Assembly: GCA_965219995.1 (NCBI GenBank)
Contig: CBDCOX010000002.1
Coordinates: 1-64,000, forward strand
Source: Candidatus Latescibacterota bacterium
GTDB lineage: Bacteria; Latescibacterota; UBA2968; GCA-2709665
DNA length: 64,000 nt
Reading direction: 5' to 3'
This document shows, piece by piece, positions 1-64,000 of this stretch. Within the stretch, counting starts at the first letter, position 1. The number at the start of each line of letters is the position of its first letter. The notes beneath the pieces are model-generated. The model was not told the origin of the DNA and made no database searches. It saw nothing but the letters and a program-made list of their open reading frames with translations. The translations under genes were made by a program, and so were the position numbers.

Positions 1-64
1 ACTGGTCACCAAGCATGGTCAACAGTCGAGCGTAGGGCCGCAACGACAGTGCTTCAGACTTCAT
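1..64 (-). CDS. GHKL (HATPase_c-type) ATPase / histidine kinase-like protein, N-terminus only (runs off the window)
   Basis: Not in ORF track. The reverse strand from 64 reads MKSEALSLRPYARLLTMLGDQ. Its ATG overlaps the MTase TGA (ATGA). RPxARLLxxLGDQL resembles the N-terminus of RM-associated GHKL ATPases. Confidence 0.7.
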   Translation of the reverse strand, partial: MKSEALSLRPYARLLTMLGDQ

Positions 65-1314
65 TGCGTTCTCCCGATGACAACGAATTCTTTGCTGTAG
101 ACCTTACGTTGAGTGGAATCCTGTGTGAAACGACCAAGGGTGTCACGGTAAGGAGTCATGGTCTTCGAAGATATTTTTCTAGGTATTGTCGTCACACTGC
201 TAAAGCCGGCACGATCCATGCAATTCTCTAAATGTCTGGCATTGTCGATCTTAACATCTTTGTATCGCGTATTGCCAATTACGAATACCGCCATTCCACC
301 TGCATTTAGCATGCTCTCGCATTTGGCAACTGCTTTGTTTATGTCAAGAAAATAACGAGCTACCGAATACGCGTTACTTCGTTCTATGCTGAGAAGAGCA
401 TTGTAGGTATCCACTTGCGGTGAGCCTAGCTGTTCGATGGCGGCAACGTCGGGTTCTCTTACGCGGTACCTTTTACCAAGCATATTCTTTTGCATGGTGC
501 GATAGTCGGACGTGTAACGAAGCCAGAGTGCTGAGAGTTGATGGATGCTCGCGTAGTCATAGGATGTAACGTATGGTGGGCTCGTGACGATCAGGTCCGC
601 TTGATTGCTTGGCTCAGTAGACGCGAGAAAGTTCTGATGGCAGATCTGGACCTTTGAATCGGGGAATGGGAACCGGTTTTGCTTATTTGCTTTTCGCATT
701 AGTGCGAATTGATTCTCGAATGCGTCCATTACCCCCTGCGGCGACTTTTCCGGATCGAGTTGGGCCTTTATAGACTTCGTTAGCCATCGAGACGTCGGCC
801 TTAATATGTTCGAAAATGCGCAGAGAAAGAATCTTCTGTGTGGACTGCCGGGCGGTGTGTGTTGTCGGATGGCCTCGTCAAGTCGGATAAGGTTCCTTAT
901 GCTATCCTCATCGAACCAGTATCGAATCCGTTCGGATATGCGTTTCTGTCCGTCCTCGCTGGGTTCGGCGCGGTCATATTCCTCCTTGATGGCCTCGAAG
1001 TTTCGCACCAGAACGGAATCGTAGTAATGGTGCGTCTTGACTCGCGCGATCAGCGTCGCGACGGGGTTGATATCACATCCCCAGAAATCTTTACCACTCC
1101 TTTTTGCTTCAACCGCTGTAGTACCGCATCCACAGAAAACATCGGCTATTACGTTTACGTCTACGCCTTCCTGTTCGGCATAGCTCAATGCTTTGGTCGT
1201 AATAAATGCAGGGAATTTCGCAGGATAGCTATGAATTCTATGAATGGGATCTTCTTTCTTGTCACCAAAGTCCCAATATGATTCGGAATTGTCAGAACTA
1301 CCCATTGTTTTCAC
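61..1314 (-). CDS. Amino-DNA methyltransferase (likely N4-cytosine, alpha motif order)
   Basis: HSYPAKF, motif I DVFCGCGTT before motif IV DLIVTSPPY, then VIGN. Lower GC than the rest of the window (181-240 is 29/60 GC). Confidence 0.9.
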   Translation of the reverse strand: MKTMGSSDNSESYWDFGDKKEDPIHRIHSYPAKFPAFITTKALSYAEQEGVDVNVIADVFCGCGTTAVEAKRSGKDFWGCDINPVATLIARVKTHHYYDSVLVRNFEAIKEEYDRAEPSEDGQKRISERIRYWFDEDSIRNLIRLDEAIRQHTPPGSPHRRFFLCAFSNILRPTSRWLTKSIKAQLDPEKSPQGVMDAFENQFALMRKANKQNRFPFPDSKVQICHQNFLASTEPSNQADLIVTSPPYVTSYDYASIHQLSALWLRYTSDYRTMQKNMLGKRYRVREPDVAAIEQLGSPQVDTYNALLSIERSNAYSVARYFLDINKAVAKCESMLNAGGMAVFVIGNTRYKDVKIDNARHLENCMDRAGFSSVTTIPRKISSKTMTPYRDTLGRFTQDSTQRKVYSKEFVVIGRTQ

Positions 1315-1384
1315 CGTACTCCGGTCTCCGCCGAATGCTGATGCGTTATGATTTTCGATGTCGATTCACGATAGATGTGTCATT

Positions 1385-1414
1385 AATATACGCGCGTTTT
1401 GGACTATCCGTCAA
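1385..1414 (-). promoter_or_regulatory. Putative sigma70 promoter for the MTase
   Basis: TTGACG-N18-TATATT on the minus strand. Confidence 0.4.
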
Positions 1415-1587
1415 GACGAGACTCGGAAGTTGGACTCCGGAGCCACCTCGAGACGACTGAATTCAGTCAGTGTTGTGCAGGTTGGAGCCTTGCCGTAAGA
1501 CTACTACGCAAAATGGGTTCATTTTTGTTCATGCTACCAGCTAACTTAGAGGCGGTGCAATCCCCCCACCGCATCAGCCCTCGCCGG

Positions 1588-1620
1588 CCCTTCGACAAGC
1601 TCAGGGACCGAGCTCAGGGA
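1588..1620. repeat. REP-like half element (CCTTCGACAAGCTCAGGGA with a duplicated AGCTCAGGGA)
   Basis: Motif read directly. It resembles a widespread intergenic palindromic-repeat half-site; no inverted partner nearby. Confidence 0.45.
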
Positions 1621-1941
1621 TCGGTCCGCTTCTGCGACTCCCGCTCGATGATGGATCGATTAGCCCAGTGTGCCGGCTTTTTGGTTAAAGTTGAGCATGG
1701 CGAAGCTGCGCTTGGAATCGATTATGCAAATGAACTTCGCTACCTGGCGAGGAGTGTTGAACGTCTTCGGGCACAGAGGAACGCACCGCGGACAATGGTC
1801 GACCTGCGGGTACGTCATTTCGTGCCGAATCGTCTGGGTAATCGACGTTTATTTTGTTTGGAGAATGAAGGCGGGATGGAGGCGAGGAAGTTCTGAGGCC
1901 GAACGCAACGTGCTATTTATAAATGAAATACTCGAAAAAAC

Positions 1942-2016
1942 TGGTGACCCCGAGGGGAGTCGAACCCCCGTTGCCGGGTTGAAAACCCGGTGTCCTAACC
2001 ACTGAACGACGGGGTC
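1942..2016 (-). tRNA. tRNA-Glu (TTC)
   Basis: Acceptor stem GACCCCG/CGGGGTC, anticodon arm CCGGG-TT TTC AA-CCCGG, TTCGA T-loop, encoded CCA. Confidence 0.97.
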
Positions 2017-2034
2017 ACCCGAATCGAAGGTCGG

Positions 2035-2063
2035 AATTTATAGAAATCCCTTTTCGCTGTCAA
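2035..2063 (-). promoter_or_regulatory. Promoter of tRNA-Glu
   Basis: TTGACA-N17-TAAATT on the minus strand just upstream of the tRNA. Confidence 0.65.
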
Positions 2064-2249
2064 GATAATCATTGCAAACACCGGGGATCGGTGAACGGTT
2101 GTCTTCGCTGGAATGCGCTTGACATTTCCGGTTGGTTTTTGTTTATTCAAAGGTCTTGAATTCGGCACTTTTCCGTTATGGAAGCGGCGATTTCACGCGA
2201 TCCGAAGACAGGGAACAAGCGTCAAGTGAACCGTCTGATATCTTCAGGT

Positions 2250-2326
2250 GGGCGATTAGCTCAGCTGGTTAGAGCGCTGGTTTCACATACCAGAGGTCAC
2301 TGGTTCGAGTCCAGTATCGCCCACCA
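2250..2326 (+). tRNA. tRNA-Val (CAC)
   Basis: Acceptor GGGCGAT/ATCGCCC, anticodon arm CTGGT-TT CAC AT-ACCAG, TTCGA loop, CCA end. Confidence 0.97.
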
Positions 2327-2437
2327 TGATCCGAAAAGCGAGGTGGCCCGGGCCTGTCCGCGAGCGGATCGGGACGGCCGGCAATCGTCAGGGTGCATTC
2401 AATAAACGAATGCGCCCTGTTTTTTTGGAGAACGCGT

Positions 2438-3151
2438 ATGAAAGAAAGCCTGCTTAGACTTTTGAACCTGCAGCACATCGATACCGAATTGGACAAACTC
2501 AAAAAGGTGCAGTCAGATTTCCCTGAAGCGATCGCGGACCTTCGCGAAAAGCTGGAAACCGCGAAACAGGCGGTGGACGACAAGAAGCAGCAGGCTGCCG
2601 ACCTGGAAAAGAACCGCCGTCATCTGGAGGGCGAGCTGGAGACATTACAGGCTGATCTGAAGAAACACCAGGATCGACTGATGGAAGTGAAGACGAACCG
2701 GGAATACGATGCGCTCCAGATTGAAATCGAAGTACTGGGGAACCGCGCCGACGAGAGTGAGACCATGATCCTCGAGAGCATCGAGCAACACGACGACCTG
2801 AAGACAATGCTCGAGGAAGAAGAAAGCGCATACAAGGCGCTTGAAGCCGATTATCTCGGTCAGATAAAGGATCTCCAGGGTCGCCTGGACCTGGTGGACG
2901 GCGAGGCCAGCGGATGGCGGAAAAAACGATCGGTTGCCGAAGAATCAGTGGACAAACCGGTGCTGTCCAATTACAACCGGATCCGCAGCGTTGTGAGGGA
3001 CGGCGTTGCCGTGGTGCCGATCGGCAAGGGTTCCTGCGGCGGCTGCTTCAGACAACTGCCACCGCAGCTTCACGTGGAAGTCAGACGCCAGGACAGGATC
3101 ATCCGTTGCGAAAACTGCGGCCGGATGCTGGTGTGGCGGGAGGAGTCCTGA
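2438..3151 (+). CDS. Coiled-coil C4-type zinc ribbon protein (DUF164 family)
   Basis: Long coiled coil, NREYDAL, CGGC...CENCGR. GGAG RBS before ATG 2438. Usual position upstream of RNase H and rnpB. Confidence 0.9.
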   Translation: MKESLLRLLNLQHIDTELDKLKKVQSDFPEAIADLREKLETAKQAVDDKKQQAADLEKNRRHLEGELETLQADLKKHQDRLMEVKTNREYDALQIEIEVLGNRADESETMILESIEQHDDLKTMLEEEESAYKALEADYLGQIKDLQGRLDLVDGEASGWRKKRSVAEESVDKPVLSNYNRIRSVVRDGVAVVPIGKGSCGGCFRQLPPQLHVEVRRQDRIIRCENCGRMLVWREES

Positions 3152-3152
3152 C

Positions 3153-3575
3153 GTGACGGACAGAGAGACGATTACACTCTACGTGGACGGCGCGGCGAAG
3201 GGAAATCCCGGTCCCGCGGGCATCGGCGTCCGGGTCGAACTCAAGGGCGTGGTTCTGTCGGAGCATTCGGAATTCATCGGCGAAGCCACCAACAACGTCG
3301 CGGAGTACAAAGCGCTCATCTACGGGCTGGAAATCGTCCGAAGGCTGCGCGTAACCCGTGTCGACGCCGTCTCGGACAGCGAATTGATGGTCAGGCAGTT
3401 GAACGGAGAATATAAAGTCAAGAACTCGAAGCTGTTGCCGTTGTACGAATTCGTCATTGATATTGTCGGGTCGATGGACGGATTTACGATCCGGCACGTT
3501 TCGCGATCGGAAAACCGGCACGCCGACCGCCTGGCCAATAAGGGAATAACGGAGGCCTTGAAACGCAATTCGTGA
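3153..3575 (+). CDS. rnhA: Ribonuclease HI family protein
   Basis: YVDGAAKGNPGPAG, TNNVAEY, DSEL, NRHADRLAN motifs; GTG start at 3153. Confidence 0.9.
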   Translation: MTDRETITLYVDGAAKGNPGPAGIGVRVELKGVVLSEHSEFIGEATNNVAEYKALIYGLEIVRRLRVTRVDAVSDSELMVRQLNGEYKVKNSKLLPLYEFVIDIVGSMDGFTIRHVSRSENRHADRLANKGITEALKRNS

Positions 3576-3604
3576 GCCGCCGGGCGGTTCACGAATCCAC
3601 AATA

Positions 3605-4151
3605 CAGGCAAGCGGGCCGGATGGCCGCGCCCGTTAACAGTCCGTTGAAAAAGTCGCTCTGCAGGCGAGGCCGAGTCATTGTGGCCGAGGACTAGGCGCG
3701 CGACCGACGCGAATCCCTGGATTCGGGAAGGAGCGCAACGCCGTCATTCGGTCACAAGGGCCGGACGCAGCCCGGATGGACTTTATCAACGGGCTGCTTA
3801 TCGGGTGAGGAAAGTCCGAGCTCCAGAGGGCAGGATGCTGGGTAACTCCCAGTCGGGGCGACCCGAAGGAAAGTGCCACAGAGAACAGACCGCCAGCGGG
3901 CGAGACCACGGTTTCGTTGCGGGCAAGGGTGAAACGGCGGGGTAAGAGCCCACCGCGTTCCCGGAGACGGGAGCGGCACGGTAAACCCCATCCGGAGCAA
4001 GGCCAAATAGGAGCGGAGAGGCGGCCCGTCTCGTTACAACGCTCGGGTAGGCTGCGCAGAGGCGCCGGGCAACCGGCGTCCCAGATAAATGGCCATCCGT
4101 CCGGCGCACCGCGCCGGACGACAGAACTCGGCTTACAGGCCCGCTTGCCTG
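3605..4151 (+). ncRNA. rnpB: RNase P RNA, bacterial type A, with a greatly extended P3
   Basis: P1 CAGGCAAGCGGGCC (3605-3618) pairs with 4138-4151. P2 GGATGGCC/GGCCATCC. Conserved GAGGAAAGTCC, AGTGCCACAGA, GGGTGAAACG, GGTAAACCCC, GAGCAAG and ACAGAACTCGGCTTA. Confidence 0.97.
3637..3797. mobile_element. MITE-like element inserted in rnpB P3
   Basis: 19-bp imperfect TIRs (ACAGTCCGTTGAAAAAGTC versus reverse complement GCAGCCCGTTGATAAAGTC, 16/19). TTA direct repeat on both sides (3634-3636, 3798-3800). Confidence 0.75.
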
Positions 4152-4172
4152 AATCCCGTCCTGGAGCGCAGG

Positions 4173-4997
4173 TTGAGCTTTCTTCAGAAATTCCACCAGG
4201 CCGTCGACACCCGGAACAGCCGGGTGTGCGTAGGCCTGGACCCCGATCCTGAACGCCTTCCGGCCCACCTCAAAGGCGCCGCGAATCCGGTTCGTGCCTT
4301 TCTCAGGGAAATCGTCGCCGCCACACAGGACCTCGTGTGCGCCTACAAGCCCAACTTCGCCTTCTTCGGCGCACTGGGTCCGGCAGGCTGGCAGAGTCTC
4401 GAGGACGTCATCGGCGCCATTCCCGACACGATGCCCGTTCTGCTCGACTTCAAGGCCGGAGACATCGGCAACTCCTCCGCCCGTTACGCGCAGATGGCTT
4501 ACGACACGCTCGGCGTTGACGCGGTCACCGCAAACCCGCTCATGGGCTTCGACGCCATGGGCCCATTTCTCGACTACGACGACCGATGCGCGTTTCTGCT
4601 CTGCCTTACCTCCAACCCCGGGTCGGCAGACTTCCAGCGGCTCTCCACGCCGGACGGTCCTCTCTACCAACACGTTGCGAGGAAAGCGGCTGAATGGTCC
4701 GCCACGGGCCCATGCGGTCTGGTGGTCGGGGCGACGCACCCGCGGGAACTCGCGACAGTCCGAAGCATCGCACCCGAGCTTCCCATCCTGGTCCCCGGCG
4801 TCGGCGCCCAGATGGGCGATGCCGGCGCGGTGATCCGGTACGGCGCTGACCCCAACGGGGGCGGGTTGCTTGTCAACGCATCCAGGAGCGTGCTCTACGC
4901 CACGTCCGGCCGGGACTTCGCGGACGCTGCCCGGCAAGCCGCCGAGGGGCTTCGCGTCGAACTGGAACGGGAGCGGGCAGCATTGCCAATCGCGTAA
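4173..4997 (+). CDS. pyrF: Orotidine-5'-phosphate decarboxylase
   Basis: CVGLDP, YKPN, DFKAGDIGNS, GLVVGAT, LVPGVGAQ, NASRS. TTG start after GGAG. Confidence 0.95.
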   Translation: MSFLQKFHQAVDTRNSRVCVGLDPDPERLPAHLKGAANPVRAFLREIVAATQDLVCAYKPNFAFFGALGPAGWQSLEDVIGAIPDTMPVLLDFKAGDIGNSSARYAQMAYDTLGVDAVTANPLMGFDAMGPFLDYDDRCAFLLCLTSNPGSADFQRLSTPDGPLYQHVARKAAEWSATGPCGLVVGATHPRELATVRSIAPELPILVPGVGAQMGDAGAVIRYGADPNGGGLLVNASRSVLYATSGRDFADAARQAAEGLRVELERERAALPIA

Positions 4998-5071
4998 TCG
5001 AAGGGCTGCGAGCCGGCGCCGGAGTTGGCCGGGCGAACTCGAACGCCGCCGCGAACCCGGGAGACACCGCC

Positions 5072-5887
5072 ATGGAACGCCGAAAACTGACCGAAGAACA
5101 GAAACAGCAGTGGGCGATCGACGGGTACATCGTGCTCAAGGGCGTCCTCTCGCCTGCGGAAACCGGAGACCTCCGGCGGGAAGTGGACCGGCTGCATCGG
5201 AAATTCGTCCTCAACAAGGCCGGCGCGGACCCGAAGTCCGGCCTGGACCGGAGAAACATACTCCCGGACAGCGACGCCTTTATCCGTCTCATGGACCATC
5301 CCTGTGTGTTTGACATTTTTCTGGAACTGATGGGTCCGTACATCCAGTTGAGCATGGCCGAGGCCGTCGTTCGACCGCCAAACCCGGGCTACAAGGGCTT
5401 TATCCACACCGACGGCGGCCAGGCCCTCCGCCATATCCGCGTTACCGAGACAAGCTGGCCGCTTCAGATCAAGATTCAGTATTTTCTCACGGACGTCAGA
5501 AAGCCCGACCGGGGCAACTTCACCATTTTCCCCGGCAGCCACCTGAGACCCTACCCGGAGGGAGAAGCGCCCATTACGGCCGGAACGCCCGGCGCGGTGC
5601 AGCTATGCGCTGAAGCCGGAGACGCGGCGGTCTTTTCTCACGCGCTCTGGCACGGCGTTTCCCCCAACCTTTCAGGACGGTCCCGGAAAACCCTTATCTA
5701 CTGCTACAGCCAGCAGTGTTTCCGGACGTTTGACTTTAACGGCCATTCACCTGAGGTCCTGTCGAAATGTACGCCGCGGCAACGCCGTCTGCTGGGGGAC
5801 CTGGGCAGGGACTGGCGCCCCGGCGCGTACTTCTACAGTCCTGAAGACCAGGTGGAGATCATCGAGCAGAGGCCCGTAGTCGCCTGA
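5072..5887 (+). CDS. Phytanoyl-CoA dioxygenase (PhyH) family Fe(II)/2OG oxygenase
   Basis: DGYIVL N-terminus, HTD...PGSH...LWH facial triad. Confidence 0.88.
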   Translation: MERRKLTEEQKQQWAIDGYIVLKGVLSPAETGDLRREVDRLHRKFVLNKAGADPKSGLDRRNILPDSDAFIRLMDHPCVFDIFLELMGPYIQLSMAEAVVRPPNPGYKGFIHTDGGQALRHIRVTETSWPLQIKIQYFLTDVRKPDRGNFTIFPGSHLRPYPEGEAPITAGTPGAVQLCAEAGDAAVFSHALWHGVSPNLSGRSRKTLIYCYSQQCFRTFDFNGHSPEVLSKCTPRQRRLLGDLGRDWRPGAYFYSPEDQVEIIEQRPVVA

Positions 5888-6055
5888 ACGTCATTCCGTT
5901 TCGCACCCTCTCCCACCCGCCTCGTTCCGGAATCTCCGCCACGCTTCAGCAATTTCCGCGTCCGTACGTATTGCGGTCGAATCGCGTATCCATCGTACAC
6001 GAGCGGCGGCGCCTTCGTCGCGTCCGTAACGACCGGCCTGTGGAGACATACGTAG

Positions 6056-7954
6056 ATGTCGCTGGTTCAACTCGAAAACGTCCACAAGTCCTACGGGGCC
6101 AATCCAGTGCTGACCGGCCTCACATGGAAGATCGAAGGGGGCGGCCGTTTCGGCCTTGTGGGGCGCAACGGATGCGGTAAGACGACGCTCTTTCACCTCA
6201 TCACCGGACGCCTGCAGCCGGACAGCGGGCGGATATACAGGAAGCGGAAACTGAACGTCGGATATCTGGCGCAGGATCCGCAGCTGAAGGACGGGTCGGT
6301 CGTTCTGGACACGGTGATGGACGCGTTTGCAGACCTGCTGGATATTCACCGCAGGATGGGTGTCCTGGAAGGACGGCTGACCGGAGGCCGCGAACAGTCA
6401 GCGTTGCTGGAAGAATACGGAAGCCTGCAGCACGCCTACGAAGACCGGGGCGGCTATGAGATCGAAGACCGTGCAAAGGCCATCCTGCACGGGTTGGGTT
6501 TCGGCCGAAAGGATTTCGGGACACCTGTAAACCTGTTGAGCGGGGGCCAGAAAAACCGCCTGGCGCTTGCCCGCCTGCTTGTTCGCGAACCCGACCTGCT
6601 TCTGCTCGACGAACCCACCAATCACCTGGATCTGGAGGCCATCGAGTGGCTGGAAGGGTTCCTGCCTGCCTTCGACGGCGCCTTCGTGGTCATCTCTCAC
6701 GACCGGTATTTCCTGGACCGGACCATCGACCGGATCGTGGAACTCGAAAACGGTGTCCTGTCCCCTTACGCGGGCAATTACAGTTTCTATGCTGCGGAGA
6801 GGCAGGAGCGCCTGGCGCGGCGTCGGAAGACCTACGAGCGGCAGCAGGAACACATCCGGAAGACCGAAGACTATATCAGGCGGAACATCGCGGGCCAAAA
6901 GACGAAACAGGCCCAGAGCCGCAGAAAGGCCCTGGAAAGACTGGACAGACACGACCGCCCCGTGGAGGAGAAGGGATTCCGGTTGGATTTCAGGGCCGCC
7001 GAGAGGGGCGGCAACCGGGTCGTGGAACTCGATCGGTCATCGAAAGCCTACGGCGAAACCGTACTCTTCGAAAATCTGGACCTGCTCGTCCGCAGGGGAG
7101 ATCGGCTGGGCATCATCGGACCGAACGGATCCGGTAAGTCCACCCTGCTGAAACTGCTCGCCGGTCATATCTCACCCGACAACGGAACCGTGAGGACGGG
7201 CTCGAACATTCAGGTGGGGTATTACGACCAGCACCGGGACGAACTCACACCCGACCATACGTTGCTGGACGAAATCTGGGCGGTCACCCCCAACGCCACC
7301 CTCGGGGAGATCCGGAACGTCCTGGGGGCATTTCTCTTTTCGGGCGATGACGTCGAACGCAGAGTCGGCAGTCTGAGCGGCGGAGAAAAAAGCAGGATCG
7401 CCCTGGCCCGGCTGATGAGGTCCGAAACCAATCTCCTGGTTCTGGACGAACCCACCAATCACCTGGATATTCCGTCCAGGGACGTACTCGAAGCCGCCCT
7501 GAAAAACTACGCCGGAAGCCTCATCGTCGTGTCGCACGATCGCTACTTTCTGAACCTGCTGGTCGAAAGACTGCTCGTACTAGGGAACGGAACATGGGAA
7601 ATCGTCGAGGGCAACTACGACGCCTGGCAGCGCCGGCGGGGAACGCGGGAGGATTCGCAGAAGCCGCGCTCACGCGGAAATTCCTCCCAAAAGGACCTGT
7701 ACGAACGGAAACGGGCCGAACGCAGGGCACAGGAGGGGCGTCAGCGCCGTCTGGAGGCTATCGAAAAGGAGATCCTGGACCTCGAGGCGAAACTCGAACG
7801 CCTGAACGGAGAACTTGCGCTGGACGGCCGGGCGTCGGATTGGGAGCACCTCCAGTCGGTCTCCGAGGAACGACGGCGCGTCCAGGCCCGGATCGAGGAA
7901 TGCATCGCGGCGTGGGAAACGATTGAAACGACGGATGCGAAGGGCGGGGTATGA
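6056..7954 (+). CDS. ABC-F family ATPase
   Basis: Two NBDs (GRNGCGKT, GPNGSGKS; LSGG; LDEPTNHLD), interdomain linker, C-terminal coiled coil, no TM segments. Confidence 0.95.
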   Translation: MSLVQLENVHKSYGANPVLTGLTWKIEGGGRFGLVGRNGCGKTTLFHLITGRLQPDSGRIYRKRKLNVGYLAQDPQLKDGSVVLDTVMDAFADLLDIHRRMGVLEGRLTGGREQSALLEEYGSLQHAYEDRGGYEIEDRAKAILHGLGFGRKDFGTPVNLLSGGQKNRLALARLLVREPDLLLLDEPTNHLDLEAIEWLEGFLPAFDGAFVVISHDRYFLDRTIDRIVELENGVLSPYAGNYSFYAAERQERLARRRKTYERQQEHIRKTEDYIRRNIAGQKTKQAQSRRKALERLDRHDRPVEEKGFRLDFRAAERGGNRVVELDRSSKAYGETVLFENLDLLVRRGDRLGIIGPNGSGKSTLLKLLAGHISPDNGTVRTGSNIQVGYYDQHRDELTPDHTLLDEIWAVTPNATLGEIRNVLGAFLFSGDDVERRVGSLSGGEKSRIALARLMRSETNLLVLDEPTNHLDIPSRDVLEAALKNYAGSLIVVSHDRYFLNLLVERLLVLGNGTWEIVEGNYDAWQRRRGTREDSQKPRSRGNSSQKDLYERKRAERRAQEGRQRRLEAIEKEILDLEAKLERLNGELALDGRASDWEHLQSVSEERRRVQARIEECIAAWETIETTDAKGGV

Positions 7955-9993
7955 AATTCGATCGATCCCTGATGGCGCCCGCCGAATTCGAATTCGTGGT
8001 CGTGGCGGATACCCACTACATGCTGGATCCGGGCGGACGTGCGCTGGAATTCGAATCCCGGAGGAAGCAAACGGCGAGAGCGGACGCGGCGCTGAGGCTG
8101 GCTGCGTCTCTGGGCGCGGACTTTATCCTGCACATGGGCGACCTGGTCCAGGAAACCCCGGAGACGCGGCGCCACAACGAAGCGATCGGCAGGGCGAGGG
8201 CGCAACTGGCGCGCCTGGACGCGGAAGTCCGGTTCGTCGCCGGCAATCACGACGTGGGCGACAAGCCCGATCCCACCATGCCCACCCGGCCCGTCACGTC
8301 CGAGTCCCTCAAGCGGCATCACGCGCGGTTCGGGCATTCCTGGTACAGCTTCGACCACCGGGACTGTCACTTCGTCGTGATCAACTCCCAGATTCTCAAC
8401 GCCGGACTGCCCGAATCCGTATCCCAGCGCGCCTGGCTGGAACACGACCTGGAAACTCATGGACAGGACCGGGCTTTTCTCTTTCTCCACCTGCCGCCAT
8501 TCCTGGAACAGCCGGACGAGCCACACCTGGGCAACTACGACAATATCGGCCAGCCCGCGCGCCGCTGGTTGCTCGACCTGACCGAGAGATACGGAATCGA
8601 CACGGTCTGCGCCGCGCACGTCCATTTCGCGTTCCTGAATCGAATCGGGCCGACCCGCGTCCACAACGTGCCCTCGACCTCCTTTGTGCGCCCTGGCTTC
8701 AGCCACCTGTTTACCGGCCCTGCGCCGCCCGAGCAGGGGAGGGACGACGCGCCGAAACTCGGCTTCCATCTGTTCCGCGTCTTTCGGGACCGGACAGACG
8801 TGCATTTCATTCGGACCTGGGGCGCGTCTGCCCTTCAGGACGCGGCAGCGGACGGGCCGAAACGACTGCTCACCCGGATTTCGGCCGGGTTGCCCGCATC
8901 TCCCCTTGGGTTGACGCTATTGCATCCTCTCGTGAACCGGGCCGAAATCCCGATCGCGTTTCCCAGCGTCGTCCGGCAGCGGGTCAGGAACGACTATCCG
9001 CTGCTCGCCGCGGTGGAACTCGGCGCGGCCGTCGTGCGCTTTCCTGCCTCGGACCTCGAAGATTCCAGTCAGAGGGAGAGGCTCGAAGTCCTCCGCGACG
9101 AGGGTCCGCGGCTCACGGCGACGCTGCCCGCGTCTCTCGCGGCGGACCTGCAGCGGTACGTCCGGCGGCACGCGGATGCCGTTGATACGTGGGAAGTCCA
9201 GATACCGGGCGCCCTGCTGCCTTCCGGCGACCTCACGGGGGCCCTCGTGGAGATGGGGAAGGACAATTCCATCCAACTCTCTCTGGCCCCTATCCTCCCG
9301 GGTGAGGTCCGTCCCGGCAAACAGCACCCCCGCACCCGGATCGGATACCTTCCCGGCGAACTGCGCGAACTGGACCGGTGCCTTGCGGAACACGACGCCT
9401 CCGTCGAACGGGTCCTGTGCCGTCTGGACGGGAAAGAACCGTGGAAGACAGGTCTGGAACTCCTGGGCCTCGGCGCCCTCAGCCGCGTCAGAGAGGTGGA
9501 CCTTGTCGTATCCCTCGCCTCCCGGGACGACGCACGGAACGCAAACGCCGCGGCCGAATCGCTCTTTTGCGCCGCCCTGTTGCCCGGCGCCCGCGTCTAC
9601 TTCGATCCGTTTGTCGACCTGGACCGGACCCTCGACGCGGCTCACGGGCTCCTGGACACCTCCTGTAATCCCCGCCCAGCCTTTCACGTACTGCGCTGCC
9701 TGAATTCAGTACTCTATCACGAGCGAATTTCGCGCGAGGACCACGGTGCCGTCGAATTGCGGGGCGCCACGATTCGGACGTTGACGGGCGCAGATCGAGT
9801 CCATGCACTGATTACCGCCGAATGCGGCGAACTTCCGGATCTCGGCGGTCTGGTGTTTCCCGGAATCTCACGGGACGACCCGTCGCGTCTCTACCGCCTT
9901 TCAGAAGGTACGGTTCAGACGGGTCCGTTCGAACGCCTCCTGGGATGCGCGAGGGGTCTTCCGAGCCCGGTACTCCTTGCTTCCGGCTTGTAA
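7951..9993 (+). CDS. Calcineurin-like metallophosphoesterase with a large C-terminal domain
   Basis: DTH, GDLV, GNHD, HLP, AHVH motifs in the first ~250 aa. ATGA overlap with the ABC-F gene. Confidence 0.85.
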   Translation: MKFDRSLMAPAEFEFVVVADTHYMLDPGGRALEFESRRKQTARADAALRLAASLGADFILHMGDLVQETPETRRHNEAIGRARAQLARLDAEVRFVAGNHDVGDKPDPTMPTRPVTSESLKRHHARFGHSWYSFDHRDCHFVVINSQILNAGLPESVSQRAWLEHDLETHGQDRAFLFLHLPPFLEQPDEPHLGNYDNIGQPARRWLLDLTERYGIDTVCAAHVHFAFLNRIGPTRVHNVPSTSFVRPGFSHLFTGPAPPEQGRDDAPKLGFHLFRVFRDRTDVHFIRTWGASALQDAAADGPKRLLTRISAGLPASPLGLTLLHPLVNRAEIPIAFPSVVRQRVRNDYPLLAAVELGAAVVRFPASDLEDSSQRERLEVLRDEGPRLTATLPASLAADLQRYVRRHADAVDTWEVQIPGALLPSGDLTGALVEMGKDNSIQLSLAPILPGEVRPGKQHPRTRIGYLPGELRELDRCLAEHDASVERVLCRLDGKEPWKTGLELLGLGALSRVREVDLVVSLASRDDARNANAAAESLFCAALLPGARVYFDPFVDLDRTLDAAHGLLDTSCNPRPAFHVLRCLNSVLYHERISREDHGAVELRGATIRTLTGADRVHALITAECGELPDLGGLVFPGISRDDPSRLYRLSEGTVQTGPFERLLGCARGLPSPVLLASGL

Positions 9994-10122
9994 TGCTCCC
10001 GCCTATCGGGTTGACAATTCCCCCGGTTCTATTGATCTTTTGGCGCAAGGGTTCTGAACGTTGCAATTGAGCTTCAATCCCCTGTCTTGCGTCCGAACCC
10101 ACGAACAGTAAGGACACGTCCC

Positions 10123-10920
10123 ATGCCGAAGACGTTACGCGTCTGCCTGGCCGCGCTCAAGCAGCGACCCTCCGTGCCGGAAGGGGTTGAAAAGCTGATT
10201 TCCGTTTTGCACGAATGCCGTGACCTGAAGGTGGATATCGTCTGCACGCCGGAGACGTACCTGCCCGGCCTGAGAGGCGCGTCCTTCGATCTGCCCGACC
10301 CGGATCAATCCGCGATGGAACAGGCTCTGACGGACCTTCGCGCGGCGTGCCGGGAAACCGGGGTGGCCATGATCGCCGGGATGGAGTGGCAGTCCGAACT
10401 CGGTCTCGAAAACAGGGCATTCGTCATCTCCCCGGCGGGCCGGGTGCTCGGCCATCAGACCAAGAACCAGATCACGCCGGGCGGCGAGTCGGAAAACTAC
10501 GTGCCGGACGGGCGGCGACGGGTGTTTACCGTCAAGGGCGTCAAGTTCGGAATTACCATCTGCCACGAAGGCTGGCGCTATCCGGAAACCGTGCGCTGGC
10601 CCGCCGTACGGGGCGCGCGGATCGTCTTTCAACCCCAGGTCACGGGCAGCGACGAAGGAGGAAGGGGGTCGGGGGAGTGGGGCGAGTCCTTCTACGAGAA
10701 GGCCATGCAGTGCCGGGCGGGCGAGAACAACATCTACTTCGCCAGCGTCAACCAGGCCATGGACGGTCAGAACTCGGCCACCAGCCTCATCGACCCTCAG
10801 GGCGATCTCATCGAATACATCCCGCGCGGCAGGGAAGACCTGCTCATCGCGGACCTGGACATGGAAAAAGCCACGCGGTTCTACACCAGGCGGTACCGGT
10901 CCGAACTCTATCCAGCCTGA
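10123..10920 (+). CDS. Carbon-nitrogen hydrolase (nitrilase superfamily)
   Basis: Catalytic triad PE / K / ICHE. Confidence 0.9.
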   Translation: MPKTLRVCLAALKQRPSVPEGVEKLISVLHECRDLKVDIVCTPETYLPGLRGASFDLPDPDQSAMEQALTDLRAACRETGVAMIAGMEWQSELGLENRAFVISPAGRVLGHQTKNQITPGGESENYVPDGRRRVFTVKGVKFGITICHEGWRYPETVRWPAVRGARIVFQPQVTGSDEGGRGSGEWGESFYEKAMQCRAGENNIYFASVNQAMDGQNSATSLIDPQGDLIEYIPRGREDLLIADLDMEKATRFYTRRYRSELYPA

Positions 10921-10940
10921 CCCATCCCGGAGGAAGATAA

Positions 10941-12269
10941 ATGACCAGGGTCGCGCTCATCTTGTTCAGCATCTGTCTCCTCTTGAGCAGCAGCGGCGTC
11001 GCACAGGAAGCGCCGTCCGTCGACTTCGACGAAGACGGCGAAGTCGGTTTTACGGATTTCATCATCTTCGCGAGAGGATTCGGGAAAACCGATCAGGACG
11101 CCGGATTCGACGCACGGCTGGACCTGAACGGCAACGGGGAGGTGGACTTCCAGGACTTCATCCTCTTCGCGAGGGGATTCGGAGTCCCGGAACCGCCCGA
11201 AGACGCGGATAAGGAACCGTTCGACCCGGCGCGCATTTATTTCGCGGATTTTCGTGCAGACAGGGTTTTCGTGGTGGATGCCGAGTCGAATTTTTACGAT
11301 CCCGGCCTTTCCGTCTCCCTCAGCCAGCCGCGCAGCATAGCCTACTCTTATCTGAACAGACGTATTTATGTCGTCGGACAGGACTCGTTCTATGCACTTA
11401 CCGAGTCCAGCGAGATCGACTTCAGGCTGCCGCTCCTGGACCCGTCCGACTCACCGGATGCCAGCCCGCGCACCCGTGGCGGATTCCGCGTAGCACTTTC
11501 CCCCGACCATCGTCTTGCCTACGTCACCGAAGATATCGCCAGTCAAATCGAAGTGATCCACCTTAAAAATGCGGAGTCAGTGGGCCTGATTCCTCTTTCG
11601 CTGCCTCCCAGCGGTGTCGGCGTATCTCCGGACGGCGGCACGCTTTACGTGGCACATGCCAACAGACCGTGGCTTTCGGTAATCGACGCTTCCGAAAGGG
11701 CCCTCGCGGACAGTATCCGGCTGGAAGGATGGGGCAACGGGCGCTTGGTCGCGTCGCCAGAGGGAGACAGGATCTATACCGCAACCACCCGGGGCGGCGA
11801 CGATCCGTCGGTACAGATCGTTTCGGTCGATCCTGCGACTAAAGAGATCGTCAATTCGCTGGAAATCGCGCCGGATTCGACGACGAAGGTTTGGGACCTT
11901 CAGGCGTCCAGGGACGGAAGCAAGCTCTACGCAACAGTAAGGCGGTTATTTATTGCGCCGTCGACACAGTTCGGTTTTGTGGTAGAAGGCTATTTCTGGA
12001 CCGTGGATTCAGCCACCTTCAAACTAACGAGCGAAATCCAGGTTGAAGGAGAAGCCGTGAATTTCGCGGTCTCCCGTGATGACAAAACCGCATACGTCGC
12101 CAATGTCGATCCATTCACCGGCGTGATCCGACTCACGATCCTCGACCTGGATAACAATGCCGTCCTTGGTTTCCTTCCGGTGACCTTTCTGTCGGCGTTC
12201 GACATCAAGGCTTACGGCGGCAAGGCGGCATTGGGGCGCGTTGTGGTCCCTGAAATAGCCGTCTTCTGA
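10941..12269 (+). CDS. Secreted protein with dockerin-like EF-hand pair and YVTN/YncE-like beta-propeller
   Basis: Signal peptide; DFDEDGEVGFTDF and DLNGNGEVDFQDF repeats; repeated SPDG..LYV blades. Confidence 0.8.
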   Translation: MTRVALILFSICLLLSSSGVAQEAPSVDFDEDGEVGFTDFIIFARGFGKTDQDAGFDARLDLNGNGEVDFQDFILFARGFGVPEPPEDADKEPFDPARIYFADFRADRVFVVDAESNFYDPGLSVSLSQPRSIAYSYLNRRIYVVGQDSFYALTESSEIDFRLPLLDPSDSPDASPRTRGGFRVALSPDHRLAYVTEDIASQIEVIHLKNAESVGLIPLSLPPSGVGVSPDGGTLYVAHANRPWLSVIDASERALADSIRLEGWGNGRLVASPEGDRIYTATTRGGDDPSVQIVSVDPATKEIVNSLEIAPDSTTKVWDLQASRDGSKLYATVRRLFIAPSTQFGFVVEGYFWTVDSATFKLTSEIQVEGEAVNFAVSRDDKTAYVANVDPFTGVIRLTILDLDNNAVLGFLPVTFLSAFDIKAYGGKAALGRVVVPEIAVF

Positions 12270-12513
12270 GCCACTGGCGCATGGGCCGCGATTGTCGGCG
12301 CAAGCGCGTCTGCCGCCCGCTGCGGCGTGAACTCTTTATGACCTTTCGTGCGTGGTTTTCGCGTTTCCAGTGTACCCGGAACGTTATCCGGGAAGCGCGT
12401 CAGGACGAAATTAGCCTATATAGCGCTTGCGAACCGCGCCGAATTCCAGTAGATTTTTATCATACGAACAACATTGTACCGGATGCATCACCTTTAGACG
12501 AGGAGCGAGGACA

Positions 12514-13569
12514 ATGCTATCATCGCTTCTTCTGGAACCCGGTCGCCTCGAGCTGCGGGACGTGGACATACCCAGCGCCGGTCCCGGGGAGGTCGTCGTC
12601 AGGGTTCGGTCCGCGCTCACGTGCGGCACGGAACTGAAGACCTTCCGCCGCGGCCACCCCAAGATTCCAACCCCAACGCCACTGGGGCATGAGTTCTCCG
12701 GCGATATCTACGAAGTCGGCGAGGGGGTCACCAGATTCAAGCCGGGCGACCAGGTCATGACCGCGCCCACCGCGCCCTGCGGCGAATGTGTGGACTGCCG
12801 GAAGTCGAGGGAAAACCTCTGCCGGTACGCCATCGACGAGATGGTATTCGGCGCTTTTGCGGAATACGTTCGCGTTCCGGCCCACGTCGTCGAAAACAAC
12901 ATGTACAGAAAGCCCGCCGATCTTTCCTACGAGGAAGCGGCGATGCTGGAGCCGCTCTCGTGCGTGGTCTACGGTATGGACCAGGTGCTGATGGGGACGG
13001 ACGCTACCGTGCTCATTATCGGCGCGGGCGCCATCGGTCTGATGCATACGGCGGTCGTGCGTGCCTTTGGCGCAAAGCGCGTGATTGTCGCGGGCAAGCG
13101 CGAACACCGCCTCAGACTCGCCACCACGCTTGGCGCCGACGAGATCATCGACGTGGAAACGGAGAACGCGATTGACCGTGTCAGGGAACTGACGGGCGGC
13201 ATCGGCGCGGACCTGGTGATCGAATGCACGGGACAGCTGGCCGTCTGGGAGAGCACGCCCGACCTGGTCGCCAAAGGGGGCACGATCGTCCTGTTCGGCG
13301 GCCTTCCGAAGGGCACCGTCGCCACCTTCGACACCACCCGGTTACACTACGACCAGATTACCCTCAAGGGCGTGTTTCACTATAGCCGCAGCGCCGTCAA
13401 GAAGGCCTACCAGATGCTGGTCGACAGAAAGATCCATCTCAACGGCCTGATTTCGGGCACCTATTCTCTGTCCGATCTGAAGCACGTCTTCGATCTTCTT
13501 CTGAAGAAGGGCAACGACGTCAAGTTCGCGGTTGTGCCTTCAGAGCCCAGCCCGGAAAAAGCCGGGTGA
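12514..13569 (+). CDS. Zinc-dependent (MDR) alcohol/polyol dehydrogenase
   Basis: CGT, GHEFSG, CGECVDC...C structural Zn site, GAGAIG. Confidence 0.92.
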   Translation: MLSSLLLEPGRLELRDVDIPSAGPGEVVVRVRSALTCGTELKTFRRGHPKIPTPTPLGHEFSGDIYEVGEGVTRFKPGDQVMTAPTAPCGECVDCRKSRENLCRYAIDEMVFGAFAEYVRVPAHVVENNMYRKPADLSYEEAAMLEPLSCVVYGMDQVLMGTDATVLIIGAGAIGLMHTAVVRAFGAKRVIVAGKREHRLRLATTLGADEIIDVETENAIDRVRELTGGIGADLVIECTGQLAVWESTPDLVAKGGTIVLFGGLPKGTVATFDTTRLHYDQITLKGVFHYSRSAVKKAYQMLVDRKIHLNGLISGTYSLSDLKHVFDLLLKKGNDVKFAVVPSEPSPEKAG

Positions 13570-14609
13570 TGCGCGTAGCCCGTCTTTACGACTACGGCGA
13601 CATCCGCATCGAAGAAGAACCGATCCCGGAGATCGGACCGGAAGACGCCCTCGTAAAAATGGCGGTTTGCGGCATCTGCACCAGCGATACGCTGCCGTGG
13701 TACGTGCGCCGCAAGGCCCCCATCGTTCTCGGCCACGAACCCGCCGGTACCATCGTCGACGTCGGCTCCGAAGCCACCGGCTTCTCACCCGGGGATCGGG
13801 TCTTCGTTCACCATCATGCCCCCTGCATGAACTGCCGTTTCTGCCGCCGGGGGCATTTTTCAATGTGCCCCACCTGGAAGGCCTCCGCGCTGGATCCCGG
13901 CGGACTCGCAGAATTCGTCCGCGTTCCCGGTCTCAACCTCAGAACCGATACCCTGAAGCTGCCGGCCTCGCTGTCCCTGGAAGACGGCGCGCTCGTCGAA
14001 CCCACGGCCTGCGCGGTCCAGGCGCTGAAACGCCGCGCCCGCATGCAGCCGGGCGACCGCGTGGTGATCATCGGGATGGGCATTATGGGCCAGCTTCTCG
14101 CGCTGGTCGCCCGGCATTATGGCGCGTTCACCGTGATCGCGTCGGACATGGTTCCCTACCGGCTGCAAAAAGCCCTGGAACTCGGAGCCGACGCGGGCGT
14201 CGACGTCACGGTGGATGACCTGGCTGAAACCGTCGCTGACGCCACTTGCGGGGACATGGCCGACCTGGTTGTGGTCGGTCCGGGGACGCTGTCGGCGATG
14301 GAGGCGGGATTGGCCGCGGTGGGTGTGGGGGGGACCGTGCTTCTGTTCACCCCTGCCGAACCCGGCCGGACCCTCCCGGTCGATCCTTACGATCTCTATT
14401 CCAGGGACATCACCCTCCTGACCAGCTATTCCTGCGGTCCTCCCGACACCGTGGAGGCCCTGGACATCGTTGGCCGTGGAGTGGTGACCGCCGAGAAACT
14501 CGTCACCCACCGTTTCCCTCTGGAAGAAACCGCCGTCGGCTTTCAGACCGTGGCCGAAGCCGGGGAATCCATCAAGACTCTTATCGTCATCGACGAAACC
14601 CAGGCGTAG
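13566..14609 (+). CDS. Zinc-dependent (MDR) alcohol/polyol dehydrogenase
   Basis: CGICTSD, GHEPAG, CMNCRFC...C, GMGIMG. Overlaps the stop codon of the previous gene. Confidence 0.92.
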   Translation: MMRVARLYDYGDIRIEEEPIPEIGPEDALVKMAVCGICTSDTLPWYVRRKAPIVLGHEPAGTIVDVGSEATGFSPGDRVFVHHHAPCMNCRFCRRGHFSMCPTWKASALDPGGLAEFVRVPGLNLRTDTLKLPASLSLEDGALVEPTACAVQALKRRARMQPGDRVVIIGMGIMGQLLALVARHYGAFTVIASDMVPYRLQKALELGADAGVDVTVDDLAETVADATCGDMADLVVVGPGTLSAMEAGLAAVGVGGTVLLFTPAEPGRTLPVDPYDLYSRDITLLTSYSCGPPDTVEALDIVGRGVVTAEKLVTHRFPLEETAVGFQTVAEAGESIKTLIVIDETQA

Positions 14610-14809
14610 AGGCCGGCGCCCGCGGTTGTCCGGAGGTTCCGTCGACCGTGCGGGTATTCATCGGGCAAACCGCGTACGTCAGTTGCGTCTCCCATTCGTT
14701 TCAAACTTGATACTCTGTCGTTTTTCCTTACTTTACCTGTTGTCTTCGGTCACAGGACAGGGTCAGACCCTGCGTTCCACTGTTTTTCGCTATCGGAAAG
14801 GATGCCGGA

Positions 14810-15001
14810 ATGCCCTATGTCAACGTGAAAATGCTCGACGGACGCACGAAGGACCAGAAACGCGAACTGGTCAGGGCCATTACAGACGCACTGCAGAATA
14901 TCTGCGGCGCGAAACCGGAAGGCACGATGGTGGTCATCGAGGAAGTGACCCGCGACCACTGGTCGGTGGGCGGGGTGCTGATATCGGACAGGGACACGTA
15001 G
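14810..15001 (+). CDS. 4-oxalocrotonate tautomerase family protein
   Basis: 63 aa, catalytic Pro-1 after Met, GRTKDQKR, WSVGG. Confidence 0.92.
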   Translation: MPYVNVKMLDGRTKDQKRELVRAITDALQNICGAKPEGTMVVIEEVTRDHWSVGGVLISDRDT

Positions 15002-15090
15002 TCCGCAGGCGCGTCAGTGATCAGTCTCGCAGGTGCGGCGCGGAAGTTCCTCATCGGGTTGAACATCGCCGGTTTTCACCGCGTTTGATC

Positions 15091-15119
15091 TTGACAGAAT
15101 GGCGCCTGCCACCTATATT
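15091..15119 (+). promoter_or_regulatory. Putative sigma70 promoter for the TPR gene
   Basis: TTGACA-N17-TATATT. Confidence 0.6.
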
Positions 15120-15259
15120 GCACCGATCTGCCTTTCGCTCTGAAATTCGCGAAACAACCGCCGATCGGCTCAACCCGTGCAAGGGTTTGAGCCATCTTCG
15201 ATGGCCTGTACTGACCCTGCAGAATCGACGGTACTCCAAAATAAGAAAGGGGAAAGGCC

Positions 15260-16498
15260 TTGAACCATCTGATGCGATACCTGCGCCGACCGGGCATTCC
15301 CGTGCTCGCGTGTTTTGTGTTGGCCTCTCTCGGCACCGCGCCTCCGGAGTTGTACGCCGCGAAAAAGAAGATCACAAAGGGCGATGCCAAAATAGCCAAA
15401 AGGTCCGCCCACCTGTACATCAGCCAGCGGTTGTTCGACAAGGCCCTCGCCCAGTTGCTGATCGTCATCGAAGGCGACCCCAATGACGTACAGGCGCACT
15501 TCATGCTTGGCGAGATCTATTCCGAGAAGAACATGCAGGATGAGATGAGAAAGGAATTCGAACTGGTCCTGGCAACGAAGAAAGGGAAGAAGAAATACGC
15601 CAAGAAGATCCAGCCGTACCTGGACATGTGGTGGAGCAGGAACTACAATAACGCGGTTCGGGCGATTGGCGCCGAAGACTACGGCGCGGCCATCGAGTCC
15701 CTCCAGAAAGCCATCGCGCTGGCGCCGGAGAAGCCCATGACCTACCAGGCGCTGGGGGTGACCTACCTGAACATGGGCCAGGCGCAGGCGGGCATCGACG
15801 CCTATGAAGAGGCGGTGGAGCTCGACAGCACGGAAGCATCTTCGTTCGTCAACCTGGGCCGGGCGTATATGAACATGAAAAATTACGAAGAAGCGATGCA
15901 GTGCTTCACCAGGGCTTGTGAGCTGGTGCCCGACAACGCCGACTATCTGAACGACCTCGCCCGCTCCCAGCAGTATATGGACGACAATGCCGGCGCGCTC
16001 GCAACCGCGGAGAAAGCCCTGGCCATCGACCCCGATAATCTGGACGTGTTGATCATGGCCGGTCAGATGCACCTGATGGGGGGCAATTACGAGAAGGCGG
16101 CCGCACTCCTCGAAAGGGTGGCCGCGCAAAGGCCGGATGACGTGGATACGTTGTTCAATCTGGCGGAATGCTACCGGAATCTGGGCAGAACGGACGAGGC
16201 CGTCAACCTGTTCCTGAAAAGCGTCCAGGCCAATCCACAGGATGCCGATGCATGGTTCCGGCTTGGCCGGATTTATGAAAAACAGGGCAAGCTCAAGGAG
16301 TCCATCGATGCCCTCAAGATGGTCGTCAGCCTGAGAGCCACAAGCGTGACGGGATGGCAGGCGCTTTCCCGATCGTGGGCCCTGCTTTCGCAGGAGCAGT
16401 CTGAAGCGGGTATGGACGACGCGGCTTCGGAAAGCGCGAAGAACGCCGAGGAGGCCTATAATATGAGTACGAGCCTGCAAGACCAGGCCGGTGAGTGA
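15260..16498 (+). CDS. Exported tetratricopeptide repeat protein
   Basis: Signal-like N-terminus; about 9 TPR units (A..L.P....A...LG..Y). Confidence 0.88.
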   Translation: MNHLMRYLRRPGIPVLACFVLASLGTAPPELYAAKKKITKGDAKIAKRSAHLYISQRLFDKALAQLLIVIEGDPNDVQAHFMLGEIYSEKNMQDEMRKEFELVLATKKGKKKYAKKIQPYLDMWWSRNYNNAVRAIGAEDYGAAIESLQKAIALAPEKPMTYQALGVTYLNMGQAQAGIDAYEEAVELDSTEASSFVNLGRAYMNMKNYEEAMQCFTRACELVPDNADYLNDLARSQQYMDDNAGALATAEKALAIDPDNLDVLIMAGQMHLMGGNYEKAAALLERVAAQRPDDVDTLFNLAECYRNLGRTDEAVNLFLKSVQANPQDADAWFRLGRIYEKQGKLKESIDALKMVVSLRATSVTGWQALSRSWALLSQEQSEAGMDDAASESAKNAEEAYNMSTSLQDQAGE

Positions 16499-16529
16499 AC
16501 CGCATGGACCGCCAGGAGAGAGTCAGCCG

Positions 16530-17540
16530 ATGTATCTAACGGATGAGAAAGTCGCCGTTCTGGGTGCGGCCGGAGCCATCGGCTCCAATCTCGCCCAGAC
16601 CCTGCTGGCGTCGGGTACCGCCAGCAGGGTATCTATGTACGACCCGTTCGAACCCGGACTCGAAGGGGCCGCCGAGGAAATCTACCACTGCGGATTTCCG
16701 GGCGCGAACGTCACCTGGACAACCGATATCGCCGAAGCCCTTGCCGGCGCCGCATACGTGATCAGTTCGGGCGGGGCCCCCAGGAAAGAAGGAATGACGC
16801 GCGAAGACCTCACTCGGGACAACGGCCTGATCGCGAAGCAGCTCGGCCTGGACATCAAGCAACATTGTCCGGAATGCAGGTTCGTCATCATCATTTTCAA
16901 TCCGGCAGATATCACCGGGCTCACCACGCTGGTGCACTCAGGCCTTCCCTCCGGCAGGGTGTCCACGCTGGCCGCCCTGGACAGTACACGGCTGCAGACG
17001 GTGCTGGCCCAGCACTTCGGAATCCGGCAGGACCTGGTCACCGGCTGCAAGACCTTCGGAGGCCACGGCGAGACGATGGCCGTCTTCACGAGTGGAACCG
17101 CGGTTGACGGCATTCCCCTCACGGAGGTCCTGGCGGGCAGTACCGTAAACGGCGTCGGCCTCACGCCGGAGGCGTGGAGCGGCATCCAGACCCACGTGAC
17201 CGGCGGCGGCGCCCGGATCATCCAGTTGCGCGGCCGCTCGTCATTCCAGTCTCCAGCGCAGCAAAGCGTCTTCATGCTGCGGGGGTTGTTCGGAGAACCC
17301 TACGACTGGCCGTGCGGCGCTTACGTCAACAACGGGGAATTCAGCAATATCATGATGGCCATGCCTGCGACGCTTTCGGCAGACGGCGTAACCAGCAGCA
17401 TGCCTGAGGGAACGGAAGAAGACATGCAGGCGCTGAGGAGTTCCTACGCCCACCTGGTCGGATTGCGCGACGAGATCATCCGGGAGGGCATTCTGCCGCC
17501 ACTGTCGGAGTGGGGACGCAGCAACCCGAATCTGGGATAG
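16530..17540 (+). CDS. mdh: Malate dehydrogenase
   Basis: GAAGAIG, GAPRKEGMTREDL, NPAD, LDSTR, GGHGE. AGGAG RBS before ATG 16530. Confidence 0.9.
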   Translation: MYLTDEKVAVLGAAGAIGSNLAQTLLASGTASRVSMYDPFEPGLEGAAEEIYHCGFPGANVTWTTDIAEALAGAAYVISSGGAPRKEGMTREDLTRDNGLIAKQLGLDIKQHCPECRFVIIIFNPADITGLTTLVHSGLPSGRVSTLAALDSTRLQTVLAQHFGIRQDLVTGCKTFGGHGETMAVFTSGTAVDGIPLTEVLAGSTVNGVGLTPEAWSGIQTHVTGGGARIIQLRGRSSFQSPAQQSVFMLRGLFGEPYDWPCGAYVNNGEFSNIMMAMPATLSADGVTSSMPEGTEEDMQALRSSYAHLVGLRDEIIREGILPPLSEWGRSNPNLG

Positions 17541-17564
17541 GTCCGCAGAAGGCATTCGTACGCC

Positions 17565-17598
17565 AAAGGGGCGCCCGTCGGGTTGCCCCTTTTTGTTT
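17565..17598 (+). terminator. Rho-independent terminator after mdh
   Basis: AAAGGGGC...GCCCCTTT stem followed by a T-tract. Confidence 0.75.
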
Positions 17599-17681
17599 GC
17601 CGCAACAGGGCTTTTTCGTTATTTTCCGGCCGCGAAAGGCGGAATCCGGGCCACGCTTCACCCCCATTGTCGAGGAACTCC

Positions 17682-18830
17682 GTGTCTGCAACATACGACA
17701 TGCTCATCAAGGGCGGTACGGTGATCGACCCGGCGCAGGAACTGCATGCGGTCCGGGACGTGGCCATTGCGGGCGGGCGGATCGCCGCGCTGGACGATGA
17801 GATCTTCGAAGAGACGGCGCAGACCGTGGTCGACGCCTCTGGGTACCTGGTAACGCCCGGCCTGATCGATCTCCACGTTCACGTCTGGTGGGGCGTCTCG
17901 CATTACGGCGTGGAGCCGGACCCCACGTGCCTGGCCAGAGGCGTGACCACCGTGTACGACACCGGTTCCGCGGGCGCCGACACGTTCCCGGGATTCAAGA
18001 AGTACGTGATCGACGCCAGCGCAACGCGAATCAAGGCCTTCCTCCACGTCTCGTCCCAGGGCTTGCTGTCGCCCGATATCGGCGAACTTACCGATCTCCG
18101 GTTTGCGGACGTGGACCGCGCCGTACGGATGTGTAGTGAATACAAAGAAGACATTGTCGGCGTCAAAATCCGGATGACGACGAAACTGGTTGGGGAAAAC
18201 GGCGAAGAGGGGCTGAAGCGGGCGCGGGAGATATCCGACGCCACCGGTCTCCCGCTGATGATTCACCCCAACGCCAGCCCCCTGTCGTTCGATGCAATGA
18301 TCGACGCATTGCGTGCGGGAGATATCGTCACCCACTGCTTTCACCAGAGCGACACCGGCATCCTGGACGATTCAGGCGCGGTCCGTCCCGCCGCGCGAAG
18401 GGCCGCGGAAAACGGGATTCTCTTCGACGTGGGCCACGGCCAGGGCAGCTTTGTGTTCGACGTTGCCGAAGCCGCGATGGCCCAGGACTTCCAGCCGGAC
18501 GCCATTTCGAGCGACCTGCATGTCTACAATCTGAACGGGCCGGTGTTCGACCTCCTCACCACCGTCTCCAAGTTCCTCTTCCTGGGGCTGTCGCTGGATC
18601 AGGCTCTGGAGAAGGTGACGGCGGCCCCGGCGCGCGCCATGGGCGTACTGGGTGAAATCGGCACGCTGCGTCCCGGTTCGGCGGCCGACCTGGCCATCCT
18701 CGAACTCAGTTCGGGCAGTTTCGTTTTCACCGATACAAGCGGCCGGACCCGATCCGCCGAACAGAAACTCGAAGCGGTTTCCACCATCCGCGCCGGCCGC
18801 CTCTACGCGCCGTCGGCGTTCGAAGACTGA
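17682..18830 (+). CDS. Amidohydrolase/deacetylase (dihydroorotase-like) metallohydrolase
   Basis: PGLIDLHVH, GVKIR (carboxylated Lys), H, THC, DVGHG, ISSDLH. Confidence 0.88.
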   Translation: MSATYDMLIKGGTVIDPAQELHAVRDVAIAGGRIAALDDEIFEETAQTVVDASGYLVTPGLIDLHVHVWWGVSHYGVEPDPTCLARGVTTVYDTGSAGADTFPGFKKYVIDASATRIKAFLHVSSQGLLSPDIGELTDLRFADVDRAVRMCSEYKEDIVGVKIRMTTKLVGENGEEGLKRAREISDATGLPLMIHPNASPLSFDAMIDALRAGDIVTHCFHQSDTGILDDSGAVRPAARRAAENGILFDVGHGQGSFVFDVAEAAMAQDFQPDAISSDLHVYNLNGPVFDLLTTVSKFLFLGLSLDQALEKVTAAPARAMGVLGEIGTLRPGSAADLAILELSSGSFVFTDTSGRTRSAEQKLEAVSTIRAGRLYAPSAFED

Positions 18831-18846
18831 CCACGGAGAGCCCCTC

Positions 18847-19629
18847 ATGGATATATTGGTGCTGTGCGACCTCGAAGGCGCCGCCGGCGTTGTCGACTTC
18901 CACACGCAGACCTATGACAACACGCGCTATAACGACCAGGCGAAAAACCTGTCCACCCTTGAAATCAACGCGCTGGTGGACGGCGCAAAGGAGGGCGGCG
19001 CGGACCAGGTCATCGTTCTGGACGGACATGGCAGCGGAGGTATCAACATCGAACTGATCCACTACGACGCGAAGGTGATGTTCGGCCGTCCGCTGGTTTC
19101 CGCCTGGGACCTGGGCATCGACTTCGACGCCATGTTTCTCTACGGCCACCATGCAATGGAAAACACCCCCGCGGGCGTGTTGTGCCACAGCTGGAGCTCG
19201 CGGGCGATTTCCAACTGCTGGCTGAACGGAGAACTCATCGGGGAAATCGGGTTCAACATCGCCCACGCGGGGGAAGCCGGCGTGCCCACTGCGTTTGTCA
19301 GCGGCGACCGGGCTGCCGTCGACGAAACGCGTGAGTACGTGGAAAATATCGAAGGCGTGGTCGTCAAGGAAGGGCTCAGCCGAACCGCGGCGCTTACGCT
19401 GTCTCCCGCAAAGGCCCGGGACCTCATCCGGGAAGGCGCGAAGAGAGCCATGCACCGCATCGAGGAGTTCCTGCCGTACCGCGTTCCGGGCCCCTACACG
19501 TTTGAAACGGAATACAGGGCCGAATCCAGCGCCGCGTCCAAGGCCTCCAGCCCCGGCGTCGAGCGCGTCGATACTCACACCGTCAGAGTAACCGGAGATA
19601 CGCTCGCGGAGATCGCGAACAGGAAATAA
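18847..19629 (+). CDS. M55 family D-aminopeptidase (DppA-like)
   Basis: DLEG, DGHG, GHHA, H, GEIG, SGD motifs. Confidence 0.9.
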   Translation: MDILVLCDLEGAAGVVDFHTQTYDNTRYNDQAKNLSTLEINALVDGAKEGGADQVIVLDGHGSGGINIELIHYDAKVMFGRPLVSAWDLGIDFDAMFLYGHHAMENTPAGVLCHSWSSRAISNCWLNGELIGEIGFNIAHAGEAGVPTAFVSGDRAAVDETREYVENIEGVVVKEGLSRTAALTLSPAKARDLIREGAKRAMHRIEEFLPYRVPGPYTFETEYRAESSAASKASSPGVERVDTHTVRVTGDTLAEIANRK

Positions 19630-19656
19630 CCGCACCGATCATCAAAGGAATCGTGA

Positions 19657-20754
19657 ATGAGCTACTCTCCCGTTGGAATGGAAAAGTGGGACCTGGATAC
19701 GCCGGCGCTGATGCTCGACCTGGACCTTCTGGAGAACAACATCGCCCGGATTGCCGCGCGTTGCAAAGCCTGCGGCGTTCGCTGGCGTCCGCATACCAAG
19801 GGAAACAAGACCCCGGCCATCGCGCACAAACTGCTCGACGCCGGAGCGATCGGCATCACCTGCGCCAAGCTCGGTGAAGCCGAAGTCATGGCCGCGGCGG
19901 GCATCAAGGACATCCTCGTTGCCAACCAGGTCGTGGGCGACAGGAAGATGGCCCGCCTGACCCACCTTCAGCGGCATGCCGACGTCATGGTCGCCGTCGA
20001 TCATCCGGTCCACGTCGACATGATCTCGGAGGCGGCGAAGGCCGTGGGCGTCAACGTGAGGGTGCTGGTTGAACTGGACATCGGGATGGGGCGCTGCGGG
20101 GTAGGCGCGGGGAAGCCCGCCCTGGAACTGGCGCAGCGGGCCGACGCCGCGCCCGGCGTGGCGTTCTCCGGCCTGATGGGGTACGAAGGCCAGGCGATGG
20201 ACCTGCCGGACCCGGAGAAAGCGTCCGTCTGTGCCGAGGCCGTCGCCCTTCTTGCGGGCTCACGCGAGCACATCGAGGCGTCGGGCATCGAATGCCAGAT
20301 CGTCAGCGCCGGCGGGACCGGAACGCTGGCCTTCACGCCGGAGTGCCCGGGCCTCACCGAGATTCAGGCCGGCGGCGGGATCATGATGGACACCCTCTAC
20401 GCCACGTCGATGGGGGTACGGGGGCTGGAACACGCCCTCTCCGTTCTTGCTACGGTGGTGAGCCGCCCAGCTCCCGACCGGGCGTATATCGACGCCGGCC
20501 GAAAAACCACTTCGTCACAGTTCGGTCTGCCCTGGGCGAAGGACAGGGAAGGCATTGATGTTGTCGGCCTGTCTGCGGAACACGGTCATCTGGAGCTGAA
20601 GAATCCCGATCACCCGTTGAAGATCGGGGACAAGATCGAACTCATCTCCGGTTACAGCGACATGACGGTTTTTCTGCACAATGAGATCCACGGCATTCGG
20701 AACGACCGGGTGGAAGCCGTATGGGACATCCTCGGCCGGGGTAAATTGCTATGA
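19657..20754 (+). CDS. Fold-type III PLP enzyme, D-threonine aldolase / D-serine dehydratase (DSD1) family
   Basis: LDTPAL, RPHTK (PLP Lys), GRCG, GYEG, GGTGT, EIQAG, DAGRK, SAEHG. Confidence 0.9.
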   Translation: MSYSPVGMEKWDLDTPALMLDLDLLENNIARIAARCKACGVRWRPHTKGNKTPAIAHKLLDAGAIGITCAKLGEAEVMAAAGIKDILVANQVVGDRKMARLTHLQRHADVMVAVDHPVHVDMISEAAKAVGVNVRVLVELDIGMGRCGVGAGKPALELAQRADAAPGVAFSGLMGYEGQAMDLPDPEKASVCAEAVALLAGSREHIEASGIECQIVSAGGTGTLAFTPECPGLTEIQAGGGIMMDTLYATSMGVRGLEHALSVLATVVSRPAPDRAYIDAGRKTTSSQFGLPWAKDREGIDVVGLSAEHGHLELKNPDHPLKIGDKIELISGYSDMTVFLHNEIHGIRNDRVEAVWDILGRGKLL

Positions 20755-20963
20755 ACGAAGGGGAGCCGCGCGTCGTGGTGGATCAGGCCGGCAACCGCGT
20801 CGGCGTCCTGCTTGACGTCGACGAATACGAACGCCTCGTCAAGGCGTCGGAAATGCTGGAATCCCTCAGGTCACGGGAAGAGGATAAGGGATCCGGTACG
20901 GACTATACCCCCGAAGAGAAAAAACTGATGGAAGACCGGCTCGAGTCTCTGGGCTATCTCTAA
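20751..20963 (+). CDS. Small hypothetical protein ending in RLESLGYL
   Basis: ATGA overlap with the upstream gene; genome-typical codon usage. Confidence 0.75.
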   Translation: MNEGEPRVVVDQAGNRVGVLLDVDEYERLVKASEMLESLRSREEDKGSGTDYTPEEKKLMEDRLESLGYL

Positions 20964-21022
20964 GCGCTCTCGTCTTCCACACTCGACCGACCGCCTCCGG
21001 GCGGCGCGATCGCGCGAGTCCC

Positions 21023-21601
21023 ATGGTCGAATCCGATACGATCGTCGTGGTCTCCGGCCTGCCCAGATCGGGTACGTCGATGATGATGCAAATGCTCGAA
21101 GCCGGCGGCATGGACGTGCTGACGGACGGGCGGAGAACCGCCGACGAAGACAATCTCAAAGGTTATTACGAATTTGAGAAGGTGAAGTCGCTCAAGACGG
21201 ACAATAGCTGGCTGCCGCGGGCGGCGGGCAAGGCCGTCAAGATCATTTCCGAACTGCTGAGGCACCTTCCCGGGACACATTCCTACAGAATCATCTTCAT
21301 GCGACGGGCCATGGAGGAAATCCTCGCCTCTCAGGACCGTATGCTGATCCGGCGCGGCGTGGTGCAGAGCGCGCAGGCGGACCACGAGGAGATCGCCCGC
21401 ATTTTCCGGAAGCATCTTCAGCAGACGGAAACCTGGCTTTCCGGACAACCTTTCATTCAGACCCTCTATTCTGACCATCGACAGGTCCTGGCGAATCCTC
21501 CTCGCGAGGCCGCCCGGATCAACGCCTTTCTGAACAACCGCCTCGACGAAGCGGCCATGGCCGCCGCGATCGATCCTTCTCTCTATCGGCAGCGTCAATA
21601 G
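21023..21601 (+). CDS. PAPS-dependent sulfotransferase family protein
   Basis: 5'-PSB loop VSGLPRSGTS and 3'-PB motif MRRAMEEILAS. Confidence 0.88.
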   Translation: MVESDTIVVVSGLPRSGTSMMMQMLEAGGMDVLTDGRRTADEDNLKGYYEFEKVKSLKTDNSWLPRAAGKAVKIISELLRHLPGTHSYRIIFMRRAMEEILASQDRMLIRRGVVQSAQADHEEIARIFRKHLQQTETWLSGQPFIQTLYSDHRQVLANPPREAARINAFLNNRLDEAAMAAAIDPSLYRQRQ

Positions 21602-21664
21602 AGAAACTGCAAATCTGTATGTGAATACCGAAAGGTGTCCTTTCAGGGCGCCATTTTTTATTGT

Positions 21665-22135
21665 GAGCTATCAGCTATCGGCTTTCAGCAGTCAGCTTGA
21701 ATCAAAGTCGAAAATCAAATTCAAAATTCCCTTTTCCCCAAATCCCCTAAAGGCGGGGAGACGTTAGACGGGAGACGGGAGATGATATCAGTGCCATATG
21801 GTATTTCTTGTCGTTACGATAAAGGTAGAGAAACAGGCACGGTTAGCGTGAAAACACTGTGGTAACGTTATCCTCTACCGTCTCACGTCTACCCTCTTAC
21901 GGCATCTAGAATAGTCGCCGCTGGGCGCGGGGCCTGCCATATGCACAGCGCGAACACCCTCACAGGATGCACGGGATACTCTGGCCTGTCACCCTCAGTA
22001 GCAATTCAAACCGTGTAGCTTGACGGATCAGCGCGCTGTGCTCTGGTAGTTCTCTCGAGAGTCATCGCGCTGGAATCCCTATGGGCTTTCCGTGCGTGCG
22101 GAGCGCTTAGCATTCCGCCTACTGCTGTCAGCCAT
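21665..22135. repeat. Dispersed intergenic element, copy 1 (contains a nested cassette)
   Basis: Colinear blocks shared with 32500-32840, including AAAATCAAATTCAAAA..CCCTTTTCCCCAAAT, a ~60-bp AGTCGCCGCTGGGCGCGGGGCCTGCCA...CACAGGATGCAC block with 2 mismatches, TGCTCTGGTAG and ACTGCTGTCA. Confidence 0.85.
21748..21900. repeat. Cassette bounded by inverted heptamer (NNAGACG) arrays
   Basis: Left end GGAGACG TTAGACG GGAGACG GGAGATG; right end TCTACCG TCTCACG TCTACCC. Confidence 0.75.
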
Positions 22136-22160
22136 AGGCGGGAGAGGACACGAGTGCCTT

Positions 22161-22575
22161 GAAGGCAGTGAGAGGGGAGACGGGAGACGGTAGATGATAA
22201 CCCGCGTCTACGGGACGGCGATGCGGCATTCAGAAATTTACCGACGATTGACGTGCAGACCTCTCCCCCCAACCCCCTCTCCCGGGGGGAAAGGGGGAGC
22301 AAGACCCGGAGACCAACTCTTCGTTGGGACGGTTCGGGAACCGCCCGTGTCATGGGCGAACGGGGGAAAAGCGGGCAACCACAAGGGTTGCCCCTACGAA
22401 TGCAAATTGGACGGGGCGCGTCGAGGGCAGGATGCCCTCGGTCCAGGAAGAGCGGGGAGACGCTAGAGGATGTGATTGCCCGGTGCGGTTTCATTTTGTG
22501 CCGGAGGCACAGAGGAGCAACCAAACGGGCAAAGATGTCATCTACCGTCTTGCGTCTCCCGTCTCACCGCTCTTA
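22161..22575. repeat. Second heptamer-bounded cassette filled with REP-like hairpins
   Basis: Left end 22161-22200; right end 22536-22575 (reverse complement TAAGAGCGGTGAGACGGGAGACGCAAGACGGTAGATGACA). Internal hairpins at 22260-22299, 22323-22347, 22373-22397 and 22422-22440. Confidence 0.75.
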
Positions 22576-22795
22576 TTGCCTGCAATTCGGCCCGAAAAAT
22601 GTCGTTCAGGTTCACAAGTGTGACGATACACAACAGCATCTCCAGCCGAAGGAAATTTATAAAATATTGTTAATAAATAGGTTGTGATTTTGGCACGACG
22701 ATTGCATAGACTTTCCGAAGCACGAGCGATCAACCAATTACGACAACCCATTCTCCACAAGTGAAACCGTTTACCCGGTGGATTCCGGAGCATCC

Positions 22796-24160
22796 GTGAA
22801 AACCCAGTCGAAAATCCAATTCGGCCTGCTTCTGTGCGTTCTCCTCACCGGCTGCGCCACCTATACCCACAACGCCGTCACGTTCAGAAGCAGCCTGGCC
22901 GAAGGACACTACGAAACCGCGCTGCAGACCCTCGGCAAGGCACGGAAGGGCCCCGCGCGCCTGCTCTACCTCATGGAGAACGGCCTCATTGCGCACTACA
23001 GAGGCGAATACCACGCATCCAATCGTTTTTTCGAAGTCGCCGAGCGGCTCTCGGACCGGCTCTTTACGCGCTCGCTGTCGCGGGAGGTTGCCTCGCTGAT
23101 CACCAACGACCAGGTGCGGGCGTATCGTGGCGAAGAGTTCGAACTCGCATTTATCAACTATTACCGGGCGCTCAACTACTGGTATCTGGGGGAACCGGAA
23201 GAGGCGCTGGTGGAGTGCCGCAAGGCCAACCTGAAACTGGACCGCTATGCCGCACAGGCCAACTACGACGCCACGTACCGGAACGATGCCTTTATCCACT
23301 ATATGACCGGTCTGATTTACGAAGCCACGGGTGAACTCAACGACGCTTACGTGTCTTACCGGAACGCACTGGATGCGTACGAGACCTATCAGAATGTCTT
23401 TGGCCTGGAGGCGCCGGCGGCACTCCGGACGGACCTTCGACGGGTCGAGGAAGACCTCGGGTACGTCGAACCCCGGGACGGTCGCGGCGGATCCGCCGAA
23501 ACGGATTCACCCACGGACGGCGAACTCGTTCTCTTCTCGGAAATCGGGTTCGTACCGCACAAAGTCGAGGAGGAGATCAGCCTGCCCATCTACAAGAACG
23601 AGGTCGAGACCGTGTCGAAGAAACGTCTCGACGGAATTTCCCGAGAAATCGCCTACCGCCACTTCAAACCCCACTATGCGGGCAATTCGAAGGTCGAATA
23701 TTGGTTGCGCGTCGCCCTGCCGGCGTACGCGGACGTTGCGCCTGAGACGCAATCCATCTGGCTCAGCGCCGCGGGACGTCACACCGGGACAACCCTCGCG
23801 GAAGACCTTTCCGCCATCGCCTGGCAGTCGTTCCAGGACAAACAGCCCGCAATGCTCGCGCGGACGGTGGGGCGCGGTCTGCTGAAATACATGGCTTCGG
23901 CCAAAGCAAAAAAAGAAAACAAAGTCTTCGGCTTCATTGTCAATCTCTTCGCCGCCGCAACCGAGGCGGCCGATACTCGAAGCTGGGTCTCGCTGCCTCA
24001 CAACGTGCAGATCGGCAGGCTCGCGCTGCCCGCCGGTACTCACACCCTTACGCTGGAGTCCCTCGACAGCCGGGGCCGCGTCATCGAAACCGGAACCATA
24101 ACGGGAATACGCATCCGACCGGGAGCCCGCACGTTCGTGAACTATCGGACGTACAAATAA
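22796..24160 (+). CDS. COG3014-family lipoprotein (TPR-like)
   Basis: Lipobox LTGC; YRGEEFE, ALVECRK, EAADTRSWVSLP motifs; adjacent to LpoB. Confidence 0.82.
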   Translation: MKTQSKIQFGLLLCVLLTGCATYTHNAVTFRSSLAEGHYETALQTLGKARKGPARLLYLMENGLIAHYRGEYHASNRFFEVAERLSDRLFTRSLSREVASLITNDQVRAYRGEEFELAFINYYRALNYWYLGEPEEALVECRKANLKLDRYAAQANYDATYRNDAFIHYMTGLIYEATGELNDAYVSYRNALDAYETYQNVFGLEAPAALRTDLRRVEEDLGYVEPRDGRGGSAETDSPTDGELVLFSEIGFVPHKVEEEISLPIYKNEVETVSKKRLDGISREIAYRHFKPHYAGNSKVEYWLRVALPAYADVAPETQSIWLSAAGRHTGTTLAEDLSAIAWQSFQDKQPAMLARTVGRGLLKYMASAKAKKENKVFGFIVNLFAAATEAADTRSWVSLPHNVQIGRLALPAGTHTLTLESLDSRGRVIETGTITGIRIRPGARTFVNYRTYK

Positions 24161-24186
24161 CCATTGCAGCCGAAAGGAGGAACACC

Positions 24187-24987
24187 ATGAAGCGACTTAT
24201 CGGGATCAGCCTGACCCTGGCCCTCGCGGGGTGGAGCCAGGGGGGATGGACGGCGGAGATCCCCACCCGGGGCGCCGTCATCAATATCGTAACGTGGGAC
24301 GGCAAGAACCTGCCCCCCATCTACGAACGCTCCGACCAGCTACCCCTCACGCTTGAAGACGTCATCAATCTCAGCCGGAACGATTTTGCCGACGAAGCGA
24401 TCAGCAGGATGGTTCAGGAGCGCCGGTTTGCGGGAAACGCTTCGGCCGATGCGTTGATCGAGCTTAAGAAGGCAGGCGTATCGCAGAAGGTCATTCAGTC
24501 GATTTCGCTGCACGCCCTGCCTCCCAACCGCGCGCTGACGCTCGCGATTCAGCTCGAATTCAACGGCCTTTCGCGAGAAGCCCGCAAGCGTTATCTGTAC
24601 GTGATCGTTCCGGACGGCCGGGTCGAGCGCATCTTCACCGCGGACCTGGGCGCCGTACTGGCCGGGAACTGGCGCCGCGACGAGCGGGTGGACCTTACCG
24701 ATCCCCTCCTGCCCAAACAGGTCCGTCGTATCACCTTCGCGGACCGTGTGCCGCTGAAGACCTACGGGCCCAAGACGATGCAGGTGTTCACGTCGACCCG
24801 GCCGGATATCTTCCGGTCTGCCGACATTCCGGAAGCGGACCGCGCCGGCATCCGCGAATTTTCCTTCGAGTATCCTGTGAGCTCGACGCTCCAGGACTGC
24901 CGGCTGCAGGTGCGCTACCGCCAGGACGTCCTGTTGCCCTACAAGTGGCACATGGAAGGCGCCCATTTCCAATGCGAATGGAATTGA
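24187..24987 (+). CDS. Exported hypothetical protein
   Basis: AGGAGG RBS and signal peptide. Short helical repeat (LTLEDVINL...LIELKKAGVS..VI). Confidence 0.75.
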   Translation: MKRLIGISLTLALAGWSQGGWTAEIPTRGAVINIVTWDGKNLPPIYERSDQLPLTLEDVINLSRNDFADEAISRMVQERRFAGNASADALIELKKAGVSQKVIQSISLHALPPNRALTLAIQLEFNGLSREARKRYLYVIVPDGRVERIFTADLGAVLAGNWRRDERVDLTDPLLPKQVRRITFADRVPLKTYGPKTMQVFTSTRPDIFRSADIPEADRAGIREFSFEYPVSSTLQDCRLQVRYRQDVLLPYKWHMEGAHFQCEWN

Positions 24988-25071
24988 TCTCGCAATCCCT
25001 CGTCGCGAACAACCCGCGGGACCATGCAACCACCGACCCCCACCACTCATGACACCAGGAGGAGAATCGCC

Positions 25072-25668
25072 ATGAAACCCGGAACCCTCATCACCCTCGT
25101 CGTCGTCCTCGCGTTCGCCGTCAGCTGCGCGGGACCCAGGGCCTTCACCAAGGGCACGTACGAGGATCCGAACACCATCGCGCTGCTGGATGACCGGTTC
25201 AGCGAAAACGACATGCAACTCATCGCGAAGAAGATGATCCAATCCATGGCCGACAGCGACATCGTCGGGAGCAACGGCGCGCCGGTTGTCATGGTCGGGA
25301 AAATGCGCAACCGCACGTCCGAGCATATCGACATGACGATGCTCTCAGACAAAGTCCGGACTCAGCTGATCCAGAGCGGCAGATTTCGCTTTGCCGACGT
25401 ACAGAATCGACGGGATATCGCCGAGGAGTATGAGTACCAGCAGTCCGGATACGTGGATCCCGCCCAGGCAAAAGGCCCTGGCAGCCAGACGGGCGCGGAG
25501 TATCTGCTGACAGGCACCCTCACCGCCAATGTCCAGCAGGTCGGACGGAACAAATCGGTCTATTATAAGGCCAACTTTCAGCTGACCAATCTGCTCACGT
25601 CGGAGATCGCGTGGACCGACGAGAAAGAGATCCGCAAGGCCTACAAGAAGCGGCACATCGGATTCTGA
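25072..25668 (+). CDS. lpoB: Penicillin-binding protein activator LpoB family lipoprotein
   Basis: Lipobox AVSC; NRTSEHID, LIQSGRFRF, GAEYLLTG, EIAWTDEKEIRK. Confidence 0.85.
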   Translation: MKPGTLITLVVVLAFAVSCAGPRAFTKGTYEDPNTIALLDDRFSENDMQLIAKKMIQSMADSDIVGSNGAPVVMVGKMRNRTSEHIDMTMLSDKVRTQLIQSGRFRFADVQNRRDIAEEYEYQQSGYVDPAQAKGPGSQTGAEYLLTGTLTANVQQVGRNKSVYYKANFQLTNLLTSEIAWTDEKEIRKAYKKRHIGF

Positions 25669-25717
25669 ACCACAGCCGAAGGCTTTTCACCCCAATAACT
25701 CTGAAAGGAAGCGCGCC

Positions 25718-26272
25718 ATGAAAGCTGCAAGCCTCACCATCGTCCTCACCATCTGCGCCGCCCTTTTCTACTCGCCGCTGGATGCCGGGGAGCCCGGCCG
25801 GACCGACGGTCCGGAGGGCAGCGAAGTGGGCTTCGGGGGCTATCCGTTCGGCGGTCCCGAAGGCCGATTCTACGTCAATCCCGCGTTCGGATCGGGCATC
25901 TTCGACCGCAATGCGGACGGCAGCCGCTCCGGCCTGCTATACAGTCTCAATCTGGGTTACGAACGGGACGGCTGGCTGGCATTTGAGGGCGGTTATGCCT
26001 ATCTTTCGGACAGAGAGCTATCGATCTACAGCCTGGGTTCCCGCTTCGACTACAACGCGGACCCCTTTGTCTACTACGTCACCGCGCTGGCGGGACTCTA
26101 CCAGCCTGCCGAAGGCCAGAGTAACTTCGGACTGGCCCCGGGTGCGGGCATCGACATCATTCTGAACGACCGGATTCGCGTGGGCCTCAACTACAAGCGG
26201 GACTTCATTTTTACCGATGAGAGCACCACGAATATCGACCGCTTGTTCGCTGGGCTGAAGTTCTATTTCTGA
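25718..26272 (+). CDS. Small outer-membrane beta-barrel protein
   Basis: Signal peptide, amphipathic strands, C-terminal AGLKFYF beta-signal. Confidence 0.82.
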   Translation: MKAASLTIVLTICAALFYSPLDAGEPGRTDGPEGSEVGFGGYPFGGPEGRFYVNPAFGSGIFDRNADGSRSGLLYSLNLGYERDGWLAFEGGYAYLSDRELSIYSLGSRFDYNADPFVYYVTALAGLYQPAEGQSNFGLAPGAGIDIILNDRIRVGLNYKRDFIFTDESTTNIDRLFAGLKFYF

Positions 26273-26367
26273 GTCATCGCGTCGGACGACCCGCGCGGCG
26301 AAGCATGTCGACGTCGCGCGGGAGCTTTCTGTCCACGCCGGCATATCCTGACCGGGAAGGAGGAACC

Positions 26368-26985
26368 GTGGGTGTATCAACCAGGCCGTGGCTAAGATCC
26401 GTCATGCTGATGGGAAGCGCGATTCTGATGTTCGGATGCAAATTTGACTTTGGATCTCTGGTTGTAAGGTCGCTGCGTCCATTGTATACCGACGAGACCG
26501 TACATCATGACGTGCGTCTCATCGGACGATGGAAAGAGGAGGGCTCGGATGAGATATGGGAATTCTCAAGACCCGAAGGCGAACAGGGGTACACCTGCGT
26601 TGTCCTCCATGGTGACGGCAAGAGGACTGAATTGGAAGCCCATCTCGTGACGATCAAGGGGAATATTTTTCTGGATTTATTCCTCTCCGAGCCGGACTCG
26701 TCGCAGAGTTTTTTCACCCTGATGCATCTTCTACCGGTCCATACGTTCGCATCTGTCGCCAGAATCGATTCGACACTGGGTTTGAAATTTCCGGATCCGG
26801 ACTGGTTGGGAAAGGTGTTAAAGAAAGAGCCCGATACAATTCGACATGAAACACTTGAAGGCAGCGATTACATCCTGAGCGCATCCACCGAAGTGTTGCA
26901 GCAGTTCTGGATGGAACACCTCGACACGGAAGACGCGTTTATGGAACCGATTCAACTTCAGCGGATTGCAGAACATTCACCCTGA
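26368..26985 (+). CDS. Hypothetical lipoprotein
   Basis: AAGGAGG RBS, GTG start, lipobox MFGC, SLRPLYT...RLIGRW motif. Confidence 0.7.
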   Translation: MGVSTRPWLRSVMLMGSAILMFGCKFDFGSLVVRSLRPLYTDETVHHDVRLIGRWKEEGSDEIWEFSRPEGEQGYTCVVLHGDGKRTELEAHLVTIKGNIFLDLFLSEPDSSQSFFTLMHLLPVHTFASVARIDSTLGLKFPDPDWLGKVLKKEPDTIRHETLEGSDYILSASTEVLQQFWMEHLDTEDAFMEPIQLQRIAEHSP

Positions 26986-27117
26986 GGGCGTGCGGACGCT
27001 CGCTGGCGGCGGCATTTCTTCAGCCGTCACTGCCATCGAGGCGAGGAGCACGAGCGCGGTTTCACGGCCGTGAACCGACACCGTCAGGTTGAGGTGAGAC
27101 CAACAGGATCACTATAC

Positions 27118-27150
27118 ACGGGCTGCCCGATTTCACACTCGGCAGCCCGT
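27118..27150. terminator. GC hairpin, probable terminator of the lipoprotein cluster
   Basis: ACGGGCTGCC...GGCAGCCCGT 10-bp stem; weak T-tract. Confidence 0.5.
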
Positions 27151-27260
27151 CTTGCGTGTGGCGTTTCCGTTGCTACGCGTCTGGCGATTCGTTAACTTTG
27201 GACGACCGCGGAAAAGTGCAGGGGAGTAACCGACACGTTCGGCTATTGAGGCTTCGATCC

Positions 27261-28493
27261 ATGATTATTCGAGACCCGATCCACGGCGATATCCGCTTCA
27301 ATGACGTGGAGCGCCGCCTGATGGATACCCCTCAATTCCAGCGCTTGCGGGGGGTCCGGCAGACCGGGACGGCCCATCTCGTGTATCCGGGCTGCACGCA
27401 TACCCGGTTCGAGCACTCGCTGGGAACGGCGGCGATGGCCAGGCGCATCATCGGTGTTCTCAGAGAATCCGGTGTCGGTGTGAGCCCGGAGGAGGAGACC
27501 ACGGTCGTACTGGCCGCCCTGGTCCACGACGTGGGTCATTTCCCGTTCGGCCATACGTTCGAAGACGAGCGCAAGCTGTTTCCCCGCCACGATACCGCGG
27601 AACGGATGCGACACGCGCTTTCCAGGGACGAACTGGCCGGCGCTCTCGACGCGTCCGGGCAGCGAGAACAGGTGGTCGCGCTCCTGACCGAGCGCGGTTT
27701 CGATCCGCCCTGGATGCGTCAGATCGTGACCAGCACCGTCGATGCCGACCTGCTCGATTACCTTCGCCGCGACGCGTATTTTGCCGGACTGAAACACGAC
27801 TATGACGACCGCATCCTGAGCACCTTCACCGTTGCGGACGGAAAACTGGCCATAAACCTGGAGAAGCTCAGCACGCGGACGGAACTGCTCCATCTTCTTC
27901 GCCTGCGCTATTTTCTCACCGAACGCGTCTATTTTCACCATGCGAAAGTCGCTTCCGGCGCCATGATCGCAAAGGCCATGGAACTGGCGGTTCAGCAGGG
28001 ACTGCGACAGGAGGATATCTACCATCTCACGGATGGCGCGCTTCTGCGGTCGCTCACCGCAAGAAAGGACGAGCGCATCGATCGCCTCGTCCGGGGTGTG
28101 GTCTACCGCAATCTGCTGAAGCGCGCGTACGTGCTGTCCACCGGCGAAATCGGAAGGCGCGCGCGCGACGAGTTGATTGCCACGTACACGCGGTCCGTCG
28201 AATCGAGGCAGCGGGTGGAACGCGAAATCGCCGACGCGATCGTGGTCGAACCCGACCAGGTTATCCTGTACTGCCCGGATATATCCTCCATCAAGGAGGC
28301 GAGGGTCTTCACGAAGACCAAAACCGGCGTTCGCCGGCTGAACGAACCCCTCGACAGCCCGCCGTTCGACGTGAAGGCGGTGGAGGACCAGTACGAACGC
28401 CTCTGGAAGCTGTACGTCTTTGTCCCGGACGGCTATCAGGACCGCGCCGGCAAGGTCTGCGAACGCCTGTTCGGGGAGAAGAACGCGGTTTGA
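27261..28493 (+). CDS. HD-domain phosphohydrolase (SAMHD1-like dNTP triphosphohydrolase family)
   Basis: RDPIHG, FQRLR..RQ, HTRFEHSLG, HDVGHFPFGH, DADLLDYLRRD, VYFHH. Confidence 0.9.
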   Translation: MIIRDPIHGDIRFNDVERRLMDTPQFQRLRGVRQTGTAHLVYPGCTHTRFEHSLGTAAMARRIIGVLRESGVGVSPEEETTVVLAALVHDVGHFPFGHTFEDERKLFPRHDTAERMRHALSRDELAGALDASGQREQVVALLTERGFDPPWMRQIVTSTVDADLLDYLRRDAYFAGLKHDYDDRILSTFTVADGKLAINLEKLSTRTELLHLLRLRYFLTERVYFHHAKVASGAMIAKAMELAVQQGLRQEDIYHLTDGALLRSLTARKDERIDRLVRGVVYRNLLKRAYVLSTGEIGRRARDELIATYTRSVESRQRVEREIADAIVVEPDQVILYCPDISSIKEARVFTKTKTGVRRLNEPLDSPPFDVKAVEDQYERLWKLYVFVPDGYQDRAGKVCERLFGEKNAV

Positions 28494-28514
28494 CCGTCCG
28501 TCGAACAATCCGGT

Positions 28515-29057
28515 TTATGCGCGATCCCCACGCTGACCGGGATGTCTCACCTCGTGGAAGAGAGGAAGTTCGTCTCTCAGCTTTGCCTCGAGGCGTTTGT
28601 GGCACGACGCGCAGACCGAGACCAGATTGTCCAGGCGGTTGGCCGCGACCGTCGAAGCGAACAGACGTACGGGCGTCGCGTGGTGGACGTCCAGTTGCCT
28701 GCCCAGCGATGCTTCGGTAACCCCGCAATTCCTGCAGCGGAAGCCGTCCCGTTCTCTTGCCCGCGCGGACTGCACTTTCCAGTTTCCGCCCCTGTATTCC
28801 GGTCGTCCCTTTAAGACCAGACGCTTCCCTTCTTTCGGAAGTACTGACGTCCACGCATCCAGACAGGCTTTGCCGCAGAAGTGGAGACGGAACTTCCGTC
28901 TGGCGATCCAGACCGGAATACGATTCGGCTTCCCGCAGTGTTCACACCGGACGGTCTCCGCCTGAGCGTCGGGCGTACGTGTCGAGACTGAAAAACGCAG
29001 TTGCAGCTGACCCGAAAAAACCGGACCGCCGCTTCCCATGGGCGCGTGCCCGGGCAT
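28515..29057 (-). CDS. HNH endonuclease with N-terminal zinc finger
   Basis: CEHC...FCGKAC, then RDGFRCRNCG, LDVHH, NLVSVCASCH. Confidence 0.85.
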   Translation of the reverse strand: MPGHAPMGSGGPVFSGQLQLRFSVSTRTPDAQAETVRCEHCGKPNRIPVWIARRKFRLHFCGKACLDAWTSVLPKEGKRLVLKGRPEYRGGNWKVQSARARERDGFRCRNCGVTEASLGRQLDVHHATPVRLFASTVAANRLDNLVSVCASCHKRLEAKLRDELPLFHEVRHPGQRGDRA

Positions 29058-29296
29058 GAATCGCCCCTGTCAGAATTCGATCCTGCATATGTGTCGCCAA
29101 CTAATGATCTTTCTAACATGTTGAGTATAGGCGTGTTACACGAATAAGTCAACTTCGGCTGCGGCAATTGGTCGTCGGCGCCCGCGGGGGCCGCTCCACA
29201 ATGGGTCCCGCGGGCTTTGCACCGGTCCGATCGTCGAATTCAAATGCCGAACCCGACGCTTGCGCCATCACCCCTGCCATGGAGAAATCGACGCCA

Positions 29297-30889
29297 ATGA
29301 GCCGAACGCCGACTCGGGGAAGGGACACGTGGCTTCCCAGGGGAAGCCGGAGACTGATCCACACGAGCGACATGGGCTCGCATTTCGGCCGGGGGACCTT
29401 CCTTTTCGGCGATCCGGCCGAACCGGATCATCTTCGTAAGTGGATCCGCAACGTGGCTTCCGGAGGCGCGGACACCTATGTTCCCGAAGTGTACTTCGAC
29501 GGCCTGATCGGATATTATCGCAGCAGTTTATGCCCGAACTGGAAATCGCCTGCGTTCGCCAGATTCGACACGATGATGGACGACGGCGTCATGCCTTTGA
29601 CCGTATTCGCGGACGAAGCGCGCAACCAGGGCATTGAACTGCTCGCGGGCTTCCGGATGAACGATCGCCACGGAGTCAACAAGCCCTTTTTCGAAGCCCA
29701 TCCCGACTGGATCCTGAAGGACCTCGGACACGGGGTGGATTACTCGCTTCCCGACGTGCGAGACTGGATTTTCTCGATTATACAGGAGGTAGGCGAGCGA
29801 TTTGACGTGGACGGAATCGAACTTAATTTTGTCCGGCACGGGTACTGTTTTCCGCCCTCTGTAGCCCGCGACATGCATCTCGTGATGACTGAGTTCATGC
29901 AGCGCCTGAGGGCGATGCTCGACAGGGCCGGAGACGAACGAAGCCAGCGTCTCCTTCTGGGTGTGAGGGTACCCACGACTCTGGAAGAATGCCGGCACTT
30001 CGGCTTCGACGTGCCCCTGTGGGTCGAGGAAGGGGTGGTCGACTACGTCGCGCCCACCGACTATCATTACACGAATTTCAACATGAAGGTCGCGCAGTTC
30101 GCCAGAATTGTCCGTGCCAACGACAACTGTTACCTGTATCCCGCCATACAGGCCGACGTACCCGGCAACTGTGCAATCATGACGCTCGACAATTACCGCG
30201 CCGCCGTAAATAACTTCTACGAGTCAGGCGCCGACGGTATTTCCACGCACAATTACGATGTGTATATGTGGGGGCAACTCCGCAGCCGGAACTATCCCGG
30301 TCCCGCGGATATGTACCCGAGGGCCCTGGGTTACTTCAACACCCTCAAGAACCCCGATGCTGTCGCCGGCGGCGACAGACACTATCTCTTCCTACCGCTT
30401 TGGGCCCGCGAACTTCACCCGAGGGGCTATCGCAACATCGTGATTCCCCATCATCGCGCAACCGTGAGCGGTTCCCGTCCGGGCGCTGAGATCTCGTTCC
30501 GGGTCTGCGAGCAGCTGCCGGAAAGAGCCGATCTGCCGGTGGACGAACGCGGTGTGTACACCGGCAGGTTCAACCGGGCGGGCATGCCTCCGGGCGCCTG
30601 GCTGATCTTCAGAGCCACGGGTAAGTGGCCGGAAGATGAGATTGACGTAACGCTGAACGGCCGGGAGATTCCGGCCGGCGAGATGCGGTCCATCTGGCAT
30701 CCGCAAGGTCGACCGGCATGGGAGGGGAGGCCGCTGGCGCCATTCACCGAGTTCCGCGTCAATCTGACGTCTCCGCCGGGAGTCTATGGAGACAATACGC
30801 TGGGGATCCGGCTGGTCGCGAAGAACCGCGGCAAATCCGGTGAAATTACCGTTGACGAAATCGAGGTCGTCGTCAACGTGGTGGACTGA
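29297..30889 (+). CDS. Glycoside hydrolase-like 10 (GHL10/DUF187-type) TIM-barrel protein
   Basis: GFRMND.H, HPDW, DYSLPDVRD, DVDGIELNF, GADGI motifs. GGAG RBS before ATG 29297. Confidence 0.75.
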   Translation: MSRTPTRGRDTWLPRGSRRLIHTSDMGSHFGRGTFLFGDPAEPDHLRKWIRNVASGGADTYVPEVYFDGLIGYYRSSLCPNWKSPAFARFDTMMDDGVMPLTVFADEARNQGIELLAGFRMNDRHGVNKPFFEAHPDWILKDLGHGVDYSLPDVRDWIFSIIQEVGERFDVDGIELNFVRHGYCFPPSVARDMHLVMTEFMQRLRAMLDRAGDERSQRLLLGVRVPTTLEECRHFGFDVPLWVEEGVVDYVAPTDYHYTNFNMKVAQFARIVRANDNCYLYPAIQADVPGNCAIMTLDNYRAAVNNFYESGADGISTHNYDVYMWGQLRSRNYPGPADMYPRALGYFNTLKNPDAVAGGDRHYLFLPLWARELHPRGYRNIVIPHHRATVSGSRPGAEISFRVCEQLPERADLPVDERGVYTGRFNRAGMPPGAWLIFRATGKWPEDEIDVTLNGREIPAGEMRSIWHPQGRPAWEGRPLAPFTEFRVNLTSPPGVYGDNTLGIRLVAKNRGKSGEITVDEIEVVVNVVD

Positions 30890-30936
30890 CCCGCCGGCGA
30901 CCGGGTCTTGCCGGATATAATATCAGGAGACATCTC

Positions 30937-32124
30937 GTGTCCGCACCGGATATTTACACGGAAACCCGAATCTCCATGCTTACGCCGGACCTCAGACAGA
31001 GGGTAAGGGACAACCTGGTCACGTCGCAGTTCCGGAAGGCCGGTTGCACCCGGCCAGACGGAAAGGAATGGCCGGCCTGGTTCGACCAGGCGCCAGTCCG
31101 TCGCGTCCGGGTGGCGACAGGTTCAAGGGCATTCGGCACCTACAATCATCAGGCCGGGATCTGCAGATGGCGGGGGGCCTACTGGTACGTGTTTTCGAAC
31201 GGCGCCGTCGACGAAGAGGCGCCAGGCCAGCAGACGCTTATTGCACGCAGCGAGGATCTGTCCGGCTGGTCGCGACCAACCTGCGTGGCGCCGGGCGACG
31301 TCTCCGGCAGGATGTGGCGTAATACCGGCGGAATCATGGGCTGCGAAGACCGCCTCATCGCGTTCGTGCAGACGAAGACGGGGGGCGGGGCGGCCCGCAG
31401 ACCCGGAATGAGCGCCGGCGACGAGACGAGAATCACCTGTAGCGTCGGTCTCTGTATCTCCACGGACGGCCAGCGCTGGACGGAGCGGGACGTCGCCGAG
31501 GACTGTTACTGGTTTGAAGCGCCTCGATTGACGCGGGAAGGCAGGCTTCTCTGCGCGGGGTCTCGGCGGGGAGTTCCAATTGTCTTTCTGTGGCCAGGTG
31601 AATGCCCGCTGGAGCAGCCGGAGATTGTCGAGATTCCCCACGACGGCTCTCGAGGGATGGATTCCGGGAGGTTTCCCTACGGCGAAGCGTCGTGGTATCA
31701 GACGGACGATGGCACGATATTCCTGTTTCACCGGAACGAGACCGACGAAATGCGGCTGCGCGTGGCCCTGAGCATGGATGGCGGCAGGAGTTGGACCCCG
31801 CCCATGCTCTCGAATATTCCCGACTCGAAGTCGCGCGTCTGCGCCGGCCGCCTGGCGGACGGGCGTTACTTTCTCATTAACAACGCCATCGCCGACCTGT
31901 TGAACCGGGTGCCGCTGATGATTTCCATTTCGACCGACGGCGTGAAATTCGAGCGGCAGTACTTTCTGATCAACGAACCCGCCGCCATCGCGTTTCCGGG
32001 CGCGCTGAAGGCGCACGGCCACCAGTATCCCTGCGCGCTTGTCGAGGAGGACCGGCTGATCGTGGCCTACTCGGTCAACAAAGAGCACATGGAACTGCTC
32101 ACGGTGGATCCTGGAGAATTGTAA
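30937..32124 (+). CDS. Sialidase-like BNR/Asp-box beta-propeller protein
   Basis: Asp-boxes STDGQRW, SMDGGRSW, STDGVKF; R.PL and QYP motifs. Confidence 0.8.
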   Translation: MSAPDIYTETRISMLTPDLRQRVRDNLVTSQFRKAGCTRPDGKEWPAWFDQAPVRRVRVATGSRAFGTYNHQAGICRWRGAYWYVFSNGAVDEEAPGQQTLIARSEDLSGWSRPTCVAPGDVSGRMWRNTGGIMGCEDRLIAFVQTKTGGGAARRPGMSAGDETRITCSVGLCISTDGQRWTERDVAEDCYWFEAPRLTREGRLLCAGSRRGVPIVFLWPGECPLEQPEIVEIPHDGSRGMDSGRFPYGEASWYQTDDGTIFLFHRNETDEMRLRVALSMDGGRSWTPPMLSNIPDSKSRVCAGRLADGRYFLINNAIADLLNRVPLMISISTDGVKFERQYFLINEPAAIAFPGALKAHGHQYPCALVEEDRLIVAYSVNKEHMELLTVDPGEL

Positions 32125-32138
32125 GGCAGCCGCATCGG

Positions 32139-32480
32139 TCAATCGGACAGCCGGAACCGGATGGGCATCGTCATCTTTACTGCGACGGGCCGGTCGTTCT
32201 GCACGGCCGGCTCGAATAGGAATTGCGAAACCGCCTCGACCGCCGCTTTCCTGAAGATATCCGGACCCCGCAGCACCCGCACGTCTCTGACGCTTCCTTC
32301 GGCGCCAACCGTGAACGCGACGAAAACGTCTCCTTCCAGCCCCGCCCTCATCGCAACCTCCGGGTAGGCCGACGTCATGCTGCGTGTCAGCACGGGTCTC
32401 CGCTCAACGTGCCAGAATTCCAGGACTTCCTCCTCGATGGGCGCCGTCTCACGGCGCGCGGGCGGGACTTGCCCTCCCGG
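32139..32480 (-). pseudogene. TonB C-terminal domain, 5'-truncated
   Basis: YPEVAMRAGLEGDVFVAFTV...FEPAVQNDRPV...PIRF is intact, but there is no TM anchor. The upstream frame runs into the repeat at 32500-32840. Confidence 0.65.
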
Positions 32481-32499
32481 ACGTTGTAAAGCATCAAGA

Positions 32500-32840
32500 A
32501 CAGCTGTTAGCCGTCGGATTGAAGCAAAAGCGAGAATCAAAAATCAAATTCAAAACCCCCTTTTCCCCAAATTCCCTGCCTCCGGCGGGTTCCTTTTGAA
32601 GCGACCAAAAGGAACCAAAAGTCGCCGCTGGGCGCGGGGCCTGCCACAGGCACAGCGCGAACACCCTCACAGGATGCACAGAACCTGCTGCCCTGACACC
32701 CGAGGAGCCACATCGATTCGCGTTGCTGGACGGAATCGCGCGCTCTGCTCTGGTAGCCCTCTTGAAAGGCTATCCATACGTGTATTCATTCGTCTTCTGT
32801 GAGGGAGGAGCAGACTGCTGTCAACGAATGGCTTTCAGCC
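32500..32840. repeat. Dispersed intergenic element, copy 2
   Basis: Colinear with 21665-22135. Contains hairpin GGTTCCTTTTG-AAGCGAC-CAAAAGGAACC (32588-32617). Confidence 0.85.
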
Positions 32841-32973
32841 ACAAACGAACTCACGTCACCGCTGTCAAGTGGTATGCCCAGAGAGGAATTCACATTGCAT
32901 TTAGAATTAATTATTTAATATTTAAAGCCAAAACAACAAAGCTTGACAATCTGTTACCAGACGGCCTGGCGGA

Positions 32974-35121
32974 TCAGCGACGCGCGGCCGCGGCGAGCCG
33001 GTCTTCGTGGAACGGCCCCGTCTCAAACGTCCTCGCAACGACGTCCAGCTGGCGCAGGTAGGGTTCCTTCCTTCGATTCGGGCCGTAAACCCCGATATCC
33101 AGAAAGTATAGCCTGTCCTTCTCCGCGTCTACCAGAACGTAGCTTCTGAAGGGTCCGCCTTTCCAGTTACGATTGTTCTGCCAAATGCCTTCCAGGTACA
33201 CCGCCAGCCGGCTCCCCAACTCCCGCTGATTCACCTTCAGGCCTGTCCGGTCGACGACGTCGTTCTCAAAGAAACGGGCGGCAATCTCGTTCCGCTTCCG
33301 GATGCACCACGCCTCCGTCAGCCGGTCCGGAGGCACGCCTTCCTCGCGGTAGACAAACAACCACTGTGTCACGCGCGCGTGGGTTCGGGTGAACACGACA
33401 AACCCGCTATCGGCATGGGTATCGATCAGATTGAACCCGAAGGGTATTCGCAACCGCCATCCGAACCGGCCCGCCAGTTCCGATGCGAGCGCTTCTCTCT
33501 CGCCAAAACGGAAGAGGTTCCCGGCGACCCGTTCATCGCGCTTCCCGTCGATAGCGCTGAAAATCCGATCGGCCTCCGTCATCATATTGGCTCTCAGCGC
33601 ATCGCGGTCTTCACCCGTAACCAGAACCACAACCTGGTCGTCAGCCCAGACGTCCCGCCGGATGACGAAAGGCGCTGTTCCGTTCCGCATGGCATCTCTG
33701 TGCGCCTGAGGCACGAGGGAGCGCACCAGCCCGGCCGCTTCGTGGACACCGTCCAGCGGCGCCGCGATCACGATATTCTTGCGTCGCAGTTTTTTGAATT
33801 CTTCGGGACGAACGAACAGGACATGATAGAGACGCTCCTTTCTTGGCGTCAGGATTTCCCTCTCCATAACCTCCAGGAACGGTTTCTGAAACGTCCGGGC
33901 GTCCATGGAATCCGCAATGACCGTGACCAGATCGACCCGTCCGGAACCGGGAGGCAGTCTATCCAGCCGCAGATACGCAAGCAGCCGGTCCCTGAACGCC
34001 GCCAGCTTCACGAACGCTTCGGAACGGCCCGGAACCTCGACCACGGGGCCCACGCGTCCGCACTGCACCAGCACCGCCAGAATCAAGCCCGAAGCCAGCA
34101 ACAGACCTGAGCGGGATAGGCGATGTTCGGCGCCGCGTCTGCCGTTCAGCAACCGTGTGACCCGACGAACGACGTGCTTCCGGTCTCCTCCTGCGCCGAA
34201 GCCCATCGTCGAACCGAGCGGCGACGCCATCATCTCCGTCAGGCGCGTCAGGCAGGCCGCATAACTTCTGGCTCCTCCTTTAATGCCCACCACCACGTCG
34301 TCACAAGCGACCTCCCGATCCAGGTCCATCTGTCGAGCAATCCACCAAACGGCCGGATGGAAGAACAGAACACACCCCGCCACCGCCTGAAAGAGTCTGG
34401 TCCAGTCGTCAAGACGGTGCAGGTGCGCCAGTTCATGCAGGACCACCTGATCGAATTCCGCCTCCGTCAGGCGCTCCAGCGTGGACTCGGGGATCAGAAT
34501 CACGGGTCTGAGGAGACCCGTCGCCGCGGGAGACTGCACGTGTGCCGAACTGCACAGGCGCACCCATCGCCGGGACTCGCAGGAGCGGATCAGGCGGCGT
34601 AATCTGTCCTGATATCGGGCGGGAAGGGGCTCTGCGCTCCGCTTGAGGCGCCGGAGGAGACGGAACCCCCGAACGAGTCTGGCCGAGAATGCCAACGCGA
34701 CCAGCACCCAGACCGCGAAGACGACCGGTGGCCACCACGCGGGAGGTTCCGGCGCAAACGCCAGCCCCGAGCGATCCCTGTGGGTCGGTCGATCAGCGCC
34801 TGGCGACGATTCAGAGGCGGCTACATCGATCGGCCTGCGCGAGCCGGGTTTTCCGTGAACGTCCGTTTCCGCAGCCTGAAACCACATCCGTGCGGCGGCC
34901 GCACGATCGGGCGGGCTCCAGACCCCGGACCAGGTCAGCCCGAATACCACGATCAGCGTGGCCGTCCAGATAACGTACCGGGTCCGGGCGTTCAGCCACC
35001 GGGCCAGGTTCAGCAGGCACGCGACCGCAAGCGTGATGGCCAGGCCCTTCCAGAGACCATCGAGCATGGAGGACACCGTCACGCGGGATACGGCGTCGAA
35101 AACCTCATAGGCCGCCAACAT
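32974..35121 (-). CDS. BlaR1/M56 family membrane metallopeptidase with DUF4837-like C-terminal extracytoplasmic domain
   Basis: RYVIW, TM helices, HELAH, FFHPAVW, REVACD. The C-terminus GIWQ...GGPFRSY...VYGPNRRK..YLRQL resembles DUF4837. Confidence 0.88.
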   Translation of the reverse strand: MLAAYEVFDAVSRVTVSSMLDGLWKGLAITLAVACLLNLARWLNARTRYVIWTATLIVVFGLTWSGVWSPPDRAAAARMWFQAAETDVHGKPGSRRPIDVAASESSPGADRPTHRDRSGLAFAPEPPAWWPPVVFAVWVLVALAFSARLVRGFRLLRRLKRSAEPLPARYQDRLRRLIRSCESRRWVRLCSSAHVQSPAATGLLRPVILIPESTLERLTEAEFDQVVLHELAHLHRLDDWTRLFQAVAGCVLFFHPAVWWIARQMDLDREVACDDVVVGIKGGARSYAACLTRLTEMMASPLGSTMGFGAGGDRKHVVRRVTRLLNGRRGAEHRLSRSGLLLASGLILAVLVQCGRVGPVVEVPGRSEAFVKLAAFRDRLLAYLRLDRLPPGSGRVDLVTVIADSMDARTFQKPFLEVMEREILTPRKERLYHVLFVRPEEFKKLRRKNIVIAAPLDGVHEAAGLVRSLVPQAHRDAMRNGTAPFVIRRDVWADDQVVVLVTGEDRDALRANMMTEADRIFSAIDGKRDERVAGNLFRFGEREALASELAGRFGWRLRIPFGFNLIDTHADSGFVVFTRTHARVTQWLFVYREEGVPPDRLTEAWCIRKRNEIAARFFENDVVDRTGLKVNQRELGSRLAVYLEGIWQNNRNWKGGPFRSYVLVDAEKDRLYFLDIGVYGPNRRKEPYLRQLDVVARTFETGPFHEDRLAAAARR

Positions 35122-35131
35122 TGACAGTTTC

Positions 35132-35509
35132 CTAACTGCTTTCGTCCATCATTCGTTTCAGACGATCGAGAACGTCCCCGTCGACCGCTTCGTTCTCGAC
35201 GATGTTCAGCATCAGCGCTTCGGGCGAATTGTTGAAAAACCGGCTCATCATGTACCGGACGACGCTCTTTCTGGCTTCCTCGCGGCCGACAACCGGCTGG
35301 TAGACATAGGCCCTGCCTTCCTTTTCGTGGGACACGTAGCCCTTCCGTTCGAGAATCCTGAGCGTTGTCAGCACCGTGCTGTAAGCGAGCGGCGCTGTGC
35401 CGGGCAACGCCGCGACAACGTCGTTGACGGTGGCCGTTTCCTTCTTCCACAGCACGTCCATCAGTCTGAGTTCGGCTTCGGTAAGCGTGGGTGACTTGGG
35501 CCTTGCCAT
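35132..35509 (-). CDS. BlaI/MecI/CopY family repressor
   Basis: LTEAELRLMDVLW, LAYSTVLTTLRILERKG, GRAYVY. Directly upstream of the M56 gene. Confidence 0.95.
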   Translation of the reverse strand: MARPKSPTLTEAELRLMDVLWKKETATVNDVVAALPGTAPLAYSTVLTTLRILERKGYVSHEKEGRAYVYQPVVGREEARKSVVRYMMSRFFNNSPEALMLNIVENEAVDGDVLDRLKRMMDESS

Positions 35510-35697
35510 GCGTTGTGCTCCTATAAATGACCATCCGAAATGCACGACATCTTGTTGCGCCGTTCGCCGGTCTCGTCATCGGGAGACGATGATCGGCCCG
35601 TTTCAGTCTGAAAACGGGGGCCCGCGACCGGAACGACTCCGCAGTTCGCGCGGGATGGATCGCGTAACGGCGGGGTGCGATTAATTCCTTAATATAA

Positions 35698-35725
35698 ATT
35701 ATACCGAATTTTAATCGTTTGTCAA
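35698..35725 (-). promoter_or_regulatory. Promoter of the BlaI-M56 operon
   Basis: TTGACA-N16-TATAAT on the minus strand in an AT-rich patch. Confidence 0.75.
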
Positions 35726-35849
35726 TTAAAAAATTAATAATTCGTCCGGGGAACGGCCCGGCCATGGTGTTCCGATCAACGGCAGTCACACCGGTGGCAT
35801 CCATGGAGTCTTGCCGGCCGCGGAATTCTCAATATACTGCGGAATTTTC

Positions 35850-35910
35850 TTGACATCAGCCTCGTGGATGAGTAAATTAAAACGTACGTTTAAATCATAC
35901 GTTTGTTTTA
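35850..35910 (+). promoter_or_regulatory. Promoter and operator of the TetR-RND operon
   Basis: TTGACA-N17-TAAATT, then the perfect palindrome AAACGTACGTTT (35880-35891) and a degenerate second copy (AATCATACGTTTG). Confidence 0.8.
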
Positions 35911-35937
35911 ATCTCTCCATTAAATCCCCGAATCAGC

Positions 35938-36582
35938 ATGAACCAGACTGATACGCACAACCGGTTGCTCGACGCTGCCGAGAATCTGTTTGCGGAACAC
36001 GGAATCGCAGCCACGTCCCTGCGGGCTATCACGTCGGAGGCGACGGCCAACCTGGCGTCAATCCACTATCACTTCGGGTCCAGGGAAGCGCTGGTCGAAG
36101 CCGTCTTCGCCCGGCGGCTCGAACCGCTCAACCGGGAGCGGTGCCGTCTTCTCGACGTGGAAGAAGCCGCCGCCGACGGCTCGCCTCCCGTCGAAGCCAT
36201 CGTTTACGCCTTCGTCGCGCCCGTGATGCGGCTCGCGCACGATCCCGACGGCGGCGGCGAGCATTTCATGTGTCTCATGGGGAGGCTGTACTCGGAACCC
36301 GGAGACCTGGCGTACAGAATCATCCAGCAATTCGAGGAGGTCTTCCTTCGATTTACGTCGGCGCTGTCCCGAAGCCTGCCCCACCTGTCCCGGGCCGATC
36401 TGCTGTGGAGGTTCTTTTTCATGGTCGGCAGCATGAGCATGCCGCTGATGGGCAGGCACATCATCCCGCGCAGGACCGACGGGCTGTGCGATCCGTCCGA
36501 CATCGAGAACAACATCAAACGCCTCGTGGCGTTTCTCTCGGCAGGCCTCCGGGCCGCCGCGCCGAATGGAGACACAACTTGA
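35938..36582 (+). CDS. TetR/AcrR family regulator (PsrA-like)
   Basis: RLLDAAENLFAEHG..ATSLRAIT..A..NLASIHYHFGS. Confidence 0.93.
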   Translation: MNQTDTHNRLLDAAENLFAEHGIAATSLRAITSEATANLASIHYHFGSREALVEAVFARRLEPLNRERCRLLDVEEAAADGSPPVEAIVYAFVAPVMRLAHDPDGGGEHFMCLMGRLYSEPGDLAYRIIQQFEEVFLRFTSALSRSLPHLSRADLLWRFFFMVGSMSMPLMGRHIIPRRTDGLCDPSDIENNIKRLVAFLSAGLRAAAPNGDTT

Positions 36583-38021
36583 GAACCGTTCTGCCCGTTA
36601 TCTGCCTGCTGCTGGCGGCCTGCGCCGCGGCGCCGCGGGTGAACCCGCCGGACGTCGACGTGACGCTTCCGGATGCCTGGTCCGCGGGACCCGCCGGGAC
36701 GGCGGCGGCGGACACGCTGTGGTGGCGTGCATTCAATGACGAGACCCTTTCCGGCCTGGTTGCAGACGCGCTCGCGAGAAACCACAACCTCCAGGCCTCC
36801 GCCGCCAGGGTACGCGCCGCCGCGGCTCGCGCGAGGATCGCGGGGGCCCCTCTCTATCCCGATGCCGGAGGCCGCGCCAGCGGGTCCCGGCGGAAACAGA
36901 ACTTCATCGGTCTGCCCATCCCCGGATCCGGAAACGGCGTCCTGACGTCCACTTCGAGCAGCTTCGGCCTTTCGCTCGACGTTTCCTGGGAGCTCGATCT
37001 CTGGAACCGTCTGGGAGCCGGCGCGTCAGCGGCGCTGGCCGACGTGCAGGCCGCGCGCGCGGACCACAACGGCGCGAGACTCTCGCTTTCCGGGCAGACC
37101 GTCAAGGCCTGGTTCGCCGCGGTGGAGGCGCACAGGCAGGTCGAACTCTCGGAAGCCACGGTTGAGAATTTCAGGACGTCCAGCGAGGTCGTGCGGGAAC
37201 GGTACCGGCGTGGCCTGAGGCATGCACTGGACCTCCGCCGCGCGCTTTCGAGCCTTGCCGGGGCCGAAGCCGTACTCCAGCAACACCGGCTGGTATTCGG
37301 CGCAACCTGCCGCCAGCTGGAAGTACTCCTGGGCAGGTATCCCGCCGCCGCCCTGAGGCCGGGCGTAACCCTGCCGGAACTCCCGGAGGCGATTCCCGCC
37401 GGCCTGCCCGCCGACCTCGTGGCGCGGCGGCCGGACCTCGTCGCGGCGGAACGCAGACTGGCCGCATCCTACGCCCGGTACACGCAGGCCAGGCGGGCGC
37501 TCTATCCGCGCATCAGCCTGACGGGCTCCGCCGGCACGTCCACCAGGGACCTCGAGAATCTGCTCGACGGCGACTTCAGTGTCTGGAACCTGGCCGGAAA
37601 CATCCTGCAACCCCTCTTCCAGGGCGGGCGAATTCGCGGCGGCATCCAGTTGGCCGCCTCACAATCCGAGCAGGCCGTTTCCGCGTACGTTCAGAGCGTC
37701 CTGTCGGCTTATGCCGAAGTCGAAACAGCACTCGCGGCAGAGACGCTCCTGGCGAAGAGACAGGCGGCACTGGAAACCGCAACCGAGCAGGCCCTCGCCG
37801 CGCGCCGTCTCGCCGAAGACCGTTACGCCGGCGGGCTCGCGGACCTGAACACCATGCTCGATGCCCAGCGCGGGGCCTACGCGTCCGAGAGCCAGCTGAT
37901 CGCCGTACGCCGGCAGCGCCTGGAGAACCGGGTCAACCTGCACCTCGCGCTCGGCGGGGGCTTCGGGGATGCCCGGAGGATGGTTTCCACGACGCCTACA
38001 ACGCAAACGGAAGGACTGTAG
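36579..38021 (+). CDS. Efflux outer-membrane channel lipoprotein (NodT/OprM/TolC family)
   Basis: TTG start, lipobox LAAC, WW..F.D..L, SWELDLW, PADLVARRPD, ALGGG. Confidence 0.93.
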   Translation: MRTVLPVICLLLAACAAAPRVNPPDVDVTLPDAWSAGPAGTAAADTLWWRAFNDETLSGLVADALARNHNLQASAARVRAAAARARIAGAPLYPDAGGRASGSRRKQNFIGLPIPGSGNGVLTSTSSSFGLSLDVSWELDLWNRLGAGASAALADVQAARADHNGARLSLSGQTVKAWFAAVEAHRQVELSEATVENFRTSSEVVRERYRRGLRHALDLRRALSSLAGAEAVLQQHRLVFGATCRQLEVLLGRYPAAALRPGVTLPELPEAIPAGLPADLVARRPDLVAAERRLAASYARYTQARRALYPRISLTGSAGTSTRDLENLLDGDFSVWNLAGNILQPLFQGGRIRGGIQLAASQSEQAVSAYVQSVLSAYAEVETALAAETLLAKRQAALETATEQALAARRLAEDRYAGGLADLNTMLDAQRGAYASESQLIAVRRQRLENRVNLHLALGGGFGDARRMVSTTPTTQTEGL

Positions 38022-38024
38022 AAC

Positions 38025-39296
38025 ATGAGTATCAAGCCTTTGCAAAGCAGGCATCCGGACAAGCCGCGTCTCTTCGCGCGTATCTGGCGCTGGATTCGTC
38101 GGCATCCGAAGGCGCTGCTCCCGCCGGCGGTGATTGCGTTCGGAGGTCTTTGCGCGTTCGTCCTGATCGCCACACGGTCCGACGTCGTGGTGGCGCCTCC
38201 GGAAACACCGCCGCCTCTGGTACGGGCGATGCCCGTCGAAATCCAGGATGTACAACTCGCACTGCAAGCCCAGGGCACCGTTGCGCCGCGTACCAAGACC
38301 AGTCTGGTGTCGCAGGTTGCCGGCCAGATCATCTCGGTCTCTCCCGCGTTTGCCAACGGAGGCTTCTTCAGAGCAGGCGACGTTCTGCTCGCCGTCGATC
38401 CGCGCGACTACGAACTCGCGGTGGATCGCGCCCGGGCCGTGGTCGCGCAGGCCGAGGTACGGTTGGCGCGGGAAGAGGAAGAAGCCGACCTGGCCAGGCA
38501 GGAATGGCAGCGCCTGGGCAACGGCGAAGCCACCGACCTGGCCCTTCGGAAGCCTCAGCTGGCCGACGCCCGGGCCGCCCTCCAGGCCGCGCGGGCATCC
38601 CAGGAGCAGGCCCGGCTCGCACTCGAGCGAACCCGCATCCGGGCGCCCTACGAAGGGCGGGTGCTGTCCAAGATCGTGGACCTGGGGCAGTACGTCAATC
38701 CCGGTGCGCCCGTCGCCCGCATCTATGCCGTGGACTACGCCGAGATCCGCCTGCCCGTGCCGCACGAGCAACTCGCGTATCTGGACCTGGTCTACAACGC
38801 TCGCAGCGAACTCGCGCCGGCCTCCCGCCCGAAAGCCCTGGTTCATGCGGATTTCGCCGGGGCGCCGCACACATGGAGCGGCGAAATCGTCCGCATCGAA
38901 GGGGAGATTGACGCCCGCACGCGCATGGTCAATCTGGTCGCGCGGGTCGACGCGCCATACGACCGGGGCGATGACAAGGGCCGCGCTCCCCTGTTCGCCG
39001 GGCTGTTTGTCGAGGTGGAAGTCCTCGGGCGCGTCGCCAGGGACATCGCGGTGATTCCCCGCACGGCCCTGAGGGGCGCCAACCAGGTCCTTGTGATCGA
39101 CGACGACGATCGTCTGCGTTTTCGTCAGGTCGATCTGTTGAGGCTCGAAGCGGAGAACGCCCTCATCCGGTCCGGCCTCGACGGAGGAGAACGGGTCTGC
39201 ATCTCCACGCTGGATGCCGTTGTGGAGGGCATGCAGGTACGCATCATCACCCCGGAGAACGATGCCGCGATCCGGACTGAGGGAGGCGCCGGATGA
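38025..39296 (+). CDS. RND efflux periplasmic adaptor (MFP)
   Basis: N-terminal TM, lipoyl half-motifs, alpha-hairpin, IRAPYEG, IPRTAL. Confidence 0.93.
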   Translation: MSIKPLQSRHPDKPRLFARIWRWIRRHPKALLPPAVIAFGGLCAFVLIATRSDVVVAPPETPPPLVRAMPVEIQDVQLALQAQGTVAPRTKTSLVSQVAGQIISVSPAFANGGFFRAGDVLLAVDPRDYELAVDRARAVVAQAEVRLAREEEEADLARQEWQRLGNGEATDLALRKPQLADARAALQAARASQEQARLALERTRIRAPYEGRVLSKIVDLGQYVNPGAPVARIYAVDYAEIRLPVPHEQLAYLDLVYNARSELAPASRPKALVHADFAGAPHTWSGEIVRIEGEIDARTRMVNLVARVDAPYDRGDDKGRAPLFAGLFVEVEVLGRVARDIAVIPRTALRGANQVLVIDDDDRLRFRQVDLLRLEAENALIRSGLDGGERVCISTLDAVVEGMQVRIITPENDAAIRTEGGAG

Positions 39297-42200
39297 ATCG
39301 CGCAATCGCCTGGTTCGCCGAAAACAGCGTCGCGGCCAATCTACTCATGGTCGTTATCCTGGCCAGCGGACTGATCACGATCGGCGGCATCGAACTCGAG
39401 ATCTTTCCCGAGTTCTCCGCGGACGTCGTAACGGTGTCCGTTGTCTATCGCGGGGCGGCGCCCGAGGAGGTGGAAGAGGGCGTCTGCGTGCGGATCGAGG
39501 AAGCCGTTCAGAGCATCGAAGGCATCGAACGCATCCGTTCGACGGCCTCCGAAAACCGGGGCAGCGTGAATATCGAGCTCATGCCGGGTACCGACGCACG
39601 AAGAGTCCTCGAGGACGTCAAGTCCGCCGTCGACGCCATTGACACGTTTCCGGACGAAACCGAACAGCCCCTCATCCAGGAAGTGGTCATGCGTCGCCAG
39701 GTGGTCAATGTGGCGGTCTCGGGCGACGCCGACGAGGCCACCCTCAAATACCTGGGTGAACAGGTCCGGGACGAGATTACCGCCATTCCGGGAATTACCC
39801 AGGCGGAACTGAGCGGCGCGCGTCCGTACGAGGTTTCCATCGAAGTCTCTGAAGGCGCGTTGCGGCGATTCAACCTTACGTTCGACGAAGTCGTGAGGGC
39901 GGTGCGCCGCTCCTCCCTGGATCTGCCAGGCGGCGCCATCAAGACGGACGGCGGCGAAATCCTGCTGCGGACAAAAGGGCAGGCCTACCGGGGCACGGCT
40001 TTCGAGAACATCGTACTGCGAACCCGCCCCGACGGCGCCGCACTCACCGTGGGGGACGTGGCCACGGTCGTGGACGGATTCGCCGACGCGGACATATCGG
40101 GACGGTTCGACCTGGAACCGGGCGTGATGGTGCAGGTGTTCCGGGTGGGCGACCAGGACGCGCTTGACATCTCCCGCAAAGTCAAGGAGTACATCAAATC
40201 GGCGGAATCCCGCATGCCCGAGGGCATTTCACTGACCATCTACGCGGATTTCTCCAGGATTCTCGAAGGCCGCCTGAACCTGATGCTGAAGAACGGCCGT
40301 GGGGGTTTCATCCTCGTCCTCGTCATCCTCGCGCTGTTCCTGAGACTTCGTCTGGCCTTCTGGATCGCGCTCGGAATCCCGATCTCCTTCCTGGGCGCCA
40401 TCGCGTTGATGCCGACCGTCGGCGCGTCCATCAATCTGATCTCGCTGTTTGCGTTCATCGTCGTACTCGGTATCGTCGTCGACGACGCCATTGTCGTCGG
40501 CGAAAACATCTACCGGCGGTTCCAGCAGGGCGAGCGGGGCCTTCGGGGCGCCATCGCCGGCGCCCAGGAAGTGGCCGTGCCGGTCACCTTCGCGGTGTTG
40601 ACGTCCATCGCCGCGTTTTCGCCCCTGCTGATGGTCCCCGGCGCGTCCGGAAAGATCATGAGGCTGATCCCGGAGATCGTCATCCTCACTCTGATATTCT
40701 CGCTCGTCGAATCCCTGTTCATCCTGCCGGCCCACCTGGCGCACGCCAGGCTCCGCGAAAGAAAGAAAACAACCAGCCGTATCGGTGGGACCTTGAGACG
40801 GTTTCGAGACGGCTTTTCGTCCCGCCTGGACTGGATCATCCACCAGCTCTACCGGCCGTTTCTCGAACGATGCCTGGAGTGGCGGTACCTGAGCGCGTCC
40901 GTGGGGGTGGCCGCGCTGACCCTGACGGCCGGCCTCATTCTCGGGGGCTGGATCGGCTTCGTGTTTCTGCCGCAGGTACCGGCCGACAACGTGGCGGCGA
41001 TTCTGACCATGCCTCAGGGTACGCCCGCCGAGGCGACCGCGCGGGTCGTGCGCAAGCTGGAGGCGTCCGCGATCCGGCTGCAGCGGGAACTCGAATCGGA
41101 AACCGACGAGAAAATCTTCACGCACATGCTCGCGCTGGTCGGAGACCAGCCTCTCCGCGCGGCCCAGCGTGACAACCGCGGCCGGAACGCCTCCTACTCC
41201 GGCGCCCACCTCGGTGAAGTCAACATCGAACTCACGCCGGCCGAGGAGCGGAGCGTCAGCAGCATCGAGATCGCGCGGCGATGGCGCAAGCTTGCCGGCC
41301 CCATACCCGACGCGACGGAACTGACGTTCACCTCTTCTCTCTTTTCCGTGGGCGAACCCATCAATATCCAGCTTACCGGGCCGGACTACGGCGAACTACG
41401 GGCCGCCGCCGAGAAACTCAAAATGAGGCTGGCCGAGTATCCGGGTGTGCTGGACATCGCCGATTCGTTTCGCCCTGGAAAAAAGGAAGTGAAACTTGCC
41501 CTGACCGAAGAAGCCCGCCTGCTTGGCCTGACCATGGCGGACATGGCCCGGCAGGTCCGACAGGCGTTCTACGGCGAGGAGGCGCAGCGCATCCAGCGGG
41601 GCAGGGACGACGTTCGGGTGATGGTCCGCTATCCCGAGAGCGAACGGCGGTCGATGAACAACCTGGAGAGCATGCGTTTACGCACCCCGGAAGGCGTCGA
41701 AGTGCCCTTTTCCGTCGCCGCGCGGACGGAACTGGGGCGGGGTTACGCCGCCATCCGCCGCACGGACCGGCAGCGCATCGTCAGCGTCACCGCGGACGTC
41801 GACGAGGGCACGACCAACGCCAACGTGGTCCTGGCGGACGTCACCGCAAGGGTGCTGCCGGCAATCGTCGCGGACCACCCCCGCGTCCGGTTCAGTCTGG
41901 AAGGCGAACAGAGGGAGCAGCAGGAGTCCATGGCGGGTCTTACGAGGAGTTTCGGCATGGCCCTGTTCGTCATCTTCGGCCTGCTCGCGATTCCCTTCCG
42001 CTCCTACCTTCAGCCGCTCATCATCATGGCCGTGATCCCCTTCGGATTCGTCGGCGCCGTGATCGGGCACATCATCATGGGCCTCGACCTCACGATTCTA
42101 TCGATCTTCGGCCTGGTCGCGCTGTCAGGCGTGGTCATCAACGACAGCCTGGTGATGGTGGACTTCATCAACCGCCGGCGCAAGGAGGGCAACGACCTGC

Positions 42201-42493
42201 AGGATGCCATCCGGCAGTCGGGGATGGCGCGGTTCCGCCCCATCCTGCTCACGTCTCTCACCACGTTCGCGGGTCTGACCCCGCTGCTGTTCGAGAAGAG
42301 CCTGCAGGCGCAGCTGCTCATCCCGATGGCGACCTCGCTGGGCTTCGGCGTCATTTTCGGTACGGCGGTCATCCTGATTCTCGTTCCCGTCACCTATGCC
42401 ATCCTGGAAGACATCAGGCACGGCGTCGCCGGGCTGTTCCGCCGTCGGCCGGCCCCCGAGCCGGAGGCCGCGCCGCGTCCCGCGGATGACTGA
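39293..42493 (+). CDS. RND efflux permease (AcrB/AcrD/AcrF family)
   Basis: 1066 aa, GIVVDDAIVVGEN, RFRPILLTSLTT, 12-TM layout. Confidence 0.96.
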   Translation: MNRAIAWFAENSVAANLLMVVILASGLITIGGIELEIFPEFSADVVTVSVVYRGAAPEEVEEGVCVRIEEAVQSIEGIERIRSTASENRGSVNIELMPGTDARRVLEDVKSAVDAIDTFPDETEQPLIQEVVMRRQVVNVAVSGDADEATLKYLGEQVRDEITAIPGITQAELSGARPYEVSIEVSEGALRRFNLTFDEVVRAVRRSSLDLPGGAIKTDGGEILLRTKGQAYRGTAFENIVLRTRPDGAALTVGDVATVVDGFADADISGRFDLEPGVMVQVFRVGDQDALDISRKVKEYIKSAESRMPEGISLTIYADFSRILEGRLNLMLKNGRGGFILVLVILALFLRLRLAFWIALGIPISFLGAIALMPTVGASINLISLFAFIVVLGIVVDDAIVVGENIYRRFQQGERGLRGAIAGAQEVAVPVTFAVLTSIAAFSPLLMVPGASGKIMRLIPEIVILTLIFSLVESLFILPAHLAHARLRERKKTTSRIGGTLRRFRDGFSSRLDWIIHQLYRPFLERCLEWRYLSASVGVAALTLTAGLILGGWIGFVFLPQVPADNVAAILTMPQGTPAEATARVVRKLEASAIRLQRELESETDEKIFTHMLALVGDQPLRAAQRDNRGRNASYSGAHLGEVNIELTPAEERSVSSIEIARRWRKLAGPIPDATELTFTSSLFSVGEPINIQLTGPDYGELRAAAEKLKMRLAEYPGVLDIADSFRPGKKEVKLALTEEARLLGLTMADMARQVRQAFYGEEAQRIQRGRDDVRVMVRYPESERRSMNNLESMRLRTPEGVEVPFSVAARTELGRGYAAIRRTDRQRIVSVTADVDEGTTNANVVLADVTARVLPAIVADHPRVRFSLEGEQREQQESMAGLTRSFGMALFVIFGLLAIPFRSYLQPLIIMAVIPFGFVGAVIGHIIMGLDLTILSIFGLVALSGVVINDSLVMVDFINRRRKEGNDLQDAIRQSGMARFRPILLTSLTTFAGLTPLLFEKSLQAQLLIPMATSLGFGVIFGTAVILILVPVTYAILEDIRHGVAGLFRRRPAPEPEAAPRPADD

Positions 42494-42536
42494 AACCGGA
42501 TTCCCGCGGCAACGGAAAGTCGATGGTCCCTGCTTC

Positions 42537-42598
42537 GACAATTTTGCAGTCAATTGCAAATTTGTCTTGACATTTTTGCAGTTTAGTGCAAAATTGTC
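42537..42598. promoter_or_regulatory. Two tandem 30-bp palindromic operators overlapping the promoter of the AAA gene
   Basis: GACAATTTTGCA-N6-TGCAAATTTGTC (42537-42566) and GACATTTTTGCA-N6-TGCAAAATTGTC (42569-42598). TTGACA (42567-42572) is formed at their junction. Confidence 0.8.
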
Positions 42599-42600
42599 AT

Positions 42601-43785
42601 ATGGGCGACCTGATTTCCAGATACCTCGAATCCGCAGCGACGGAAGACCTGAATTCGAGGATGGTCTTTGTCGCAGGCCCGCGGCAGGTAGGAAAAACCA
42701 CACTTGCGACGCTTTTGTCACGGCGCCATTCAAAGAGCGTTTACCTGAACTGGGACAATCGAACCCATCGGGAAAGGATTCTGCGAGAGGAATGGGATCC
42801 CGAAAGCCAGATTCTTGTCTTCGACGAAGTCCACAAGTACGATCGATGGAAAGGACTGATCAAAGGCATCTGGGACACGAGAGGGAACAATGAACGGATT
42901 ATCGTAACCGGGAGTTCGAGGCTGGACACCTATCGTCGCGGCGGCGACTCGCTTTTGGGAAGATACCACCTGTACCGGCTCCACCCATTCACCGCAGCCG
43001 AACTTGAGGGCGGCTGGAATGAAGACGATAACGCTGAACCCTATGAACTGACATTCGGAACTGCGCGCTCTGACAACGTCCGGCATTTGATGGCGTTCGG
43101 TGGTTTTCCCGAGCCCTGCCTCACGGGCAGCACGCGTACCCACCGCCGCTGGCTTCGCGAACGATTCGAACGGGTCTTCAGAGAAGACATTCGAGACACG
43201 ACAGTCGTCCGGTCGCTCTCACAGATCGAACTGCTGGGCGCGATGATGCCGAAACGCGTGGGGTCTCCGCTTTCGATGAATGCAATATCCGAAGACCTCG
43301 AAGTCAGTCCGCACACGGTTCGAACCTGGGTCGACCTGCTATGCCGGAATTACTACACCTATGGTGTCGCCCCATATCACCGACGCATCGAACGGGCCGT
43401 GAAGAAATCCGCCAAATACTATCTGTGGGACTGGTCTGAGGTCGATGATGAAGGGACCAGATTCGAGAATCTCATCGCCTCCCATCTCCTTAAGTTCTGC
43501 CACTTCCTCCGGGATGCCAACGGGATAAACACAGATCTGCGGCTTCTGCGGGACCGTGAGAAACGTGAAGTGGATTTCGTGGTTCTGTGGGATGAAAAAC
43601 CGTGGTTCCTCGTCGAGTGCAAGTTGACCGCACCCCGAAACCACGGGCACCTCGTCCGTTTTGCCGATCTGCTGAACGTCAAACAGCGATTTGTCGTCGC
43701 ACTGTCCGAGAGAGACGACTACCTGGACCGCCGCACGGGCGTCCGCGTTCTTCCCGCGTCCAGGTTTCTGACCGCGTTTCCATAG
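42601..43785 (+). CDS. AAA_14 ATPase with DUF4143 domain (COG1373)
   Basis: GPRQVGKT, VFDEVH, TGS, GGFPE, FEN, EVDF...ECK. Confidence 0.92.
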   Translation: MGDLISRYLESAATEDLNSRMVFVAGPRQVGKTTLATLLSRRHSKSVYLNWDNRTHRERILREEWDPESQILVFDEVHKYDRWKGLIKGIWDTRGNNERIIVTGSSRLDTYRRGGDSLLGRYHLYRLHPFTAAELEGGWNEDDNAEPYELTFGTARSDNVRHLMAFGGFPEPCLTGSTRTHRRWLRERFERVFREDIRDTTVVRSLSQIELLGAMMPKRVGSPLSMNAISEDLEVSPHTVRTWVDLLCRNYYTYGVAPYHRRIERAVKKSAKYYLWDWSEVDDEGTRFENLIASHLLKFCHFLRDANGINTDLRLLRDREKREVDFVVLWDEKPWFLVECKLTAPRNHGHLVRFADLLNVKQRFVVALSERDDYLDRRTGVRVLPASRFLTAFP

Positions 43786-43824
43786 GAATCCGTTAACGGG
43801 CTGGATTATGCACGGGGGACCCCG

Positions 43825-44613
43825 CTACAGAAGCGACCTGACAAAACCCCCGTCCACCTGCAGCGACGTGCCCGTAATGTAGCTCGCCCGCTCCGACGCC
43901 AGAAAGACAACGTAGGCGGACAGTTCCGGCACGGTCCCCAGGCGGCCCAGCGGGATTTCGTCGGCCAGCGGGCGCATGGCATCCTGAACGGAGATGCCCT
44001 CTGCCCGGGCGGTTTCTTCGAACTCCTCCCGCAATAACTCGGTGTCGATAAACCCGGTACACACGTTGTTCACCAGAATCCCGTCGCGCGCGTGTTCGTT
44101 CGCAAGGGTCTTCGCCGCGCCCGCAACCGCGGTCCGCAACACGTTCGAAACCGTGTTACCCGCCGGTTGCCTGACCGCAAATGCGCAGAGGTTGATGATC
44201 CTCCCGCCACCCCGCGCCTGCATCAGGGGAATGGCGCGCCTGCACATCCGGAGTACGTAATTCAGGATCAGATCCGTGTATTCGCCCCACATCTCTTCCG
44301 TCACCTGCGCGAACGGGACGGCGGGCGGACCCCCGGAGTTGTTCACCAGAATGTCGATTCCGCCAAACGCGTCAACAGTCTCCCGCGTCAGTCGATCCAC
44401 GGTTTCCTCAGTTGAGAGGTCGCCGGCAACGGTGAGCACGTCCGAACCCGTAGCGGACCTGATCTCCGCGGCGGCCGCCTCCAGCCTCCGCTCGTTCCTC
44501 GCGCACACGGCCACCCGCGCCCCCTCCCGTGCAAGCGCCATCGCGCATCCCTTTCCCAATCCTCGGCTTGCGCCCCCAACGATCGCCACCTTGTCCATCA
44601 ATCCCATGTCCAT
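43825..44613 (-). CDS. SDR family oxidoreductase (FabG-like)
   Basis: GASRGLG, DILVNNSGGP, IPLGRLG, ITG...VDGG. Confidence 0.92.
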   Translation of the reverse strand: MDMGLMDKVAIVGGASRGLGKGCAMALAREGARVAVCARNERRLEAAAAEIRSATGSDVLTVAGDLSTEETVDRLTRETVDAFGGIDILVNNSGGPPAVPFAQVTEEMWGEYTDLILNYVLRMCRRAIPLMQARGGGRIINLCAFAVRQPAGNTVSNVLRTAVAGAAKTLANEHARDGILVNNVCTGFIDTELLREEFEETARAEGISVQDAMRPLADEIPLGRLGTVPELSAYVVFLASERASYITGTSLQVDGGFVRSLL

Positions 44614-44720
44614 CTGAAGACCTCCCCTCCGGTAAACTTGACATTCGTCCACGCGCCGCGCATGATACCCAACCGGTCCATTCAGGCGGCCAGTCTCAAT
44701 TCGAAAAAAGATAACCGTTC

Positions 44721-44867
44721 AATTGGCCACAAAAAGCACAAATGGCACAAAAGGTACCGATGCGAAACGGCGTGTGTCTTTACGACGTGACCCTGCTGGT
44801 ATTTCCTTGTCTTTCGGCTTATACGTCCTGCAACAGGATAGCTGTTTTTGTGCCTCTTGTGGCAATT
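44721..44867. repeat. Cassette bounded by inverted 9-mer (GCACAAAAR) arrays
   Basis: Left GCCACAAAAAGCACAAATGGCACAAAA; right TTTTTGTGCCTCTTGTGGC; AATT on both outer sides. Confidence 0.75.
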
Positions 44868-45100
44868 TGCCTTAAATCGACAAATCCAGCACGCCGACAC
44901 TGTGGAGAAAGCTACTTGAACGGGTCAAAAAGTCCGTACGAAACGACATTCTCTCCGTTTACGTCAGTGACCTGAAGGTTTCTGGAAATCCATCCACAAA
45001 TCGCCTTTGTTCTCTTGCGTATAATCGAATTAACGTCCCCGAAAAATGACGAATCGCGACCAGTTTCCAGGACTGAACACCAGGAAAAAGGAGTTGAGGT

Positions 45101-46972
45101 ATGAGATCAACCCGGGTACTCGCGGGTAACTTTCGCCACCACGGCCCCGCTACGCAGAGCAGCCACCCGAGAGGCATCGTCGCAGCAGCGGGCGGGGACG
45201 GCCGGAACGTCGTCCTCGTCTGGCTGTTCGACCACCGGGGCGGGTACGCGCTGCTGGTCATAGACGCCGCCACGGGCGAGAGCCGGGAGTTCCCCGTACC
45301 CTTTCCTCCCGGTGACGATTGCCCCTACGCGTCGCTCCTTTCGTCCAGGAACCGGTTCTACACCCACTTCAACGGCTGGTTCGTGGAGTTCGACGTCAAT
45401 GCGATGGACTACACGATCTGCCGCGAGACCGCTCCGCGCATGGCGATGGGACTGACCGAAGACGACACGGGAATCATCTGGTCTTCGACCTATCCGCAGA
45501 GCGGGCTCGCTTCATACGATCCTGAATCCGGCGAATTCAGGGACTACGGGCACCTTTACGCCCAGAACTGGCGCCAGTATCCCACCACCCTTGCCACGGA
45601 CGACGCCGGCTGGGTCTACTTCGGCATCGGGACCACCCTGTGCCAGATTATTGCGTTCGATCCGAAAAACGAAAAGGCCGCGCCCCTGCTCGCGGAGCAC
45701 GAACGATCGCGTGGCAGCGCATCCGTTTACCGGGACCTCAACGGGAGAGTCTACGCCCTGCCGCCAACGGGAACCCCCTGGCCGGGGGACAATCCGGATG
45801 CCGAAACATGGTACGAACTCTACCGTGGCGAACGCAAGGAAGTACCCAGGAGGGAACGGCGCGAGAAGATCTATATCGCGGGCGACTCCGGTCACTTTCA
45901 TCCGGACTTCCCGGACGGGAGCCGGCTCGTGGACTGCAGTATGGTCGATCGGGTGATATCGGTCGAAGATCCCGACGGCAATCGCCTGGCGGACGTGACG
46001 TTCGACTACACGAGTGAAGGCGCGCACATCATGGGCGTTGCCGCGGCCCCCGACGGAACCATCTGCGGAGGCACCTTCTTTCCCCGGCGTACGTTCAGCT
46101 ATCGTCCGGAAACCGACACATGGCTCGAGCGGGAGAGCTTCGGCCAGTGGAATACCGTGGGCAGCCAGGGAGGCCGGTTTTTCGTGGGCGGGTACGGCAG
46201 CGGTACACTCCTGGAATGGGACCCGTTCAAGCCATGGGTGACGACGGAAAAGGAGAACCCCGCGTCGAACCCCTTCTTCCACCGGACCTGTACGCCCACC
46301 ATGCACCGGCCGCACAAGCTGCTCGTCCATCCGGACGGCGAGACGCTGGTGGTCGCGGGAACTCCGGGCTATGGCTATACGGGCGGCGGGCTGCTGTTCT
46401 GGAACTGTGAGACGCGGACCGGGACCCTGATGGAACACACCGACCTGTTGCCCGCTCACTCCACGGCAAGCCTCGCGGCGCTTTCCGGCCGAAAGCTACT
46501 GGGGGGCACGACAACCAACCCGGGAACGGGAGGCGAGCAGAAGGCGGCCGAAGCGGAACTCTACGTTTTCGATATGGAATTGACAAAACTGGAATGGCGA
46601 GACGTCCTATTCCCGGGGGCGCAGGAATACACGGACCTGTGCATGGGGCGGGACGGTCTCGCGTACGGCTTTGTCGACAGGGCCCGCTTCTTCGTCTTCC
46701 ACCCCGGGAAGCGCGAGTTGGTGCATCAGGAAGACACGGAACGGAACTTCGGACTGACGGCGCATCAGCAGGGTCCGCGGGTGTTCGTGACGGCGCCGGA
46801 CGGTACCGTTTACGTTCTGTTTGCAAAAGGCATCGGACGTATCGACAGTCGCACGTTCGCGATCGAAATGTGCGCGCCTTCGCCGGTGTCAATCAGCAAC
46901 GGCGGGGACTGCCTCGACGGCCGCATCTATTTCACCAGCAACTCGCATCTCTACAGCTGGGAAATCGTGTAG
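45101..46972 (+). CDS. Hypothetical beta-propeller protein
   Basis: AGGAG/GAGG RBS; repeated D..G.(I/V)Y and YDP..G blades; no signal peptide. Confidence 0.75.
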   Translation: MRSTRVLAGNFRHHGPATQSSHPRGIVAAAGGDGRNVVLVWLFDHRGGYALLVIDAATGESREFPVPFPPGDDCPYASLLSSRNRFYTHFNGWFVEFDVNAMDYTICRETAPRMAMGLTEDDTGIIWSSTYPQSGLASYDPESGEFRDYGHLYAQNWRQYPTTLATDDAGWVYFGIGTTLCQIIAFDPKNEKAAPLLAEHERSRGSASVYRDLNGRVYALPPTGTPWPGDNPDAETWYELYRGERKEVPRRERREKIYIAGDSGHFHPDFPDGSRLVDCSMVDRVISVEDPDGNRLADVTFDYTSEGAHIMGVAAAPDGTICGGTFFPRRTFSYRPETDTWLERESFGQWNTVGSQGGRFFVGGYGSGTLLEWDPFKPWVTTEKENPASNPFFHRTCTPTMHRPHKLLVHPDGETLVVAGTPGYGYTGGGLLFWNCETRTGTLMEHTDLLPAHSTASLAALSGRKLLGGTTTNPGTGGEQKAAEAELYVFDMELTKLEWRDVLFPGAQEYTDLCMGRDGLAYGFVDRARFFVFHPGKRELVHQEDTERNFGLTAHQQGPRVFVTAPDGTVYVLFAKGIGRIDSRTFAIEMCAPSPVSISNGGDCLDGRIYFTSNSHLYSWEIV

Positions 46973-47065
46973 CCTGAACGCGACGGTTCGGAGGCCCCGC
47001 CTGAATGCCCCAATAACCGGCGCCGGACACCAACTTCCGGGCCGTATGCAGTGCAGTCGGAAGCA

Positions 47066-47803
47066 CTATGGATTCAAACTGAAGGCTTTTGCCTTCCAGT
47101 TGTCGTAAAACCGCCTCGCGTATGCCCTGAAGACGTCCAGACGGCTCGTCACGGCCCGCTCGAAGGCGTATATGGCATCCTCGCCAAGTGTTTCCAGCAG
47201 GGCGTCGTGATAGGCGGGCACCGCATCCCACTCCTTGATCGTCTCCGCCGTGATCTCGATGTGAAACTGGGCGGTGATGGCGTGGTTCCCCATGGACATC
47301 GCCTGTACCGCGCACAATTCGGACGACGCGAGGACTTCCAGTCCATCCGGAACGGTCCTTACCGCCGAACTGTGCCACTGGAGGCAGGGCAGCGCAGGGG
47401 GGAAACCCGCAAAGAAGCCGCTTCTCTTCCCGGATTCCGTCAGGGAAATATCCATCACCCCGACCTCCGGGCTCTCGTTCGGACCGACGTGCCCGCCCAG
47501 GGCCGAGGCCAGCAGCTGATGTCCCAGGCAGATGCCCACGAAGGGCATCTTTTTCTCAGACACGGCGTACCGAATGGCGGCTTTCTCCTCCACCAGCCAC
47601 GGGTACGTCCCCTCCTCCCAAACGTCCATCGGGCCGCCCATTGCCCATAGCGCGTCGTATGCGTCCAGGTCCGGGATAGGTTCTCCTTCATCCAGTTCCA
47701 CGGCGTCCCACCGGATCCCGTCCTCGGCGAAGAATTCCCGGAAGAGGCCCGGGTGTTCCACGTCCAGATGTTGGAAGACCAGTAGTCGTTCAAGGCCCAT
47801 CAT
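47066..47803 (-). CDS. Type 1 glutamine amidotransferase-like protein
   Basis: MGGPM, GICLGHQ nucleophile elbow, QFHIE. Confidence 0.9.
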   Translation of the reverse strand: MMGLERLLVFQHLDVEHPGLFREFFAEDGIRWDAVELDEGEPIPDLDAYDALWAMGGPMDVWEEGTYPWLVEEKAAIRYAVSEKKMPFVGICLGHQLLASALGGHVGPNESPEVGVMDISLTESGKRSGFFAGFPPALPCLQWHSSAVRTVPDGLEVLASSELCAVQAMSMGNHAITAQFHIEITAETIKEWDAVPAYHDALLETLGEDAIYAFERAVTSRLDVFRAYARRFYDNWKAKAFSLNP

Positions 47804-47983
47804 TGCCTCCGGGGTTTTCCTTCTGGATTCCGGTCAAGGGATTCGATATCTTGAACCTGCAGCGTGTGCCCCTCCCCGAGCATGCAGTTCTGAAGCCTGT
47901 GGAACGGCATAAAGATGTCGAAGCAAGGGCCCGGATCAGGGCTCGTGGGTCACCACGTTCAACGTTTTGTGGAGGCGAATTCC

Positions 47984-48697
47984 ATGAATCTGTTGCGAAA
48001 ATGCGGCGCTGAATTCGTCGGCGCCTTCGCCATCGTGCTGGGCGGGTGCGGCGCCGTTGCCGCCAACCAGATCAGCGGCGGCGCCGTCTCGCACGTGGGC
48101 ATCGCGACCGCGTTCGGCCTCATCGTGATGACGATGGTCTACGCCACCGGCCACATCTCGGGCGCACACTTCAATCCCGCCGTGACGATCGCCTTCTCCT
48201 TTACACGTCACTTTCCCAAACGGGAGATCCTCCCGTACATCGCTGCCCAATGTCTGGGCGCCGTCGTCGCCAGCGGCATCCACCTCGCCACCCTGTCGCC
48301 CGTCCTTAGAGCAAGGCTTCCCGGACAGAGACTGGACCTGGGTGTCACCCAGCCTCTGGACGGCGCGTGGACCACGGCGTTCGTCTGGGAGTTCCTGCTC
48401 GCTTTCCTGCTGATGGTCGTGATCATGGCGGTTGCCACGGACTATCGGGCCACGGGCCAGGCAGCCGGCCTTGCCATCGGAGGCACGATCTGGTTCGAAG
48501 CCATGTTCGCCGGTCCCATTTGCGGCGCGTCCATGAATCCCGCCCGCAGCCTGGGTCCGGCCCTGGTTTCCGGCAACTGGCTGCATTTTTCGGCCTATGC
48601 TGCCGGACCCGTTCTGGGCGCGCTTGCCGGCGCGCTCTTCTACGAATTCATCCGCTGCAACCGGGACGGCGGGGCGGAAGCCAGGGGATGCTGCTGA
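47984..48697 (+). CDS. MIP family channel (aquaporin/aquaglyceroporin)
   Basis: AEF, HISGAHFNPA, SMNPARS; GGAGG RBS. Confidence 0.95.
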   Translation: MNLLRKCGAEFVGAFAIVLGGCGAVAANQISGGAVSHVGIATAFGLIVMTMVYATGHISGAHFNPAVTIAFSFTRHFPKREILPYIAAQCLGAVVASGIHLATLSPVLRARLPGQRLDLGVTQPLDGAWTTAFVWEFLLAFLLMVVIMAVATDYRATGQAAGLAIGGTIWFEAMFAGPICGASMNPARSLGPALVSGNWLHFSAYAAGPVLGALAGALFYEFIRCNRDGGAEARGCC

Positions 48698-48761
48698 GGT
48701 CGGACCTGCTGCGATCCAGCGGCGCCGTAGCAGGTCTTCCGGCAGAGTACGGAGAGCCGGC

Positions 48762-49598
48762 TTACAGCACCAGTGCGACGGCGAGAACGGCCAGCGCCAC
48801 CCCGGCCGCGGCGACCCGGTTGAGACGTTCCTTCCATAGGAAATGGGCGGACAGGTTGTCCAGCAGGATCACGCTGCATCCCGTGGCCGGAAAGAACAGG
48901 GTGCCGGGCAGCCGGCTGAGGGCAACCATGATGACGGAAAGCGCCAGCGCGTTGTAGGCGCCCAGGCCGATCCCCGTCGCGAATTCGGGCCGCCTGGGGC
49001 GCCGCATTTTTACCGCAACGAAGATATAGCCGATGGTACCGGCGGTGGCGCCCATGACGGTCAGGATCTGAAGGAATTCCCGGTCCAGGCCGGCATAGTG
49101 GACCGACCGGAGGCAGGAGTGGCTCAGACCCTGCAGAAGGAAAACTGCGAACAACAGTCCGAACGTTTTCCCTCCCCTCTCACGGGCGCTTCCACCCGCA
49201 CCCGAAGTCATCATCATCAATGCGGGAAAGGCAAGGACGATCCCTCCGAGCTGAGAGGGTTCGACCGGCTCCTGCCAGAGCCAGATTCCCAGGGCAACGG
49301 GCACGGCAATGGAGATGCGGAAGGCCGTCAGCACGGCCCCGACGGACGCGATTTCAAGGACGCGCATCATCAACGACATCGAACTGATGAACACGGCGCC
49401 CGTAATCAGGCCGGTCTGCAACGCCGCCGGCGAAAACGTGAACCGGCCGGTGGCCAGAAGATAGGCGGAAAGGACCGCACAGAGCACCAGGTAATTCGTA
49501 GATACGACGACGGGCGCGTAATAGCCCCTGCGCTGAGAGAACTTGCAGATCTGGACAAATCCGAAATCGAGCAGAATCGCGAATATCAGCCAGGACAA
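48762..49598 (-). CDS. DMT/EamA family transporter
   Basis: About 10 TM segments with internal duplication (W.EP, WKERL). Start uncertain (TTG 49598). Confidence 0.8.
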   Translation of the reverse strand: MSWLIFAILLDFGFVQICKFSQRRGYYAPVVVSTNYLVLCAVLSAYLLATGRFTFSPAALQTGLITGAVFISSMSLMMRVLEIASVGAVLTAFRISIAVPVALGIWLWQEPVEPSQLGGIVLAFPALMMMTSGAGGSARERGGKTFGLLFAVFLLQGLSHSCLRSVHYAGLDREFLQILTVMGATAGTIGYIFVAVKMRRPRRPEFATGIGLGAYNALALSVIMVALSRLPGTLFFPATGCSVILLDNLSAHFLWKERLNRVAAAGVALAVLAVALVL

Positions 49599-49852
49599 TA
49601 CAGGCGCCTTTTGCGTCTTCTTCGGCAGATTACCATGGAACAGCACAGAGAGTTCGCGTTCGAGAAGTCCCGCGTGTGTGCCTGGGAGAGGGCTTGAGGA
49701 TACGCCGGTGGGAGGGCGTATGCGCCGTAACGAAGTTGCATGCGGCTGCAGGCGGACCGTTAGAAGGGGCGGGCCGGCAGGCAAGGAGATCTCGACGCGG
49801 GGAGACGGGATGAATCGCCGGAAGAATGGCGAGGGTTTCTATTGGCAGGACA

Positions 49853-50626
49853 CTAATTCCCCCATGCCTCCCGGACCCACGGCACGGCCGCGCGCAAAGG
49901 CGTGATGAACAACTCGATCTGGTAATGCGTCACGTCCTGGACGACAATCATCTCTATCTGAACGTCCGCCTCTTTCAGGGCCCGCACGGTCGTCTCCACG
50001 GGTTCGAACGGAATCACCTCATCGGCGACGCTGTGGATGACCAGCAGGGGAACCTGCCAGTCGACCTCGACGGCATTCTCTTCCGGCACCGCGGCCATGG
50101 GGATGGCCGCCCGGAACATGTCCGGGTGCCGCGCCGCCATATACCAGGCGCCCCGCCCGCCCATGCTGAAACCGGTCACAAGCGTCCTGGTTTCGTCGAT
50201 CATGTAGTTGGCCTTGATTGCCCGGATCAGATCCAGCACATTCTGTTCGCTTTCCGGGTTGTCCCAGCCCTGAACCACCGCTTCAGGCGCCACGATGATC
50301 GCCCCGAGATCCTCCAGCGCGGGCCTGATCAGGGCCTCCAGCAATCGGCTGCCGTAATACGGCACGATCACACCGCCGTAATGCAGCGACAGAATGAGCG
50401 GCGTCGGCTGCCCGGCGTCGAACCCGGACGGTATGAAGATCGTGTACCGCTGGTTTCCGGGCGGCAGCACTCTGTTGTGAATGCCGGGTGTCCGGGGCAT
50501 CCCTTCGTCTGCGGGCCCTGCCGGATCGTCGGACCCGCAGGCTGCCGTCGCGGCTGCAAGCGCTGCCGCCAGCAACCAGTGGACGGCTGGCGATTTTTTG
50601 TTTAACCCCCGGTTTGCGTTTATCAT
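49853..50626 (-). CDS. Exported alpha/beta-hydrolase (esterase/PHB depolymerase-like), possible lipoprotein
   Basis: TAAC lipobox-like, TGFSMGG nucleophile, D and H triad residues. Confidence 0.85.
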   Translation of the reverse strand: MINANRGLNKKSPAVHWLLAAALAAATAACGSDDPAGPADEGMPRTPGIHNRVLPPGNQRYTIFIPSGFDAGQPTPLILSLHYGGVIVPYYGSRLLEALIRPALEDLGAIIVAPEAVVQGWDNPESEQNVLDLIRAIKANYMIDETRTLVTGFSMGGRGAWYMAARHPDMFRAAIPMAAVPEENAVEVDWQVPLLVIHSVADEVIPFEPVETTVRALKEADVQIEMIVVQDVTHYQIELFITPLRAAVPWVREAWGN

Positions 50627-50710
50627 ATCTTTCCCATTGTTTTCACCTTGCATTGAGTTCAATATAAAATAACCACGTCGCATAACAAATCAAGTATTGA
50701 AGGAAGATCC

Positions 50711-52339
50711 ATGACTGGCGCCGATGTCCTGATCCGGAGTCTCAAGGCGCAGAACGTGCGTTGTATCGTCGGCATGCCCGGCAACCAGAATATCGACATT
50801 TACGACGCGCTGTTACGCGCCGGCGGTATCGATCATTACCTCATCCGAAACGAACTGGGCGCAACGCTCCTCGCCAACGGGTATGCCCGCGCGTCGGGCG
50901 AAGTCGGGGTTGCGCTCACCGTCCCGGGGCCCGGCGCCACGAACGCTTCCACGGGTATTGTAGACGCCCACACGGACTGCGTTCCCGTGCTGCTGATTAC
51001 CGGAGGCACCGAAGTCGCCTTCAACGGGCGGGACAGGAGCAAGTGCTTCCACGGCCTGGACCAGGCCGCCTTCTTCGCGCCGATCACCCGGTACTTCGCC
51101 CGGCCGGAGCGCATCGCAGACATTCCCGAAGCCGTCACCGGGGCCTTTGCCGCGCTGCGCGCGCCCAGGCCAGGCCCGGCCGTGATCGAACTGCCCATGG
51201 ACGTTGCCGCCGCGGAAGGGGAGGTCGATGTCCCCGCGTACGTAAGCGGGGACCGGCCCGCGCCGGACCCTGCGGACATCCGACGCGTCGGGGAAGTCAT
51301 CTCGCGCATGGAGCGGCCCGCAATCCTCACGGGCGGCAATACGGCCGATGCGGACGCGGTCTCCGAACTTCGGGCTTTTTCCGAAACGCTGAACGCCCCC
51401 GTCATCTTCAGCCGGCTCGGCAAGGGCGTGTTTCCGGACTCCCATCCGCTGTCCGCCGGTCACTGCCGCGCCCGGCTGGCCAGAAATGTCCTTCAACAGG
51501 CCGACGGGCTGATTGCCGTGGGGTGCCGGTTCACGCAGATCGACACGTCCGGCTGGACGATGGAGTTGCCCTTCGCGCGCGTGCAACTCGATCCGGATCC
51601 GGCGGAACTCGGCCGGGAGATCTCCATCGACGCAGGTGCGGCGGGGGACCTGAAGCAGTCTGTACCCGCGCTGCTGGACGTGCTGAACGAGACCGGAAAA
51701 CCATCCGCCGTCTGGAACGAATGGCTGGAATCATCGCGGGCCGAACTCGCCAGGACCCGCCGGCCGCTGCCGATCATGTCCGCGATGAGAGGGAGTCTCG
51801 ACGCAGACGCCATCGTTTCCGTGGACGTGACCTCGATCGGGTACCGGTCCTTCGATGAATTCCCGATAGACCACCCACGGTGTTTCATGTACCCCTGTCA
51901 CTCGGTCACCCTCGGTTTCGCTGCGCCGGCGGCGATCGGCGCGAAGCTCGCCCAACCCCACCGTCAGGTGGCGGCCTTCTGCGGCGACGGCGGATTTCAG
52001 ATGACCGCTTTCGAGCTGGCAACCGCCGCCGAACACGGCATCGAAGTCATCTGCGTGGTCATCAACGACGGCAGCCTCAGCGCCATCCGGGGCGCGCAGG
52101 CCAAGGCATTCAACGGACGGGTCATCGATACCGACATGGAGACGCCCCGGATTGCCGACCTTGCGCGTTCCATGGGGGCACGTGGCGTGCGCGTGGAAGC
52201 ACCCGATCGTTTTCCGGCGGTTTTCGCCGACGTCATCGGCCTTGAGGGCCCGACGGTCATCGAAGTCGTGATGCAGAAGCAACGCGATGCCCTCATCCGG
52301 CAGGTGCCGTGGCTGTATCCCGATCAACCTGATCGTTAA
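50711..52339 (+). CDS. Thiamine diphosphate-dependent enzyme (acetolactate synthase-like)
   Basis: RNE catalytic Glu, GPGATN, GDGG...NDG ThDP motif. Confidence 0.92.
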   Translation: MTGADVLIRSLKAQNVRCIVGMPGNQNIDIYDALLRAGGIDHYLIRNELGATLLANGYARASGEVGVALTVPGPGATNASTGIVDAHTDCVPVLLITGGTEVAFNGRDRSKCFHGLDQAAFFAPITRYFARPERIADIPEAVTGAFAALRAPRPGPAVIELPMDVAAAEGEVDVPAYVSGDRPAPDPADIRRVGEVISRMERPAILTGGNTADADAVSELRAFSETLNAPVIFSRLGKGVFPDSHPLSAGHCRARLARNVLQQADGLIAVGCRFTQIDTSGWTMELPFARVQLDPDPAELGREISIDAGAAGDLKQSVPALLDVLNETGKPSAVWNEWLESSRAELARTRRPLPIMSAMRGSLDADAIVSVDVTSIGYRSFDEFPIDHPRCFMYPCHSVTLGFAAPAAIGAKLAQPHRQVAAFCGDGGFQMTAFELATAAEHGIEVICVVINDGSLSAIRGAQAKAFNGRVIDTDMETPRIADLARSMGARGVRVEAPDRFPAVFADVIGLEGPTVIEVVMQKQRDALIRQVPWLYPDQPDR

Positions 52340-52372
52340 CCATTTCGGCGCCATAACGGGACGAAAGGAACA

Positions 52373-52572
52373 ATAGCCACAGAAAGCACAAAAAGCACAG
52401 AAGGGAAAGAACGAAGCCGGCGCGTTGTGGAAGTGTGGCAACGCGGATATTCACTCAACAGCACTGGGAGTTCGGTTTTTCAATTTGTGCTTTTGTGCCT
52501 TTTGTGGCCAATGTATTTATGTGCCGGACTGATCGAGCAGGAAGATAGCCACAGAAAGCACAAAAGGCACAG
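52373..52572. repeat. 9-mer (GCACARAAR) repeat cassette: two direct 28-bp copies and one inverted array
   Basis: ATAGCCACAGAAAGCACAAAA(A/G)GCACAG at 52373-52400 and 52545-52572; inverted TTTGTGCTTTTGTGCCTTTTGTGGC at about 52484-52508. Confidence 0.8.
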
Positions 52573-52595
52573 CGCATGTGAGAGAGCGAGGAGCG

Positions 52596-53729
52596 ATGAA
52601 AATAACAGAGGTCAAGACCTTTCCCGTCTTCTACGGTTCCCGCAACTACCTTTTCGTCAAGATCGAAACCGACGAGGGCATCTACGGTGTGGGCGAATTC
52701 GGGATCACGTGGAAAGAGCAGGCCGGCGTCGGCGCGATTCGGCACATGGCCTCCGATCTCATCGGCCAGGACCCGCTCAATATCGAATACATCTGGCAGA
52801 TCCTGTTCCGGGGCGATTTCTTCCCCGGCGGGCGTATCCATATGGCCGCGATCAGCGCGATCGACATTGCCCTGTGGGACATCAAGGGCAAGGCACTGGA
52901 GCAGCCGGTCCATATGCTGCTGGGCGGCAGGCTCCGGGACCGTGTGGTCTGCTACACCGGCATCGGCGGCAGGACGCCGGAAGATACGGCGCATTCCGCC
53001 GAAGAACGTGTCGCCGAAGGGTGGAAATATCTCCGCATGTCCGTTCTGGATCGTGACGGCGTCCTGGAACCCGCAACCGCCGTTCGGGACTCCGTCGCGC
53101 ATTTCGCGGCAGCCCGGGAAGCTGTCGGTCCCAATATCGAAATCTGCATCGACGTACACACGCGGCTGGATCCCCCGGACACCATCCGCCTGGGCCGCAA
53201 ACTGGAACCGTACGATCCGTTTTTCATCGAAGACCCGCTCAGGTGTGAGAACCCGCAGACCTACCGGCTGGTCCGCAACCACGTGAACTGTCCGCTGGCC
53301 GTGGGGGAACACTACGCCACCAAGTGGGAGTTCCGCCAACTCATCGAGGAAGAACTGGCCGACTACGCACGCATCGACCTCTGCATTGTGGGCGGCCTCA
53401 CCGAGGCCCGCAAGGTGGCCAACTGGTGCGAGACCCACTACATCCGGATCGTGCCCCATAACCCGCTCGGTCCGGTTTCGGCCGCCGCCTGCCTCCACCT
53501 GGACGTTGCCACGGACAACTTTGCCGTTCAGGAAGGCGGTCTGGTCGGGCGCACCGTCATGGAGGACCTGTTTCCCGTCCAGGTGCCGTACGAATCGGGT
53601 CACCTCCTGGTGTCCGACCGCCCGGGGCTGGGGGTGGAATTCGACGAGGCCGCGACCGCAAAATACCCGTTCCGGTGGGGGCACGGCCCCCGGCTGCAAC
53701 GGGAAGACGGTTCGTTCACGAACTGGTAG
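52596..53729 (+). CDS. Mandelate racemase/enolase superfamily acid-sugar dehydratase (DgoD-like)
   Basis: IDIALWDIKGK, DVH, IEDP, VGE, PHN, PGLGVE. Confidence 0.9.
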   Translation: MKITEVKTFPVFYGSRNYLFVKIETDEGIYGVGEFGITWKEQAGVGAIRHMASDLIGQDPLNIEYIWQILFRGDFFPGGRIHMAAISAIDIALWDIKGKALEQPVHMLLGGRLRDRVVCYTGIGGRTPEDTAHSAEERVAEGWKYLRMSVLDRDGVLEPATAVRDSVAHFAAAREAVGPNIEICIDVHTRLDPPDTIRLGRKLEPYDPFFIEDPLRCENPQTYRLVRNHVNCPLAVGEHYATKWEFRQLIEEELADYARIDLCIVGGLTEARKVANWCETHYIRIVPHNPLGPVSAAACLHLDVATDNFAVQEGGLVGRTVMEDLFPVQVPYESGHLLVSDRPGLGVEFDEAATAKYPFRWGHGPRLQREDGSFTNW

Positions 53730-53820
53730 GCATACCGGGAGGCGTATGCAGGAGTGTGGCGGGATACAGGACGCGGCACGGACGGGAGCACGACAGCGCA
53801 AGTGAGATGAATTCATAGAA

Positions 53821-53851
53821 AAAGGGTTACGCCGAACTGGCGTAACCCTTT
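53821..53851. terminator. Bidirectional rho-independent terminator
   Basis: AAAGGGTTACGCC-GAACT-GGCGTAACCCTTT perfect stem between convergent units. Confidence 0.88.
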
Positions 53852-53860
53852 GATTGTTTT

Positions 53861-53947
53861 TGGTGCCGAAGCCGAGACTCGAACTCGGACGGGCATGCGC
53901 CCACTGCGCCCTCAACACAGCGTGTCTACCATTTCCACCACTTCGGC
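53861..53947 (-). tRNA. tRNA-Leu (GAG)
   Basis: Acceptor GCCGAAG/CTTCGGC, anticodon loop TT GAG GG, long variable arm, CCA. Lies downstream of secG. Confidence 0.97.
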
Positions 53948-54037
53948 AAAATGGAACCGGTTGTCTGCCGTACCGATCGGACCGGCGGCACGACCGACAG
54001 TGGCTGTCGTTCGGATTCGGGAAGTCGCCGGGAGTCG

Positions 54038-54433
54038 TTACCGAACTGTATCGGCGGGTGAAGTTGCCGGCCGGGTACGTTCGGAAGCCGCACCCCGTCC
54101 GGACTGGTCGAGCGGCTGAGGCAGGCCGGACGGCGTGCTCTGAAGCGGCAAGGGCTGTTCCCGGAGGGCACGCTCGGCCGCGCTCTCGGGGATCGAGCTA
54201 TCGCCCCGGGAAGCGTACCAGAGTGCGATGCAGGTCAGAAAAAAAACGACCGCCAGAACGGTGGTTACCTTGCTCAGAAACGTGGCGGCGCCGGCCCCGC
54301 CGAACATCGCGCTTCCGCCGCCGCCGCCCCCGAAAGCGGTGGAGAGGCCGCCCCCTTTGCTGGCCTGCAGCAGAATGGTTACGATCAATACCAGGCAAAC
54401 CAGAACATGAACAATGAGAAGAAGCGTTGTCAT
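54038..54433 (-). CDS. secG: Preprotein translocase subunit SecG
   Basis: ILLQASKGGGL..AFGG, FLSKVT; follows tpiA. Confidence 0.95.
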   Translation of the reverse strand: MTTLLLIVHVLVCLVLIVTILLQASKGGGLSTAFGGGGGGSAMFGGAGAATFLSKVTTVLAVVFFLTCIALWYASRGDSSIPESAAERALREQPLPLQSTPSGLPQPLDQSGRGAASERTRPATSPADTVR

Positions 54434-54459
54434 TGTAGATTCCTAAACCAGGTTGATTC

Positions 54460-55230
54460 CTAAACCAGATCAGGCTGAATGGCAGCCTTTACGATGGCCG
54501 CGAATGCACTGGACTCGAGCGAAGCGCCTCCGATCAATCCGCCGTCGATATCGGACCGGCTGAACAGATCGGCGGCGTTCTCCGGTTTGACGGAACCGCC
54601 GTACTGGATTCGCACCGAACGTGCGACGTGGTCGCCGTACAGGTCCTGAAATCCCCGGCGGATCGAAGCGTGAACGGACTCGGCCTGTTCGGGCGTTGCC
54701 GTCAGGCCCGTGCCAATCGCCCACACGGGTTCGTAGGCGACCACACAATCCAACGCATCCGATGCGTTCACGTCGCTGAAAGCCGCCGAAACCTGCCGCT
54801 GAATCACCCGTTTCGTTTCCCCGGACCGGCGCTCGCCGATGGTTTCACCCACACAGACGATCGGTTTCAGTCCCGCGCCGAGGGCGGCCCTAAGCCGCTG
54901 ATTTACAGTCGTATCCGTTTCGCCGAAGTATGCGCGACGTTCAGAGTGCCCTAATATAACGTACTCACATCCGCATGTCAACAGCATGCCCGCCGAAACC
55001 TCCCCGGTAAACGCCCCTTCATCCGCCCAGTGCAGATTCTGCGCGCCCAACTTCACGGCACTGCTTCCAAGCACGTTACGTACGCGCTCGAGAACCGTGA
55101 AGGCGGGACACACCACGACCTCGACATCCGTCGCGCCGTCCACCGAATCCAGAATCCCCCGCGCGAGGTCCTCCGCCTCGCCCGACGCCATGTGCATTTT
55201 CCAGTTTCCCGCCACAATGGGTACCCGCAT
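54460..55230 (-). CDS. tpiA: Triosephosphate isomerase
   Basis: AGNWKM, GHSERR, AYEPVWAIGTG, YGGSV, GGASL. Confidence 0.98.
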   Translation of the reverse strand: MRVPIVAGNWKMHMASGEAEDLARGILDSVDGATDVEVVVCPAFTVLERVRNVLGSSAVKLGAQNLHWADEGAFTGEVSAGMLLTCGCEYVILGHSERRAYFGETDTTVNQRLRAALGAGLKPIVCVGETIGERRSGETKRVIQRQVSAAFSDVNASDALDCVVAYEPVWAIGTGLTATPEQAESVHASIRRGFQDLYGDHVARSVRIQYGGSVKPENAADLFSRSDIDGGLIGGASLESSAFAAIVKAAIQPDLV

Positions 55231-55270
55231 CCCGGTCTCCGCACGAAATCGCTCAGTCACGCCTGGTGTT

Positions 55271-56464
55271 TCACAGTTTGCGGTCCGACAGGGCGGCCAC
55301 GCCCGGAAGCACCCTGCCTTCGAGAAATTCCAGGAAGGCCCCGCCGCCCGTTGAAACATGGCCCAGCCTGTCCGCGAGACCGCACGTTGTCAGGGCCCCG
55401 ACCGTTTCTCCGCCGCCGGCGAGGGTATTGGCGCCGCGCGACGACGCCTCCGCAACGGCTCGCGCCACAGCGTGGGTGCCCGGCGCAAAGGCAGGGATCT
55501 CCGATACGCCCATTGGCCCGTTCCACACCACGGACCCGGCCTTCAGGATCTCCTCCGAAAAGGTCGTCCGGGTGTCGGGCCCGATATCGAATCCCTCCAG
55601 GTCCGTCGGCATGGCGTCTCGCGGTACGACCTGAGGTATCGCGTCCTCTCGCGGCTCGACCGCAACCACGCAGTCCGTGGGCAGCAACAGCCGGACGCCC
55701 GAGCCGGCAGCGCGTTTCAGCAGGACTTCCGCCATCCCCACGCGGTCCTCCTCGAGCAGCGACCGTCCGATCTCGAGGCCCATCGCCTTGAAGAACGTGT
55801 ACGCCATACCGCCGCCGATCAGAAGCGTATCCACGAGGGACAGCAGATGCTGAATGATGTCGATCTTTCCGGAAATCTTCGCGCCGCCGAGGACGGCGAC
55901 AAACGGCCTGGCCGGCGCCGACAATGCCTCTTCCAGGGAATCCAGTTCCCGCTGCATCAGGAACCCGGCGGCACAGTCCACGAAATGATGGGTCACGCCT
56001 TCCGTGGACGCGTGCGCCCGGTGCGCCGTGCCGAAAGCGTCGTTCACGTAGGCAGAACCCATTTCACAGAGCTGGCGGGCGAAATCGGGATCGTTCGCTT
56101 CTTCCGCGGCGTGAAACCTCAGATTCTCCAGCAGAACCACGCCATCCGTGCGCTTTGCGAGCGCCTCCGTTTCCGGACCCACGCAATCCGGCGCCATCAG
56201 GACCTCGCGCCCCAACAATTCGCCCAGGCGTTCGGCCACGGGCTTCAGAGAAAATTCGGGATCGACGCGCCCGCCGGGCCTGCCCAGGTGGGACATCAGG
56301 ATCGGAACGCCTCCGTGATCCAGTATAAATCGGACCGTGGGGAGCGCGGCACGGATCCGCGTGTCGTCCCCGACGCCCCCGTTCTGGAGCGGCACGTTGA
56401 AATCCACCCTCACCAGAACCCGCCGTCCGGCAAGCTCCAGATCCGCAATCGAAAGTTTCGCCAT
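55271..56464 (-). CDS. pgk: Phosphoglycerate kinase
   Basis: RVDFNVP, SHLGRP, LENLRF, DAFGTAHRAHAS, WNGPMG, STGGGA. Confidence 0.98.
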   Translation of the reverse strand: MAKLSIADLELAGRRVLVRVDFNVPLQNGGVGDDTRIRAALPTVRFILDHGGVPILMSHLGRPGGRVDPEFSLKPVAERLGELLGREVLMAPDCVGPETEALAKRTDGVVLLENLRFHAAEEANDPDFARQLCEMGSAYVNDAFGTAHRAHASTEGVTHHFVDCAAGFLMQRELDSLEEALSAPARPFVAVLGGAKISGKIDIIQHLLSLVDTLLIGGGMAYTFFKAMGLEIGRSLLEEDRVGMAEVLLKRAAGSGVRLLLPTDCVVAVEPREDAIPQVVPRDAMPTDLEGFDIGPDTRTTFSEEILKAGSVVWNGPMGVSEIPAFAPGTHAVARAVAEASSRGANTLAGGGETVGALTTCGLADRLGHVSTGGGAFLEFLEGRVLPGVAALSDRKL

Positions 56465-56644
56465 ATTGCCAATTCCCGGCGCCAGCTTCTTACCATCATA
56501 AGACAGGGAGCCGTCCTGCGCTCATACCTTGCGTAGTCCGGCTCCCGAAACCCCGCTCACCGGCAGCTCTTCCGAAAGCGGTCAACATATATACGATTTC
56601 TGTGCAACGCCACCCCGGGCCGGACATGCCTTCTGCGGCGGCGT

Positions 56645-57709
<1,065 letters not shown>

Positions 57710-58747
57710 TCAGCCAAAAAAGACCCTGGCGATGTCATACATATTCATATCGACGGTGCGCAACTTGGATACCGCGTCTTTCAGGGGCACAGATACGATA
57801 TCTGTACCACGCAGCGCCACCATCTGGCCGAATTCGCCGGCGTGCACGAGGTCGATCGCGGCGATGCCGAACCGGGTGCCCAGAACGCGATCGAATGCAG
57901 TCGGATTGCCTCCGCGCTGGATGTGGCCCAGCACGGTTACCCGGGTTTCGAAGCCCGTTCGCTTTTCTATTTCTTCGCCGAGTACGATACCGATTCCGCC
58001 CAGACGCACGTGCCCGAAGGCATCGCGTTCCTCGGACTGAAGTACGTGCGACTCGTCGGACAGCCTGGCGCCCTCCGCAACCACCACGATACTGAAGGTC
58101 TTGCCGCGGTCGTGGCGTTTCTGAATGGATGCGCAGACCATATCCAGGTCGACGGGCTGTTCGGGTATCAGCACCATGTCGGCGCCGCCCGCGATGCCCG
58201 CTTCCACGGCGATCCAGCCCGCGTGACGCCCCATCACCTCGACCACCATCACCCGGTTGTGGGATTCGGCGGTCGTATGCAGCCTGTCAATGGCGTCCGT
58301 GACGGTATTGATGGCCGTATCGAACCCGAATGTCTGGTCCGTTCCGTCCAGATCGTTGTCGATGGTCTTTGGCACGCCGATGACGTTCACGCCTTCTTCG
58401 TACAGCTTGCTCGCCACGCCGACCGTGTCGTCTCCGCCGACGGCAATCAGCGCATCCAGCCCCATATTGATCAGATTCTCCTTTACGGTCGCGCTACCGT
58501 TGGGCTCCTTGAACGGATTGGTCCTGGATGTGCCCAGGATGGTACCTCCCCGGGGCAGGATGCCCGAAACCGCATTCAGGTCCAGCGGCATGGAGATCGA
58601 CTCGAGCATGCCTCTCCAGCCCAGCATAACGCCCACGATCTCGTAACCGTAAGCGTCTATTCCTTTCCTGGTAACCGCCCGTATTACCGCGTTCAACCCG
58701 GGGCAATCGCCGCCGCCGGTTAAAATGCCAACACGCCTGATCGCCAT
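57710..58747 (-). CDS. pfkA: 6-phosphofructokinase
   Basis: TGGGDCPGLN, GGTILG, GGDDT, PKTIDND, VMGR, LGHIQRGG. Confidence 0.95.
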   Translation of the reverse strand: MAIRRVGILTGGGDCPGLNAVIRAVTRKGIDAYGYEIVGVMLGWRGMLESISMPLDLNAVSGILPRGGTILGTSRTNPFKEPNGSATVKENLINMGLDALIAVGGDDTVGVASKLYEEGVNVIGVPKTIDNDLDGTDQTFGFDTAINTVTDAIDRLHTTAESHNRVMVVEVMGRHAGWIAVEAGIAGGADMVLIPEQPVDLDMVCASIQKRHDRGKTFSIVVVAEGARLSDESHVLQSEERDAFGHVRLGGIGIVLGEEIEKRTGFETRVTVLGHIQRGGNPTAFDRVLGTRFGIAAIDLVHAGEFGQMVALRGTDIVSVPLKDAVSKLRTVDMNMYDIARVFFG

Positions 58748-58851
58748 GGGAGCGCTCCGCGCCAGGTCCGATTGTCACGCATGATTTGTCGCACGGACAG
58801 GGTCCGTGTACACGGCTGCCCATCCGCAATACGACTCGTTCGGAAACCGTA

Positions 58852-58880
58852 AATTTAACGCATCACTCGCACAGTGTCAA
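58852..58880 (-). promoter_or_regulatory. Promoter of the glycolytic operon
   Basis: TTGACA-N17-TAAATT on the minus strand. Confidence 0.65.
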
Positions 58881-58916
58881 GTTGTTTTTTTTGTCAAAGT
58901 GTTTGGAATCAACGCG

Positions 58917-59702
58917 TTAGATGAAAAGACGGGCGCTGGAATCGTCCTTCGGGGGCCCCGTTTTTTCCGCATCGAAATAGGGACATGCCACGGTCGCCAC
59001 GTCGACTTCGGATGCGCCCGCTTCGAGCAGTGCGGCGGCACACGCGTTGGCCGTGGCCCCCGTGGTAACCACGTCGTCCACGAGCAGTACCCTGCGTTCC
59101 CTGACGCGATCGCGCCGGCGACTGCGGAACGCGCCCTCCATATTTGCGCCGCGTTCCGCCGAGTCCAGGTTCGTCTGGGTTTCCGTGGCACGAACGCGCT
59201 TCAGCGCACGGTCTTCAAGGGAAAGATCCAGCACCCGTGCCATGGCGCGGGCGATCAGTACGCTCTGGTTGTAGCCCCTTTCGCGCAGCCGGCTGCCGTG
59301 GAGGGGCACCGGCACAACGACCGGCCGGGCTTCCGCGAGCGATTCCCTTTCCAGCATCCGTCCCAGGGCCCGGCCGAGGGCCTGGCCGGCAGCGGTCTGC
59401 CCCTGATATTTCAACATGTGAACCAGTCGCTGCGCCGACTGGCTATAGGTTGTGAGCGCAAACAACCGGGAAAATACAAACGCTTTGTCCGCGCAATTCG
59501 CGCACGGATCGGAAAGTCCCGGACAGCCGCACCGGGCGCATCGCGGTCCCTGGATGATGCCCAGCGCCTCCCAGCAACCGGGACAAAGCCCGTCGGATTC
59601 CTCGAGCGGTGTCCGGCAGAGCAGACAGTGCGGGGGATATACGAAGCTGAGTACGGATTCCCGGAAAGATTGAAGGAACTGAATGAAGGCGTCCCGTTTC
59701 AA
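58917..59702 (-). CDS. comF: ComF family protein (double zinc ribbon plus phosphoribosyltransferase)
   Basis: CLLC..CPGC..CARC..CANC, PVPLH, RGYNQ, LLVDDVVTTGAT. Start approximate. Confidence 0.92.
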   Translation of the reverse strand: MKRDAFIQFLQSFRESVLSFVYPPHCLLCRTPLEESDGLCPGCWEALGIIQGPRCARCGCPGLSDPCANCADKAFVFSRLFALTTYSQSAQRLVHMLKYQGQTAAGQALGRALGRMLERESLAEARPVVVPVPLHGSRLRERGYNQSVLIARAMARVLDLSLEDRALKRVRATETQTNLDSAERGANMEGAFRSRRRDRVRERRVLLVDDVVTTGATANACAAALLEAGASEVDVATVACPYFDAEKTGPPKDDSSARLFI

Positions 59703-59875
59703 TCGATCACCGCCTGAATGAAGAGAAATGGCTTGCAAAAGCAGCCCGTTACCAATACATTCCCACACTCGATCCCACCGTCCGCGCACGGTTGGTGAAT
59801 CCCGCTTCCAACGTGCGATTCCGTCTCCCCGCTCCCGCACGGCCACGCCCCTTTTTCCCGTCCCGGTCGACCTCC

Positions 59876-61852
59876 ATGAAAAATACCCGCGCGATCATCT
59901 TCGATCTTGACGGAACCCTCTTCGACCTGGACCCACTGGTTCAGGCCGCCCGCAAGAGGGTCGCGCGCCATCTCCATGCCCATGGTTTCTTCGCCTCGGA
60001 ATCCTACGCCCTCAGCCGGATCAACGAACTGGAACGGCGGCACGGGCCCTACTATTCTTCGTCTCCCTATTATTTCGCCTTCTACGACATCGCCAAAGCC
60101 CTCCAGCGCGACAAGCCCGATCAACTCGCCGATTATATCAACAGGCTGCGTCCCAGCCATCGGAGTCTGGAGGACACCGACTCCATCGAAGCCTTTGTTG
60201 CGGAACTCGAATACGTCTACAACAGCGAGGCCGTCGAAGACGTAAAGCTCTTTCCGGGCGCGTTCCAGACGCTGCAGGAACTTCGCGACGCGGGCTGCCT
60301 GCTCTTTCTGGTGACGTTCGGGCGGACGCTTCGGCAGAAAAACAAGATAAATCTCCTGAAGATTGCGCCTTACTTCCACAGAATCGTCAACGAAGGCCCG
60401 CCGTCTCACGACTATTGGTTCGCCGAACTCATCAAAGACCATAAACTTTCGCCCGAGGAAGTCGTGTGCGTAGGCGACCGCGCCCAAGATGAGATTCGGG
60501 CGGGCAACCGGCTCGGATGCACGACGGTCTGGATGCGCCGCGGACGATTCGCCGAGGAGGAGCCGGGTGAGGGCGACCGGCCTACCCATCAGATCCGCCT
60601 CCTCCCTCAACTCTCGACCCTGATCCACCTGGCTCGCATGGACAAGGACCGGCGCCGGTTGAAAGTGGCCGCGCTCGGCGGGGGCACCGGGCTTCCCATC
60701 GTACTGCGAGGAATCCAGACCTACACCGACAGCCCTGCCGCGGTGGTTGCGGTTACCGACACCGGGGCCTCCTCGGGACGCATCCGCTGGAATCTGGGGG
60801 TGCAGCCGCCCGGCGACATCCGCAACGCGCTGACCGCGCTCGCCGATCGACGCCGTGTCTCCTCGGGGTTGATCCGCGTATTTCAACACCGGTTTCCGAA
60901 CAGTGAACGGGAAGCCGGGATCTTCCGGAACGACAACATCGGTAACTTCCTGATTGCCGCGCTGACCCAGCAACTCGGCGATTTCCAGAAAGCCATCGAG
61001 ACGGCCGGCGATATGCTGCGCATACGCGGGGAGGTCTTTCCCGCCACGAACCAGAACGTGGACATCTGCGCCGAACTCGAAAACGGAGATCAGCGCTATA
61101 CCGAGTGGATGGTGCGCAAAACCGGTAAATCGCCTCTAAAGCGCGCATATCATGTCGCCAACGGCGATATCCTTCGGGAGTTACAACAATCCGACGGCGC
61201 CCTATACATGGAGGAGGATTCCCAAACCGGTCAGGTGGAGGTCTACGCCAGGCCCGGAAAGGACTTCCAACCCGCCAGGAACGGGGCCCGCGCACCGCGC
61301 GCCGCCGTGCAGGCCCTCGCGGACGCGGACGTCGTGGTCCTCGGTCCCGGCAGCCTCTTCACGAGTGTGATTACAAATCTGCTCGTGCCGGACATCACCC
61401 GTGCGCTGTCCGCCCGTCAACACGGCAAGGTCCTCTACGTCTGCAATATCGTGACCCAGCCCGGGCAGACCGACGGATTCGGCGCGTCGGACCATCTCCG
61501 CGCTATTTTGCGACACTTTCCGGAAAGACATACCGGTATCCTGGACCACATGCTTGTGCAGGATCCGGAGGCGTTCCACAGGCCTGGAGGCCGAAAATGG
61601 CAACCGGTGCTGAATGCGTACCTCCGCGATGGCAAGGAACCGGTGAGATGCGATCCCGATGAGATCCGGCGTCTGGTAGCCTGCACGGTAACCGACCTGC
61701 TGGAGGACTACACGTCCGAGGCGAGGAGCCGCAGCGCGGGAGACTTTATCAGCCACAATCCGGACAGGGTGGCCGACGCGGTCTGCCGCGTGTACTGCGG
61801 GTTGGAAGTGCCGGACTACGGGGAGCTGGACAATGGCTCGTCGACGGATTGA
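59876..61852 (+). CDS. Fusion of a HAD-superfamily hydrolase and a YvcK/GlmR (CofD-like) domain
   Basis: N-terminal FDLDGTL, LVT, VGDR. C-terminal ALGGGTGL, DTGASSG, PPGDIRN, GNFL, GPGSLFTS, NIVTQPGQT, H.PD. Confidence 0.9.
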   Translation: MKNTRAIIFDLDGTLFDLDPLVQAARKRVARHLHAHGFFASESYALSRINELERRHGPYYSSSPYYFAFYDIAKALQRDKPDQLADYINRLRPSHRSLEDTDSIEAFVAELEYVYNSEAVEDVKLFPGAFQTLQELRDAGCLLFLVTFGRTLRQKNKINLLKIAPYFHRIVNEGPPSHDYWFAELIKDHKLSPEEVVCVGDRAQDEIRAGNRLGCTTVWMRRGRFAEEEPGEGDRPTHQIRLLPQLSTLIHLARMDKDRRRLKVAALGGGTGLPIVLRGIQTYTDSPAAVVAVTDTGASSGRIRWNLGVQPPGDIRNALTALADRRRVSSGLIRVFQHRFPNSEREAGIFRNDNIGNFLIAALTQQLGDFQKAIETAGDMLRIRGEVFPATNQNVDICAELENGDQRYTEWMVRKTGKSPLKRAYHVANGDILRELQQSDGALYMEEDSQTGQVEVYARPGKDFQPARNGARAPRAAVQALADADVVVLGPGSLFTSVITNLLVPDITRALSARQHGKVLYVCNIVTQPGQTDGFGASDHLRAILRHFPERHTGILDHMLVQDPEAFHRPGGRKWQPVLNAYLRDGKEPVRCDPDEIRRLVACTVTDLLEDYTSEARSRSAGDFISHNPDRVADAVCRVYCGLEVPDYGELDNGSSTD

Positions 61853-62525
61853 TGCCGTCATCTTCGACCTGGACGACACCCTGTTCGACTGCACCGGCCA
61901 ACTGACGGAACCGGCGCGCCTTCGGGCGGCTGAAGTCCTTGCCGCGGCCATCCCCGATTCAGACGTGCATGTCCTGCGCCGCCAGCAGGGGGAACTGGTC
62001 GAACGGTTGAGTTCCTCCGACTCCATTCGCGAAATCGCCGGCCGGCACGGACTGTCAGCCGATGTCGCGGAAAGCGCGCTTTCGGCCTACAATCGGGACG
62101 AGGTGGAAGATATCGCGCCCTTTCCGGATACGCTCGTAACGCTGGATGAACTCGCGACGAGGAATTACCGGCTCTGCCTCGTGACCACCGGCCGCCCGGA
62201 ACGGCAGCGGCGAAAGATAAGCCGCCTGGGCCTGTGCGGTTATTTCAGCGAGGGGGACGGCACCCTCTTTTTTCACGACGACCGGGACGACCGTGAAAAA
62301 GACGGGGCGCTGCGTCGGGCGGCCCGTCGATACGACCTTCCGCCCGGCCGGATCCTGTCGGTGGGGGACAAGCTGGATTCCGAGATCGCGGCTTCCAGGC
62401 GCCTGGGCATGCGCACTGCGCGCCTGCGCTTCGGCAGACAAAAAAACCAGCGCCCTCGAACTCCCGAGGAACGCCCGGACCACGAACTGAACCGCCTGTC
62501 GGACCTGCTTGAATTGCTTCCCTGA
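61833..62525 (+). CDS. HAD-superfamily hydrolase
   Basis: FDLDDTL, LVTTG, EK, VGDKLDSE. Overlaps the end of the fusion gene. Confidence 0.9.
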   Translation: MARRRIDAVIFDLDDTLFDCTGQLTEPARLRAAEVLAAAIPDSDVHVLRRQQGELVERLSSSDSIREIAGRHGLSADVAESALSAYNRDEVEDIAPFPDTLVTLDELATRNYRLCLVTTGRPERQRRKISRLGLCGYFSEGDGTLFFHDDRDDREKDGALRRAARRYDLPPGRILSVGDKLDSEIAASRRLGMRTARLRFGRQKNQRPRTPEERPDHELNRLSDLLELLP

Positions 62526-62537
62526 AATAACGCGCGT

Positions 62538-63329
62538 TTACTGGTTTCCCTTCCGCGCCCCGGCATTCGCTGTGACCCGATCGCCTCGACGCAACCCCAG
62601 TTTCCGCGCCGCATTGCCTCCGTTGATCGCGACCTCCAGCGTATCCTCGCTTCCGTAGAGAACCAGCGCCTCGCCCTCCGGCACGTCGGCGTACGTCCGG
62701 GAGATGCCGTCAAACAGATTCTTCCCGATACGGACGCGGACCTCGCCGTCTCCCACGCGCTGCCTGCCAAGATTGCTGATCGCATTTCCGAAACCATCGA
62801 CGTGCACGATCCGCCCCACAACGTCGTCGCCGCACGCATGAACCGTCCACAGATCCAGGCGGTTGGGGTCCGCAACCGGCGGTCCCAGTTCCTCAGCCGG
62901 AACTCCGTTGCTCAGATGCGCCGCAACGGGGCCGAAGATGTCCCGGCCGTGAAACGTCGAGCTCACCGCGGGTCTGAAGCGCGCCGCATTGCGGATTTCA
63001 ACGACCTTCCACTTCATTTCGCGCTCGAATACGGCGCTGAACAGTCCGTTGTCCGGACCGACGAACAGGTATTCCGACGTATCCACCACGATCGCGCGGC
63101 GGGCGCTTCCAACCCCGGGATCCACAACCGCGAGATGGACCGTGCCGGCCGGGAAATAACGGTATGCGCTGGAAAGGACATAGGCGCCGGAGGCCACGTC
63201 CTGCGGAGGGATCCGGTGGGCCACGTCCACCAGGGTGGCGTCCGGAGCGATTGCGAGCATCGCGCCCTTCATCGCGGCCACGTACCCGTCGTGAAGCCCG
63301 AAATCCGATGTCAGCGTGATCACAGCCAA
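62538..63329 (-). CDS. SAM hydrolase / SAM-dependent halogenase family (DUF62)
   Basis: TSDFG, VVDPGVG, GPDNG, TFHGRDIF, DGFGN. GGAGG RBS before TTG 63329. Confidence 0.93.
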   Translation of the reverse strand: MAVITLTSDFGLHDGYVAAMKGAMLAIAPDATLVDVAHRIPPQDVASGAYVLSSAYRYFPAGTVHLAVVDPGVGSARRAIVVDTSEYLFVGPDNGLFSAVFEREMKWKVVEIRNAARFRPAVSSTFHGRDIFGPVAAHLSNGVPAEELGPPVADPNRLDLWTVHACGDDVVGRIVHVDGFGNAISNLGRQRVGDGEVRVRIGKNLFDGISRTYADVPEGEALVLYGSEDTLEVAINGGNAARKLGLRRGDRVTANAGARKGNQ

Positions 63330-63368
63330 GACACACCTCCACACCTCACCCCCGGCCGCCCGACCACC

Positions 63369-63527
63369 GGGTGAGACGTAAGACGGAAGAGGGTAGAGAT
63401 TACCAGCCTTGTTAGGATTCTTCTCGTGCCGGAGGCAAGAAGGAACAAAAAAATCGGGCGAGTATTTCTTCTACCGTCTACCGGCTCCCGTCTCACCGCT
63501 GTTGGTCTACCGTCTTCCCTCTACCCG
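63369..63527. repeat. Third heptamer (NNAGACG)-bounded cassette
   Basis: Left GTGAGACG TAAGACG GAAGAGG GTAGA; right TCTACCG TCTACCG GCTCCCG TCTCACCGC. Internal GTGCCGGAGGCA is shared with 22498-22509. Confidence 0.78.
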
Positions 63528-63717
63528 CATTCAGGCTTTTTTTATTGAGGCTAAGTGCCGATATCCACAATATAACGCATGTCCGGCTGTCACGTGAAAC
63601 AGGATTCAAGCCCGTCCCGCGAGACGGAACGGACGTCCTCCTGCCCGCGAGGCTTGAGAGCGCGTGCGGGCAAGGCATGACGCCGGGCTCCCGACTGGCA
63701 GTTCCTTATCCCTGTTC

Positions 63718-64000
63718 TCAGAACAGTTCCGCCTCCTTCATGCTCAGAAACCGCTCCGCGCCAAGAATGATGTGGTCCAGCACCTCGATGCCCATAATCT
63801 CTCCGGCCTGCACCATCCGACGCGTCAGTTCGATGTCCTCACGGCTCGGCGTCACGTCCCCCGACGGGTGGTTGTGCGCCAGGATGACGCTGGCGGCGCT
63901 CGTGCCCACGGCGGGGAAGAACACCTCCCGGGGATGAACCAGCGACGCGTTCAGCGACCCCACCGACACCTCCTCCCGGCAGATGACCTGGTTGCGGGCA
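63718..64000 (-). CDS. radC: RadC (JAB domain) protein, C-terminal part
   Basis: VHPREVF, AHNHPSGD, VLDHIILG; runs off the window. Confidence 0.95.
   Translation of the reverse strand, partial: ARNQVICREEVSVGSLNASLVHPREVFFPAVGTSAASVILAHNHPSGDVTPSREDIELTRRMVQAGEIMGIEVLDHIILGAERFLSMKEAELF

Follow-up and report, generated by a model that had tools for sequence, protein, structure and literature searches.

The gene for the RNA of RNase P, rnpB, poses a simple question of space in a Candidatus Latescibacterota bacterium. Between helix P2 and the conserved GAGGAAAGTCC at which the P4 region of the catalytic core begins, 180 nucleotides (nts; 3627–3806) intervene, versus 13–14 nts in relatives whose site is empty. 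What fills this gap, how did it arrive there, and how does an essential ribozyme accommodate it? All positions refer to the window, the 64,000-nt stretch of contig CBDCOX010000002.1 that was analyzed. A first-pass annotation of this window had remarked that the ~180 nts lie far above the typical spacing and had attributed them to a non-autonomous transposable element accommodated as an extension of helix P3. Both statements stand: the element occurs in 14 full-length copies in the genome, one of which occupies the single, intact rnpB. The explanation we favor, at a probability of roughly 0.85, is that a non-autonomous miniature inverted-repeat transposable element (MITE) transposed into the P3 loop of the sole, intact rnpB, where it folds upon itself and is tolerated.

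The rnpB gene and its annotation

The gene runs from 3605 to 4151 on the forward strand and is a complete bacterial type A RNase P RNA gene of 547 nts, insert included. Read from the sequence, the P1 5′ strand CAGGCAAGCGGGCC (3605–3618) is complementary at 14/14 positions to GGCCCGCTTGCCTG (4138–4151), and the P2 5′ strand GGATGGCC (3619–3626) is the perfect complement, over 8 bp, of GGCCATCC (4091–4098); both pairings are present in the centroid fold of the full 547-nt RNA. The native P3 helix follows, its 5′ strand CGCCCG (3628–3633, forward strand), homologous to CGCCC in all relatives, pairing with its partner CGGGTG (3802–3807). GAGGAAAGTCC (3807–3817) receives top posterior probability against the RF00010 consensus and is invariant in all 19 aligned genomes; the same holds for the core sequence GAGGAAAGUCC and for the ACAGAACUCGGCUUACAG region of P4. 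The RF00010 match as a whole scores 259.1 bits, where the gathering score is 100, with the core aligned at high posterior probability, and the earlier description of the catalytic core as intact is borne out.

The Rfam model, which had been suggested as a means of placing the insertion, serves well for the core and misplaces the 5′ end. Its match begins at 3764, inside the element, and non-canonical pairs are marked in the resulting false P1/P2. The wrong anchor is a 13-nt look-alike of the true P1/P2 strand (3767–3779, forward strand), a direct repeat agreeing with 3612–3624 at 11/13 positions. In relatives the model begins at the counterpart of 3609, and the first 28 nts of rnpB are the same here as in those relatives whose Rfam hits begin there. 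Scores among the 14 congeners are 286–308 bits in 13, while G003, which also bears a long insert, scores 259.1. Since the anchor lies inside the element, automatic annotation would report the gene as 5′-truncated and starting at 3764.

This apparent truncation, and the fact that misassembly is common at repeats, might suggest that rnpB is a disrupted pseudogene or that the insertion is an artifact of assembly. Either is very improbable. The true P1 and P2 5′ strands are intact (3605–3626), RF00010 matches nowhere else in the genome, and rnpA is encoded there too (PF00825, 54.8 bits). Over the 377 positions compared outside the P3 filling, the gene is identical to that of congener G010 at 375 and to that of G001 at 371; identity is 94.2–97.1% to the other congeners and 86.7–90.2% to four other genera. 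Because 375/377 nts outside P3 match G010, rnpB, judged by its sequence, is not decaying, and we infer that it is active in the cell. An artifact is further contradicted by read data. Four of 24 listed sequencing runs were compared, three of RNA (X1, X2, and X5) and one, X19, whose kind is unrecorded. Contigs of X19 span both junctions with 0 mismatches (3500–3664 and 3767–3893), and its depth is even, ~80 over rnpB and 62–83 in the flanks, so the run behaves as DNA; it may be the source sample of the assembly. Moreover, inserts at the same loop occur in independent assemblies of other species.

The neighbors on either side lie on the same strand. Upstream is an RNase H-like gene (3006–3575; Pfam RVT_3, 4e-19, and RNase_H, 2.3e-10), and downstream is an orotidine 5′-phosphate decarboxylase gene (4089–4997; Pfam OMPdecase, 6.6e-30, with the match starting at residue 44). 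The listed start of the decarboxylase open reading frame (ORF) overlaps the 3′ end of rnpB; the true start is therefore probably further downstream. A simple scan, uninformative for this phylum, returned neither a sigma-70-like promoter nor a terminator for rnpB.

The insert and its family

The insert is a near-palindrome, CAG...CTG, of 159 bp (3638–3796, forward strand). Its terminal inverted repeats, CAGTCCGTTGAAAAAGTC on the left (3638–3655) and GACTTTATCAACGGGCTG on the right (3779–3796), are 18 nts each and complementary at 16/18 positions (89%); they were the one inverted repeat returned by the repeat search and are conserved in all 14 full-length copies. The element had initially been outlined as 161 bp (3637–3797) with 19-bp repeats matching at 16/19. 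The insertion and the inverted repeat are real, and the extents require trimming: the conserved unit is the 159 bp given above, and the nineteenth position of the repeat is a mismatched outer base. TTA does occur on both sides, as described earlier, at 3634–3636 and 3798–3800. Family alignment places the 4-bp target duplication at TTAA on the left (3634–3637) and CTTA on the right (3797–3800), which agree at 2/4 positions; the duplication is thus not clean at this copy. Within the right end lies a 29-nt terminal sub-hairpin, CAGCCCG...CGGGCTG (3768–3796, forward strand), which is also found in the P3 loops of three congeners and, as a solo copy flanked by TTAA/TTAA, at G000:C2:360091-360119 of the present genome (G000).

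That the element belongs to a family is evident from the genome itself. A search of the whole of G000 (5.44 Mb in 2 contigs) listed 55 matches with E values of 10 or less. A separate BLAST search produced 43 rows, made up of 14 full-length copies (that in rnpB included), 28 partial ones, and 1 reverse-strand self-match. The 13 other full-length copies are 84.5–96.9% identical to that in rnpB. All are without transposase coding capacity at the family's length of 159–160 bp. Alignment of the 14 copies reveals N-T-A-N flanks, with a perfect 4-bp direct duplication in 8 (ATAG twice, TTAG twice, CTAA, TTAT, GTAA, and CTAT). Every one of the 14 congeners carries the family, whereas a search of 16 more distant relatives detected it in none.

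Public genomes extend the picture. At least 119 loci contain a 23-nt internal motif of the element; among those listed, 105 have both ends recognizable, 88 of these are 150–170 bp long, and 72 measure exactly 160 bp. The carriers, among the matches listed, are uncultured-bacterium genome bins labeled as Candidatus Latescibacterota, as Gemmatimonadota, or with no more than "uncultured bacterium." In the 88 listed copies, the two flanks are identical at 4/4 positions in 41, at 3/4 in 31, at 2/4 in 11, and at 1/4 in 5; when flanks were paired at random over 1000 trials, perfect pairs averaged 9.6 and never exceeded 18. The target consensus is YTAR, the commonest targets among the 88 being CTAA (13), TTAG (12), and TTAA (7). 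The insert is therefore a MITE: its terminal inverted repeats measure 18 bp, the duplication that its family makes is 4 bp long with consensus YTAR, and the family is specific to the genus. The 3-bp TWA duplication proposed at first is superseded by this tetranucleotide; reading TTA/TTA as the duplication fits the rnpB copy and does not fit the family. Rfam searches of 17 other MITE loci detected no RNA genes and thus give no hint of a preference of the family for them, and a plasmid collection yielded no match to the element.

The family structure also settles whether the long P3 might instead be an ancestral helix of the lineage. P3 does vary in length among bacteria, and the first-pass annotation had itself named an element without further copies, together with an equally long P3 in all relatives, as the pattern that would mark such a helix. 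The 13 additional copies with target duplications are incompatible with it, as are the loops of only 4–5 nts in four other genera and two congeners, and the shorter inserts elsewhere in the genus; the ancestral helix is refuted.

A transposase sharing the ends of the MITE was looked for in G000 and in the genus. No inverted pair of MITE ends occurs at insertion-sequence spacing in G000, allowing up to 4 mismatches in 18. Transposases of the DDE_Tnp_1 type (PF01609) are present in 12 of the 15 genomes of the genus, and MITE ends surround none of the 30 such loci fetched. Several apparent partners were examined and set aside. A candidate autonomous element at G000:C2:3019962-3021579 consists of two degenerate ends 1.6 kb apart that enclose no transposase; the ORF within is presumably zinc-type alcohol dehydrogenase-like, as read from its translation. 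Two MITE halves 4.7 kb apart (1728149–1733028) have housekeeping genes between them and are not a mobile element, and further matches resembling element ends (CCGTCCGGTGAAAACGCC) are 126-nt periodic repeats in coding regions. Two insertion sequences of G000 were rejected as partners because their ends differ. The first, of the IS1380 family, is present in five 1.56-kb copies, with a transposase scoring 216.7 bits against NF033539 (cut-off 180) and ends beginning CCTCAATG; the second, a DDE_3 element in four copies, likewise has ends unlike those of the MITE. The IS1380-family element makes 4-bp YTAR duplications of the same length and consensus as the MITE, whereas the ends differ (CCTCAATGCGAAAA vs. 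CAGTCCGTTGAAAA). The duplication alone therefore cannot name the family of the MITE, and its assignment as IS5-like is unproven.

The predicted fold offers a rationale for how such an insertion could be borne. The region 3628–3807 (180 nts) forms one long predicted hairpin continuing the native CGCCCG/CGGGTG stem, at −99.8 kcal/mol versus a shuffle mean of −66.8 (z = −7.3), and 0/200 shuffles are as stable. The first reading, in which the two inverted repeats form a duplex that prolongs P3, is upheld by this prediction. In the fold of the full 547-nt RNA, P3 and the insert hairpin are unchanged (z = −7.7) and P1 closes the molecule. The predicted stem is far from regular, with many bulges and mismatches. 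By itself, the MITE at rnpB folds at −87.6 kcal/mol, within the range of the 14 copies (−79.4 to −94.3); compared with these, it exhibits no special stabilization. It is also ordinary in sequence, with 7 differences from the consensus of the other 13 copies, which themselves have 1–19.

These features suggest a mechanism. A 159-bp MITE of the genus-specific family would have jumped into the YTAR-like loop of a very short P3 hairpin. The inverted repeats would then pair, as would the TA of both flanks, giving a ~70-bp imperfect hairpin stacked on P3. With a near-perfect palindrome and pairing TA-centered flanks, the transcript would fold up by itself, leaving P1, P2, P4, and the remaining ribozyme undisturbed. 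Predicted folds and core conservation together argue for accommodation of the insert in P3 with P1, P2, and the core in place, and the hairpin would be part of the primary transcript. The insertion would be tolerated because the tip of P3 is variable in length and bears no conserved core sequence, and the insert is probably neutral or slightly costly baggage. With time, such inserts would shrink through internal deletions without a break in the helix, from 159 through 118, 53, 29, and 10 nts to a 5-nt loop.

P3 loops across the genus

This sequence of sizes is drawn from the relatives. RF00010 matched in all 31 genomes compared, namely G000, 14 congeners, and 16 more distant relatives. In four other genera of the family, CGCCC and GGGTG enclose a loop of 4 nts (AACA, GATA, GGCA, or GTTA), and in the 12 genomes of the sister family the arrangement is GTCCC-TTTT/TTTC-GGGAT. 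Within the genus, G001 and G012 have 5-nt loops (ATTTA and TTTTC). These two represent the empty allele that had been anticipated in close relatives, except that the single TTA expected there is not what they contain. In the remaining 12 of the 14 congeners, an element-derived insert sits at this same P3 loop. Seven (G002, G004, G006, G007, G009, G011, and G014) retain a remnant of 10 nts, either CAGTCCGCTG or a close variant, with GTAT on either side in G002. In G005 and G010 the insert is the 29-nt terminal sub-hairpin, and in G008 the same 29 nts stand in reverse orientation between ATAA and TTAT. G013 has 53 nts composed of both element ends joined, with TTAT at each side, and G003 has 118 nts whose ends are the same and whose interior has diverged. 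The full 159 nts are found in G000. For all of these inserts, the predicted fold prolongs P3 without a break. The genus-wide series of element remnants at one P3 loop is new here.

Persistence of a helix in so many species might indicate co-option of the extended P3, which could bind a protein, say, or serve as a stabilizing element. In line with this, 12 of the 14 congeners keep some extension, always as a helix, and in the 10-nt group one pair alternates among U-G, C-G, and G-C. That pair is the only one in the group to change on both sides, however, and covariation is not significant: 93.9% of cells pair, and 81/500 shuffles score as high. The inserts range from 10 to 159 nts and share no conserved loop or internal motif across size classes, the extension has been lost in two congeners, and the copy in rnpB is no more stable than copies elsewhere in the genome. 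Co-option is accordingly improbable.

The history of the loop was addressed with a maximum-likelihood tree of 3207 aligned columns, covering rnpB and its flanks in one 3.2-kb locus. It groups the genomes as (G000,(G001,G010)), with support of 100 and 99, and places the seven 10-nt genomes together with G005 in a clade with support of 100, G005 being sister to G002 (100); deeper nodes reach only 55–77%. The right junction, CTGCT(T/G)ATCGGGTG, is common to G000 and G010 only, so the insert predates their split. On this tree, G010 would have lost the left 130 nts of the insert and G001 nearly all of it.

Did the element arrive once, or has the loop been hit repeatedly? It is rather probable that insertion favors the P3 loop, which would have been struck independently at least 2 times in the genus, a reading compatible with the main explanation. 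The 29-nt insert of G008 is oriented opposite to those of G005 and G010, and G005, despite its insert of right-end type, falls with G002 (bootstrap 100) inside the 10-nt CAGTCCGCTG group. The copy in G000 is family-typical in sequence, with the few differences from consensus given above, despite flanking DNA that is ~20% diverged across the genus. The sub-hairpin also exists alone with its own TTAA/TTAA duplication, and the outgroup P3 loop read with its closing bases is TTAG or ATAG, near the preferred YTAR target. Other observations count against repeated arrival, several of them in favor of a single old insertion followed by erosion. The flanks are alike in all species (NTAT-like), as one event would also leave them. 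The 118-nt insert of G003 has no close copy elsewhere, the best full-length match being 72–73%, which fits old divergence in place, and an inversion internal to the hairpin could produce a reversed loop such as that of G008. The tree itself represents a single locus with weakly supported deep nodes. Finally, the loops of both empty congeners are 1 nt longer than the 4 nts of the other genera, a hint that an ancestor with an occupied loop lost its insert secondarily.

Possible fates of the hairpin and its precedents

What becomes of the hairpin once transcribed? Retention of the full insert in the mature RNA is marginally favored. In 23S rRNA, intervening sequences are excised by RNase III, leaving fragmented rRNA. 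A similar fate is conceivable here: the hairpin would be removed or cut after transcription by RNase III, as with those intervening sequences, giving a two-piece RNA in which a short 5′ piece (the P1, P2, and P3 5′ strands) and a 3′ piece of ~350–450 nts are joined by P1–P3. The predicted stem is long and mostly double-stranded, and RNase III is encoded in the genome (PF14622, 122.1 bits). The hairpins of Correia MITEs are bound by RNase III, which cleaves or protects them (PMC2649163), and Coxiella carries a 428-nt selfish element in helix 45 of its precursor 23S rRNA (PMC4990558). With the enzyme encoded and MITE hairpins among its known targets, a cut, two-piece RNA is a serious rival to retention, albeit a tentative one. 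The many bulges and mismatches that interrupt the stem speak against it, as do the 10–29-nt remnants of the relatives, which are too short for typical RNase III substrates and yet are kept as helices. Whatever probability these two leave belongs to other fates.

RNA sequencing runs bear on the relatives rather than on the G000 allele itself, for which none of the three RNA runs (X1, X2, and X5) yielded a contig. In X5, rnpB is G010-like and is represented by one 728-nt contig that jumps from 3632 to 3767 with two letters between; in X2, it is G001-like, in one 244-nt contig. RNA contigs over 3635–3796 in these three runs were considered as the rnpB insert and set aside: with 3–8 mismatches, they are read as other copies, as is also indicated by the loose ends in X5, which at both element boundaries enter unrelated sequence.

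Repetitive DNA has been accommodated in RNase P RNA genes before. Vioque is said to have reported, in 1997, short tandem repeats of the heptamer type in cyanobacterial rnpB. They resemble the present case in where they lie and differ in kind, being tandem heptamers rather than an inverted-repeat transposable element; the first-pass annotation had counted cyanobacteria, along with Rickettsia, among bacteria with palindromic repeats in rnpB, and by the title of that work the cyanobacterial repeats are tandem. For Rickettsia the statement is sound. Rickettsia palindromic elements (RPEs) lie in the genes for M1 (RNase P) RNA and tmRNA, a finding of Ogata et al. (2002) that a review describes (PMC2229807). 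Like the MITE, an RPE is a short palindromic mobile repeat in the gene of the RNase P ribozyme and is presumed neutral and tolerated (PMC2229807). The two differ in phylum and belong to unrelated families, carriers of the MITE being titled Candidatus Latescibacterota among the matches listed. The target duplication is a clear 4-bp YTAR for the MITE, whereas that of RPEs is entered as uncertain in the review's table, and its passages on RPEs describe no set of remnants at a single loop across a genus, such as that found here (PMC2229807).

Two further systems share features with the insert. Intervening sequences of 23S rRNA are cut from the precursor and their host RNA is rRNA, whereas the host here is RNase P RNA. 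What they share with the insert is that a selfish or extra stem-loop occupies a peripheral helix of a structural RNA that the cell cannot do without (PMC4990558). The Correia or NEMIS elements of Neisseria are MITEs ~150 bp long, bounded by terminal inverted repeats and by duplications that contain TA (PMC2229807), and the hairpins of their transcripts are targeted by RNase III (PMC2649163). They reside in or beside mRNAs and affect expression; the pertinent sections of these two papers do not report them inside rnpB (PMC2649163; PMC2229807). Our search for literature linking rnpB or RNase P RNA with a MITE, palindromic element, or inverted repeat found none except Rickettsia, via the review, and a 2024 review of prokaryotic MITEs makes no mention of RNase P, rnpB, tmRNA, or ribozyme. 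A mobile palindromic element in RNase P RNA is therefore of a kind already known, with Rickettsia as precedent. What is new here is another phylum, a MITE family that is defined and whose duplications are clear, the placement in the P3 loop, and the genus-wide remnants.

The carriers are uncultured, marine, host-associated bacteria. Since the organisms are uncultured, tests need heterologous or in vitro systems, and for these the congeners provide a ready-made series of P3 lengths (159, 118, 53, 29, 10, 5, and 4 nts) with which to study folding, protein binding, and activity. On the practical side, automatic annotation will give a truncated rnpB from 3764. The locus is a well-documented case of a transposable element in an essential ribozyme, and it shows which part of RNase P RNA absorbs ~160 nts. 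The weight of the case would rise with proof of an RNA that is split in nature or of a loop that is truly a hot spot for insertion. A doubtful but consequential combination of the two, in which RNase III cuts the hairpin to leave a split RNase P RNA held together by P1–P3 and the P3 loop is a recurrent landing pad, would, if true, turn a single genus into a natural series in which P3 spans 4 to 179 nts.

The 5′ end of rnpB and its P3 loop

The RNase P RNA gene (rnpB; window 3605-4151, plus strand), downstream of two tRNA genes at window 1945-2016 (minus strand) and 2250-2323 (plus strand), carries a 159-bp inverted-repeat element, the MITE (window 3638-3796), in its P3 loop. The Rfam model RF00010 sets the 5′ end of the gene within this element, at window 3764-3781, on what is a chance look-alike of the real P1/P2 5′ strand (window 3605-3626), with which it agrees at 11 of 13 positions. 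As a result of this misplacement, automatic annotation would yield an rnpB truncated by ~160 nt.

The P3 region also takes another form in X19, a sequencing run of unrecorded kind that behaves as DNA. One of its contigs bridges window 3633 to 3802 via a different 19-nt filling, at a depth of 6.1 versus ~80 for the main organism; the sample therefore contains a related organism whose P3 is different again.

Partial and split copies of the element

A 29-nt terminal segment of the MITE, bounded by 7-bp inverted ends (CAGCCCG/CGGGCTG), recurs as solo copies on contig C2 of the source genome, at 360091-360119, 2199789-2199817 and 1010330-1010358. Since one solo copy is flanked by a perfect TTAA/TTAA duplication, this end may also be mobile as a mini-element. 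Elsewhere on C2, two overlapping MITE halves in the same orientation (1728149-1728255 and 1732954-1733028) lie 4.7 kb apart, separated by signal peptidase, oxidoreductase, racemase-like and creatininase-like genes, an arrangement that may reflect rearrangement between copies.

Other repeats and insertion sequences

A second abundant repeat family of ~165 nt, its copies 90-99% identical, occupies C2 5006524-5006690 and at least 18 further sites, with a partial copy at window 49795-49855; at times it is fused to ends of the rnpB-type MITE. Long arrays of 126-nt periodic repeats within coding regions (C2 1776797-1789932 and several others) were detected because one of their motifs resembles the MITE end. 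A multi-copy module of 150-440 nt (70-88% identity; window 21673-22049 and 32535-32769; ~98 matches genome-wide) is probably a repeated protein-coding domain.

Insertion sequences of the genome include an IS1380-family element of 1.56 kb, whose ends read CCTCAATG and which makes 4-bp YTAR duplications; it is present in five copies (C2 near 648501, 1604503, 2743473, 3502314 and 4015537). A DDE_3 element of 1.16 kb, whose ends read CTAGTACTTA, is present in four.

Phylum labels of the carriers

Among the matches listed (public contig loci L092-L171), genomes with the same MITE family as the rnpB insert are assigned by their titles to two different phyla, some to Candidatus Latescibacterota and others to Gemmatimonadota; one or both of these assignments are probably wrong.
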